Of a stretch of DNA of 64,000 nucleotides, positions 1 to 64,000 are shown one piece after another. The notes beneath the pieces are model-generated. The model was given only the letters and a program-made list of their open reading frames with translations. It ran no database searches and was not told the origin of the DNA. The DNA comes from Calcarisporiella thermophila CBS 279.70. Taxonomy: Eukaryota > Fungi > Calcarisporiellomycota. The stretch's first letter is position 1. Each line of letters starts with the position of its first letter. The position numbers and the translations under genes were made by a program. The stretch covers positions 399,488-463,487 of the forward strand of contig NW_027192206.1 of NCBI RefSeq assembly GCF_041956535.1, given 5' to 3'.

Positions 1-271
1 GTGCCTTGAGGCGTTTGCAATTTTATGCTCCTGCATCACCCGTTTGGCACATGATTCTTGCGATGGCGAGAGACTGTTCAGAGATCAACCATCCGACGTC
101 TGAAATATGGCATGGAAAGTCAACGTCATTGCCTGACACCGTAGGATCGGTTCTTCAGTCCTAAAATGACATTACGCCATACACGTATAAATTGATCATT
201 CCCTTCAAAGTCGGTCGAGCGTTTCTCTTTTCTTCTTCCTCACTCCATTATTTTCTAACCTCCCATCTACC

Positions 272-580
272 ATGAAACACCCCACTCTTCCTTCTGCCAT
301 CGGCCCGCTGTCGCTCCACACCGAGTATGAACCAAAGCTCTCTCTCTCGCCCCTTTCGCCCTCGGCCTCCCCTCCTTCTCCCGCCACTCCCTCGATCTCA
401 TCCACCTGCTCTTCGCTAGAGAACGACCGTTTATCCCCCGAGAGCTTGTCCCTCAACTTCACTCCGGTAGTGTTGCTTGATACAGATCCGCCCCGAGCCT
501 CTCCCCTACTGGGGAGCGAATGCAGGCCGGCTGCACCTGGTCGGCCTGGAAAAGGGTTCGCGATCCTGCGATTATTATAA
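272..580 (+). CDS. Possible small Pro/Ser-rich orphan protein (102 aa)
   Basis: ATG-started intronless ORF preceded by TATAAA (~186) and a CT-rich leader and followed by AT-rich 3' sequence; no recognisable domain. Confidence 0.3.
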   Translation: MKHPTLPSAIGPLSLHTEYEPKLSLSPLSPSASPPSPATPSISSTCSSLENDRLSPESLSLNFTPVVLLDTDPPRASPLLGSECRPAAPGRPGKGFAILRLL

Positions 581-3142
581 TCTTGGGGGGGGGGGGGTTG
601 GGCACTACGGGATGTGCACATGTGCCTACACTGCCACCTATATACAAGCACGTCCATATTCTACTATTTTGTATTGATGCTCTCTGCATTGTATTTGTAC
701 TGTTTTGTATTGTTTTATCCATATCCTCGACTCCAGCAATATCATTGAACGTTATTCTATGCTTCCATTATATGGAGATTTTGGAAACAGATTTATTTGT
801 GGAGGGTGAAAGCATTCGCCAATGGATCCAATAATAAGGGCCAGAAACCTATTGTTCCATTTTTGTTTGAATATCACACTTTAGTTGATACCCCAGCAGC
901 TTTCCTACCTCTTTTATGATGTCAAGAGCCAGAATCGAAATCGTATGAAACCTCCCGCCAATTAATTCCAAGGCCAATCGAGAGTTGGCAGAGGATACCG
1001 AAAGGGGAGTATTGTAGTTTGAGCGATGCTTCTAAGCCACTGCACTAGGCAAAGTGCTAGAGGGGGGGGAGTCTTTAGTAGGGGGCGGTTAGCTTCAAAA
1101 GGAAAAAATAAATCGCTTTTATGGGGTTCGGATGCAAGTAGGAAGACAAGCGGTGCTGCGTCGCGGTTTATTAGATGATACAGCGTCGGCTTCGGTTATG
1201 GGGAGGGTCTTCAGTGAATTGAAAGTCAATTCATTTCTCTAGGTCACAAAAGCAATCGGTGAAAAACTCAGTGAAGGGCCTCCACTCTGTCCTTTCGACA
1301 CGATTGATTTGGCTGTTCTTCAATCTCGCAGAGTGCAAAGCCATGGAGGCCAGGACGGTAGCACTCCTCCCTCATTGGATGCAGCCCATTGGAAAATTTT
1401 AACTCACGAAATGCTCGGCGTCGAGGGAGAGACAGGATAGCCCGCCGACTCCTATGGGGGGAAGGAGGCTTCCGTCGAGGGGGGATAAGCCCTTTAAATG
1501 GAGCTTTTCCTTTTCTTCGGGCACCCCCCCCTCCCGCGTTCCCCCTGGCATTAGTAAGCTTTATGCTAGTATAATATGGTGTTAAGTCACTTGTGGTTGT
1601 GTTCGTGTATATCCATATGTTTGTGTTCGTGTTTCCACGTGAAAATTCATAAGACGCAAAGATAAATAAAAAAGCGCTTCCCTTCTAGAAAAGAGTCAGC
1701 TCAGGGGCGATTCATGGGGGAAGAAGGCGGGCAGAGTTTGGGGGGCTCGATTTTTGCTAGGGGCGGTTACTTCTCGCGTAAGAGTCCGCGATGCTGGGGA
1801 GAATGGGCAGCCGAAATAAAAAAATGCTTATGAGCTTGTGCGGAACGCCTTCTTTCAAGCTTCCGAGCTGGAGCCCCCAACCCCCCTCGGGATTTTCTAT
1901 ATGAATATTCTGGTCACCTTGCGTTGTTCCTTTTCTGGACTCTGAGTTAAGTTCCACGCGTAACGCGACATAGGCGTGTTCTGTTGAACATTTCGTCATT
2001 TCTTGGAATAGGCTGCAGAGGACACTGATCTCGGGATGGCATAGTTAGGGTTCTCTGCCCTCCCCCCACCCCTCCTCTCGCAACTCTCACACCGCATGAG
2101 AAAATAAAATTGGATTTCTTCCCGGGGCCGGCCTCGAGCTCCCCCCTCCCTTCCCCTCGCCCTCCCCTCTCGCGCCCGGCCAAAGGCCTGAGCCAGGCTT
2201 CCCGGGGGGATTGTGGGCCAGGCTCGCACGCCTGAGACGCAAGGTCACGAAAAAGATTTAGAGTTGCAAACGTGTTTTCCACGAGAAAACTTGACAGCAT
2301 TTAGGCTATTCGGGCCTCACGGTGTCGAGGGCAGAGGAGACGGCAGGGGCGCAAACCCCGCTGGGAAGTTGCGTTGAACGTGTGGCCATCGTGGTCATGC
2401 CCGCCGAACTATAATGACGATTTTCTTGGTCGATGGTCGCGCAAGTCCAAGAAGGAAATTTTATCTTCGGCTATCGGAGCCAGGAAAGATACCGCTGCCA
2501 TTACACCTGTTCCGCCTCGACTATTTGACGTGAACTTAAAATTGGCTTTTCGTATTTACCCATTGATACGGAGGTCCGCCGAGCGATAAAAGGATCTCAA
2601 ATTGCGCAGCGCGCTTTTCCCGCTCGCTCTCCCCTCTCTCCTCGGCCTCTGGCCCCTTTCTCTGCTCGCCGCGAAAAGCACCGAGGCCCCCAGTCACCCC
2701 CTCGCCCCTCCTCCACCGTGGTTGCCGTCTCTTTGACGAGAGCTTATTCTTGTGATCTTTTGGTGCCTTTTCGCAGAGCCTCGGATTGGCCGAAGGGCTC
2801 AAAGATTCTTCCGTCAACTCTAATATATACAGGCCCCTCCCCTCCCCTCCCCCCGTGCTGCTTTCTCACAAGGGAAGCTTATCCCCCCTTTCTCTGCTTC
2901 CACGCTTCCCCACCGCGGTTCTGTATACTTCCTCACTCAACAGGAAGAAGTTGCTGGGCTACTTCCATTCCCTGTTTATTCATTGTACATAGACACGCCC
3001 TCCCCCACCCGACCCGACCACGGCATCCCCATTTCCCTCTGAACAAGACCGGGGCAAAGCGCAGAAGTCACACTTGCCTTTGCACGCAAGAAAGCAGGGA
3101 CTGCAGCCAAAAGGCAAGGGAAGGCGACGAAAAGAAGCCGGA

Positions 3143-3716
3143 ATGTTTGGAAGACGGCAGTCGGGAAAATCCAAGCAACACGAGCAAGAGCGGCAGCAGC
3201 AACAGCAGCAAGAGGCGGGCAAAGAAGCGGAGCAGTCGCAGACGGAGCAGCCCCATGAACGGCAATTGCTGCAGCCATCCACCTCTGCGCCCGCCTTATC
3301 GCGGCATCCGGGAGGGACCCATCCCGGCTACCGCAGTGTGCCCGGCTGGCGGCCGCTCAAGATCAACGAGAAGTTCACGGGCTTCGCGTATTACGAGGGA
3401 GGCACCTCACACACCCGCTACCTCTCACACCTCCCCGAAACCCCCTGGCCACACGCCTCGGCCTTTGACGAGTTACGCGCACGCGAAACCCTCTCATATT
3501 TCGCTGAGCCTTACGTCGCCATGTTTAATGACAAGCCCCATTATTACTGCCTCAATTGCAATGTTGGTAAGGATGATTTGTGCAGCGCTATGTCATCAAA
3601 TTCCTAACGCTTGTTTTTGTATTTGATGGATCCGCATTCAATCCATCCATCTAGGCTGGGATGATGAGGAGATCACACGGAAACATATTCGTGATGAACA
3701 CGGTCCTCACAATTAG
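3143..3716 (+). CDS. Hypothetical protein with Gln-rich N-terminus and a single C-terminal C2H2-type zinc finger (2 exons)
   Basis: ATG 3143. Removing intron 3567-3654 (GTAAGG...CTAG) gives YYCLNCNVGWDDEEITRKHIRDEHGPHN* = C-x2-C-x12-H-x4-H. TATA-like TAATATATA at ~2821. Confidence 0.65.
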
Positions 3717-4725
3717 AATCCTCCCTTTGCAATCCACATTCACATGCGGCTAATCCACTGCTGTTAATCTAATGCATCGCCTAAGACACTTTGATCTCAT
3801 CCTTATTTATTTGTCGTTGTTATATATCTTTTGTCTAGCGCTGGGCGCATGTTTGAGCAGAAACACGCGAAATTAAAAAAAATCCCTTTTTCTCATCCTC
3901 CCCTTTCAACTATTAAAATCTGTCATCTTTAATTTCTACTCGTGAATTTGCCCCAAGTAATGTCAACCTTTCTTTTTTTTTTATTACTCCTCGCTAATTC
4001 TTTCACCAAATATACAGATAGACTAGAATGTGTTAATAATAATGCTCTAAAACCTTATGTGACTGGGCAGAATACTTGGTAAATAGGATTGTCTCGGGTC
4101 AACTTCGGCCAGATGACGTGGCGTCCATGTGCAGGCATGGTGGGAATCAAACGGTAGTTGGGATTAAGGACCAGACTATTCAAGCCTATTTTGCAGAAGC
4201 GGATCTGATTCTGATCGACTCATACCGGAAGAGAGCTCGACAGGGGAGGTGGGCTGGAGGATCAGCAGTGCTGATAAAACGGTTTAATGGCAATAGGTGT
4301 CAGAAGAAAATGTTCATATGCGCAAAAAGGGCGTTTCCAGTGCCAATCCATTTAAACTCTTACTGTATTAGTCAGCCGTATAATCAGGCCCGGATAAACT
4401 ACGGCGATTTGCTAAGGCAGGTCGTGCAAGCCACTCTCGGATAGGCCACGCAAGCATGGAGGGTGACTTGTGGGGTACTTACTCACCCATTAGGTGGAGA
4501 GCTTTGAAAAGGAAATCTCAAGAAGCACTGCTGAATAATCGTTATGGTGACTGTTAACCATGACAAACGTCGACGTGGCTATAAATTCAGGGTTTAATGC
4601 TCCGATATTTAATATTTAATACCAAGCATAGGGCTCCAAAACCAAAACAGCGACTCTTTTGCAAGTTTGGAATTCATTTTCTTTGAATTCTCCAATCCCG
4701 GAAAAAAAGAACCAACTCCATTATA

Positions 4726-7700
4726 ATGTGGTTCCGCAAACAGAAACCACCCCCACCCCCTCCGGCCGAGAGCCAGCCATTGCCAAAGCGCAATTTCCTT
4801 TCCGATCTAGTGTTTCATTGGGCAACCCCCCTACTGAAGGTCGGCTACAAGAGACCTCTGCAGAAAGAAGGTGAGTGGAGTGGACTGTCGAGATCTTCAC
4901 ATGGAGGACTAAATTGGGTCTTGTAGATCTCTATGTTCTAAATACAACACAGCAGGCTGAGTATCTCTCCAATCGTTTACGGGAGAATTGGGCCAAAGAA
5001 ACTAGAAAGACAAAGCCTTCGCTCGTTCGAGCATTATGGGCCACATTCTCAAGCATTCTTATAGTGGCGGGTATTCTTCGAGTGGTTTCCGATGTGCTGA
5101 CCGTCATAGCGCCCCGTGAGTCATAGTTGTTGTTTGTGTTTTGTTGGGTCATTCTTCTCACTTTGCACTCTATCGCTCCTCTGCTTAGTTATGATTCAGG
5201 AAATTATCGCCGTCGTCAGTCAATCGAGCTCTTCAAACCCACCTCCGGAGTGGAAAGGATACGTTTTCGCCGTTGCACTCTTCTTGATTCAGGAGTTAAT
5301 GTCACTGACATTGCAGCACTCTTTCCAAATCGGAATGTCGGGTGGCATTAGTGTGCGCACCGCCGTTATTACCACCATCTACCGCAAAGCACTCGTATTG
5401 AGTGGGAAAGCACGCCAGGTATGGCATTGCATTGCATGACATTGCATTAGCGTGGAATCTTCTCCATGCCTCCCCTCCCCCCCCCAGAGATTCGGTCGCT
5501 AATTTTAACTCGGTCTGAAATCTCATTCTAGGAATTCACCAATGGAAAAATCACCAATCTCATGTCTACGGATGCCGCCCGCCTGGACATGGCAGCGGGT
5601 TATCTCCACAACCTTATCAGTGCGCCTGTTGAGATCGTGGTTGCCCTTATTCTTCTCATTCGCTATCTTGGCCCGTCGGCGCTGGCTGGACTTGCAGTGC
5701 TTGTCGCCTTTGGTCCTTTGCAAGGTCAAATCATGAAGGTGCTAGCCAAGTTCCGGAAGAAGGCGACCACCGTGACGGATTCTCGGATAAAGCTCACCCA
5801 GGAAGTGCTCTCCGGAATGCGCGTGATCAAGTTCTACGGCTGGGAGAAGAATTTCCTGGATCGTCTCGGCATCCTTCGACGCAGAGAATTGCACTACGTT
5901 CGTCAATTGCTTATGGTGCGTGCAGGTGTTGCAGGAGTCACTATGGTAAGCGATTTGAGATTGCCATTCGGACGACGCAGGAGCCTCTTTATCTGACGCT
6001 TTTCTTTGTGTTCTCTGTGGTTTAGATGGTTCCGACCCTGGCCACCATTGTCACCTTTATTATTTATACAGTGATTGGCAACGAATTGACCCCCGAAGTC
6101 GTCTTCCCAAGTCTTGCCCTGTTCAATATGGTATGCTCTCCCGATTCCCTCTTCTCGGTTGGCTTGCATGTTAAATGTTGTTTTTCCAATCTATCTAGAT
6201 TCGCATTCCACTTATTATGCTTCCAATGGTCATTGCGGCGGTCGCAGACGCCAAGGTCTCACTCGGCCGTATCCAAGAGATGCTTCTCTCCCCAGAGCTC
6301 GACACCCTTCCCCCCATTGTTGCCGACGCTAAATACGCAGTGCGGGTGACCGATGGCGAGTTTGTGTGGGAGTCTCCCCCCGAAAACCCTCCTGAGAGCA
6401 AGAGCGAAAAGAAAAAGAAGAAGAAGCTGGCGAAAAAACAAGCCAAAGCCCTTGGGGAAGCCGCTGCCGATAGCCGTGAGAAGAAGCCCGAGGAGGTGGA
6501 TACCATGGATAAAGAGGAGCATTCTGAGGGGTCGACCACAGAGCTCGCGGAGACAGATTCGAATGAAAATACCCTCAAAGAGAAGAATGAACAAAACGAT
6601 TTTGTCCTACGGAATGTTCAGCTCAATATTCCTCGCGGGCAACTGGTTGCTGTCGTGGGTGCCGTCGGATCCGGTAAAAGCTCGCTGTTGAATGCCCTAG
6701 TCGGTGAGATGCGCAAGACTCGCGGAGAAATCGAATTCGGTGGAACGGTCGGATATTGTCCACAGACGCCCTTCATTCAGAACGCGTCTGTGCGCGGCAA
6801 TATCACCTTTGGCCTGCCCTTCGACCAGGAGAAATACCAACGTGTAGTGGACGCGTGTGCCCTTACCCCCGATCTGAAGATTTTGCCTGATGGCGATCAG
6901 ACGGAGATTGGGGAACGGGGTGTGAACATCAGTGGAGGTAAAGCATTTTATGCATTTTTTTTTTCCCCTGATAGAAATGGATTCCTAATGCTTCATGGTC
7001 CATTGAATAGGGCAAAAACAGCGGGTCAATATCGCCCGAGCCGTCTATTTCGACAGCGACATTGTGCTCCTCGACGATCCGCTCTCCGCAGTCGACTCGC
7101 ATGTCGGGCGGCATTTGTTCGAAAAATGTATCCTTGAGGCCCTGAGCGGCAAAACCCGCATCTTGGTCACCCACCAGCTACATTTCCTTCCCCGGGTCGA
7201 CTACATTATTGTGATGGATGACGGAGAAGTGCGAGAGGAGGGAACCTATGCCGACCTCATGAAAGCTGACGGGGAATTTGCCCTTCTGATGAAAAATTAC
7301 GGCGGGGTGGAGGACGAGGATGAGGAGGCTGAGAAGGAGGCGAAGGAGTCCGAGCAGGCAGCCCAGCTTGAAGCCACGGAAGAGGCCGCTGTAGAGGTGG
7401 CCGCGATCAAGGACGGGGATACGAAGAAAGAGGTGGCCATCCAAAAAGCGGCCCGCCTAATGACAGAGGAGGAGCGGTTCACGGGCAACGTGGACAAACG
7501 GGTGTACATCGCCTATATGAAATCGGCTGGCGCCTACACGCTCTCGCTGGTGTTCGTGTCTCTCATACTCTCACAGGCGTCCAACATCATGACGAGCGTG
7601 TGGCTTTCCTTCTGGTCTGGAAATCGATTTGAGCTCCAAGGGCCGGTGTACATGGGCGTGTACGCTGGCTTGGGAGGAGCCCAGGCTCTTCTCTCGTTTG

Positions 7701-9384
7701 TGAATGGTATCTTTTTCGCTATGGCTACGGCGCTCGCTGCGGAACGGCTCCACTCTGCGACACTGAACAACGTGCTCCGCGCACCCATGGCCTTTTTCGA
7801 CACAACCCCCCTTGGTCGCATCATTAACCGCTTTTCCAAGGATGTGGATGCTATCGACAACCTTTTGGGCGAATCGTACCGCATGTTTTTGCAGACCCTG
7901 TTCCTTGTCTTTTCCATCTTCGTTCTGATTGCCACCATCTTCCCCGTGTTCCTCGCGCCCATCGTCCCGCTACTTGGCATCTATTACATCGCCGGCTCCT
8001 TCTACACCGCCACCTCGCGCGAGCTCAAGCGCCTGCAATCGATTCTGCGCTCTTCGCTCTACGCTAATTTTAGCGAGACTCTCTCCGGCCTGCCGACCAT
8101 CCGTGCCTTCCGCGTGCAGCAACGTTGCATAGGCGATAACGAACGCTTCTCCGACCTCGAGAATATGGCCTACTACTTGACCATCACCATCCAGCGGTGG
8201 CTCGGCCTGCGCCTTGAACTCCTGGGCAATACCATTGTGTTCCTTGTGGCCATCTTCTCCGTCGCCTATCGGTACAACGTCAGTTCCTCTATCGTGGGTC
8301 TGTTGCTCAGCTACTCGCTCCAGACCACCAACACGTTTGGGTGGTGTGTTCGCCAGCTGGCCGAAGTGGTAAGTTGCGATCCATTTGGTTTCGCCGTGGT
8401 CTTTGCATCGCTGTGGCGGCTTGAAATTCATTTTCCCCTGCACATTTAGGAAACCAACATGAATGCCGTGGAGCGTCTCTTCCATTACGCGTACAATCTG
8501 GAGCAAGAGGCCCCCGACGTCATCCCCGATAATCGTCCGCCGGAGAACTGGCCGGCTCGCGGCGAAATTCAGATCGAGAACATGCAGCTGCGTTATCGCG
8601 AGGGGCTTCCCGTCGTGCTCAACGACATCAATGTACATATTCACGGGGGAGAAAAGATTGCCGTGGTGGGGCGCACTGGCTCGGGTAAATCGTCCATCAT
8701 GGTCGGCCTCTTCCGTATCGTTGAATTGTGCGGTGGGCGCATCATGATCGATGGTGTCGATGTGTCGAAGATCGGTCTCAACGACCTGCGCACGAAACTC
8801 GCCATCATCCCGCAGGATCCGGTCCTGTTCCATGGCACGTTCCGATCGAACGTGGATCCATTCGGACGGTACACCGATCTGGAAATTTGGGATGCTCTGG
8901 CTCGCTCCGATCTCAAGAACTACGTCTCGAGTCAGCCTGGCGGGCTCGAGGCCCCTATTGCCGAGGGCGGCGAGAACTTGAGCGTGGGGCAACGCCAGCT
9001 GATCTGTCTGGCTCGTGCCCTGCTTACCAAGGCCAAAATTATTGTGCTGGATGAAGGTAATTTTACTTGGGCTCATTCGGATTCCCGGCCATTACTGACG
9101 CTCTTCCGCCCCTAATAGCCACCGCTTCCGTGGATTTGCAGACCGATGCGCTGATTCAGCGGGCGCTTCGTGAAGACTTCAAGGACTCCACCGTCCTCAC
9201 GATTGCCCATCGTCTCAACACCATCATCGATTACGATCGGGTGCTCGTTTTGGAGGCGGGCAAGGTAAAGGAGTTCGATACGCCGGCCAAGCTCCTCGAG
9301 GATCCCGAGGGTGCGTTCACCCAGATGGTGGAGAACACCGGGCCCACCAATGCAGCTCTCCTAAGGAATATGGTGAAAAATTGA
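4726..9384 (+). CDS. ABCC/MRP-family ABC transporter (Yor1-like), multi-exon
   Basis: Walker [10 protein letters not shown] and GRTGSGKSS; signatures ISGGQKQR (across an intron) and LSVGQRQL; Walker B LLDD/VLDE; [17 protein letters not shown] motif; short GT-AG introns link the ORF pieces; no TMD0. Confidence 0.95.
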
Positions 9385-10221
9385 TACCCTTATAGATACT
9401 GGTCTTAATAATTGTCACTCATCACGCACGTTATCATCCCACTCTGTCTCGTTATTTATCAATCTTATTCATATTTAAAATCTCTTCCCTATCTTGCGTC
9501 GGCTCCTCACACTATTTATTATCACCTCCCAATTCAATCTACATTGCTTCCTGGGTCCCTTTTTTCCCGGATTTTTCATACACTTAATAAACACAGAGCT
9601 ATAATCACGATGAGTTTTCGACAGATTTGTTTAGCGCTTTATTTTAATTCATTCTTCTTGAATCGCGCGTTCCAATCGCGAGGCGGGGAGCATGGATCGC
9701 TGGACCGTTACGCAAAATCAAAGCGAAAAAGCTCGTGTGCATTTAGGCATATTGACAAGTGGCAAATGGCCGCGCGGCCCTGAACCGGTTTGAAATTTGT
9801 TTTTATTATGCTCATTACATTTACTTGTGGTCCTTGTTTACCGTGCATCCCGCAGCAAAAGGCTTACTTCACATCATCTTCCCCCTCTCCACTACAGAGC
9901 GTAAAGAAGCCCTTTCGCGTCGTCCGTTCCTTTTTTTTAGCCCCCCCCCCTTTTTTTTTCCCTTCCTTAAAATTGAAGCTTCGAGTTTTATTTTTTATTT
10001 TTTCTTCCTCTTATTTTTCCCTCCCCTTATTCCTGATCGGATAGAGGCTAGGTCGAAGATCAGAATGGTCCACTTTCCTTCGTGTATACCTCGAGAGCAT
10101 CTATTAAATTAAAGATTCCATGTTTTATATACCTACTCACTTTCTTTATTCCCTGTATATGATAATTATTTCATTTCTTAATCCTACTGCCTTATCATCT
10201 AATCTCAACCAAGCTAATACA

Positions 10222-13200
10222 ATGCGCTCGAGGCTGCCCCATGGGCAGCGCCATAGACATCCTAGTCAATTTCCATCGCTCTTGCCGCAACCATCATTGG
10301 CCTTGCTCCTCTTCCTCATCATCCTGGCTAGCTTCGCCGGAATGGCCCAGAGTCAACAAACTCTGGTGATACCCGTTTCGGTGGTGGCCGCCAAGCCCAT
10401 CCCTCCTCAAGCTGCAGCCCGCGGGGTGCAGTTTCTCTTCACCATCCCGACAACCACCTTTGCCCTCGACAATAGCGGAACCAGCGCCACGCAATCTAAC
10501 GATGTGCTCTCGCTCCTCCATCTCTCCGCCTCGCTCTCCCCCGACGGAAAACAAGCGCTGCCTAGTTGGCTGGTGTTCGATCCGACCACCTGGACTTTCT
10601 CGGGCATCCCTCCCGCCACCGCCTCGTCTATCACCGTGTATGTCATCGCAACCGACGGCGCGAACAACACGCTGATGCAATCGTTCGCGCTAGTTCTCGA
10701 TGAGCGTTATCCCCCGAAGCTCCTTCGCTCCATCCCGGATCAATGGGTCTATTTTGGCCAATTTGTGCAGTTCACACTGCCGGCTGGTAGTTTTGCTTCC
10801 GCCGTCGGCGGGAATCTCCAATACTCGGCAACCATTGAGGGCGGCTGGCTTAGCTTCAACCCAACGAATCTCACGTTCACCGGCTGGGCACCTGCCGCGC
10901 CCTCACCCGATGTCCAGGGACCCAAGCAGAACATGTCGGTGGTGGTGACGGCCAAAGACCAGCTGAACGGAATGACGGCCACGGGACTCCATGTGATCGT
11001 GGTTCCCGATCCCAACGTGCATGGATCCTCTGGCGGCGCAACGGGAGCGCCCGGGGGGTCATCAGCTGCAAACGGACAACAAGGGAGCGGACAAGCTATG
11101 ACAGGCACTTTGCCGACCGCGCTGGTGGTCGGGTTGACGGTAGTGTCCGGGGTAGCCATCATTCTCGTTGGGGTGCTGATGGGGGCATTCTGCTGCTGGT
11201 ATCGTCGCCGCAACAAGAAACGTCAGCTTAGCCAAATGCCGCCCGAGGACGTGGAGAAATACTCGCCATGGGAACCTCCGCACTCGCATCCTCATCGCAT
11301 CTCTTTCTGCCCGCCATCTTTCGACTTCCACGAGGAGGACTATCTGCCCCCCATGATGGAGGACGACATACACCAGGCCGATCGTCTCGCAGTCCCCACT
11401 CTGAAATCGCGGCGTCAGTCGTACATGTCGGGCTCGATGCAACGCGGCCACTCGCGGAGCGACCGAACCTCCCACTTTTCCGACACCGCGAGCGCCGAAG
11501 GAAGCGAAGCGGCTCCCCCTGCGACCGCCATGGGCACCTATCCAGGCTACGACCCGTCCTTTTACCGACGCGAGCGGGTAAGTAGCGTCGGTTTGGCCGG
11601 GGATCCGCGTCGGCACACCATGGCATTTTACGGCTCCAATCGCATGTACCCGACCCGCCCTCCGCCCTCGCACCAATATCGCCGCAACCGCCACAGCATG
11701 ATGCTCTCTCCTGAAACAGCCCACCACCGTCCCGTACGTACCCCCAGTTGGCGAGCGGTATCGCGTCTCTCCGTCCCGTCGGGCGGGGAGATTTCGTGGA
11801 TGGCACCTGGAGGGCAGCGATTGCGACGGACCACAGAGCGTGTATCGGAGGTGGCGCGTCGGGTGAGCGCGGTACCCACTGAGTTCTTTGACTCGGACGA
11901 CACTTCTTCCGAGAGCGCTTCGTCGGATAGCAGCGAGCAAACCAGCATGGGCGTGATGATGGATGCATCGATTGCGGCGTTTGAGCGACGTAAGGCCGCG
12001 ATGTCTCGCGAGTTCGGGAATGTGTCGGATACGGGGGGGAGCTTTCGGATTGGAGCATCCGAAATAGGTAAGGATCACCAGGGGTCGGAGTCCGAGGATG
12101 AGGTGGACGAAGAGGAGGAGGAGGAGGTGGTGGGAGAGGAGGAAGGAGTGGAGGAGAATAAGATAAAAAATACGAAATCACTACAGGTTAAGGAGAAGGG
12201 AAAAGCGGGAAGGGGAAAAGTGGAAGATGAATTGGCCGATGAGCGTGGGGCCTCATCCTTTCGCTTTTCCCTTAACATGAACAATCCCTTTGCACGCGAG
12301 TGGGTCAAGAAGATAGTGGGGAGTGGGAGCAGCGTGGGCAGCGGCAACAGTAAAGAGCAGGCGCCGGAGACGGACGTGGAAGAGGAGAAACCCGGGCCGG
12401 AAAGAGAGAACTCCCTCTTCCCGCGCACCCTCCAAATTGACACCTCTATGCAGAGAGACCAGCCATCGCAGCCTCAGACCCAGCCCAAGCAGGACGGCTC
12501 AGCGCTGCCCAGTGATGCTTCGCTGTTCCGCAAAACACAGGACCCGCAGGGGAACTGGACGACTTCCAATGACGATGGCAGGGGAAGGGGAAAGGATGAG
12601 GTCGCGGAGGCCAGGGCGGCCGCTGTAGCAGTGCGCCCGTCTCAGTGGGATGACGGAAAGGATATACGCTCTTTGCACCCGATAGATTTTGATAACAGCC
12701 GTCGTTCCTCCGCTGACACACGCACCTCTAGTGGAGATAGCGCGCCACCGACCCCCAACTCCGGATACATTTGCGTCTCGGCTGATGTCATGGTGACAAC
12801 GGCCGACTCGGCTATGCGCTTGATCAATGGTCCGGATATGAATGAGAAAAAAAATAGGTAGGCGTGCGATGCCATTTCCTGATTTCAAATGCTATGTGAG
12901 AGTTGTATTGATTTCGCTTCTTTTTGCCAGCGAGTTACCCTCCATGACAACGGCGGAGAAGCGCCTATCTCAAGGATGGAGTATCTATAAACGGCTGTCT
13001 AATAGCGTGGCCCCACGGCTTAGCCTAGATGAAGTCTCCACGGTGGCGTTATCCCCAGAAAAAAATGGGGTTGATACCGATGCTTCGACACTTTCTCGGT
13101 CACCCACGCGTCCTGCACCCATTCTTGTAGCCCACGTTGGAGAGCCCTTCCATCATGCGGCACGCGCAGCAGCAGATTCACTGGCTGCGGGATGTCGCCT

Positions 13201-13450
13201 GATGGCCGAATTGGATGGGTCGCTGCCCCCCGGGAGAGGGGAAAAGCTTCCGTCGTGGCTGCATTTCGACCCTCCGACTGCAACTCTATGGGGCGTACCG
13301 TACGGGTACGACTCGAATGGGAACATAAAAGTGAGAGTGATGAGTTTGCCGGCAACAAAAACGGGTCGGGAGGAGAGTGAAATAAAGGTGGTGTGTCGAT
13401 TGGTAATAAGAATTGTTGCAGATGGTGAGGCCGTGCGTGCCGTTGAGTGA
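10222..13450 (+). CDS. Axl2-like type I membrane protein with dystroglycan-type cadherin-like (CADG/He_PIG) domains (2 exons)
   Basis: Signal peptide (LALLLFLIILASFAGMAQS); LPSWLVFDPTTWTFSGIP and WLSFNPTNLTFTG repeats; TM helix followed by CCWYRRR; long disordered tail; intron 12858-12930 joins to exon 2, which carries a further LPSWLHFD repeat. Confidence 0.75.
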
Positions 13451-13806
13451 GGAGAGCAGTTTATTTTGTTTGTTTTGCATGCTAGTCCCAAATAATTTTG
13501 TTTCTATCTCTTTAATCTGCCTACACTTTTCCTTTACATTTTCATTTTTCAATTTTCATTTTTTTTTTCCCTCTTCTCTAATGTCAAGCTGAGTATTATA
13601 CAAATATACAAAATGATATTTCCTACTGACGACACAATACACGAAGCACACCTCGTGCGCCTGGAATGTCCGTGCCACTTCATAAAGCTGAATATGGAAA
13701 ATAAAATTACGGATTCGAGAAACTTAACTTTGCGCATAGTATCCATTCTCTCTTCCTTCTCCACTGATTGTTATAGCTGGTATATACAGACATATACTTG
13801 GTCGGC

Positions 13807-16568
13807 ATGGCCATACTACCTACACATAAACTTTATTTTAATGGATTCATTGCCATCATTGTTTTGACAATCTGTTTGATTAATATCCCTCCTCTCTCCA
13901 TCCATCGCATCGCGGCATTTCCGAAATTGACCACGCGGGACATTCGGCAGGACGACACAGGTAATGCCATCTGCCTGGAGCCGGAATGTAAAGCGGCTGC
14001 GTTGGATATTCTCGCTGACATGGATCAGAATGTCAATCCATGCGAGGACTTTTATGGCTTTGCCTGCGGAGGCTGGGAGGCACGCCACCAGATACCAGCA
14101 GACAAGCCGGGAATAGACAATTTTGACATCATCGCGGACGAGAACAAGGTGAATATTGTGGATGAGGTGCTTTGCTTGTGTTTTTTATGACCTTCATTTA
14201 TATGTTCTCCTCGGTGTATTATCCGGGTGCATATTTTGTTCGATTCAAATGCAGGTATTTCTTCGAGATATCCTTGCCAAACCATACACTCCGCCTGATC
14301 CCAAATTCCAGGCCCTGAGTCGGAAGCAGCGGGATATCGACGCGGCGAATTTCCAGAAAGTCAAAAACATTTACGATGCTTGTATGGATGAAGAGAAGAT
14401 CAAGCAACTCGGGGCAAAGCCTATTCTTCCCATTCTTCGGATGATTCTCGAGGGGTACCCCGTGGAGGTGCCTCTCCCCGATTATTTCACCGCACCCATA
14501 TCCAAATTGAAGAAGCACTACCCCATTAATGCGAATAGACTTGGTGCTCTCCTCGCCAATATGTCGACGTATGGCATGGATTCTATCATTGGGGGAAACG
14601 TGGCTGCGGATTTGGCCGACCCAACGATGAACGCACTATGGATCACCGAAAACGGAGCCACTCTCCCTAACAAGCGATATTATGACGACCCCGCGACCAC
14701 CACCGTCTATCGTTCCACCATCGCGGATACGTTTAAGCTGATCCTGGGCGAGCTTGCGCTGGAGCTGTGGCCTGAGAGGGATGCCAGCGCTCCAATACAG
14801 GATCAAGTGTGGAGCAAGATGGCGGAGGAAATTACACAATTCGAACATCAAATGGCATCCGTGACCCTCTCCAAAACGAGAATGCTAGATCCGGCTTCAA
14901 TCTACAATGTAGGAAATGTCACATACATGGACGACATTGCCCCCAATATCGGCTGGACTGCGTATCTTTCAGCTCTGCTCACACCGAGTGATAATGCATT
15001 TCCTCGCAAGACTATACCCGAGTCCTTCATTGTGGAGTCACCATTCTACGTCCAAAAGATTTCCCAGGATATTCTTCCAAACACCTCGCCAGCTACACTA
15101 CAGGCGTATCTACTCTGGCGAGCAATATACATAGGATTCCTGCCCTTTCTTAGTGAGAAATACCAGATCCCCTCGAGGCGCCTCAAGTTTACCCTAAACG
15201 GGATCAAGGAGATTCCCCCACGCTGGCGACTCTGTCTCAGCGAAGTCACCTACGGCATTGGTCAAGCAGCTGGCCGCTATTTTATTCTGAATCGTTTTGG
15301 CACCGAGGCCAGAAAACAAACAACAGAAATGATCACACAGATACAAAAGGACTTCCGTACACGTCTGTCGCAGCTGCCGTGGCTACAGCGGGAGGATTTG
15401 ACTCAAGCGCTCTTGAAGGTGGATTACATGGAGAAAAAAATTGGGTACTCTTCAGGGACCCTTAACCTAATGGACCCAGAGTCGGTACAGGATTATTACA
15501 AGACACTACAGACCAAACCTGACGAGTATCTCTGGAATGCGGTGAGGGAGAATCATTTCCGGAATGACCAGGCTATAAAAATGGTTGGAGAGCGGGTGGA
15601 CAAATCCCTATGGCAGATGAATCCGCACGATGTGAACGCCTATTACGTGCGTATTGTGGACCAGCTCGTGTCGAGTGTATTTTCTTCTGGTATTAACCTG
15701 ATTCCTCCTTTGCTGCATTCCTAGGATGCCACGAACAACGAGATCGTTTTCCCCGCAGGAATCTTACAAACCCCCTTTTTCCATCCCAAGCTGCCAGCCT
15801 ATCTAAACTACGGAGGGATCGCAACCATTGCCGCGCACGAAATCACGGTATATTGTGTTTTTTTTTTAATTTCCAGATTACTTCTGCGACTGGCTTTAAA
15901 TCTAAATAGAAGCTTTTTATAATAGCACGGGTTCGATCAACATGGTCGCTTGTTTAACCCCACAGGAAGAATGGTAAACTGGTGGAGCAATATTACGGCT
16001 AGCAAGTTTGAGGAGAAAGCGCAATGCTTTGTGAAACAAGTAGGGGTGCATTGTTGAAGTCTTTGATGTTCACAATCTAATGATTCCATAGTATTCTAAC
16101 TACACGATCCGGGGTCCCGAGGGAAGTGTGCTTCCCGTCAACGGGGACCTCACTCTTAGCGAGAATCTCGCCGACAATGGTAGCTCATTTCTTCCCTTCT
16201 CTCTGCAGATAAATACGCATATCCTTAAAATTCCATTTTTTTTGTTCCTCTATGTCTTAGGCGGCTTGCGTACAGCCTATTCTGCCTGGTCCAACACCTC
16301 CTCTATTCTGAACCCGTCGCTCCCATTCCCGCCCTCATTCGCCAACTATACACACGCTCAGCTTTTCTTCATCCAATTCGCTCGAGTATGGTGCGGCAAA
16401 AAAACCCCGCAGGACTTGACCCACCTGGTGCTCACGGACCCTCATCCCCCGAATCGAGTTCGCATCAACGGAGCCATCAGAAACCTTGAAGAGTTTGATA
16501 AGGTATGGGGATGTGCGATGGAGAGAGGCGTGGCCCGGGATGCGAGCTCGAGATGCGAGCTATGGTAG
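13807..16568 (+). CDS. M13 family zinc metalloendopeptidase (neprilysin/ECE-like), multi-exon
   Basis: N-terminal hydrophobic anchor; [14 protein letters not shown]; VNAYY; HEITH (HExxH, split by an intron at ~15848); ENLADNGG; DPHPP; C-terminal CELW. Confidence 0.93.
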
Positions 16569-17012
16569 AATCGGAAGCGTGGGAGGGGAGGGTGTAAAAC
16601 TAATAAATTAATGTAACATAGCTTTGGAAATGGTATTGAAGCCTTGATGATACCTTATTATGTCCCAGGGGGATCTATTGTCTACTGTCTCAATAAAGCC
16701 ATACTCTGCGCTCTTGGTGTATTTTCGCCTTTGAGTGGCCGTGAATTATTTGAGTGACGGTTACTCGATCGTACAAGGAAAGCTAAATTAGGACCTGCAT
16801 TAATTGCCTGCAGCCTAAATTAAATTGAACTCGTTCAACATAACCGCTTCCGCTTTGGATGTGGTTATGTGAGGAGTTACATATACTTTTACGTGTTGTT
16901 TTCTGTACAAGCATATTTTACTCCTCTCCCTCCTAACGGTCGTTTTGGCCATCTCATCATCGCCAGCTATTTCTTTTTCCTTCTCCCTTTTCCATTCCTT
17001 TTTCGTTCCAGA

Positions 17013-17861
17013 ATGGCGCGTTTCCCGTTCCTTGCTACTCTCCTTTCTCTCTCACTGTCATTAGCCGGAGTTGTCCATGGAAAAGGCGGCGGTAAAGGTG
17101 CTGGTGATTGCAAAGATGTTCACCTCGATTTCACCTCGACTTTCAACAAGAATTTCTTCTTCGATATTGACAATAATCCAGCTCAATGGTTGCTATCTAA
17201 ACAGGGTCTTGAGTTGAAATTGTCGCCACCCACTAAGTACATTCCAGCAAAGAGTGACGAAGGGGAATACAACAAGTTTGCTGGGAATGGGCCGACCTTT
17301 AATTCGACATTCCTATTTCAATACGGCAGCGTGGAGGCAACCATTAAGCCAGCCCAGCCGGGAGGCGCGGTTACTGCATTTATTGTAAGTGCACCAATGG
17401 TACTTGAAAAAAAAAATAGCTGGGTAAAGTGTATTAATTCATCTCCTGTATTATGGGGGACTCCATAGTTGATGGCAGACAACGGGGACGAGGTGGATTA
17501 TGAGTGGGTTGGAGGTGCTCAACAGGTCCAGAGCAATTATTTCTACCACGATCATATAGTCTATGGCGTCAATGGAAAGACGCACAACATTCCCCCAGGA
17601 TTTGTCCGGTACAAGATAGAAAGAACACCCGAGATCATCACTTGGTATGTGAACGATAAACCTGTGCGCGTCAAGAGGCGGGCAGAAACCTGTAAGGGCG
17701 GAGTGTGCCAGTTCCCCAATGCACCAGCACGAATCTCGTTTGGTGTCTGGGATGGGAGCACTGAGCCGGGCACAGCGGGATGGGCAAATGGACCGATGAA
17801 ATGGAATAAGCTGAAAGACGTGAGAGCCTACGTGAGGGACGTGACGGTGAAGTGCCAGTAA
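17013..17861 (+). CDS. Secreted GH16 glycoside hydrolase/transglycosylase (Crh-like), 2 exons
   Basis: Signal peptide MARFPFLATLLSLSLSLAG; YGSVEA; catalytic DEVDYEW (ExDxE); GVWDG...GWANG motif; intron ~17385-17468. Confidence 0.88.
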
Positions 17862-18101
17862 TTTATCTCTTTAATCAATACCCTGCCACGCATATAATCC
17901 TGATACAATAATATCTCTTCCTTTTTCCCTTTTTTGTCATCGATATGAACGTCGTTATTTCTACTGTTAACGTATAAAATTTGGCATCGAGCTCCTTTAT
18001 TGTTATTTTGCATAACAGCTCAGAGTAAAAGCTTTTATATAAAGCATTCTCGGGGTATACAACCCCCCCCCCCCGTTTATACTCAGAGAAAAGGGGTACA
18101 C

Positions 18102-19632
18102 CTATTCTACTTGCTTCATGTTGATAAGCAAATCTTTCATTCCTCCATAGACCCAAAATGTGATTGCACTCGCAGGTGCTGCCTTGATGATGCCTGGCGT
18201 CAGACCTTTATACAGCGCAAAAAAGCCTTCATGCCGAATCACCTGCCGTGCACACACAAACATGGACTTTGAATAACGAGGGACATCTTCTATGACATAT
18301 TGATTGCGACTTGGCCCTTGAACCTAGAGAGTAACCGGAATTTAAGTTGAAAGTAGCTGCTCAAGAAAGCTAGACGCTATATAGAATGCTCACCTGCAAA
18401 CGTTTGCGAATCACATCCATCGGAAACACGCCTACTTTGCTAATAACTCCAGCAAGAGCCCCACTTACAATGTCCTCAGTGCCATGCATGAAAGTAGGCC
18501 ATAGCTCACGCTCCTAATTGAGAATGGTCATATATGTAGATATATTTAACAAAAAATTAAATGCCCTAGAATCGATTATCAAATAGCGAGCAGCCCTACT
18601 TCCAACCACCACAATCCTCGTTTAATTGCATCGTAAGCACCAAACATCAGGCCCATATACGGCATTATCTGCACCACAGTGGGTACGACACCTCTATAGA
18701 ACCCTCTAATCCCTTCGCATTGGTATATTTGTCTAAACGCCTGTGAAAATCCGGTGTAGATGCGCCTTTCGCCTTGCATTGCAAAACGCGTGCGCATCAA
18801 GTCTAGTGGGTATGTTGCCGCCGTGGCAATGGATCCAGCACTTGCGCCACAGAGGAATGATTTTGTCGTTGGATGAAGGGGGAAATAATGTTGAGACTAG
18901 AAAGCGAACAAGGGTTTCAAGATTAGCCAGCCGTCATAGACAACAGTACCCAGAAAAAACCCTACAAAGGAATCCAGCAAGCCCTCTATGGACCGATACG
19001 CAGAAAACTGCACTGCACCATAGCTTAAATATAGTAATTCGGCCGATAGATTGCCCTTCCATAGTGCTCGAGGGCCCTCCTCACGTACAATGACAGAAAT
19101 TCCATGCCATGTCCCACGGTATTTCTTGTTTAAAGGCTGAGTAGAAGGATAGTTAGGCGTGGCGGAACGCGGCAGACCAACCAGAGATTGGACGGTCGAG
19201 ACCAAAGTGTTTGGTTGGGTTTGAAGCTGCACATTAAAATGAAGGGTAATATAGCATGTTAAGCATAGGTGATGAAGGAGAATGCGAATATAGTGAAGAT
19301 CGTACCTGCAATCGAATTTTTACAACATCTATTGGGGAGATGACAAAACGTGATACAACTCCCGCCGTGGCTCCACAAAGTGCAGTTTCTGCTCCCGAGA
19401 GTTGCGGAGAGACTATCCCTGAAGAGCTGTGGTCCCTCGGAATATCGTGAGAAACTTCTGTGTCTAAGAATACGAATGACATGATAATTATTATTAATTT
19501 TCAGAATCATTTCAATCCGGAATGTGGTTATCCTTCGACATCTATAGCTCAGAATGTCCTAGTTTAGATCATGAGCTTACCCGTACTAGTATGTGTTAGC
19601 GGCAGAGTGGATGCAGTTGACGCCGTAAGCAT
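18102..19632 (-). CDS. TPC1: Mitochondrial thiamine pyrophosphate carrier (SLC25A19-like), multi-exon
   Basis: Carrier signatures PIDVVKIRLQ, PLDLMRTR, PMDVIRKRLQ; WKGNLSAELLYLSYGAVQF and QIMPYMGLMF typical of Tpc1; first exon ATG 19632 inferred from splice signals. Confidence 0.85.
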
Positions 19633-19994
19633 GAAAATCGAAAAGGGTGGGTAGAGTATTAGAAAATGGAAAATGCAATTTGGACTATCCAAATTATAAT
19701 TGTATCGGAGAAAAAAACGACCATTGGAACTAAATTTTATTCACTAGTAAATTGCTTGACAGGTTATTCCATGAATATCCATTACTTCTCTAGTTATCAA
19801 GGAGAGGTGAGGGGGATAAAGATATAGAAAACGTCTAGAGGCCTGAATCAAAGGAAATGTCGGCTCATTCGTGCGTAGAAAAAAAAAGTACAAAAACTCA
19901 ACATTATTTACAAAGTAAATTAAAAAAAGAAAGAAATGTGTTGTATTGTATTGAGTTGGGTGATTGAAGCGGTTGAACCTCGTACATATGACGA

Positions 19995-21200
19995 CTATGA
20001 GCGCTCGCCTCCTTCCGTCACATACGCAATCAAGACTGTGATGTCATCCACTTTGCCTCCCAAATATCTACCTCCATGCTCACGAGCACTCTGGGCCCAA
20101 GGTGACATTCTCTTGGGGTCAAGCGAGAATCGCCGCGCAGTTTCAGTCAACTTTCTCGATAGGTTTCGGACGCAGCACAAGAGTTGGTCCGCAATCTGTT
20201 CGCTGTCCATCCCATCCTCTTTAGCCTTGTTTCTTAGCTCCGCGATAGCCTCGGCCTCTGCATTTACAATTGCAAGAGCCTCCGAATTATACAAATTGTC
20301 AAAGAGCCCGTCCGTCGCTAGGATAATAAAATCCCCATCGTATAGTTGCTGTGTCGTGCGAAGTGCGTCCCCGGGTTTATCGAGAATATACTCTCCAGAG
20401 CCGGACGGGGCAATGGTAAGTTGATACGGACAATTGAAAAAGTGTTGTAATGAGGGTGCCTGGTAAAACACCTGTCCGTCTCGAATAATGAGGAATCCAC
20501 TGTCGCCCAGGTTAGCAGAAGTGAGACGCCCCGTACGTTTGCACAGATCAAGAATGCAGGCAGTGCTGCTTCCCGCTTTTACACTCCCTTCGTTAACTAG
20601 TTGTTCGAATGCTTCCGTTAGGATACGCTGTGCATCCATCTCTTCCTCTGTATCCTCAGCACGAGGTACTGGCAGGGCCTTTGCAATTCTCGCAGCATGG
20701 TCCATTAGGGTCCAACTGAATAGAGCGGGATCTACACCAACCTCAATCCATCCACCAACACCATCTGCCACGCCCATCGCCAAGCCCTTAGCTGTTGCTA
20801 CATGAAAAAAGGCATCTTCGCCTGCATCAACTTTCTTATTCCCTCCATGTCGTCTTCGCCACAGCGGAATGCTTTGGTTATTGACAGGAACACTTTCCGT
20901 CTTCTTTGGATGCCATGATGCTGCTACGACATAGCGAAAGCGAGGGGTCACATCGGTCTTTTGTGCAGTTTCTTTGATTTCTGTTGGTTGCTTTTGAAAC
21001 TGATGCTGTGGGGACACAGCGGGTATTGCGACGCGGAGAGACTGCCGCGGGCGTGCTGCAGAGGAATTGTTCCTTGACACATTTGGTCGGGGAGAAAGGG
21101 AATTATATATATGGGCAGGTTTGTTAGGAAGTCGAATTAAGGAAGCAGAAAAGGAGCGGGTGCGAAGGTATGTAATTGCGCATGCCGCTCTAGATGCCAT
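19995..21200 (-). CDS. PTC7: PP2C-family protein phosphatase PTC7-like (mitochondrial)
   Basis: GEDAFF, GVADGVGGW, GSSTAC, ANLGDSG, QHFFNCPYQL, ATDGLFDN, GGKVDDITV; Arg/Ser-rich presequence-like N-terminus. Confidence 0.93.
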   Translation of the reverse strand: MASRAACAITYLRTRSFSASLIRLPNKPAHIYNSLSPRPNVSRNNSSAARPRQSLRVAIPAVSPQHQFQKQPTEIKETAQKTDVTPRFRYVVAASWHPKKTESVPVNNQSIPLWRRRHGGNKKVDAGEDAFFHVATAKGLAMGVADGVGGWIEVGVDPALFSWTLMDHAARIAKALPVPRAEDTEEEMDAQRILTEAFEQLVNEGSVKAGSSTACILDLCKRTGRLTSANLGDSGFLIIRDGQVFYQAPSLQHFFNCPYQLTIAPSGSGEYILDKPGDALRTTQQLYDGDFIILATDGLFDNLYNSEALAIVNAEAEAIAELRNKAKEDGMDSEQIADQLLCCVRNLSRKLTETARRFSLDPKRMSPWAQSAREHGGRYLGGKVDDITVLIAYVTEGGERS

Positions 21201-22277
21201 TCGCTGAAAATTGATTTATCACTAAAATAACATCATGAAAATATTTACGACCATCGTACTTTTGTTTGGGAGTTATGGTGGCGTAGGAATTCTGTGCTTG
21301 GCTAGAAAATTGCTTTTTGAATTGGGAATTTGAACTTTGAACGCTGAACTCTGAAAATCAGATACAATCTAGATTGTGCAGCACTTGCTTCATCTGCTTG
21401 TCTCGCTGATATAGGTCGAGTCAAATGCAATTACGTTAGATGGGAGAGCCTTTTGTTTAACTCCTGCACCCTGCAATTAAATGGCTCCTTTATTTTGAAA
21501 GGGTTGCTCTGCAGGTAAAGTTCCAGCAAACACGAGGAACTCAAAGTTTGGGAGCACTTCCATGACGTTATTCCGATTAATAATTTGAAATGTATTAAAG
21601 ACCTTATAGTTATGAGCTCTCATTACCCATAATTAAAGGTTGTGCATCTCAAGGTCCACTTGGCCTTGCTTTCATTTCGGAAACCTGTTTTCGGTTAATG
21701 AGGTTCAATTTCCGTACACATTTGCCAAGAATTCTGGACACCATTTTGACATGGTATTTGGGTCACTCGCTATTAAAATAAGTTTTGGTAAAGTGCCTGT
21801 AGATTAGAGATAATATAATAGTACGATCCTAATCAGACATTATTTTGCTTAGAGATACAGTTCATGACGGATGCGTGAGTTTGCTTATATCATTTCAACT
21901 CAAAGAGCATCTAGTAATACTTTAATTTATATTTGTATCAGAAGATGTTTGTACATAACTTTCGAGGCTCCAGCGTGTATGTAATGTATATTGCGTTGCA
22001 TAGTGTATATCAGATAATTGAGAATTAAAGAACCCAATTGTGAATTTATCGACTATTTCAAATACCATATCTTTTCATAATAGTGTTTTTATTTTACTGT
22101 CATTGTTAACATTATTCTGCGTACATTGTATGCAGAATGATGGCGGGCTATTATAATTATGAGCAAAATATGCACATCGCATACAAAAGTGACTACTTAA
22201 TGTGACTTGGAAATGTTGTAGAATAGTCTTTTTTTTTTGCAATTGTAATTCTTGTTATGTGAACATTAAACTATCAG

Positions 22278-23746
22278 ATGAATCGAGGTGTCTGTTCGTC
22301 TCTCCCTAGATTATCTCGTTATAATCTCACCGTTCTCCCAGACGATGCTGGTATTCGCATGGATCGATTTCTCCGTCAGCGGATGGGAGTCCCTCAAGGA
22401 ACCGTGCAAAAGTGGCTGCGTAAAGGTAATGTTAAAAGGGAGAAAGGAGGGCGAGTCAAGCCAGAGGAGAGGGTGCATGCTGGGGAGAGTTTAGTAGTGT
22501 GGGGGTGGAAACACGAAGAGGGACGCGAAAAGGTCCAGGTAATTGAGCTCGATGGGTTTTTTAAAGAGAAGATTCAATTAAAGGCGTCGATTGAGCGTAG
22601 GCTAATGATAACCAGGTCGACTGGATTCAATCACTACTTTTATACAAAAACGATGATATTCTAGCTATTAACAAGCCAAGTGGTGTTTCTGTTCACGGTA
22701 GATTTGGTATATAGCCCTCCTCACAGTCTCAATTAATAACACTTACTTAATAGGAGGAACGAATAATTGGAGGCATATAGATGCGCATTTGGATGCTCTA
22801 CGCTTTGGCGGTGAAAAGCCGCGTATTGTGCATCGTCTTGATAGGGTAGCTTCCCTATTTGATTCTCTGGATGCCTATATGTTACTATATATGTTCATTT
22901 CGTTTTCTAGGATACATCGGGGATATTGTTGCTTGCGCGAAATAGAAGGACAAGTGCACATCTGGCAGAACTTTTTCGTACAGGAAAAATAGAAAAAAGA
23001 GTAATTTATTCTCCTGCCCTTTATCCAATTTCAGAGAGAGAATTGATAGTCTATTTACTCAGTATAAAGCTATTGTTTATGGGCGAGTGAAAACGGAGGG
23101 ATGGCAGAAAATTGAGAATTTTCTGAGAGTGGAAGGAGACCCACCGGTAGAGAAAGTGCATGTGGCTGGTAACAATAAATAACAGTGCGTTTTTCCCTAA
23201 AATGGGTTTTAAAAAAGAGTTATTCCTTTGTTCTAGAGAGTGGAAAGCTGGCTATCACAGACTATCGGACTATTTCGACAAGCAATCATAAGGTATGGAG
23301 ATAAACCTATGCGTATCGAGCCTTTTCATGATATCACATTTTAAATTTCAACTGTATAGCCTGGGTTTTCACTGCTTGAGCTGCGTCCATTAACTGGTCG
23401 AAAGCATCAGTTACGCGCCCATTGCTCGCAAGTGTTACAAGGCAAGTAATTGAAATTGCTAAGAGATGGAAAGGAAGCTCAACCTTCGATCAATAGCACC
23501 TATCCTAGGCGATTACAAATATTGGGTGGGACCTCAATGTGACTCAGTGGGCGTGACCCACTCAGATAGAACGCCATTACATTTACATCTGCATAGCATA
23601 CACATCCCTGCCATGAAGGTAGTTCAATTTTCTCCTTCTTTACTTCCTTTGACCTAAATGGAATGTTCAATTGTTAGAGTCCCATTTTAAAGGCACCTCT
23701 ACCCGAGTATTTCCATTTAACCCTCGAACAACTAGAGCTTCTCTAA
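22278..23746 (+). CDS. RluA/RluC-family pseudouridine synthase with N-terminal S4-like domain, multi-exon
   Basis: RMDRFL (S4-like), INKPSGVSVHGG, catalytic HRLDRDTSG (across an intron), TGRKHQLRAH, PILGDYKY, LHLH; includes GC-AG intron 23442-23496. Confidence 0.88.
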
Positions 23747-24234
23747 TCCGAGCTACCACTCTACCGTTTCTATTGCATCCATGGAAAAAAAAAATTCATG
23801 TTTCATTTTCCTATCGGATGGCCTCCATGTAATTTTACGAGAATTTTATCTTGTAGGGTTGAATAAGGGCTCGGACCTTGGGGCGAAATGCGCGTAAACC
23901 ATATTTGAGATATGCGCCTCTTCTTCAAGTTACTTTCAGACGTGTTATATATTGCATGGGGGATCTTTTTTTTACCATGCTATTTAAATGAAAACAAACA
24001 GAGTTTTGGCGAAGCAGTACATACTAGGAGCTTGTAATACACAAGATTTACATGTGATGACTGCGACCACCCCTCGTGCTCCCTGGTCTCATAGTCATTT
24101 CTATGCAAATAAGTGTCCTGGCATTACTTGAATTTTCTTCGCCTCATTTATGACACCCACATGCGCTCGTATATATATTTGAGGGAAAAGTACACCGACT
24201 TGCTTTCCCTTTCGCTTCTTTTTCTCTCCTCTAA

Positions 24235-24453
24235 ATGGACTACTACTACCCACGGACCTACTACACACATTACTCGCCGTCTCTCACAGCCGTGTACTTA
24301 CCTCATCACCATTTTCAACAGATCCCCCCTCATTATTGGAATTACATGCATGGATATCCCTATAGCAGGTCGTATTCGCATCTGTATTTGAGAAGGGGAT
24401 GGAAGAGAAGACTACTGCGCGCAAGATCATTGTTTGACCAAATATTTAATTAG
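24235..24453 (+). CDS. Small Tyr/His/Pro-rich orphan protein (72 aa)
   Basis: ATG ORF with strongly biased composition, TATATATA at ~24170 and CT-rich leader; no homology recognised. Confidence 0.4.
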   Translation: MDYYYPRTYYTHYSPSLTAVYLPHHHFQQIPPHYWNYMHGYPYSRSYSHLYLRRGWKRRLLRARSLFDQIFN

Positions 24454-25425
24454 ACACTTAAATTTCCTTTGGAATACGGCTGGAACAATGTCGATTCATC
24501 TATTCTATGCTTTCATATGTAACACCACAACCCATAATTCGTCTATTTCTGAAGATATGTATTTGCTTTTTATATATGCGCTGTTGAACATGATCATGAT
24601 GCCCTTCTCAATGCCGAGAGCTCAATGGCCGAAGTTTAATAAAGTTAGAGCGGTAGACGCAATAATGAGCTATGGCTCTCAAATGAGGATTAGTTTCTAT
24701 TCATCCTCAAGAAAATATCGAATATCGATACGTGTCTACAAAATTCTCAAGCCTTCAGGACGTTTCAAAATAGCTTTCATAACATAGAAAAGTTTCTAAT
24801 AACCGGGGAATCTTAATGCAAAAAACTTTGGCTCGCATTGAGTTGACATAGGGAGCAAGAGATATGCATTCTGTATTTCAAGATGGTGTTGGTTGAAAAC
24901 TGTTTCGAACGCTTGATGGCTTGGCAGCATGCATTTACGTATCCAGGTCGAGTTTTGGGCGGGTTCACGTAATTTTACTAGGGATATCTAGCTTCAGGGC
25001 GGGAGTGCGGAGGTCTCTTCCCTAATGCATCTAGCCCAGAGTGAGTTTGACTAAGATATTGCGCCTCAACTTCGTTCTACGCATAAAAACTCTCAACCTG
25101 AAGCCACCAAGAAAGGTTGTAAAATGTGCATCCCGGGCTTATATGTTTTAGATACCCATAGAGCGAAGGCAACTTTCGTTTGCTGGCCACTTTATACGCA
25201 GAAAACCCTGAACAATTTAAACTATCGGGGCTTGAGATACATAAATTGCAGTTCATTAGAATGGAATTATCTAGACTCTCCGCCATTATAAGCTTACAAA
25301 TTCATACAAAACTGTGTCAAAGGTAGAGAATAGTAAGAGAATAATAAGAGAATAGCGTGAAAGCTAACTAAACATTAATAATTAATCAAACAAGTCAAAA
25401 ATATAACAAAACACTCCCCCCCCTT

Positions 25426-27390
25426 TCAATTGAGGATCGACTTCAACTCGGCTGGGAAACTAGACGTAACTCCCTGCCACGTCCTTGCAATTTTCATTGG
25501 AAGCACAAATTGCTCCACGGTTGACTTGAGGGACTCTATTTGAGTCGAGTCTTTGTTACCACGAGCAACAAGCTCCACCACGCTATCCGGGCTAGCCCAC
25601 ACCTTGGCGAACTCGCGCAGTCCGCTGCCCAATTCTATTCGCGAATTCGTATCAATGATAGCCTCTCCTGACTGCACACACAGATCCGGAATGGTGCAAA
25701 CCCCGATCTTCTCGTCGTTGTAATAGAGGTCAAGCTTAATTTCCCCGCACTTGACGGAGATCTGCCCCTGGTTCGAAATCTTGAACTTGCAGCCCAGGCT
25801 CCAATCCTTCTCCCACACCACTGCCGAGGCCTGTGCTGTGGAGCGCAGTCCGGCTAGCCCCTTGACAGCAATCGGCACCGTGTATTTCATTCCTCGCACC
25901 TGCAGGGCGCCGACTCCACACTCGATCTCGGAGTCGATTATTCCCTGGAGCTCGAATTGGGCCGTTTCTCGAAGCGTCACCTCGGATATGAACTTGTGGA
26001 ATAATTCGGGCTTCAGTACATTCATCTTGGTGGGTGGATATCCGATCACAAGAGTGCCACCACCCGGAGAGGGGGTGGTGGTAGTGGGCGTGGAAACTTT
26101 GGCAAACTCAGCGACCACGTCCTGACCCTCGACGAGATTCAGCGACGCATCCACATGCTTTACGTCGACCAGGAAATTAAAGGGTAGCTTGAGCGTCACG
26201 ATCGACTGCTTGGACTCCGATAGGGGTGCATAGGGTGCCTCCGGCGAGAAAACCAAGCTTTGGTCTTTCATGGATATGTCGCTTATGACTTGCAGGCGCT
26301 TTGGCGAAGGGATCACCACGTCGAAGCGTAGGCGCTGAACGGCACTGGATAGCCAATCGACGCGCCCTTCAGGCCCATACACCTCCACACCCACCGCAGA
26401 CACCGGATTATGCACGCCGCTCACATAGTTAGAAAACATTTCAGACATGATCGCGCGGCCCTCTTGAGTTTTCTGGGGAAGGAATACTCCTTTGAGGTCG
26501 AAAACGTTGCGAGTGAAGGGTTTGATGGGTTGATTCTCGATATCTATGAAGCAGAAAAATCAACCATGATCAGATGCATCAAATAAAACGGTCGAGAAGT
26601 CAAGGGAGACGCGAGAATCAGCCACACTTACAGAGACGCCCGACGACAAACTCCTTGTAGAGCACGTTGAAAACCATTTTCTCCCCGGTCATTCCAATTG
26701 CGCTTGGATTCAGGATCCCGAAGTTAGACACGAGCGTAATGCCGTCTGGCTCATCGGCCGGAAGGTCCCATGAATTCACGGTGACACTCCCTCGGAACGC
26801 ATTCATCCCCTTGAGAGGTAGAGTCTTTCGCATCTTGAGCCCTACAATGCTGATTCCCATTACGACGATGTCCAGGTGCTCGCACATGACCTCCCATTCA
26901 AAGTTTTCATTGTTCATGATGAATGCCGTATTGTCCGCCAATGCATCGGGGTCAAGGACTTGTCCCGTAACCTGCATATCCAGAGGGGCGCCATTCATTC
27001 CAGCTGTGCGAAGCTGAGGCAGTCGCATGGAAGCGAGCTTCCGATTGCGCCATAGAAGTGTGATGGGTTTCTGGAAGGTAATCTTGGCTGGCAGAGGGCC
27101 TGCATTCGAAATGAGCCCGCGAATGGATGCGTGGAAAGTGTTGTTGGTTGGCTTGCTGATTTCAACAATATCAAATTCAAGGACGGAGGCATTGATAACC
27201 ACTTGAGCGATGGGGCGAAGAACGAAATCTAGATAAAAAAATAAATCGGTAACGCTCTAGTGGAAGTGAACTTGAGAATGATCTTCGGGGCTGGCATACT
27301 TAAGAAAGGGACTTTCTTTAGCTGCTCGATCTGCTCATCGTTGTAGTTCGCCCCCGAGGGAGGAGCGGGGAGACTGCTGCCGGATGACAT
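25426..27390 (-). CDS. DUF3712 (Tag1-like) fungal protein, 3 exons
   Basis: PIAQVVINAS...NAGPLPAKITF, LKGMNAF, NPSAIGM and VKGLAGL repeated units typical of DUF3712 proteins; ATG 27390 and introns inferred from GT/AG signals. Confidence 0.7.
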
Positions 27391-28248
27391 GCTCTAGAGA
27401 GGAAGAATATAGGCACTTGACGAAAAATTACTAATGAGTTTGAGGGAAAGGAAGGAAAAGGGAGAGAAGAAGGCGGAAGTGACTTCGTGTGAACCAAGCG
27501 CTTCTTCTTGACGAACTCAAGGTTCGGCCGGTTGCGGGGGAGAGGGATTCGTTCAATCATTACCGAGAAAATAGATTATCCATGTGATAGTATCGAAAGG
27601 GGAACATAGAGTTTAGTTCGGGTGCATTGCCCTCTTTTAGTGCTGCGCTCGCATGCATAAGCCGCTATGAATAGGCTAATGGTCCGCAGATTGGGGGAGT
27701 GGGGGAAATTAAGCTTTCCCCGCATTTCGGAGTTCCTTTCACATGCAACACAATGACTCTTCATATACTACACGTATAAGTGCTCCAAGCCACCTTTGCA
27801 TTCTGCGTTATATAAGGGAATATATCTCGCCACGATCCTTCCCTACAAAGGGGCTAGCCCATAGTTAAGTCTGTGTTTAAGGTTCAAGAACGCTCAGTTT
27901 ATTTATAAAATTCAAGAGGAGGGGAAAAAAGGTGGAGAATAGACAAAGCTAGCCAAAAAGAGTTCCATAGAAAAAAGCAATTAGTCCAAATATATAGTCA
28001 GAGAGGAGAAGCTATAACCAAATCAATAATAAAATGTATGATTTAAACAAGAAGAAATCAACTTTATGCCAAAAAAAATAATGTTGAAAAAAAAAACGAG
28101 GAAAAAAAGAAGCGGCAACTACATAAAGGATCCATCATTATTGTAAGGTGATTTTTTATTTTTTTTTAAGAAAAATAATATTTATGAAGGGGAAAAGAAA
28201 AAGGACAATGAAAAAAATTACACACACGGAAAGACAAAATAAAGGAAA

Positions 28249-30132
28249 CTATGCAGTAAGAGTCGAGAAAATAAACAGATTATTTGTTGCCGCAACTGCT
28301 ATAGTATTTTCACGAGGATGCCACGATGCATGCAGGATCTTGCGATTATAGTCGATTGTATCCGGGTTCAAATCCTTTCCATTTTTCCGTGGCGTCCCCT
28401 TGTTGCCCTTCCCTACAGTAGATGCTGCTGCTCCGATTCGCTTGGCCTTAAATGCGCTCTTGTCCGCCTGTAGTGTGATATCTGTCTTTCCTTCGCGGTC
28501 GTAAATGTGCAAGTAGTTATTATATGTACCCGTAAGGACATTGCTACAAGGCAAAGGGTGGGTTATAGGAAATCCACGCTAAACGGTCCTTGTAGAGGCT
28601 TGAGTTACCTTCCATCGCCATTAAACATGCACTCAAACTTATCAAATATACAATCATTCTCGTAGAGATCACACAGCTTCGGACGTAGGTGATCGTGGAT
28701 GTTGATAGTCGTGACTGGCTTATTCTCCATGTTAATGTCCCAAATTTTGAGCGTCATGTAATCACGTGACAAAATATAACGCCCATCGGCGCTGAACTTG
28801 ATGTCAGAGATGGAGGAGATAATCTCCGAGAAGAATGAGCGACTTGATGGGTCATCTTCTTCTTCGAACACTAGGAATAGAATAGGTCAGAGCCAAGAAA
28901 AAAAAATCCTAGAGCGAGATCCTATATTACATTTTGCGTGTCGATCACATAATGCCGATTCTCGCATATCACCAAGTTTGATGGTGCCTTTACTGCTGCT
29001 GTATGCAAAAATGTTGCAGTATACGGGATGGTTCTCACACGCGGTGATGACTTCGGTTAGCTCCTCCATGTTGGCCGGTTTAATATCCACAATATCTAGT
29101 GGAAAAAAAAAGGGTGGAAAAGAGTTTAGCCTTGAATGGCGTCCTGTTTGAAATGCACGCTTCTACTCACTGAAGCTCTGGTCGCTAATGTCCAAATTCC
29201 ATAAATTGATGCGAAGGTCATCCGCGGAGAGGAATGTTTCCCCGTCAGAGTTGATGGAAATCGAGTTGATGTGGTAGGCATGTGCGTTCTGGTAGATTTT
29301 TCGAGGTACTGCGGCAACGATTGTATCATGTAATGAGAGTTTTGGGAGACGAAGAGATTGAATACTACTCATATCGGGAACGCCATTTGTGCCCGTAAGA
29401 TTGCTCTCTGACACGACCTTGATATTCTTTTCGAAAATTTTCCACAGTTTAATGGTCTTGTCTGCAAAAGGGTTGGGATGAATAAGAGCCAGTGGAAATC
29501 AATTGCCAGAGCGTCAATGCATACCATTTGTTGAAAGGAGAAAATGGGCAGAATTGCTACGCTTGCACCATTTGATCTTGTTGATCTTCTCTTCAATTTC
29601 CAAACTCTTCAAATAATCAAATTCCGCGTCATGCGACTGAAACTCTGTATAGAACCTATACTCGCATCCATGTTTCTGAACAATTTATGGAACCATTAAA
29701 ATTTGTTAAATTCGCATCGGACGAACACTAAACCACTTACACCCTCATTTCGCTCAAACAGCACAACACGTCCACCTCTATCGCCTGTTGCAAGATAGTC
29801 GCCGGTGTAATCAAATTCCACAGTTGAGATGATATCCGCTATTATCAAGAGACACAAAGAATATTAAGTAACACATTCAATCCCATGTACATTGATTGCA
29901 CAATTAAAACAACGATGATGCGCCCATCCTCAATCTGCTCAGCTATATGTACATTCCCCAAATTTTTTCACCTCCACTTTGCTGGCATCGGGCAAGCATT
30001 CTCACCGGCACAAACAAAGTGAGGATGATGCTAATTTAATGAAGACGATGCCATACCTTCCGTAATATCCTCTATCTCGCCCTTATCGCCGAAGCATTGT
30101 GCAAATTTCCAGTTATGTTCAATCTCCGTCAT
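28249..30132 (-). CDS. CDC55: PP2A regulatory subunit B55, multi-exon
   Basis: [96 protein letters not shown]. Confidence 0.97.
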
Positions 30133-30464
30133 TGCTGTTAAGATCGCAACTTATTCGGTTGATTTTCCAAATATTGATAAATATGAGTCAAAGAAAAATT
30201 AAGCTGCCGTAATGGAGAAAAAAAAAAGATAGCCTCTGGGTGAGGAACTAAATGGTTTAAAATTGCAAGGGAAATGCGCGACTTGGATGAAAAGAAAGAC
30301 CCCTCGAGCGGTTTTTTTACCAACCTGTGGCGAGTTGTTAACGTCATTAATTTTAATTTTTTAAGGGGAATGACGTCGTCAGGTTGGTAAACATCTTTTT
30401 CTCTATCAGTTCGCTCAGAGATTGGATCCGACTGATTTGCTCCCTCCCTCCAAAGAAAATAAGG

Positions 30465-32886
<2,422 letters not shown>

Positions 32887-33144
32887 AAATAAACAAAAAT
32901 GCGTTGTTTTAATCTTTTTTCTGTTCGTGTTTACTTTTTTTTTTGTTCGCCTCAAAAGATTATACTTCCTAATTTTCCATTGTCTTCCACTTTAGGGAAA
33001 GAAAAAAAACTATGGTATACAATTTTTTTATTATTTCACTGTGGCACTATTTCGCTTAAAATAAGACTCTAATGATAAAAATCCAAATTGAACAATAAGA
33101 GAAAGCGAGGAAACTAGAAACAGAACTCTAAATAGCCGATTAAT

Positions 33145-34455
33145 TTAAAACTTGAGCGCCTCCGTATACACCTCGGTGCCGTCGAAGTCATCGCCCTCCT
33201 TGGGCCATGCAGTGCGCATCTGCTCAAGCAGCGCGTCCTTTTCAACGAACCGATCACGCACCCACTGATTCAACCCGGCATCGTCTTGCGGAAGCTCATC
33301 CACGGAGTATCTCCGCACGTGCACGTGGCATTCATATTCAGGGGAGATTCTTGGCTGATGGACGCGCTGTACGGAGGGAGGGTGGCCGAAACCGAGTGTT
33401 TCATGCTTATATGCAATGGTAAAGTCGTATACGTGCTTGATATTGGTACCGCGAAGTGCTTTCACGGTGGAAATAAATCCTTTCGTGCGAGGCAGAAGGA
33501 CATTCTTAAGGACGGGAAGATCATGGGACTTGGCATAGAGCTGGCTCTACAATCGGGGAAGAGGGGAGGGAGTTCAGGGGCGGATTAGGGGTTTCGTTTC
33601 CATCTACAGCAGAACGAACGGCAGGGTGCCTACCTCATGGAGTTTCTTGGGGGTGGCGCGAGATCCCTCCAAAAAGCTGATCAGTTGAATCGGGGGGTTC
33701 AGCCGCCGGATTTGCCCAAAGGCCAGGTTGATCTTGCGCTGGTCGCGCTGCCAATCCCGCTTAAGGAAGATCATGCCCATAATCCACATGCCCCACCCGT
33801 AGAAAGGTAACCACTTGAGGGAATCTTTGACGAAATAACGGCAATAGCCAATCATCCCGCGGCGAATCGAGAGGGAGTGCAGTAAATAGAAATCGGCCCA
33901 CGACAAGTGATTGCTGATGACAAAGGCCGATTCTCCCCTAGGAAGCTTGTGGCCCGAAAAAGTGATGCGACCCTGATTAACACGCTATGTGTGAAAGAGT
34001 GATTAATCGCGCCAACATGGAAGAAGACTATCTGAAGAGGGAGTGCATACCTCAAATATAAGCTGTATTCGAACCATAGCAGGAATTCAAAACGAGAATC
34101 AGTTAGAGTGCGTCTTATCGGGCCTTACAGTAAGCCGTCGAACTTACCTGCATAGTTATCCATACAATTCTCACGAGCTTGCTATTCAATTCATACCTAT
34201 ATAAGAATGCAATGCTTAGTGTTATGCTCCTGCCCCCATTCCACACAGATTGTTTACATTGTACGCTCCGAGAAGAGAGCGATAGGTAAAGAGAGGATCT
34301 GCACCGCATTGAGCACGCCAGTTAGACTACCCCAACAAAGAATCAGCGTTCTTAGTGTACAATTTCTAGCATTCAAAGTCAATTGTACGCAGTAGTTACC
34401 CGAATAGTGCGATCGTATAGAATACGGTTCGAAGAACCTGAACAGGGGATGTCAT
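33145..34455 (-). CDS. Lysophospholipid acyltransferase (AGPAT3/LCLAT1/Cst26-like), multi-exon
   Basis: NHLSWADF (NHX4D), IFLKRDW, FLEGSR, LLPRTKGF, VYDFTIAY, C-terminal WVRDRFVEKD. Confidence 0.9.
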
Positions 34456-35305
34456 GGTGGTCTAACCGTAGGGGAGGATTATGAATTGTCTCGGGGGCGA
34501 GATAACGGGAATGAATGTCGTATTTATTTGAAGAAGCTGCTTAGCGGGAATTCAATAGAACGAATCCCCCAAAAGAAAAACGAATCTAAATTGTAACTTT
34601 CAGATTGTCCTGAAAATCAACTTCACATGTTAAGGTATTCGTGTTATTATAATAAAGGGCCTGCATTGGCATTGTACCTCCAACTTTTTTTTCTTCCTTT
34701 TTTATTTTTCTTCTCTAATCTCATTCTTGCATTGTTTTTTTTTCATTTTCTCGCTATCACTACAGTATCATGGACAAATGCCAGCAAGTAGTGAGAAAAC
34801 GAAAAAAAAACAGCTAGAAAATTACAATTAAAACTGCTAAATCATAAGGAAACATAGCATAGGACGTAGTTCAATTCCCATCTAAAGTTGGTCAAAGACA
34901 AAAGGCGATTGAATAGAGCTAGGATGGCTATTGTCCCCCCTTGCTTTTTACGTCGGATTTCCCGAACAACTACTCGACCCCAACGCAAAAGATCGAAAGG
35001 GGGAAACGTTAAGAGAGGATGTGGAAAAGTGCCGTGTAAAATAATAGATCTTTCAAATAAAACTGGATTAGAGAATAAGTGATTGGTCGCTCAAAAATAG
35101 AGGAAAAAAAAAATAGATTTGAAAAAGGCGAAGAACGAAAAGCATGAAATATGGTTGAAAAATAGAGTCTCTTTTTTGATAAATTAAAAGGTTCAAAAAG
35201 TGTTGGAGAGGATGTATGCTTACCTTTTAAAAAAAAACTTCGCATCCAATGTGTCCAAAAACATTAAAATATACATTAAGCAGCGCTTATTTTTGCGTTT
35301 TGAGT

Positions 35306-36316
35306 TTATGGAGTTGGAAGATCGTCAGGGTCAATGGCATAGGATCTCCCACTCACCAGGGGCTCGGTGCCGACAAGCTTCTCACGGGCATTGTAGAGGT
35401 ATTTGTAGGCATTGCGAATCGTAAGCTCGCTGACACCGGCCACCTCGGCAATATCCTTGGGGCTTTTGGTCATCCCGAGCAGGGCGGAGACCATGTAAAT
35501 GCAGGCGGCCGCAACAGAGATAGGGCTTTTGCCAGCAAGGGTGCCCTGGTCCTTTACGCGCCGGACAAGCTCGACTCCAGCGCGCTGTACAAACACAGGC
35601 AACGCCAGGTGCGAGCAGAAACGAGCCATCAAGTCCTCCGAGTTTTGCACGGTGGTGTTGGTCTTGAACTTCTCTTGCAAGAGCTTGTAGCACCGCCCAA
35701 TGTCTCGCTTCGACACACGAGTCAACTTACAGATCTCTTTGAACGTACGGCCCACGTTCTCTTGCCGGCAAGCAATGAAGATACAGGCAGCAATAATCGC
35801 ATCCGGGGATTTTCCACGGAGCAGCTTCTCGTCCTCAACACGCTTGTACAGCTGCTTGGCAGTGTCAGCAACCGTGCGTGACAGAGAGATGCTATCGCAC
35901 ATGGCCTGGATATCCTTGTATGCTTGGATCAGCTGCCGTTCGCCGCGCTGGCTCATACTGCGACTATGCACTTTGTTGAGCAAGCGTGATGCCCCCGTGC
36001 CGCCATCGCGCTGGCCGATGACGGTATCGAGCTGTGAGCCATCAAGCAGCGGGTTGGCTGCTGCACCAACACGGCTTGGATCATCGCCCTCGTCGTCCGC
36101 AAACGTTCGCCACTCAGAGCGGGTGTCGATCACACGGTCGCCCAGCACAAGACCACAGTCTGCACACACCGTATCCCCAGAGGCAAATTCTTCCACAAGA
36201 TTTGGCACGGGATTACGGCAGTCGGGACAGATCAGGTGAATGTTAAGATTCCGCTCGATCTGCTTAGACCCGGTGTTCGCAGGCCCCTCTTTGAGCGGGA
36301 AAGGTTGCTGGAACAT
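35306..36316 (-). CDS. SUA7: General transcription factor TFIIB
   Basis: Zn ribbon CPDC...CADC, B-reader IDTRSEWRTF, DPSRVG, two cyclin folds (GKSPDAIIAACIF; GKSPISVAAACIY); intronless. Confidence 0.97.
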   Translation of the reverse strand: MFQQPFPLKEGPANTGSKQIERNLNIHLICPDCRNPVPNLVEEFASGDTVCADCGLVLGDRVIDTRSEWRTFADDEGDDPSRVGAAANPLLDGSQLDTVIGQRDGGTGASRLLNKVHSRSMSQRGERQLIQAYKDIQAMCDSISLSRTVADTAKQLYKRVEDEKLLRGKSPDAIIAACIFIACRQENVGRTFKEICKLTRVSKRDIGRCYKLLQEKFKTNTTVQNSEDLMARFCSHLALPVFVQRAGVELVRRVKDQGTLAGKSPISVAAACIYMVSALLGMTKSPKDIAEVAGVSELTIRNAYKYLYNAREKLVGTEPLVSGRSYAIDPDDLPTP

Positions 36317-36855
36317 AAAGAGAAGAGTTCCTAATACTTTTGATCCTTTTTTTCTTTGTGATGGAACTAGATCTGTATTTCCTTTTTTCTGTTTATTTTT
36401 TTAGCCTTTGTTAAGAAAAAGAAAGCGATGTTAAGTAAAAGAACAAAAATCTCCTCCTCAACCGGACAATGATGGCAGGGATAAAGAGAAAAGAAGGGCA
36501 CGGCTGGAAGGGAGATAAAATAAATGTTTTGTCATCAACTGCTGACGCCATCACCGTGGCTTGTGGGGCTAAGTGATTTATCTATATTGTTGCACGCATA
36601 TTTTTTTCTCCAATCCAATCAGCGAAACCGGTCGGAACTGAAAAGGGTTTACACTTCAAAAAAAGAGAACCCTACAGGAACCACGATAATCACTTTATCA
36701 TCTTATAACCGTAAACCAGCGCCGATACTCTCACTGTTGCTTCCATTGGCCCCGATTTTCCCTCCCCTATTCCCTTTCTTCTATATTCCCGGACTTGTGC
36801 CTCGCTTTTCCCACACCCCATCCAGTCCTCTTAGTTCAGTCCAGCTTAAAATAGC

Positions 36856-38775
36856 ATGACTTCTCCTAAAACAACAATACCTCAGCCCGACTATATCCAA
36901 CTGGATGGACTAGAAAGTGAATCCGAACCCGACGACGAGCCCCCCATTCTGCTCAAGAAGCCTGAAAATCATGTAGCTCCCCCACTCTCCCCCGAGCCAC
37001 AGCCCAACACGACATCGAGTTTTATCGACACCCGCTGGGGCATTTCGCGCCATTCGCTGGCGCTTGACAAGCGGGAAGAAGTGATTATTGAAGAGGATTT
37101 CGAGCCAGGCAGCGTAAGAGGATTGCTTGTGCAGGCGCAGGTTCCACTATTAATATCGGTTGTAGGCTTAATAATGGCGGGCTCGTTATTGGATATAATT
37201 CAGGTTTGTAAATTGTGTTGCTCTTCGATGATGGCCAAGAAAATCGGATAATAATGTCACACTATAGCATTGGGATGTATTTGTACAAGTAACGGAGTTA
37301 TTTATTTTGGTTCCGGTTCTCCTAAATTTGAAGGGAAACTTGGAGATGAATCTGGCGTCAAGACTCTCCACAGCGGTAGTTATCATTGTGACTATTAGCC
37401 CGATGGGTGCCTTTACTAATTCACTTGCTGTCCATGTAGGCGAATGTAGGCCAATTGGATAGAGGAAAAAGCCGTCGCTTGCTCGTTCTGGGAAATCTAG
37501 AGTTATTGGTCACGCAAGCCCTCATTGTAGGCTGTATCGCGGGCTTGTTTTCGTTTGTTCTCGGGCTAATATCCCATCCGCATGACAAAGCATCCTTTTA
37601 TGAATTTATGCTGATGCTCACCAGTAGCATGGTTTGCGCCGCACTCAGCAGTTTTGTTCTGGGAACATTCATGTGTGGGCTGGTTATTCTGAGTCGAATG
37701 TTGAGGATAAACCCAGGTAGATGGCGACTGCTCTATTAATTGACTCATCTCCCTTAACAAGTCTCGCTGTTACTGGTCTTTGTAGATAACATTGCTTCGC
37801 CTTTAGCGTCATCTTTAGGGGATCTGGTTGCACTGCTAATTCTTGCCGGATTCAGCCAACTTATGATGCAGTCACTGAGTAAGCTGGCTATTCTCGACGT
37901 TGACTTTTTTTCTGATTTTCCCCTCGTGAATTGACCCCCACTTCTCGCTGTAGACACATTCCTTTGCACCGGCATATTCATTGTCCTGGTTTTCTTTGTA
38001 CCTATTCTCGCTTGGTTGGTTTACCGCAACAAGTATGTCCGAAACCTGTTAACCGTAGGCTGGACTCCTATTCTTGTAGCCATGGCGATTTCAAGGTAAC
38101 TCCCCTGGTTCCTCTAGGGTACTTGTCTGATTGGCGCCACTATTCTAATGCCTCTCAATTTGTTATAGTATGGCTGGGTTGGTGTTGGAGCGTTTTGTGG
38201 CAGAATACATGGGCCTTGCATTGCTAGCGCCTGTACTTAATGGTAAGCAACCTGGAGATTCGAGTAGCAGCTTGAAGGAGTCCTTTAATCATAGCTTATG
38301 ATTGCCTCTTCAGGTATCACCGGTAACCTCGGTTCCATCTATGCGTCTAGAATCAGCACATGCCTCCACGCTGGCAAGCAGGAGCATTATTCCCGCGTAG
38401 AGTGGACTCTCTTCCTCATGAACCTTCCGATCCAGGCCACGTTCCTCCTCTGCGTGTGGTTGCTAGGGCTTGGCCACGTTCCCTTTACCTGGGCGTTCAT
38501 CGGGCTGTATATGGCGGCGGCAATTTTGCTTGGTTGGATGGTGCTCTTCCTTGCAAAATGGATGACATTGCAGCTCTGGAAGCGGGGTTTCGACCCGGAT
38601 AATTACGTGCTGCCGTATTTGTAAGCGGATGCTAATACTTGTCATTTTCCGGCTTGGAATCGCTAATCTATCTACCGCTTGTTATAGAACGTCCGCAATC
38701 GACGTGCTGGGCACGGGGCTGCTTTGTTTCGTCTTCTTTGCACTGGAGAGGATGAATTATATCTCCGTAGAATAA
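36856..38775 (+). CDS. SLC41/MgtE-like divalent cation (Mg2+) transporter, multi-exon
   Basis: Two MgtE-like halves: [21 protein letters not shown] ... [15 protein letters not shown] and [20 protein letters not shown] ... [15 protein letters not shown]. Confidence 0.9.
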
Positions 38776-39108
38776 GAGCATACGCTCTGCACCACCTTAT
38801 CGCATTAATAACTATAGAGCTTTTATGGATACACATTACCTTATTGCCCTAATTCATCTTGATTCAGACGCCACCCCTCCTTCATTAATATTATTTACAT
38901 ATTCTGTCTTACACTTGCCATTCCTGTTTCCTGTTTTTTCTGAAGCATGTAAACGAAAATAATTATTCTATTCTTTATACCCCCATTCCTCCAAAGGATG
39001 GCTCCCGTCAAGAGGGAGAGAGCTACTCCAATCCTGCCCTTTCAGACATCTATGCTATCCCAATTTATTTCAACAAACAAAAACATCCACAATAAAAATG
39101 AGATAGCT

Positions 39109-39995
39109 TCATCGCCGGTTCTTTTCCATCAAACTAGCGAGTTGCTGTGAGATGTCCGGGAGCTCCCGGGCAGGGCCTCGCGATTGCTGCTGGCTCTCTT
39201 GTAACTCCTTTAGCATTTCGGGATCTGGAAAACCAAAACCATGCATTGAATTCAAGTGATATGCGAAGAGGATCCATACCATATATCACTTACCGATATT
39301 TGCCAGCATTTTCGGCATAACAAAGAGCATGATTAAGCTGAAGCCCATCATCAGCATCAAGGGATTGGAGAACAGACTTGCAATATTGAAACCTTGACGG
39401 GGAACAAAATATTCTGCCGTCTGTTTTGTCGTGATATTGAGCGGATAATCGAGAACATGCCCGCGATTTGACCACGGAGTGTCCAATGTCTTGTAAGTGG
39501 CTTGAATGGAGTCGGGGAACACATCAACCCGCAGCCGCGGGAAGATGTGGCGGTGGGAATGGATTTCAAGGAGATAGGATCCCTCTGGGATGTTTGTGCT
39601 AACCATGGATTGCATAAGTAACAAAGGCATAAATGAGATTCTGTACGCAGCATCTACTTACAAAACGAATTTCCCATCTGCTCTGGTCAGGGTAGAGTAG
39701 ACACCACCATCTAAGACAACGCGTACGGAATTCTCTAGAGTGGGGATCAGGCACGTGTTTCAAGATGCGAATGTGCTAAGAGGATCATACAATACCTTTT
39801 AGGCCCCCAACAGCCGATACATGGCCCTCCAATTTACGTCCAACCACTGCGGATATTATACTAGAAATGAAAACGGAATCAGAGTCAGAACTAGGTGAAT
39901 GACTCGAAAGGCTAGACAAGCTTGATCCTATATATGAGTGTGTACCTGCAGAGTAATAAGAAAAATAGAGTAACCTGTGTTGGCCTCCTCATCAT
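39109..39995 (-). CDS. EMC7: ER membrane protein complex subunit 7 (DUF2012), multi-exon
   Basis: Signal peptide; DGKFV..NIPEGSYLLEI; FPRLRVDV; YFVPRQGFNIASLFSNPLMLMM...MPKML..DPE. Confidence 0.88.
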
Positions 39996-40216
39996 GACTT
40001 TGTGCCGACTTGCGATCCACGGCCGAGTCGAAATATAGGCCACATTATAAGCCACTGCGATTTGATGACGAGAACCTATCTACCCTGAAAAAATAAAAAA
40101 TAGTTCGACGATATTGCCAAATTTTTTGAGCTATTAGCATTAAGGGAAGGGAGTGGAGGCCCACACCGTTGATTCCACAGGGAAAAAGAATTCAATATTA
40201 GAAGATTCAAATAGTG

Positions 40217-41774
40217 ATGCTACGTTTATTTCCTCGAGCCCGCCTTACTCACCCCCTCTCCCTCAACCCCGCCTCTAAATTCCCGGCACACTCCCCCGTC
40301 TCAACTGTTCCTCTGACCTACTCTCGTCGCCCCTACTCCGCCTCCGCATACACCCCCTATGTTCGCACGCGTAACTTCCTCCTCGGCACCGGCGGTATTG
40401 TTGCACTTGTTCTCTTGACCGACTATTATTTCGATTCGCGTGCAGCCATTCATCGATATGCGATTATGCCAGCCCTCCGGCTCCTCGATCCCGAGACTAC
40501 TCACAGAATGGCAGTATGGACCCTAAAATGGGGACTGGGATCGGCGGATAGAAACACAGATGACGAAGTGCTCAAGACGGAGGTATAGCTGACCGTATGG
40601 CTTCGGTCGATCCATTTTGTTAACGTGTTGATTCTTTGGGTAGGTCTGGGGAAAGACCTTCTCTAATCCGGTCGGCGTGGCCGCTGGTTTTGACAAGCAT
40701 GCGGAAGCTATCGATGGGCTTTTCGATCTGGGATTCGGCTACGTGGAGGTGGGAAGTGTGACCCCTGAGCCGCAGGTGGGTGCCCAAACTTGTGCCTCAT
40801 TTCTTTGGGCGCCTTAATATCCTCATCTTCATTGCCTTGCTCGACTCGAGCCATTCGGTCATTTTCTAAATTGCTTTTCTGCCATGCTGTAGCCTGGAAA
40901 TGCCAAACCTCGCATGTTCCGTCTCCCTGCCGACCGCGCGGTGATCAATCGATACGGATTCAACTCGGAGGGCCATGCAGCCGTTCTCGCCCGGTTACGC
41001 GAACGACTGCGCCGATATCTGTACCGAGCCTCTCACGACTCCCCACAACCGATATCGGACTCCCTCCCGGCCGCCGTTCCGAACCAAAGTTTAAGAGAAG
41101 GGCGAGTACTGGGGCTCAATCTGGGGAAAAACAAAGCCAGTGACCCGGATTCCGTTGAGGATTACGTGAAGGGCATCGAGCGGCTTGGCGCCTATGGCGA
41201 TCTCATCGTGGTCAATATCTCGAGTCCAAACACCCCCGGATTGCGCGGACTTCAGCGCCGTGAGCTGCTAGAACGACTCTTGCTTGAGGTGGTGAAGGCC
41301 AGGGACCAGGTCCCAAGCAAGCCCCCGCTCCTCGTCAAAATTGCTCCAGATCTGACCCCGGCCGAGGTGGAGGATATGGCCACCGTGTTCTTGAACTCGG
41401 GCGTCGACGGGGTGATTGTGAGCAACACCACTGTCCAGCGGCCCGCCACGCTTAATACCACTGACGCAGTGGTAGACGAGGTTGGAGGACTATCAGGGCC
41501 GCCCGTCAAGCCACTTGCCCTGAACACGCTCAGGCAGTTGTACCGACTGACCAATGGCAAAATGACGCTGGTTGGCTGTGGTGGTATTTCGAGTGGAGCG
41601 GATGCGATAGAGTATGCGCGGGCGGGTGCCAGCCTCGTTCAACTCTACACGAGTTTCGCGTACGACGGCGTAGGCGTTCCGGCTCGGGTGAAGGACGAGA
41701 TCGTGAAGATCTTGAAGAGGGAGGGGAAGACATGGCGCGACATTATTGGAGAGGAGGGCAGTGGTGAAAAATAG
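40217..41774 (+). CDS. URA9: Class 2 mitochondrial dihydroorotate dehydrogenase, 3 exons
   Basis: Presequence plus TM; DPETTH; GVAAGFDK; [10 protein letters not shown]; [12 protein letters not shown]; LVKIAPD; GGLSG; VQLYT. Confidence 0.96.
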
Positions 41775-42187
41775 GCTCTCCCTCCTTTTTCTTTTTTCTA
41801 TTCTTCCCCACCCATCCCGCTCTGACATTTTCTTAACAATAGAATTTTATCTTGTCTTCTTTTTCCAACCCAACTGTTTCAATCCATATTTGCAAATTAG
41901 AAGGTTGATGAACGCATTGGATATGGGATGAGCATCGATTATAAACAAACGTCTAGTATCACAAAGATTGATAGTAAGGAGGAGAGAAGAAGAGAGAAGA
42001 AGAGAGGAGGGGGGGGGGGAATGAGGCGAGGAAGAGGGTGGGAGGAGAGAAAGAGAAAAAGGACAAATTACGAAACCAGAGTATTATCAATGAAAAATCA
42101 ACAAGAGAATGAAACGAATGAATGCCAATCCAGTATATATATCAGGTTGTGTATGAAACAAAAGTAAATGGAAACACAATGGAAACT

Positions 42188-43940
42188 CTACAGTATCAAT
42201 TCCTTGGCCACGTAGGAAAACCCCTCGAACATGCCGTTGGCACCCATGCTGCCAACCGCGGATGAGCTTCGCCCACACGCTACACAAAACGAGCCCTGGT
42301 TTCTCCAACACGCGCTGCACCCGCAAAGACTGTCCTCCTGCCTGAGCTTCAATTTCAAACCGACCTTGGATGCTGGAATCTTAAGCGCGCCAGTGGCAGG
42401 CGTGTGGTTTAGATAGGAGGCGGCCAGGGTTGGGGAGGCGGGCGACGGTCTACTCTTGCTAGAGGCGAGAGACGAGTTTGCCAGTGACAGCTTCTGAAAA
42501 TTCTCGGCGAGCTCGGGCCGTGTGACATGGGGTATGATGGGCGGGGTTACCTCTTTGGCCTCAAGAGCACGCCAATCTATGTGGCGGAAGAAGCGGTGTG
42601 ATTTCAGGGCAGATATCCCTTCGGGGCCACTGCCAAGCCGCATGTTGGGGTTCTTTCGAAGGAGCTAACGCCAAAAAGAGGAAGAGAAGAGAGAGAGCGT
42701 TAGAGAAATCTGACTGCGAGGGAAAGAGGGAGAGGACTTACGAGAGTGATGAGATCTTTGGCATCGGCGGAGAGGTGCCATGGAAGACGAAGCTTGTTGT
42801 TTAGGATTGCCTCCATGGTCCGTTTGCGGTTATACGACGTAAACGGTGGCTAGAGGGGAGGGGGTGGGGGTGGACAATTAGCCAATCTGGCCTCCTTACA
42901 ACCAACCCACGAAGCAATACTTACCGAGCCGGTTAGCATATCGTAGAGCATGATCCCTAGGCTCCACACATCCACCGTGCGGTCGTAGTCCACCTGCAGC
43001 AGCATTTCAGGCGCCATGTACTCCACCGTCCCGCACACGGTGCTCGCTCGCCCATCCTCTCCCGCGGCAACCTTACTCAGCCCAAAGTCCGTGATCAGGA
43101 TGTGACCCTCCCGATCCAACATGCAATTTTCGGGCTTAAGGTCGCGATAGATGATGCCACGATTATGGAGGTGTTCAAGAGCGAGCACCAGCTCTGCGAT
43201 GTAGAATGCAGCGACGCGCTCCGAGAATTTTCCCTCTGAAAACACGGAAGAGGTTAGCAATGGGGGCGCAATAGTAGGGCCGCAGGTGCTTGGGGACTGA
43301 AAAGCCACCTACCTTTTTCCATGTGGGTGAAGAGCTCGCCGCCACACGCGTACTCCATAACCAGGTAGAGGTACTGCTCGGTTTGGAACGCAAAGCACAG
43401 TTTGACAATGAAAGGATGACATGCCTCCTCCAGGATGCTCCGTTCCGCTTTGATATGTTCGGTGTCTTTCTTGACCCCCATGATGGAGGCCTTCTTCAAC
43501 ACTTTCATGGCGTACAGCTCCCCATCCCGCTTATGCCGCACCAAGTACACCTTCCCGTAGGCACCTTTGCCCAGTACTCTCAGTGTGTCGAAATCATCGG
43601 GCCCAACGCGTGCCGTGGCGGGCGGGCCGTTCTTGGCGCGCGAAATGTACGGAGAAGGGATGGGAAGTGCGAGATGTTGGGCACAAGTGTCAAGGGTGCG
43701 GGCGGCCTGAGGATAATCTTCGCTTGTTCGCGCGGAGGTAGAGGTGGAGGTGGAGGTGGAGGATGAGAGGGCCAAAAGGTCCCAGGGCGAAGCGCGGGAT
43801 GGGTTGAAGGAGGGCGACGGGAAATGCGGAGGGTCGTGGCCGAGAAGATGGGCAATGGAGTTGTCCCAACTGTCCATGCTGCTTAGGGATTCGCTGTATT
43901 TTGATTCAGTTTCCTCAGGGCTGAGGGCCAGTTGGTACAT
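42188..43940 (-). CDS. AGC Ser/Thr kinase, S6K/Psk1-like, multi-exon
   Basis: [48 protein letters not shown], hydrophobic motif FEGFSYV. Confidence 0.9.
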
Positions 43941-44435
43941 GGTGGAGCGAAAGAGGGTGCGTGCGGGTGTGAGAGAAGACGGGGGGGATGCGCGAATGTG
44001 AGAAAAGAGGAGGGAAGAGAGAGCAAGCGGACAAGAACAAGCAAGCAGCAGGGAAAAAACAAGCAATGAGGACGACACATTAAGCGAATCGCTAACTAGG
44101 TTTAATTCCCTATCCCTCACCCCAAAGATAGAATACCGGAATCTTAATTACGAATTTTGTGCCCTCTTATCAATGGTCAATCAAATCAGTTTTGTTGGGA
44201 AAAGTCTTCGTTACCGCCAACTCTAACCAAAGGTTGGAAATCTGCGGAAATCGGTCCCCCCACGGTCCCTTAACAAGGAAGATAGGCGATGGAGTAGATA
44301 GCAAAGGGGCATAGGAAGAAGAGAAAACTGCAACCCGCTTTATTTATAATGATGCTTTTAAACACTCTAACACTCCAATCCGCCCAACAAGAAAGAGCTT
44401 CCCTCTTTTGTAGCCGTCCAGGTCCCCCAGCACGT

Positions 44436-46644
44436 TTATTCCCAGGATTTCTCTAATAGGTTGGGGACTGGATGTGTGCGATAGTAGTTGATAACCTTGA
44501 GTGACTTCTCTGCGATAGCCTCCGGATAAAGACCAAACTTCTTGTATACGTCCTATTAGGAAAGGGGGGGAGAGATATCGGTGAGAAGGCCGTGCCTGAA
44601 ACAAAGTCCAATAGTCCGACTCCGGGAAATCAACTTACGAGATAAGGGCCCGAGGCACCAAAGGTTGTCATTCCAAGGGGGGCGTGCGCGTATTTCTGCC
44701 ACCCAAACGTGGTCATGGCCTCCACGGAGACGACGGGCACGCCGGCGGGGAACACCTGCTGCTTGTACTCCAAGGGCTGCTCCTCGAAGAGCTCCATGCA
44801 AGGAACGGACACGACTCGGACACTCACGCCCTGGCCCTCGAGCAACTTGGCGGCCTCCATGCAGATGGAAACTTCCGAGCCGGTGGCGGCCAAGATCACC
44901 TGCGCGTTGGACGAGTCCTTTAGCACGTAGCCGCCCTTCATGGCCTTCTCGATGGAGGAGCCGTCAAAGTGGGGCAAGTTTTGGCGCGACAGGGCCAGAA
45001 CGGAGGGGCGGCTGCGGTTGAGGATGGCGGCGGCGTAGCAGCCCGAGGTCTCGTTTCCGTCGGCGGGGCGCATGACGAGCATGTTGGGGGTGGCGCGGCA
45101 AAGGGCCAGGGTCTCGATCGGCTGGTGGGTGGGGCCGTCCTCGCCCAAGCCGATCGAGTCGTGGGTCATAACATAGATGGTCTGGAGGTGGGAGAGAGCC
45201 GAGAGGCGCACGGCGCCCCAGGCATAGGTGATGAAGTTGAGGAAGGTGCCGCCGTACGGAATGATGCCACCATAGGCGGCCATGCCGTTCATGATGGCGG
45301 CCATGCCGTGCTCGCGGACGCCGTAGCGAACATAGCGGCCCGAGTAGTTGCCGAGGCCGGAGGAGGGGGGCTGGAAGTCGACGGCGGTGGACCACCGGGT
45401 CAAGTTCGAGCCGGTCAAGTCCGCCGAACCGCCGACGAGCTCGGGCAGCACCTCGACCAGCTTGGTGAGCACCATCTCCGAGAGTTTGCGGGTGGCGACG
45501 GGCTTGTCGGCCGCGGTGAAGCTGGGCAGGGCCTTCTCCCATCCTGCGGGGAGCTCTCCCTTGATGCGGCGCTGGAGCTCGGCCGCCTCCTCGGGGTACT
45601 TCTCCGCGTACCGCTGCAACAGCTCGGTCCACTGGCGCTCCTTCTCGGCGCCCCTTGCGGCCACCTCGCGATAGAAAGCGTACACCTCATCGGGCACTTG
45701 GAACGTGGCCTCGGGGTCGAACCCAAACTTGGCCTTGACCTGCTTGATGTCCTCGGCATCGAGCGGAGAGCCGTGCACCTTCTCCTGGCCCTGGAGCTTG
45801 GAGCCGTACCCGATCGTCGTGCGGATCTTGATGAGGGTGGGCTTGTTCTTCTCCAGCTTGGCTGCCGAGATGGCCGCGTCCAGACCGGCAAGGTCGTGGT
45901 CGCCATCCTGCAGGGTGAGGACCTGCCACCCATAGGACTCGAAGCGCTTGACAACGTCCTCGGTGAAGCTGACGTCGGTGTCGCCATCGATGGTGATGTG
46001 GTTGTCGTCGTAGAGACCGATCAGGTTCCCAAGCTGCAAATGGCCGGCGAGCGAGGCAGCCTCGCCCGAGACACCCTCCTGCAGACACCCGTCGCCCACG
46101 ATAAAGTAGGTGTAGTTGTTCACGAGTTCGAAGCCGTCCCTGTTGAAAAGCGCGGCCAAATGGGCCTGGGCCATGGCAAGACCCACTGCATTGGCAATGC
46201 CCTGGCCCAAAGGCCCGGTGGTGACCTCGATTCCGGGAGTCATGTAGTTCTCAGGATGGCCAGGGGTAATGCTGTCGAGTTGGCGGAACTGCTTGAGATC
46301 CTCCATAGAGACCTGGTATCCTAGGAGATGCAACATGGTGTATTGTAGTGCACATGCGTGTCCATTGGAGAGGACAAACCGGTCGCGGTTGAACCATTTG
46401 GGATTGGAGGGGTTTGCATTGATGTGTTTGGAGAAGAGAACATGAGTCATGGGGGCGCAGCCCATGGGCGCACCTGCGAGAGAAGGGGACAGACTTGGGT
46501 AAACAACAAGCCCTACCGAATTATGAAGGCAAGCAAGGGTAAGCAAGCGGACTCACCGGGATGGCCAGAGTTGGATTTGCGGGTAATGTCGCCCGCAAGG
46601 ACACGGATAGTGTTGATGCAGACGTTGTCGATGGTATGTGTCAT
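44436..46644 (-). CDS. TKL1: Transketolase, 3 exons
   Basis: SGHPGAPMG, DRFVLSNGH, GDGCLQEG (TPP-binding), YGVREH, THDSIGLGEDGPTHQP; strong GC3 bias; last exon DVYKKFGL...KSWE*. Confidence 0.97.
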
Positions 46645-47304
46645 GGATGGGGATGCAAGAAGAGGCAGCAAGCAAAAGAAGCAAAGGCGAGCGGGAAAAA
46701 GGGGCTTAAATAACACGAAGGGAGAAGGGGGCAGGAGGAGGGAAAAGCGGGAACTTAGTAATAAGCGAGGACGGGTGAACCCGAGATAGCGAAGCTCGAG
46801 GAAATACGCGAAAATAAACATCCCAACATCAAATCGATTCGCTGCTCAACACATTTCAAACCGTCGCGCGCCCATTGGCCAGGACGAAGTTTGAGAATCT
46901 TCGGCTGGGCGGAAAAACCCAAGCACCCCTCCTGAGCGGCCGAAATCACGGCCCTCGCGTTAGTCAGATACTTTTATCTGCACAGTTTCACGAACCAGCC
47001 TAAATCCCAGAGCATATCTCCGGGCTATCCAGTGGTCAATGTGCCCGCTTGCCGCAGAGGCACATTATATGCATCCAGGGCGCAGTTTGTCAGAGGGCGG
47101 GAGCCTGTCTTTCTGACAACTACGGGCATCCATTTTGCATTGTGGTTTCGGCCCCCGTGAGCAAGGCCCTCAGGGGAAAGAACAGCCAAAGTGGGCGAAT
47201 CAAGAAAAAAAAAAAGAAGAGTTTATCATTGTAACAGTAGAAAGGACAACGAAAGAGATCGGAAAAGAAAAAAAGAGAAAGAAAAATATTACAAGTTTCC
47301 AAGT

Positions 47305-47823
47305 CTATGCTTTTGTTTCCTGAACCGGCTGCTGGGCCGCCTTCTCCTCTATAATGCCCAGGCGTTGTACGTTGCTCTTCGCGGCAGCGTCAGAGTATTT
47401 GCGCGAGGCCTCCTCTGCTTTCCGTCGTGCCTCGATTTGTTTTACTTGCTGGGACTGAATCTGCTGGAATCGCTTAATCTAAATGCGAATCATGGTCACC
47501 ATGAAATGCTGCATAGAGGGGAAAAATAACCACTGTCAAATCCTACCTCCTTCGTGTGGTGCAAGCATTCGAGATAGTCATCTCGTTGTAATACGCACTC
47601 ATCAGGGCGATCCGCCATGGCGTAACATTTGTGAAATTCTTGCCAATAGGCAAAGCATCGGCCGCTACCTATTTCAGTTGAAATATAAAAAAAAATTAGG
47701 AAATCAAGGCAGGTCGAGATGCTCAAGAGGTGGAATGGCCTTCAATAGGTCTCCGATTTCAACAGCCCTTGGATGAATTAATATAAGAGACATACCGCCA
47801 TAGAAACCGTATCCAGATGCCAT
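47305..47823 (-). CDS. NDUFS5: Complex I subunit NDUFS5-like (twin CX9C), 3 exons
   Basis: MASGYGFYGG..GRCFAYWQEFHKC...ECVLQRDDYLECLHH matches the fungal NDUFS5 pattern. Confidence 0.88.
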
Positions 47824-47973
47824 CTCGATCTATATATCTTTTTTGAAATAGCTACTAGGTCAAGTTTAAGTGTTTATCGAACTGGGGTTTTTGTGGATGA
47901 CGTATTAATTAGGTTAGGTTATTCGAATGGAGTCTGAAAGTTGCCTAATGTAAACAAAGCCATTTTTCGCAAG

Positions 47974-47980
47974 TATAAAA
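47974..47980 (+). promoter_or_regulatory. TATA box of the snoRNA host gene
   Basis: TATAAAA about 30 nt upstream of a long pyrimidine tract that precedes the first host exon; lies between the host and the divergent NDUFS5 gene. Confidence 0.55.
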
Positions 47981-48162
47981 AGAGTTCCATTTTGGAGACC
48001 TTTGGACTCTATCTCTTTTCTTTCCTTTATCTTACCTCGTATGTTTACACCCTAAACCTCACCCTTTTTCTTGATCTCTACCCTTGCACGCCATTATGAA
48101 TACTACCGAGGTATTTTTCGCCATATTTTCGTTTTTTTTCCTCCCGTTTTGAAAAGCTCTAC

Positions 48163-48230
48163 GGGATGACAACCTTTATTTTTCAAACTAGAGTCTCCGA
48201 TACAGTATGAGAGACAATTTTATATTCTGA
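48163..48230 (+). ncRNA. snR78: Box C/D snoRNA snR78 homolog (guides LSU Um2421, yeast numbering)
   Basis: C box GGGATGA; guide TCAAACTAGAGTC complementary to LSU GACUCUAGUUUGA; D' CCGA puts the +5 position on GAC[U]; D box CTGA; terminal stem GAAAAGC/GCTTTTC. Confidence 0.9.
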
Positions 48231-48377
48231 TGCTTTTCTCTTTTTCTGTTCGTGTTTCCTGGCTTTTGAAGGGTTTACTAAATCCATGCATATTTGTTTA
48301 GATGCTCGATTTTTAGCGCAAACGAGTGACAAGCGAATTTCAACATAGAGGTAAATATTATTTCCATCATTATGGTT

Positions 48378-48453
48378 GCGATGAAGAAAACATTTATACG
48401 TCAAAAAGCTGGAATTACCGGCTGAATTATTGTGATGTTAATGGCGCATCTGA
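48378..48453 (+). ncRNA. snR77: Box C/D snoRNA snR77 homolog (guides SSU Um578)
   Basis: C box GCGATGA; guide AGCTGGAATTACCG complementary to SSU CGGUAAUUCCAGCU; D' CTGA with +5 on CGG[U]; C' GTGATGT; D CTGA. Confidence 0.92.
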
Positions 48454-48608
48454 GCAAACCCATTTTATGTAATGACAATTTCCGTCACTCGTGCTCATAG
48501 TAACGGTTTTCTTTGATTGTAGTGGATTTGGAGACAATGTAAACACACGAGGCCCCGTTGGTTCCAAGTCTTATTGTAAGTAACTCTCCCTTATCGGCGT
48601 TGAATAGA

Positions 48609-48690
48609 ATGATGAAACGCACTGGGCACTGAAAACCTCATGTTTGAAAGTGCTTAATAACACCGGGTTCCAGAAATCACCCGCTCCTGA
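48609..48690 (+). ncRNA. snR76: Box C/D snoRNA snR76 homolog (guides LSU Cm2197)
   Basis: C box ATGATGA; guide GCACTGGGCA complementary to LSU UGCCCAGUGC; D' CTGA; second element CAGAAATCAC complementary to adjacent GUGAUUUCUG; D CTGA. Confidence 0.9.
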
Positions 48691-48857
48691 CTCATTCTTT
48701 TAAATGACTCTTTTTCAATCATGGTGGATGGAGATCTAATGACCGTATATATCGAATTAGATCCATGCATTTGGTCCCAGCTCGGTCAAAGACAGTCAGC
48801 ATCTCTTAGGGTGAGTTTCTATGCCCTTTCCTTTGGCACTCTTTAAAGGGAGAAAAA

Positions 48858-48927
48858 AGGATGAGAATTTTTTTTTTAGATGACGAGTCAGAACGAGTTA
48901 TCTCTGTTGACACTATGGCATTCCTGA
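48858..48927 (+). ncRNA. snR75: Box C/D snoRNA snR75 homolog (guides LSU Gm2288)
   Basis: C box AGGATGA; TTAGATGACGAG complementary to LSU CUCGUCAUCUAA; GGCATT next to D box CTGA puts +5 on AAU[G]CC. Confidence 0.85.
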
Positions 48928-49099
48928 TTTATTTTCTCTGCCCTTTCCTTGGACTTCAACATTGCATAGAAATACCTGTGCTAACGATAGTTTCCTTGTA
49001 TTTTAGGTGCCGTCTCCGAGTGAGCGTGACCCCCAACCTTTGTTTAGTCGAGTTTTCATGGTACGGCATAAGAAAATAGAATTTTCTTACCAAGTTTAG

Positions 49100-49165
49100 A
49101 GGATGAGCTTAGCATTATCTAGACAAGCATATGTCTGAATGCCCATTTTGAAACATGCTCTCTGA
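49100..49165 (+). ncRNA. snR74: Box C/D snoRNA snR74/U27 homolog (guides SSU Am28)
   Basis: C box AGGATGA; 13-nt guide AGACAAGCATATG complementary to SSU CAUAUGCUUGUCU; D' CTGA with +5 on CAU[A]; D CTGA. Confidence 0.92.
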
Positions 49166-49320
49166 TACTTCCTCTACCACTTATTCGTCATCCTAATCCA
49201 TCCTGGTTATTAACCTGTGGAATCCTCAATTAGGATTACGGATCCTTATTGCGGCCGCTCGACTCCGGTTCGATGAATGAAGGTGAGCCCTCTTTTCCTC
49301 CCTATCCCTCACTAGCTAGC

Positions 49321-49396
49321 GTGATGAAACTTTATTCACGACGGTCAACTGAATCCCTTGATGACCATCCTTTAAAACTAACCCATTTATTTCTGA
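49321..49396 (+). ncRNA. snR73: Box C/D snoRNA snR73/U35 homolog, copy A (guides LSU Cm2959)
   Basis: C box GTGATGA; guide TCACGACGGTC complementary to LSU GACCGUCGUGA; D' CTGA; C' TTGATGA; extra element TAAAACTAACC complementary to GGUUAGUUUUA; D CTGA. Confidence 0.92.
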
Positions 49397-49570
49397 AAAA
49401 TCAACCCATTCATTTTGATTTCTTATGTATGCCTTTTATTAAAGTGCAAGTTGGCTAACCCTCTTAACGCCATTTCTAGATTTCTTGGTGAACCAGGGAT
49501 GTGCAGCGCCGCTAAGCATTTCAAGGTTAGTCTCCACCTCCATTCTTTATCCATCATGTTTTCTTTGAGT

Positions 49571-49647
49571 GTGATGAAACCTTTTTTCACGACGGTCAAC
49601 TGAATCCTTTGATGACCATCCTTTAAAACTAACCCATTTATTTCTGA
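49571..49647 (+). ncRNA. snR73: Box C/D snoRNA snR73/U35 homolog, copy B
   Basis: Near-identical to copy A (same boxes, guide and extra element), in the next intron. Confidence 0.9.
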
Positions 49648-49991
49648 TATTTTTCCTTTTCATCCTTGCATGATAACTCGATTGGAATGATTTGCTAACC
49701 TCTACACTTGTTTATCTCTCTAGGTAAGTCACGCTAAGCCTGCCGCATTAGACCATAGCATTCCATGCATGTGTGGTTTCAATATAAAAAAATAAAATAT
49801 ATCCATTTCAACTAAAAAAAATTGGAAATCGAATTGTTTATGTTTTTAAAAAAAGTATGGGAAGAGATGGGCCCCTATATATGCAAATTAAGTGTATCTA
49901 ATGGCAACAAAAAAAAATCATCATGAAAAAGGGTAGTATACAAAGAGTTTCTACAAAAGAAATGGGCGGGAGGGAGGGGGAACTACCCCTC

Positions 49992-50921
49992 CTATCGAGT
50001 GAACAGTTTCCTTTGGTACTGCGTATTGGGAATGAGATGGGGCGATTCGACTATGTACCGGCGATACGCTTCACGCAGATGTTCGGGACGGATGGGCCCT
50101 TGGTCGCCCCATTCCTCCATGACCTCTTTTGCTAGTTGACAAGAGAGAGCAAAAAAAATAAATGAGACTTGAAGAAAACGACAAGCGAAACAGAGCGCCA
50201 ATCCAAAAATAAGAGAGGGGGAGGGGGAGGGAAGAAAAGGATGGATGAGGAAGGGGTCAAGAGAGAGAGGCAAATACCTTTTTCTACCATTTCGCCCACG
50301 AATACCTTTCCAAAACCGGCTACCACGAAGGCCATAGTGTTGGAACAGGACTGATTAAGGATATTACTGACCAACTGCAGGGATAAGGTGTAGTCATAAT
50401 GCATTAATGCAAAGGATGAACTAGGAGCAAAAGAAAAAACACGTACCCGCTTCACATTGGAGCGGTTCAGCACCGACCGCCTAAAGGCCTCGTAGCGTTC
50501 GAGCTGCTCGGGTGAAAAATTGTCCAGCAACACTCTGTATGCACCGACAAGATCCGGGTTGGAAAAGAGAAAAATAGAAGGGGGGGTCAACGATCCATCT
50601 CTCTTCGAGCCAAGATCCCATGAAATAAACAAACGATCATTACTTCATCTCCTCCTTGGTTCGCGTCAGGAGTCGGATCTTTGTCCGTGCAAGCTGATCC
50701 ACCTGCTCTCCCTGCTCCTCCTCCTCTTCTTCCATTTCCTCTTTTACATTGTCACCCTCCGCCACGGTGGGAGCGGGGGTTGTGGGAGCAAGAGATCCAG
50801 CTCGGGATGGGGGCTGCGAGCGACGGGCTGCGGCTGGCGAAGGTGGGGTCGAGAAGCGAGACTGAGATTTGCCTCGACCGGAAGATTCGGTGCCATAGGA
50901 GGGGTCGAAGGAGGGATTCAT
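49992..50921 (-). CDS. TAF11: TFIID subunit TAF11, multi-exon
   Basis: LLDNFSPEQLERYEAFRRS, VAGFGKVFVGEMVEKA, GPIRPEHLREAYRRY histone-fold motifs. Confidence 0.93.
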
Positions 50922-52350
50922 GGTGGGCAATAAGTGGATTAAGGGGTTATTCACCTCTTCAGCTAAATGGCCCATTTACTTTCCTCCCTATTTTACTAGA
51001 TAAAGCGCGGCGCAGTTTGCATCAGAGCTTGTTTCAGAAAGCGAAATAAAGGAGGCTTATTGAATCCACAATAGAAATGGGAGAGCAAGGACGGAGGCAA
51101 GTGAAAAAGTGCGCTGACCTCGATTATGTTGCTAGACCAAAAGGGTCGACCATGCACAGAGGTAACCCCTTGCTGGTATGCGTCATGCTCTCCTTAATAC
51201 AGCGGGCAACCACGCCCCTCCTTGTCTCATTCGATGCTAGTTGAAAAGGTTGCAAAGGGAGGCAAGGTCGCGGGTGGCCAAGCTGTACCAGCTAAAGATG
51301 CGGGGTAGGAACACAGGCAGAAGCTGGTGGCCATGTCTTCATGCTGCTTGATAATGATGTCAGCTGCATGTCACGCGATTAGACCCGCCTGCCTCAGGGC
51401 TACAAACTGTGTTGTGGATGGGACGGGACGGGGGGGGGGGGATGCGGAGGAGATATACCAGAATTGTACTAAGAGGCATTGACACAGATCGCATCCTGCG
51501 CACAATAAAGCTAAGCATAAGTTTAGTCCCTCGATGAGTAAGCAAAAATGCGCTGGAGTCATCTCCACTGCTTGTTTACAGACCTCAGTGCCCCATCTAA
51601 ACCACCCGGGTTTAGGATTTGGCCATGGTTGAGTTTGGTGGCAATATACGTTCCTCTAAGCAATGCATTGCGCACGAAGCTTTCTTTTGGAGCCCCGCTT
51701 AGCTTCGTACCAAAGCTAGATGGTGGAACGAGCGTTCCTCGGAACGACCCCAGCAGTGGCCAAACTCTCCCCCTCCCCTTCTTTCTCATTGACGGGTTGC
51801 CCACCTTACCGACAACGACCCCATTGAGGAGCAGCTTTTCTGCTGTGATTTTCTAAATTCCTCTCCCAGTTCTCCCCCAGCCTCTCTCTCCCTGCCATCC
51901 GTGATAGACCCTCTTGGTCCCCAGCAAGTCAGTGGGGGCTAAGTCGGTGATTTCAAGCTTTTCTCCCAGGAAGAGAGAGGATATTAATTTATTGATTATA
52001 GAAGAAACTACATATATATATATATATATATCGCAGTCAAGATCGTAAGGAAAAAACAATACGTAGACAAGGTGACAAAAGAAACAAGAGAGTATACGTC
52101 ACAAGGAATAGAAGGGCAAAAAAAAAAATAAAACACAAGATACTAAGTATTATAGCAGAAAATTCACAGCTAAGCTAAAAGAACACACAAACACACAGGC
52201 AGAATTACAACTTTGTGAGGAAAAAAGGAATTTAGAAAAACAGGGCCAAAACTAAAAGAACAGGAAATGAAATAAGAGGGGGTGGAAGCAACACAACAAC
52301 GTCACAATGGAGGCTCGGCATTCTCTCTCATTTGCTCGACGCGGTTATCT

Positions 52351-52814
52351 TTACTTGTGACAACACTTGATGTGCCAGGTTAGGGTGTTCTTGTGGGAGA
52401 AAGCCTTGGTGCATCCTTCAAAGTCGCAGCGGTACGGCAGCCGGCCAATGTGAATCCTGCGGTGCCGGGCGAGCGAGCTGCTGTCGGAGAAGCGCTTCTC
52501 ACAGTGCTCGCAGTGGTGAGGGCGCTCGCCGCTGTGGGTGCGCAGATGGACGGTCAAGGCACTTCGCTGGATAAAGCCTTGAGGATTATGGGGAAACGTT
52601 AGACCTGGTAAGCAAACCGGTGGAATGGGATGAGGGAAGGAGGGGAGGGGCGCTTACTCTTGAGGCAGAGCGGGCAACGGAACGGGCGGTCGTTGCTGTG
52701 AATGCGCGAGTGACGCGCCAGATCCGAGCGGCGCGAAAAGGCCTTGTTGCATTCGGAGCAGGGGTAGGGCTTGGAGTGGATGTGGTCGTGGTGAATGAGT
52801 TCCAGAATGTCCAT
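52351..52814 (-). CDS. Small four-finger C2H2 zinc finger transcription factor (2 exons)
   Basis: [42 protein letters not shown] (across an intron), [45 protein letters not shown]. Confidence 0.9.
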
Positions 52815-54026
52815 TGCGGGGGGAGGGAAGGGTGGCGAATGAGCGTTGCAAAGAGATACCAGCTCTCGGGGAGAAAAGGGCGGCTAAAGATTGGAGAGGA
52901 ATGAGCACACGGAGGAATGAGGGGCGGCGGCGGCGGCGAGGAGGTGGGGAAGGAGCACGGCAAGGCGGGAAAATACGAGTTTGGAGGGGCTTGTGTTTTC
53001 CCGGCAGTTCACGGCGGCCTCAGCGGGGCCCTTTATATAGCCATTAATTAAGAAAACGGGAATGCAACGCTTTGCGTTTAGAAAACGAGGCGCCTACACT
53101 CTGAGGTGGAGAGAAGGGGGAAATTGGGTTCAAATTGCACTGCTCTTCATTTGCACTGTTATGGAAGGTGTCGGTGTATGGCATCGGGTGATCGCTGAGC
53201 TGCTGGGCTCGCCGTCACACCGAGGCCCTGCTGCCATGTAAGCAGCGCCGCAGGGTGCCGTGCGTGCGGCTCGCCTCTCTTTAAGCTTTATGAGCGATGG
53301 CCGCCGTGCATGGGCAGCCCATCCCTGCCGCTGCAAAACTACCTCTGCGCCGGCCCAAACCGGTCGAACGAGTCTCGTTCAGATTGCGGATGATTTCCCC
53401 CCCGCAAATTCCGCACGGTTTTTCCCAGCTTGTTTCTTCTTTTTTCCCCTGAGCGGTTCGCGGGGGGCAGCGCAAACAGGGGAGAGAGGGCCAGCACTTC
53501 ACACACACGCCCCCCCTTGCAGCCGCTGCACCCAGCCTCCCTTCTCGCTCGCCTCTTCATTTTGACTCTCAGACTGCGCCGATTAATAATTTCCCCTTTT
53601 TCCCTAAGCTCCCCTCTCTGGCCCCTTCCTCTCAGCGAATGGACTAAAATGGCTATATTTCCTAATGCGGCACGGATCTTGGGCACATACAAAATAAATA
53701 ATCAGTAGAAGAAGAGACAATATGAGGCTGACAGGGTAGAGAGAAAGGCGAAAAATTTCATTGTGTAGAACTGTATAGAGGCGAGGATAATGAACATAGA
53801 TAGCAGCAGCAGCAGAAAGAGAAAAAAGAAAAAAAAAACAAAGACAAAGGCGAGCGAAGGCGGAGAGGCTGCGACAAGGGAGCAAACGGTAGGAAAGGAA
53901 GACAAAGGGAAGAGAAACATCAAAACTGTACAATCTAAGGTAACTTCGGTCGTTTATCCATGCACACTGATCAGAGAGAAAGACGGCCTCGACGGGGCCA
54001 CAACACGCGAAAAACAAAATAGAGTT

Positions 54027-55217
54027 CTAGTCATAAACAGGAGCCGAAGATCCTTGCCCAGCTGGGAGCCCAAGCTCCGACGGGTCTCTGCGCTCCTCGG
54101 TGGGCAAATAGAAAAAGACGGGCGGGCCGAGGTTGAAGGAACGCTGGCGGCCCAGCAACTGCTCGCGCTCTCGCTGAAGCCGAATCTGGGTCTCGCGCAG
54201 ATGCCTTAGATGCTCCTGCTGTCGCTGCATCTGCCGCAGATGACTCCGCTTGTGCACGGAGAGGGTGTCCGATCGCGGAAATGCCTTGCCGCACAGCGGG
54301 CATTCGTAGGGGCGGATCCGCGAATGAGAGCTGCGCAGATGCCGCTTGAAGTGCTGGAACCGCTTGAACGCCTTGTGGCAGCCTTCATGTGGGCATGCGA
54401 AAGGGCGCGATTCATCCCCGGTCGAATGGAAGGTCACGGAGGGGGAGGTGGCCGCAGTTGCAGAGTCAGAGGAGGAGGAGGACGAGGACGAGGACGAGGA
54501 CGACGTCGTGGCGGAAGAGAGGGCCGACGCACTAGGCACGGACAGATTGTGCTTGTGCTTGTGTCTGAATTTGCCGCCGGCAATGTCGTTGTCGGCATCC
54601 TCCTCGCCGATCCCATCCGCAAGCCCGCCTTCTTCCTTGGTGAGAGGGGGCGGAGAGCCGGGGTACAGGGGGCGGGCGGAGGAGGAGGAGGAGGAGAAGG
54701 GGGGCTCCGACACGGTGTGGGCACGCCGGCGGAGCGCCACCGGGGAGGTCGCCAGGTACGGCTCTGGCTGAGGAGAGCATTGGAGCGAGCTGCACGAGAG
54801 CGCGGAAGGCGACGAGGGCGTTTGCAGGGGAGAGGGGGCCGACGGGGAGGAGAACGAGTCGTAGGGGATATAGGATTGGGATATTTCGGGGTGGGTGCTG
54901 GTGAAGCTGGGTGGTATGAAATAGTGGGGGGGGATGCCTGCGGACTTGTCCCAGCGCTCCCAGGCTCGAGAGCCGCAGTCGGAGGCCACGGACGGCGCCT
55001 TGATGTTCTGCTCGGGGCCGTCGCCCTCGTATCCGCCGGAGGCGGGCTCGCCCTCCCAGGAGTATCCTTGCATGGCCATGTCAGGCCACGCCTCCCCATG
55101 CAAGGGCTGGATATACTCCCCACTAGGCTCGAATCCGTCCACGGAGGAATAGGGGAAGGGCGGCACCTGGTCGAGCTGCAGCACGGGGTCAAACATCGAG
55201 AAGGGTTGTGTCGTCAT
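54027..55217 (-). CDS. Two-finger C2H2 transcription factor (Msn2/Seb1/BrlA-like finger type)
   Basis: RPFACPHEGCHKAFKRFQHFKRHLRSSH and RPYECPLCGKAFPRSDTLSVHKRSH; Ser/Pro-rich activation-like region; intronless. Confidence 0.85.
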   Translation of the reverse strand: MTTQPFSMFDPVLQLDQVPPFPYSSVDGFEPSGEYIQPLHGEAWPDMAMQGYSWEGEPASGGYEGDGPEQNIKAPSVASDCGSRAWERWDKSAGIPPHYFIPPSFTSTHPEISQSYIPYDSFSSPSAPSPLQTPSSPSALSCSSLQCSPQPEPYLATSPVALRRRAHTVSEPPFSSSSSSARPLYPGSPPPLTKEEGGLADGIGEEDADNDIAGGKFRHKHKHNLSVPSASALSSATTSSSSSSSSSSSSDSATAATSPSVTFHSTGDESRPFACPHEGCHKAFKRFQHFKRHLRSSHSRIRPYECPLCGKAFPRSDTLSVHKRSHLRQMQRQQEHLRHLRETQIRLQREREQLLGRQRSFNLGPPVFFYLPTEERRDPSELGLPAGQGSSAPVYD

Positions 55218-56426
55218 ATCTTCAGCCTAGTGAGGATGGACGAGGGCAAATGAAATGAGAAAGAGTGGAGTCAATGGGGGCGGCGGGCTCAATGAGAGAA
55301 TGCAAATGACAGTGCAAATATCTAGAATAACAAGTGGAGGAGGAGGAAAGGGAGGAGTGGATGCAAGGTATGGGGGGGGAATCAAGATCAGTATCAAGCA
55401 GCAAGAGCCGATGAGGATGCGGGTGCAGGAAGGGGAGAAGAAGGAGAGGGCGAGAGAGAAAATAAAAATGAAAACGAGAGGGAGGTTCAGGAGGAGACGG
55501 GTGGTTTGGCTTGCGTATTTATTCAAAAACAAAGAAGTACGAGTGTAACAAAGGAGGAAGGCGGCCTTGCTGACGAGATAATTGGCAATATAGAGGTGAA
55601 TAGGAATGGCATCAACAGGGTGTATCTTTGTGGTTTGGGATGGAGGGAGTAAAGGTTTTCACCAAGCAAGAAAGAAATGCCGATTTTATATACAAAGGTG
55701 ATCGGTGGTCGGAGTAGGTGGCCCAAGCAAAAGAGCCAATTTCTGAGCATCTGTGGGAAGGGGAGGGGGGGGGGGAGGTGGCGCGGAACACAGGAACACG
55801 AAATTTCCAAGGTATCCATTCAGGCTTTATTAAACTGATAAAAGCAGAACACTGGAGAGACAAGTGACAAACTTTAAGGTTCGCGTCCTTTTATCCTCAT
55901 CCTTTTTTGGGCGTGCGTTATGTGTGGAGAATCGAGGCCTTCGGATGGGGCCACGCTGAGCAGCCACAGTATATCTTCAATAGTGCAGGGCGCGAGGAGC
56001 ACCGGGCGCCCAGGGGGAGGGGGGGGGAGAGGGGGGAGAAGCGGCAGGAAAGGAGACTCAGTGCAGGCGAGCTGCGGCCAATTTGATCGCTTAGAGAGAA
56101 TGAGGGGGGAGCAGGAGAGCACGATGGGGTTTGGCTTTATTTCCCCCCTCCACGTTTTCCATCGCATCCTCTGTTACAGTCCCGCGGGAATTTTGAGGTG
56201 AAGAAACCGGAACAGTAAAATTGGACCTAGCTTACCGGGGAGCATGAAGCCTCCCCCCCCCCCCTCTCTCCCCCAATGACGAATGCAAATTTGCCACTGT
56301 GTAAGATCGATGGATGTGCTAAGTTTAGATAGCTGGGGGCCAAAGTTCAGAGAGGACTATGAAAACACATGGCACAAAATCCATAATCACAATAAACGTT
56401 AGTCTCAAGAAAATTTATCGAGCAGC

Positions 56427-57051
56427 NNNNNNNNNNNNNNNNNNNNNNNNNNNNNNNNNNNNNNNNNNNNNNNNNNNNNNNNNNNNNNNNNNNNNNNNNN
56501 NNNNNNNNNNNNNNNNNNNNNNNNNNNNNNNNNNNNNNNNNNNNNNNNNNNNNNNNNNNNNNNNNNNNNNNNNNNNNNNNNNNNNNNNNNNNNNNNNNNN
56601 NNNNNNNNNNNNNNNNNNNNNNNNNNNNNNNNNNNNNNNNNNNNNNNNNNNNNNNNNNNNNNNNNNNNNNNNNNNNNNNNNNNNNNNNNNNNNNNNNNNN
56701 NNNNNNNNNNNNNNNNNNNNNNNNNNNNNNNNNNNNNNNNNNNNNNNNNNNNNNNNNNNNNNNNNNNNNNNNNNNNNNNNNNNNNNNNNNNNNNNNNNNN
56801 NNNNNNNNNNNNNNNNNNNNNNNNNNNNNNNNNNNNNNNNNNNNNNNNNNNNNNNNNNNNNNNNNNNNNNNNNNNNNNNNNNNNNNNNNNNNNNNNNNNN
56901 NNNNNNNNNNNNNNNNNNNNNNNNNNNNNNNNNNNNNNNNNNNNNNNNNNNNNNNNNNNNNNNNNNNNNNNNNNNNNNNNNNNNNNNNNNNNNNNNNNNN
57001 NNNNNNNNNNNNNNNNNNNNNNNNNNNNNNNNNNNNNNNNNNNNNNNNNNN
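56427..57051. other. Assembly gap (N run)
   Basis: Run of N flanked on the right by a C-rich low-complexity tract. Confidence 1.
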
Positions 57052-57546
57052 AACGACGCCACCCCACCCCCCCTCCCCCCTTCCCCCCCCCCCTCCCCCC
57101 ACCCCTGCTCTGCAGCCAGCGTGCCCATTGCACTGAGTCAGAAGAGGAGGCAGCCGAGACCCACTCTAAGACATGGATAACTTTAAAAAAGGTGAACGAG
57201 GCGGCAAAAGGGAAACACTTTGTTGAAAAAGGAAAGGCGGGCCCTCATGTAAGCCAAATCCAACCACAAATAGGCAGGCAAAGTGATCGAAGTTTCATAT
57301 CTCGATATATAAATATAAGACACACGACATGCGGGATGCATTAACAAGAGAAACAAGTGGAAATAGCACATAGACACCGATGGGATCAAGGAGGGAGAAA
57401 AAGGAAAAAGGGGCTCACCATCACCTTACTTCATCCTCCACCTGTTTCACTTGCGCTCAGTCCATTCGTTTCCTCGGAGCCCAGTAGTCTGGTCCTCATG
57501 ATCGGCCTCCGTCCTCGGTGGCTTTTGGATGCCTCCGCTCACCCCT

Positions 57547-59182
57547 CTATCGCCCTCCCCTTCCTCTCCTGCCACTCCCTGCCGCGTCCCTCTGCCCACG
57601 CTCGCGCTCGTGCCCTTCTGCCTCGCTGTCCTCCGGCTCCGCCCGCTCTGGAAGCCCTAGCTGCCTCCGCAATTGGCCGGTGTGCCCCAGCAGCTCCGCG
57701 ATCTTGGCATCCTGATCTTCGACAAGTCGACTCAGCTCCAGTATATACTCGTAAGCTACGAAAGTCCAATGACGTGAATTGGCATTAGTAAGAGGATTGC
57801 GAATAAGAATAAAATTTGGAAACTTCAAAAGTCATGAGTGAAAATGGGAAAAAAAAAAAACGAAAAACATGCAAAACTAAACGCTAATTTGTACATTTTT
57901 TCAGTAGTGCCATTTTGCTCGGGTGCTCCATTTCTGGTAGAATACCCCGCAGGTCCTCAAAACACTGCTTGAGAAGGTCACGGCGCTTCTGCTCGGCGGC
58001 TTTGTGCGAAGTGCGGCGTAGTGTGATGCCTGACTGGAGTTCGGGAGAATGGTTCAACCCAAGGATCCTAGAGGAAATCGACAATGGGTTTTCCAATGAG
58101 CAAGCCAACCTTAAATGGCATAAAATTCATGGCTCAAGACTCACTTGCTGTCTCCGTCTCGGATGGTCTGGTAGTTGCTTTTCACTGTCAATCTGGCGGC
58201 GGCTTCTTCTGATGAAACTGTCATTCCAAAGACAATCAGCATTCCCTCCCCATGCTCACACCGTCAGCAAAAGCCCCCGGGTACAGAGGGGCTTGATCCA
58301 AGCAATAGTTACCTCCGGGCAAAAGTGGCTTCAGGTTGGGACTTATCAACGCTTTGGGCCCGAGCGTGGCCGGCCTCACGGCGGCCGCCGCCGAGGAGGG
58401 AGGTGGAGGAGGCATGTCGGACGCTCTGCTCAGGTTCATCAGGGACGCGGGGGTGGCCGGCGTCGGTCGGGGAGGGGGCGGCGGCATCGCTGAACTGCAG
58501 GCGGCGGTGGAGGAAGGCGAGAACGAGGGGTCGTTGCCGGCTACAGGCAATGCGATAAGGGACTGGGAGTCTGGCGACTCCTTTGCCGCCGCCCCCTTGG
58601 AATCCCTACGCTTCTTGCGGTAGGGCTCATGGGCGCGTTTCTTCTTGTGACTCTGCTGGGAGGAGGGCGGCCGCTGCGATGAGGAGGGCTGTGGAAGCAG
58701 TGCGGGGGAGGTGAGCGGCGAAAATATCTCGGTGGGTGTGATAACCTCTTGCCCAAAAAAGGATTGCGAAGGGGTGATGGCGGGAGAGATTAGCATAAGC
58801 TAAGCATTAGAAAAAGAAGGCATATTAAATCTCCATCATGTTCATTCCATTCAAGATGCTTGGCGCGTGCCTCATCCACTTCCTCATCGAATTCTTGATC
58901 CAGGATCATATTTGTCTCCATAGTCAGCGGCGTCATGTACATGTTTTGCGAGAAGTATCCGCTCTCGGAGGAGCCGGTCCTATGCTCATGCTCTGCCTCA
59001 AGGGAGTGCTCCTGTTCCGAGGCGAGGCCGTCCTCGCGCATGTTTGACTTATGTGAATTTTGTCTTCTGGCTTGAGACTCTTGCCGGGTCCCGGCCCTGT
59101 TGGATGGTTCCATTTCGAGATCAAAATTAAAGCTGTTAACATCTATTTTAGAGGAGAGCGAATCGAGATTGAAAGTAGGCAT
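57547..59182 (-). CDS. bHLH transcription factor of the Pho4/NUC-1 type, multi-exon
   Basis: FSPLTSPAL, PATPASLM, ISPNLKPLLPG and KSNYQ motifs characteristic of NUC-1/PalcA-like proteins; bHLH RRTSHKAAEQKRRD...SKMALLKKSYEYILEL. Confidence 0.82.
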
Positions 59183-59548
59183 CTCGAGAATTAAGAGGTA
59201 GCATTCGAAATTAAATGAGGGTATAGACCCGATAAATAGTATGTATGCGTTGCGAGAGAAGACAAAAGGGGAGAGATGAGCAAATAATGGGGGAACACTA
59301 ATAACAATGGATCAAGAAATGCACAGAATAAAAAAAAAGGAAGGAAAGAGCCAAGTCGTTCACAGGCGGGGATTGGGCTCGTTTTTTCATTTTAGAGTGA
59401 ACACCGACTGTGGACGAGATTCCCATCTAAGATTGGGATACCAAGTAATAAAGATGCAGTATGTTTGCTACAAGCTTGAAAGTGCAAGAGGTTCATGGAA
59501 GATCTATCCAAATATCAACAATAAAGCAGGCCACGTCCCCCCCCTCCC

Positions 59549-59815
59549 TCAACCTAGAACGACTGCCCAACTGCTCGGCTTAGGCGCCTCTACTCCCGCT
59601 CGTCTCTCCCACCTCACAACATCCTCTTCAAACGTGTCGAACATCCTCTCAATGTCGTCCAACCCTGCAATAAGGGCCTCGAGATCGGTGTTAATACGCG
59701 CGAGAGGGGCCGTCTTGCACGTAGCGCAAGCGCGACGAGGCATATAAGGCTTTGGGCGGGTCAATCTGAATCGGCGCGGAGTACCAGCGCCGGCACGGCG
59801 AGGGGCGTGGATCAT
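59549..59815 (-). CDS. Possible small orphan protein (88 aa) with CxxC and an acidic helix
   Basis: ATG at 59815 downstream of TATAAA (~59940-59945, minus strand) and a CT-rich leader; no homology recognised. Confidence 0.4.
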   Translation of the reverse strand: MIHAPRRAGAGTPRRFRLTRPKPYMPRRACATCKTAPLARINTDLEALIAGLDDIERMFDTFEEDVVRWERRAGVEAPKPSSWAVVLG

Positions 59816-61428
59816 TGTTCGAGTAGGACAATAGCTATGAGGATGGCGACGTCTTGGATCGGTGCGCGTGCAAGTATGGCAGAAAGAGGAAAAGAAAAGC
59901 GAAGAGAACGAGGGCGTGAGGAAGGGTCGCCGAGGGGCATTTATAGGGGATTGCCAAGGAGATAGGTGGAGAGCGCCGAATTGCAACCCCCTTCTGCGGG
60001 TCGGCCTAAATAAACTCGGACCTGTCAAATTCAAGCGAAAATTTATTTTTAGCCCAGAATTTTCGCCGTAGGGTCCGGCTCCAATTTTTCAACCCTTGGC
60101 CCGAACTCTCTGCCCCCTTTCTCGCCACCACACAGGCGGTGGCTATTTGCAGTGGAGGGGAGGGCTGGAATCCGGCCGGCACCCCGGGGCTACTGGTTGC
60201 CCACCCACTGTGCCCAAGTGTGGCCGTGCCGTTGGCCAAACGCCTGTACTTCCGTCGGCTCGGAAAAGGTCGCGGCTTAGCCCTCTCCAACCTGCCTGGA
60301 GGTATCGATTCCGCGCCGCAGATTTAGACTTCTACTAACGCGTAGATTTGGCTTTATTTTGAGCATGTGCACAGAGCTGCAAGAATCCAAAAGTGGGTGC
60401 CAAAGTCGGGCGTTGCAAATGGGCGCTGCTTAGCTTAGGACAGTGCGGCGCGCGGTGTTAATACAGATTTCATACGGAGACCAAGGTGGAGGAGTTCGCG
60501 CAGAGTTCCTCAAGAGGCCCCCCTCTCCCCTCTTCACAAGGCTTAGCGGGCAAGTCTTGGGAGAGCTCGCCACTCCTAGAATGCATTTGGGGGGCAAGCC
60601 AGCGCGTAGATTGAGGCTTCACCGTCGTGAAAGTGGCTACGCCAAAAAACAGGTTTTCGGTGGCCTGGTTTGCATCAAAGTTGCGCGCCGAATCATCAGA
60701 TTGGCATGGGCGAGAAAGGCAAGCCTAAGAGAGCAAAGCAATGGCAAAGCACGGCAGGAGGAAATACCGCGAGAGAAGTGTCAGTAGAATCTGACAGGAG
60801 GCCTTGCTCCTAGGCTCCCCGTCAGGTGATAGCCGGGCAGAAAGGGGGTGCGGAGCGTAGGGTCGGAGTAGAGTGGGACGAGCGGGAGTTTGCAAGTGAG
60901 AGGGGTCCTCCATTCCAGTGGTCATCAGAACGATGCTTATCAAAGCTATCAAGCTTTAATATTAATTGAAAGCTTTCGTGAGAAAGCTATTGTGACCGTC
61001 GGGATGCAATTGAAAAGGAATCCCGCTTGGGAGGGGGGAGGAGGAGGGGACAGACTCGAGCAGCGTCATCGAACCCCTCGCCCTCCGCGGGTGATAGAAA
61101 ACGCGGCCGTCGGGCGAGCGAAAATAAGATTCTTACAGCATCGGTATTGCGGGTGTATATCTGCGCGCCCTATTTTCTAATTGCCCCTTCAACCTGATGT
61201 CATGAAGTATCGACTTTTTGGTAGTATTGTGATGCAAAGATTAAGTTTCGTGCTAGATAAATATATCGGGACTTGGTCGAGTGGTGTTTGAGAAAACGTG
61301 GAAAAAATTGTTTATATTTTTTCTGGTTTGCCGGAACCACAAGTGACACCCTTTCATTCCCTCCCCCTCCTCGCTTGCCTAACCTATTTTATGAACTCCA
61401 GCTAATCTGACCATCACGTCTACCAAGA

Positions 61429-63105
61429 ATGTTGAAAACCGCACCATCAGGAAGGCTGTTTGCAAAGGCAAGTCCTCTTTTTCCTTACCATGGCCTGTGG
61501 ATCTTCAATCCAGCCCCGAATCGGGCGGGAGCGAGCGGGCGGGCGGGCAAAGATTGGCTCAGATGGACCCTTTTAACCCTCTTCCCCCCCCCCCCATTCT
61601 AGGACATTTTCGAGCTCTTTGCAACCCTTCTCGTCACCATCCCCATCGAAACCCATCGCCGTAACTTTCGCACTTACCAGAACACCTTCACGGGGGAGCA
61701 GACCCTCTCGAATCTCATCTCTCTCAAAGTCACACAGTATTCGCGCCACCCGGATCCACATGACCCCACACGCATTGTCACCCTGACATCATCAAAATCC
61801 CTTGGCATCAGCAAGGATGTGGCTAAAACGCTCTGCCATCATTTTCTCCAGGCTGGGCTGATGGAGAGTGCTACCGATCGCTCGAGCCAGAATTTCAAGG
61901 AGAAGGGCCTCTACCGAGTGACACAGAAAGGGGCCCACATCCTCGAGCGGCACATCAACAAAAACAACATAGCCGCGGCCCATCTGCAGACCCTCTTTGG
62001 GCAGACCATCCCCATCAAGGTCCTGCCGCTGGATCGCGACCCGGAATTCGACCTGGTGCTGCTTGATCAGCGCCGGCTCGGGGTCATTTTCCGACGGTTT
62101 GCCGGCCCCTCCCCCAACAACTCAAAGGCCCCCGATGACGGCGACGACTCGGGCTCGGTGGCCAGTGGGGAGGCCGATAGAAGCCGCGGCATCCAGGTCA
62201 AGGACCGGCAGTACTTCTTCAAGCAGTACAAAAACACGTTCCACGGCCAGGGCGCGGTCGACTGGCTGCGCGACTTCACCACCACCATCTCGCGCGACGA
62301 GGCGAACGAGATTGCCAACGAGTTTGTTCGTGCGGGCCTGGTGGAGGAGCTGATCGACCTCAACGAGTTGCCCGGCTCCGGCGCGGGCGAGCTCGTCTAC
62401 ACACGCACCATCCTCTACCACTTGACCGAGTTTGGCGAGCAGGTGGCGGGGTGGCGGCCGGATGCGGACAGGGACCGCGACAGCGTCTTCTCCGCCAGCA
62501 CCAGCACGCCCTTTAGACACGACGCCGACGGCGGCGAGGTGGTGGACCTGCGCGACATGCTGTCGTATAGCCCCTCCCTTCGCGGGAATGGCCACGACCG
62601 CATCTCGGCCAACAAGGGCGCCGATGGCCTCGACTCGAAAGAGTCGAACGCCACGCGCCTGCAGCAGATCCTAGGGGATGAGCGCCTGCTCCCGCTCTTC
62701 CACGAGTTTTTGCGCACCAACTTCTGCGAGGAGAACCTCTCCTTCTGGTCCGATTGCCAGGACTTTTTGAGCCGATACAACCGGGGCGGGGAGAACCACC
62801 GTGACAATGCCGCCAAGGCCTACGCCATCTACTCCACCTATCTGGCCCCCGCCTCGCCGTCCGAGCTTAACATCGACTACAGCCTTCGGCAAGAGATCCT
62901 GAGGTTCATGAATACGGCCGTGGGCAAGGGGAATGGCGCAGACGTGGCGGACCCCGACGTCGTCATTGGACCCGAGGTGCTTGAGACCATTGTGCAGCTG
63001 TACGGAAAGGTGCAAACCCATATCTTTCGCCTCATGTCCACCGACTCGGTGCCCAAGTTTGTAAAAACCCGCAAGTATCGCCAAGCTCTCCAGGAGCAGG
63101 ATTAG
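61429..63105 (+). CDS. flbA: Regulator of G-protein signalling with DEP and RGS domains (FlbA/Sst2-like), 2 exons
   Basis: Exon 1 MLKTAPSGRLFAK joined via GC-AG intron 61468-61602 to DIFELFATL...PDPHDPTRIV (FlbA N-terminal motif); DEP (TFHGQGAVDWL); RGS (FLRTNFCEENLSFW, SELNID, LMSTDSVPKF). Confidence 0.9.
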
Positions 63106-63419
63106 ATTTCAAGGCATGCCCCCATCCCCAACTGTGTTTTCTCCCCTTTTCCTCTTTTTTTCCTCCTCCGCCTCCGCCTCCTCCTCTTCTTCTTCTTCCG
63201 AACTAGATATACTCTTTCATATATACTTTCACATCTTCTAATTTCAATAATCACTATTTAATTCTCTCTCTCTAGTCTGGTTATTATGCCTATTTCTATT
63301 CGCTTGCATTGATACATATATCTGTTGTCGCATTGTGGAACTTTTACCTTTTTTTAATTTGAAAAACAAGAAAAAAATGAGGTTGGTTGAGACAAAGAGA
63401 GATTCCATGTGTTGTTGTA

Positions 63420-63779
63420 NNNNNNNNNNNNNNNNNNNNNNNNNNNNNNNNNNNNNNNNNNNNNNNNNNNNNNNNNNNNNNNNNNNNNNNNNNNNNNNNN
63501 NNNNNNNNNNNNNNNNNNNNNNNNNNNNNNNNNNNNNNNNNNNNNNNNNNNNNNNNNNNNNNNNNNNNNNNNNNNNNNNNNNNNNNNNNNNNNNNNNNNN
63601 NNNNNNNNNNNNNNNNNNNNNNNNNNNNNNNNNNNNNNNNNNNNNNNNNNNNNNNNNNNNNNNNNNNNNNNNNNNNNNNNNNNNNNNNNNNNNNNNNNNN
63701 NNNNNNNNNNNNNNNNNNNNNNNNNNNNNNNNNNNNNNNNNNNNNNNNNNNNNNNNNNNNNNNNNNNNNNNNNNNNNNN
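63420..63779. other. Assembly gap (N run)
   Basis: Run of N followed by poly-T. Confidence 1.
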
Positions 63780-64000
63780 TTTTTTTTTTTTTTTTTTTTT
63801 TTCTTTTTATACTCTTTTGTCATGTTATTGAATCTGTTGTTTCATCATTGTGTTCATCTTAAAAAATTAAATTTAGTAAAGCTGTTGTTTATCCTCCATG
63901 GATCTCCTCAAGTTGTATTGAATTCTTTTATTAGAGTCGACGATACCCAATCTTTTTTTTCCAAAAAAACACTTTACGCACGAGAACGGAGACGCGAAGC

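Follow-up and report, generated by a model that had tools for sequence, protein, structure and literature searches.

We analyzed a 64,000-nucleotide stretch (the window) of the genome of Calcarisporiella thermophila CBS 279.70, a fungus that has been placed in Mucoromycota (PMC11393059). Between two minus-strand genes of this window, NDUFS5 and TAF11, lies a region that is single-copy in the genome and carries seven box C/D snoRNAs within a predicted series of plus-strand introns (Table 1). A first-pass annotation of the sequence had named the same two flanking genes, and our mapping agrees with it. The predicted snoRNA host gene is divergent from NDUFS5, with less than 200 nt between the two starts (47823-48005), and convergent with TAF11.

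The transketolase gene adjoining the locus encodes a product 100% identical to VTP21DRAFT_3108. Locus tags 3108, 3109, and 3111 run in positional order, and VTP21DRAFT_3110 is left for the interval 47824-49991, which suggests that some gene model, perhaps a spurious ORF, was called where we place the host. The locus had been described as likely unannotated; given this tag numbering, that description is doubtful with respect to the locus itself, although it may apply to the snoRNAs.

A TATA-like box precedes the predicted host transcript, and host and NDUFS5 probably have one bidirectional promoter in common, which would tie the gene for a complex I subunit to an RNA gene of ribosome biogenesis. 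Predicted exon 1 contains a pyrimidine tract (48007-48038) that may be compared with the 5'TOP definition for GAS5-type host genes (a cap-adjacent C, then a pyrimidine run), with the reservation that the transcription start is itself a predicted position. Pyrimidine tracts are common close to fungal transcription starts.

Table 1. Features of the snoRNA host locus and of the separate snR72-type gene (positions in the window unless contig C1 is named; pairing is to the organism's own rRNA)
Feature	Position	Strand	Details
NDUFS5	47308-47823	minus	VTP21DRAFT_3109; start codon at 47823
TATA-like box	47974-47980	plus	~150 nt from NDUFS5 start codon; putative promoter element
Exon 1, predicted	48005-48110	plus	start placed ~30 nt past TATA-like box; alternative donor 48039
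Intron 1, predicted	48111-48301	plus	191 nt
snR78/U52 orthologue	48163-48230	plus	D' 48197; 13 bp to 25S, +5 = U2524 (yeast Um2421)
Intron 2, predicted	48351-48522	plus	172 nt
snR77/SNORD65 orthologue	48381-48453	plus	D' 48422; 14 bp to 18S, +5 = U580 (yeast Um578)
Intron 3, predicted	48576-48760	plus	185 nt
snR76 orthologue	48609-48690	plus	D' 48629; 10 bp to 25S, +5 = C2300 (yeast Cm2197)
Intron 4, predicted	48811-49006	plus	196 nt
snR75/U15 orthologue	48858-48927	plus	D' 48889; 12 bp to 25S, +5 = G2391 (yeast Gm2288)
Intron 5, predicted	49061-49233	plus	173 nt; alternative donor 49020
snR74/U27 orthologue	49100-49165	plus	D' 49135; 13 bp to 18S, +5 = A28 (yeast Am28)
Intron 6, predicted	49283-49479	plus	197 nt
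snR73/U35 copy A	49321-49396	plus	D' 49349; 12 bp (one G-U) to 25S, +5 = C3060 (yeast Cm2959)
Intron 7, predicted	49526-49723	plus	198 nt
snR73/U35 copy B	49571-49647	plus	13 bp (one G-U) to 25S; target C3060 as copy A
Last exon, predicted	49724-49800	plus	predicted 3' end at A-rich signal (AATAAA 49791-49796)
Donor hexamer, branch-like motif, AG	49724-49751	plus	28 nt directly after intron 7 acceptor; no snoRNA
TAF11	49995-50921	minus	VTP21DRAFT_3111
snR72-type C/D RNA	contig C1 249525-249595	minus	71 nt; 13-bp guide before degenerate D'

Box C/D snoRNAs and their rRNA targets

Each predicted intron hosts one C...D'...C'...D unit of 66-82 nt. The D box reads CTGA in all seven units, the C box is consensus in three and a one-base variant in four, and C' is degenerate in four. 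The units span 1,485 nt (48163-49647), all on the plus strand, in the order snR78, 77, 76, 75, 74, and 73. A comparison with Rfam, which had been put forward as a check on the first-pass annotation, returned plus-strand matches to C/D families at all seven, namely SNORD52 (snR78 clan), SNORD65, snR76, snR75, SNORD27, and, twice, Z161/Z228 (snR73 clan), with E values from 3e-6 to 1.7. None of them reaches its gathering score, the best being snR76 with 40.8 bits versus 55. The guides were therefore tested directly against the organism's own rRNA, and the family names used here rest on guide and target identity. For this purpose, the 18S, 5.8S, and 25S sequences were located by pattern search in the rDNA on contig C53, with 18S and 25S taken from neighboring repeat units: the 25S that follows the 18S used reads N, and the 25S of the upstream unit served in its place. 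The same contig has a 5S rRNA match on the opposite strand (L103 1372-1490), partly overlapping the N run.

This analysis uncovered guide-rRNA duplexes of 10-14 bp upstream of D' in all seven units, to either 18S or 25S, with one G-U pair in each of the two snR73 duplexes. As a null, we used the other CTGA sites in the window (n = 164). Pairing of 10 bp was reached at 6% of them and of 12 bp at a single one, and none attained 13 bp. The +5 positions fall on six sites with a yeast counterpart. In addition, three of the 25S targets have a common offset of 103 relative to yeast numbering, and their spacings of 91 and 133 nt are identical to those in Neurospora. A further 13-bp match, before 49612, was rejected as a guide, as it runs through the D' box.

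Could such a pattern arise by chance in AT-rich intergenic DNA, as the sub-threshold Rfam scores of the individual units might allow? We regard the probability as practically negligible, since seven guides fall on known methylation sites in a known gene order, a random order of six families would give that order in 1 of 720 cases, and no null site attains 13 bp. The first-pass annotation had described C/D boxes and a guide aimed at a known methylation site in every intron, with the snoRNAs in the yeast order; the Rfam families and the guides both bear this out. Its count of seven snoRNAs also stands, but they represent six families plus a second snR73 rather than seven families.

The snR76 orthologue and both snR73 copies carry a second rRNA-complementary element of 10-11 nt beside the target. 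In snR76, it is a 10-nt element (48671-48680) complementary to 25S 2288-2297, and in snR73 copy A, an 11-nt element at 49373 complementary to 25S 3073-3083; snR75 has a possible 6-nt extra pairing at 48917. Extra-pairing elements have been listed for yeast snR73, snR75, and snR76, and methylation was shown to increase 2- to 5-fold through the ones in snR75 and snR76 (van Nues 2011, PMC3116282). We postulate that the second elements of the Calcarisporiella snR76 and snR73 pair beside the target and would probably raise the efficiency of methylation. The snR78 of the cluster is a single-guide RNA without a snR72-type D guide.

Predicted introns and release of the snoRNAs

Our independent mapping of the host gave exactly the size ranges proposed before, i.e., seven GT-AG introns of 172-198 nt separated by exons of 46-54 nt (49, 53, 50, 54, 49, and 46 nt in order), with predicted junctions throughout. 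The accompanying statement that introns of ~60 nt are typical here is too low: seven introns measured in neighboring protein genes are 68-146 nt long (median, 86 nt), and the snoRNA introns exceed all of them.

A donor, a branch-like motif, and a YAG were found in all seven units, with 30-52 nt from donor to C box, 44-62 nt from D box to branch A, and 68-83 nt from D box to acceptor. The splice signals keep a nearly constant distance from the D boxes. The branch points of introns 1 and 2 are non-consensus, and the choice of donor is ambiguous for introns 1 (48039 or 48111) and 5 (49020 or 49061). We also applied a test with fixed donor, branch, and AG geometry, which is lenient in that its donor set was drawn from the observed donors. 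Five of the seven snoRNAs passed, and the two misses lie just beyond the search windows; in 2,000 shuffles, no more than two of seven passed (0.45% per site), and the antisense strand gave none. From these sequence signals, we infer that the seven introns are spliced.

In humans, the binding position of the helicase AQR lies ~50 nt upstream of the branch site; AQR has been proposed to couple splicing to C/D snoRNP assembly (PMC10557570); the distance from D box to branch A in Calcarisporiella is near that position. By analogy, AQR-type coupling may apply to the Calcarisporiella host as well.

An alternative is that the snoRNAs are real but are released mainly when endonucleases cut a polycistron that has not been spliced, as in S. 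cerevisiae, with splice signals that are partly vestigial. The weak branch points of introns 1 and 2 would fit such a scheme, and the cluster is documented to have lost its introns in Saccharomyces (Luo 2013, PMC3596301). We consider it very unlikely in view of the complete set of donors, branch-like motifs, and YAGs, spaced as one would expect if release is coupled to splicing, the ordinary introns of the neighboring genes, and the retention of the intronic form in Rhizopus and filamentous fungi (PMC3596301).

The fully spliced model is ~480 nt long and, with the junctions as predicted, has a longest ORF of 33 aa, in keeping with the earlier description of a hidden non-coding host. The spliced exons gave no folding signal relative to shuffled sequences (z = 0.26). 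Two short repeats were observed in the host region: the 9-nt motif TCCATGCAT recurs at 48283 (intron 1), 48762 (exon 4), and 49762 (last exon), and a 15-nt inverted repeat (93% complementary) links exon 1 (48035-48049) with exon 3 (48538-48552).

Models with partial intron retention yield ORFs of up to 127 aa, and the interval is flanked by tags 3109 and 3111. The host could thus also encode a small protein through such an isoform, which would then be locus tag 3110. However, these ORFs begin inside introns and cross snoRNA sequence, eight ORFs of the window are absent from the protein collection, and a search among 1.84 billion representatives returned no credible homologue of the frame common to the two longest models, its sole matches being two repeat proteins with 28-31% identity. 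We therefore judge a protein-coding isoform to be extremely unlikely.

Collectively, these data make it highly probable that the locus is the Calcarisporiella orthologue of polycistronic snoRNA cluster I of fungi, in the form that is encoded within introns. Following the known pathway, RNA polymerase II would make one precursor from the promoter common with NDUFS5, and the spliceosome would remove each intron as a lariat, to be debranched by Dbr1. Exonucleases acting from the 5' and 3' sides would trim the debranched intron to the snoRNP-protected core of 66-82 nt, and the spliced exons would be a by-product. Fibrillarin would then methylate U2524, C2300, G2391, and C3060 in 25S as well as U580 and A28 in 18S.

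The second snR73, the snR72-type RNA, and the end of the host

The seventh unit of the cluster is a second snR73, and no snR72 guide was found in the cluster. The two snR73 copies are identical in 74 of 77 aligned columns (96%), also outside the boxes and guides, and their flanks have diverged to the point where they align no better than unrelated exons. This points to an old tandem duplication whose copies were both kept functional, or else were homogenized by gene conversion. The seventh intron would accordingly derive from tandem duplication of the snR73 intron.

With the aim of locating snR72 elsewhere, we scanned the genome with the antisense of its site in the organism's own 25S. A first pattern, which required a consensus box, gave two matches, and the one examined (L112) was rejected, having no C box. 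The scan identified a snR72-type C/D RNA on contig C1, whose +5 position in the usual register is 25S A975 (yeast Am876), with an uncertain D' register. It lies in a 185-nt minus-strand intron (249455-249639; L114 1390-1574), 44 nt from the donor and 70 nt from the acceptor, a geometry equal to that of the cluster introns. Its one-intron, non-coding host is intergenic and has a separate TATA box, located 145 nt before the donor. The D guide of this RNA has a 9-bp match to 18S A473, which is within chance, and Rfam assigns it no family name. For the site equivalent to Am876, a plant RNA, snoR72Y, is already listed. Relocation of snR72 introns has been described in other fungi (Luo 2013, PMC3596301), and we propose that this separate host on contig C1 supplies the snR72 function in Calcarisporiella.

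Directly after the intron 7 acceptor, a consensus donor hexamer, a branch-like motif, and an AG occur together within 28 nt, a stretch too short for a normal intron in Calcarisporiella. Abutting acceptor-donor junctions are common among fungal snoRNA hosts, and residual intron pieces left after deletion have been described (Luo 2013, PMC3596301). The stretch may be a chance occurrence, a recursive site, the start of the last exon, or the vestige of an eighth intron. It is unlikely that it is specifically the scar of a snR72-bearing eighth intron that left the cluster and is intact today as the C1 host, and the likeness between the two consists of consensus splice signals and three bases. If this were nevertheless true, the locus would keep both ends of an "excision-and-insertion" event in the sense of Luo 2013 (PMC3596301), and all seven families would have been clustered before the Mucoromycota-Dikarya split.

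Relation to known clusters and age of the gene order

The fully intronic form of this cluster, which the first-pass annotation implied to be new, had already been published by Luo 2013 (PMC3596301) and Liu 2009 (PMC2780460). The former study reported that every cluster I snoRNA of Euascomycetes, Basidiomycota, and Rhizopus oryzae lies in an intron, compared the host genes with that of U22, and gave six Magnaporthe introns, from snR78 to snR73, that are confirmed by one EST (its Table S1). In the latter, RT-PCR verified hosts in Neurospora, for which UHG and gas5 were named as the nearest likeness. A Candida RNA-seq study found the same cluster spliced (PMC5033589). The Calcarisporiella locus resembles the clusters of Magnaporthe, Neurospora, and Rhizopus oryzae in having one C/D snoRNA per intron, a non-coding host, D' guides, and the order snR78-77-76-75-74-73, and its intron sizes are similar to those of Magnaporthe (near 180-210 nt). 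The differences concern content. Unlike Rhizopus oryzae, which lost snR76 according to Luo 2013 (PMC3596301), Calcarisporiella keeps it. Its first RNA is a single-guide snR78, whereas that of Pezizomycotina is a snR78/72 fusion. In addition, snR73 is doubled and the snR72-type RNA resides on another contig.

The S. cerevisiae snR78-snR72 polycistron has the same families, order, and rRNA targets, as well as extra-pairing elements in snR73 and snR76. It differs in having no introns, in being processed by Rnt1 cleavage, and in its seventh member, which is snR72 in yeast and snR73 in the intronic Calcarisporiella cluster. snR72 as the last member is a yeast form that is absent in most fungi (Luo 2013, PMC3596301), and Calcarisporiella, with no snR72 in the cluster, displays the majority fungal state.

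The resemblance to vertebrate GAS5/UHG hosts proposed in the first-pass annotation is supported, and Liu 2009 (PMC2780460) had noted the same likeness. UHG/SNHG1 and GAS5 are spliced non-coding hosts with short exons, a single C/D snoRNA in every intron, and a 5' region rich in pyrimidines, and the Calcarisporiella gene, as predicted here, would be built in the same way. Their snoRNA set and order are different, and the likeness is one of design.

In Canzler 2018 (PMC5824354), the cluster and the snR72 guide for Am876 were both traced back to the root of Ascomycota. The cluster described there is comparable to ours in its snR77-73 core, a 5'-terminal guide for U2421, a length of ~1.5 kb, and flanking genes that are not conserved. 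Both the cluster and the Am876 guide are present in Calcarisporiella, a member of Mucoromycota, in contrast to an origin at the Ascomycota root. As snR76 is kept here, the six-gene order is probably older than the Mucoromycota-Dikarya split, against the date given by Canzler 2018, and the evidence favors secondary loss as the reason for the missing snR76 in Rhizopus.

We looked for relatives of the cluster near the orthologous flanking genes and found none near NDUFS5 in Jimgerdemannia, Mortierella, and Actinomortierella, near TAF11 in Endogone and Dimargaris, or near transketolase in Umbelopsis. The flanking genes are not syntenic and no second Mucoromycota copy was recovered, so the dating rests on one genome together with the Rhizopus record of Luo. 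When metagenomes were scanned with the snR73 guide, 97 loci were obtained; most are chance matches, and ~15 resemble snR73/U35. No exact second cluster guide was found within 4 kb of these snR73/U35-like loci, and Rfam returned no other cluster member at the eight of them that were scanned. The snR73/U35-like RNAs on eukaryotic metagenome contigs (L008, L013, L017, L028, L037, L065, L069, L074, and similar loci) have the same 17-nt guide and box.

The mechanism proposed here is ordinary rRNA-methylation housekeeping in a gene design that is already known, and the value of the locus is evolutionary and for annotation. What it adds to known clusters is the retained snR76, the duplicated snR73, and a snR72-type RNA in a separate host. 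Published work disagrees on the age of the cluster, which Luo 2013 (PMC3596301) reported in Rhizopus without snR76 and Canzler 2018 (PMC5824354) dated to the ascomycete root. The six core members all occur, arranged as in yeast, in a genome of Mucoromycota, which favors the older date as far as one genome can. In the same way, the single-guide snR78 at the 5' end and the snR72 housed elsewhere in this genome bear on a later entry of snR72 into the ascomycete cluster.
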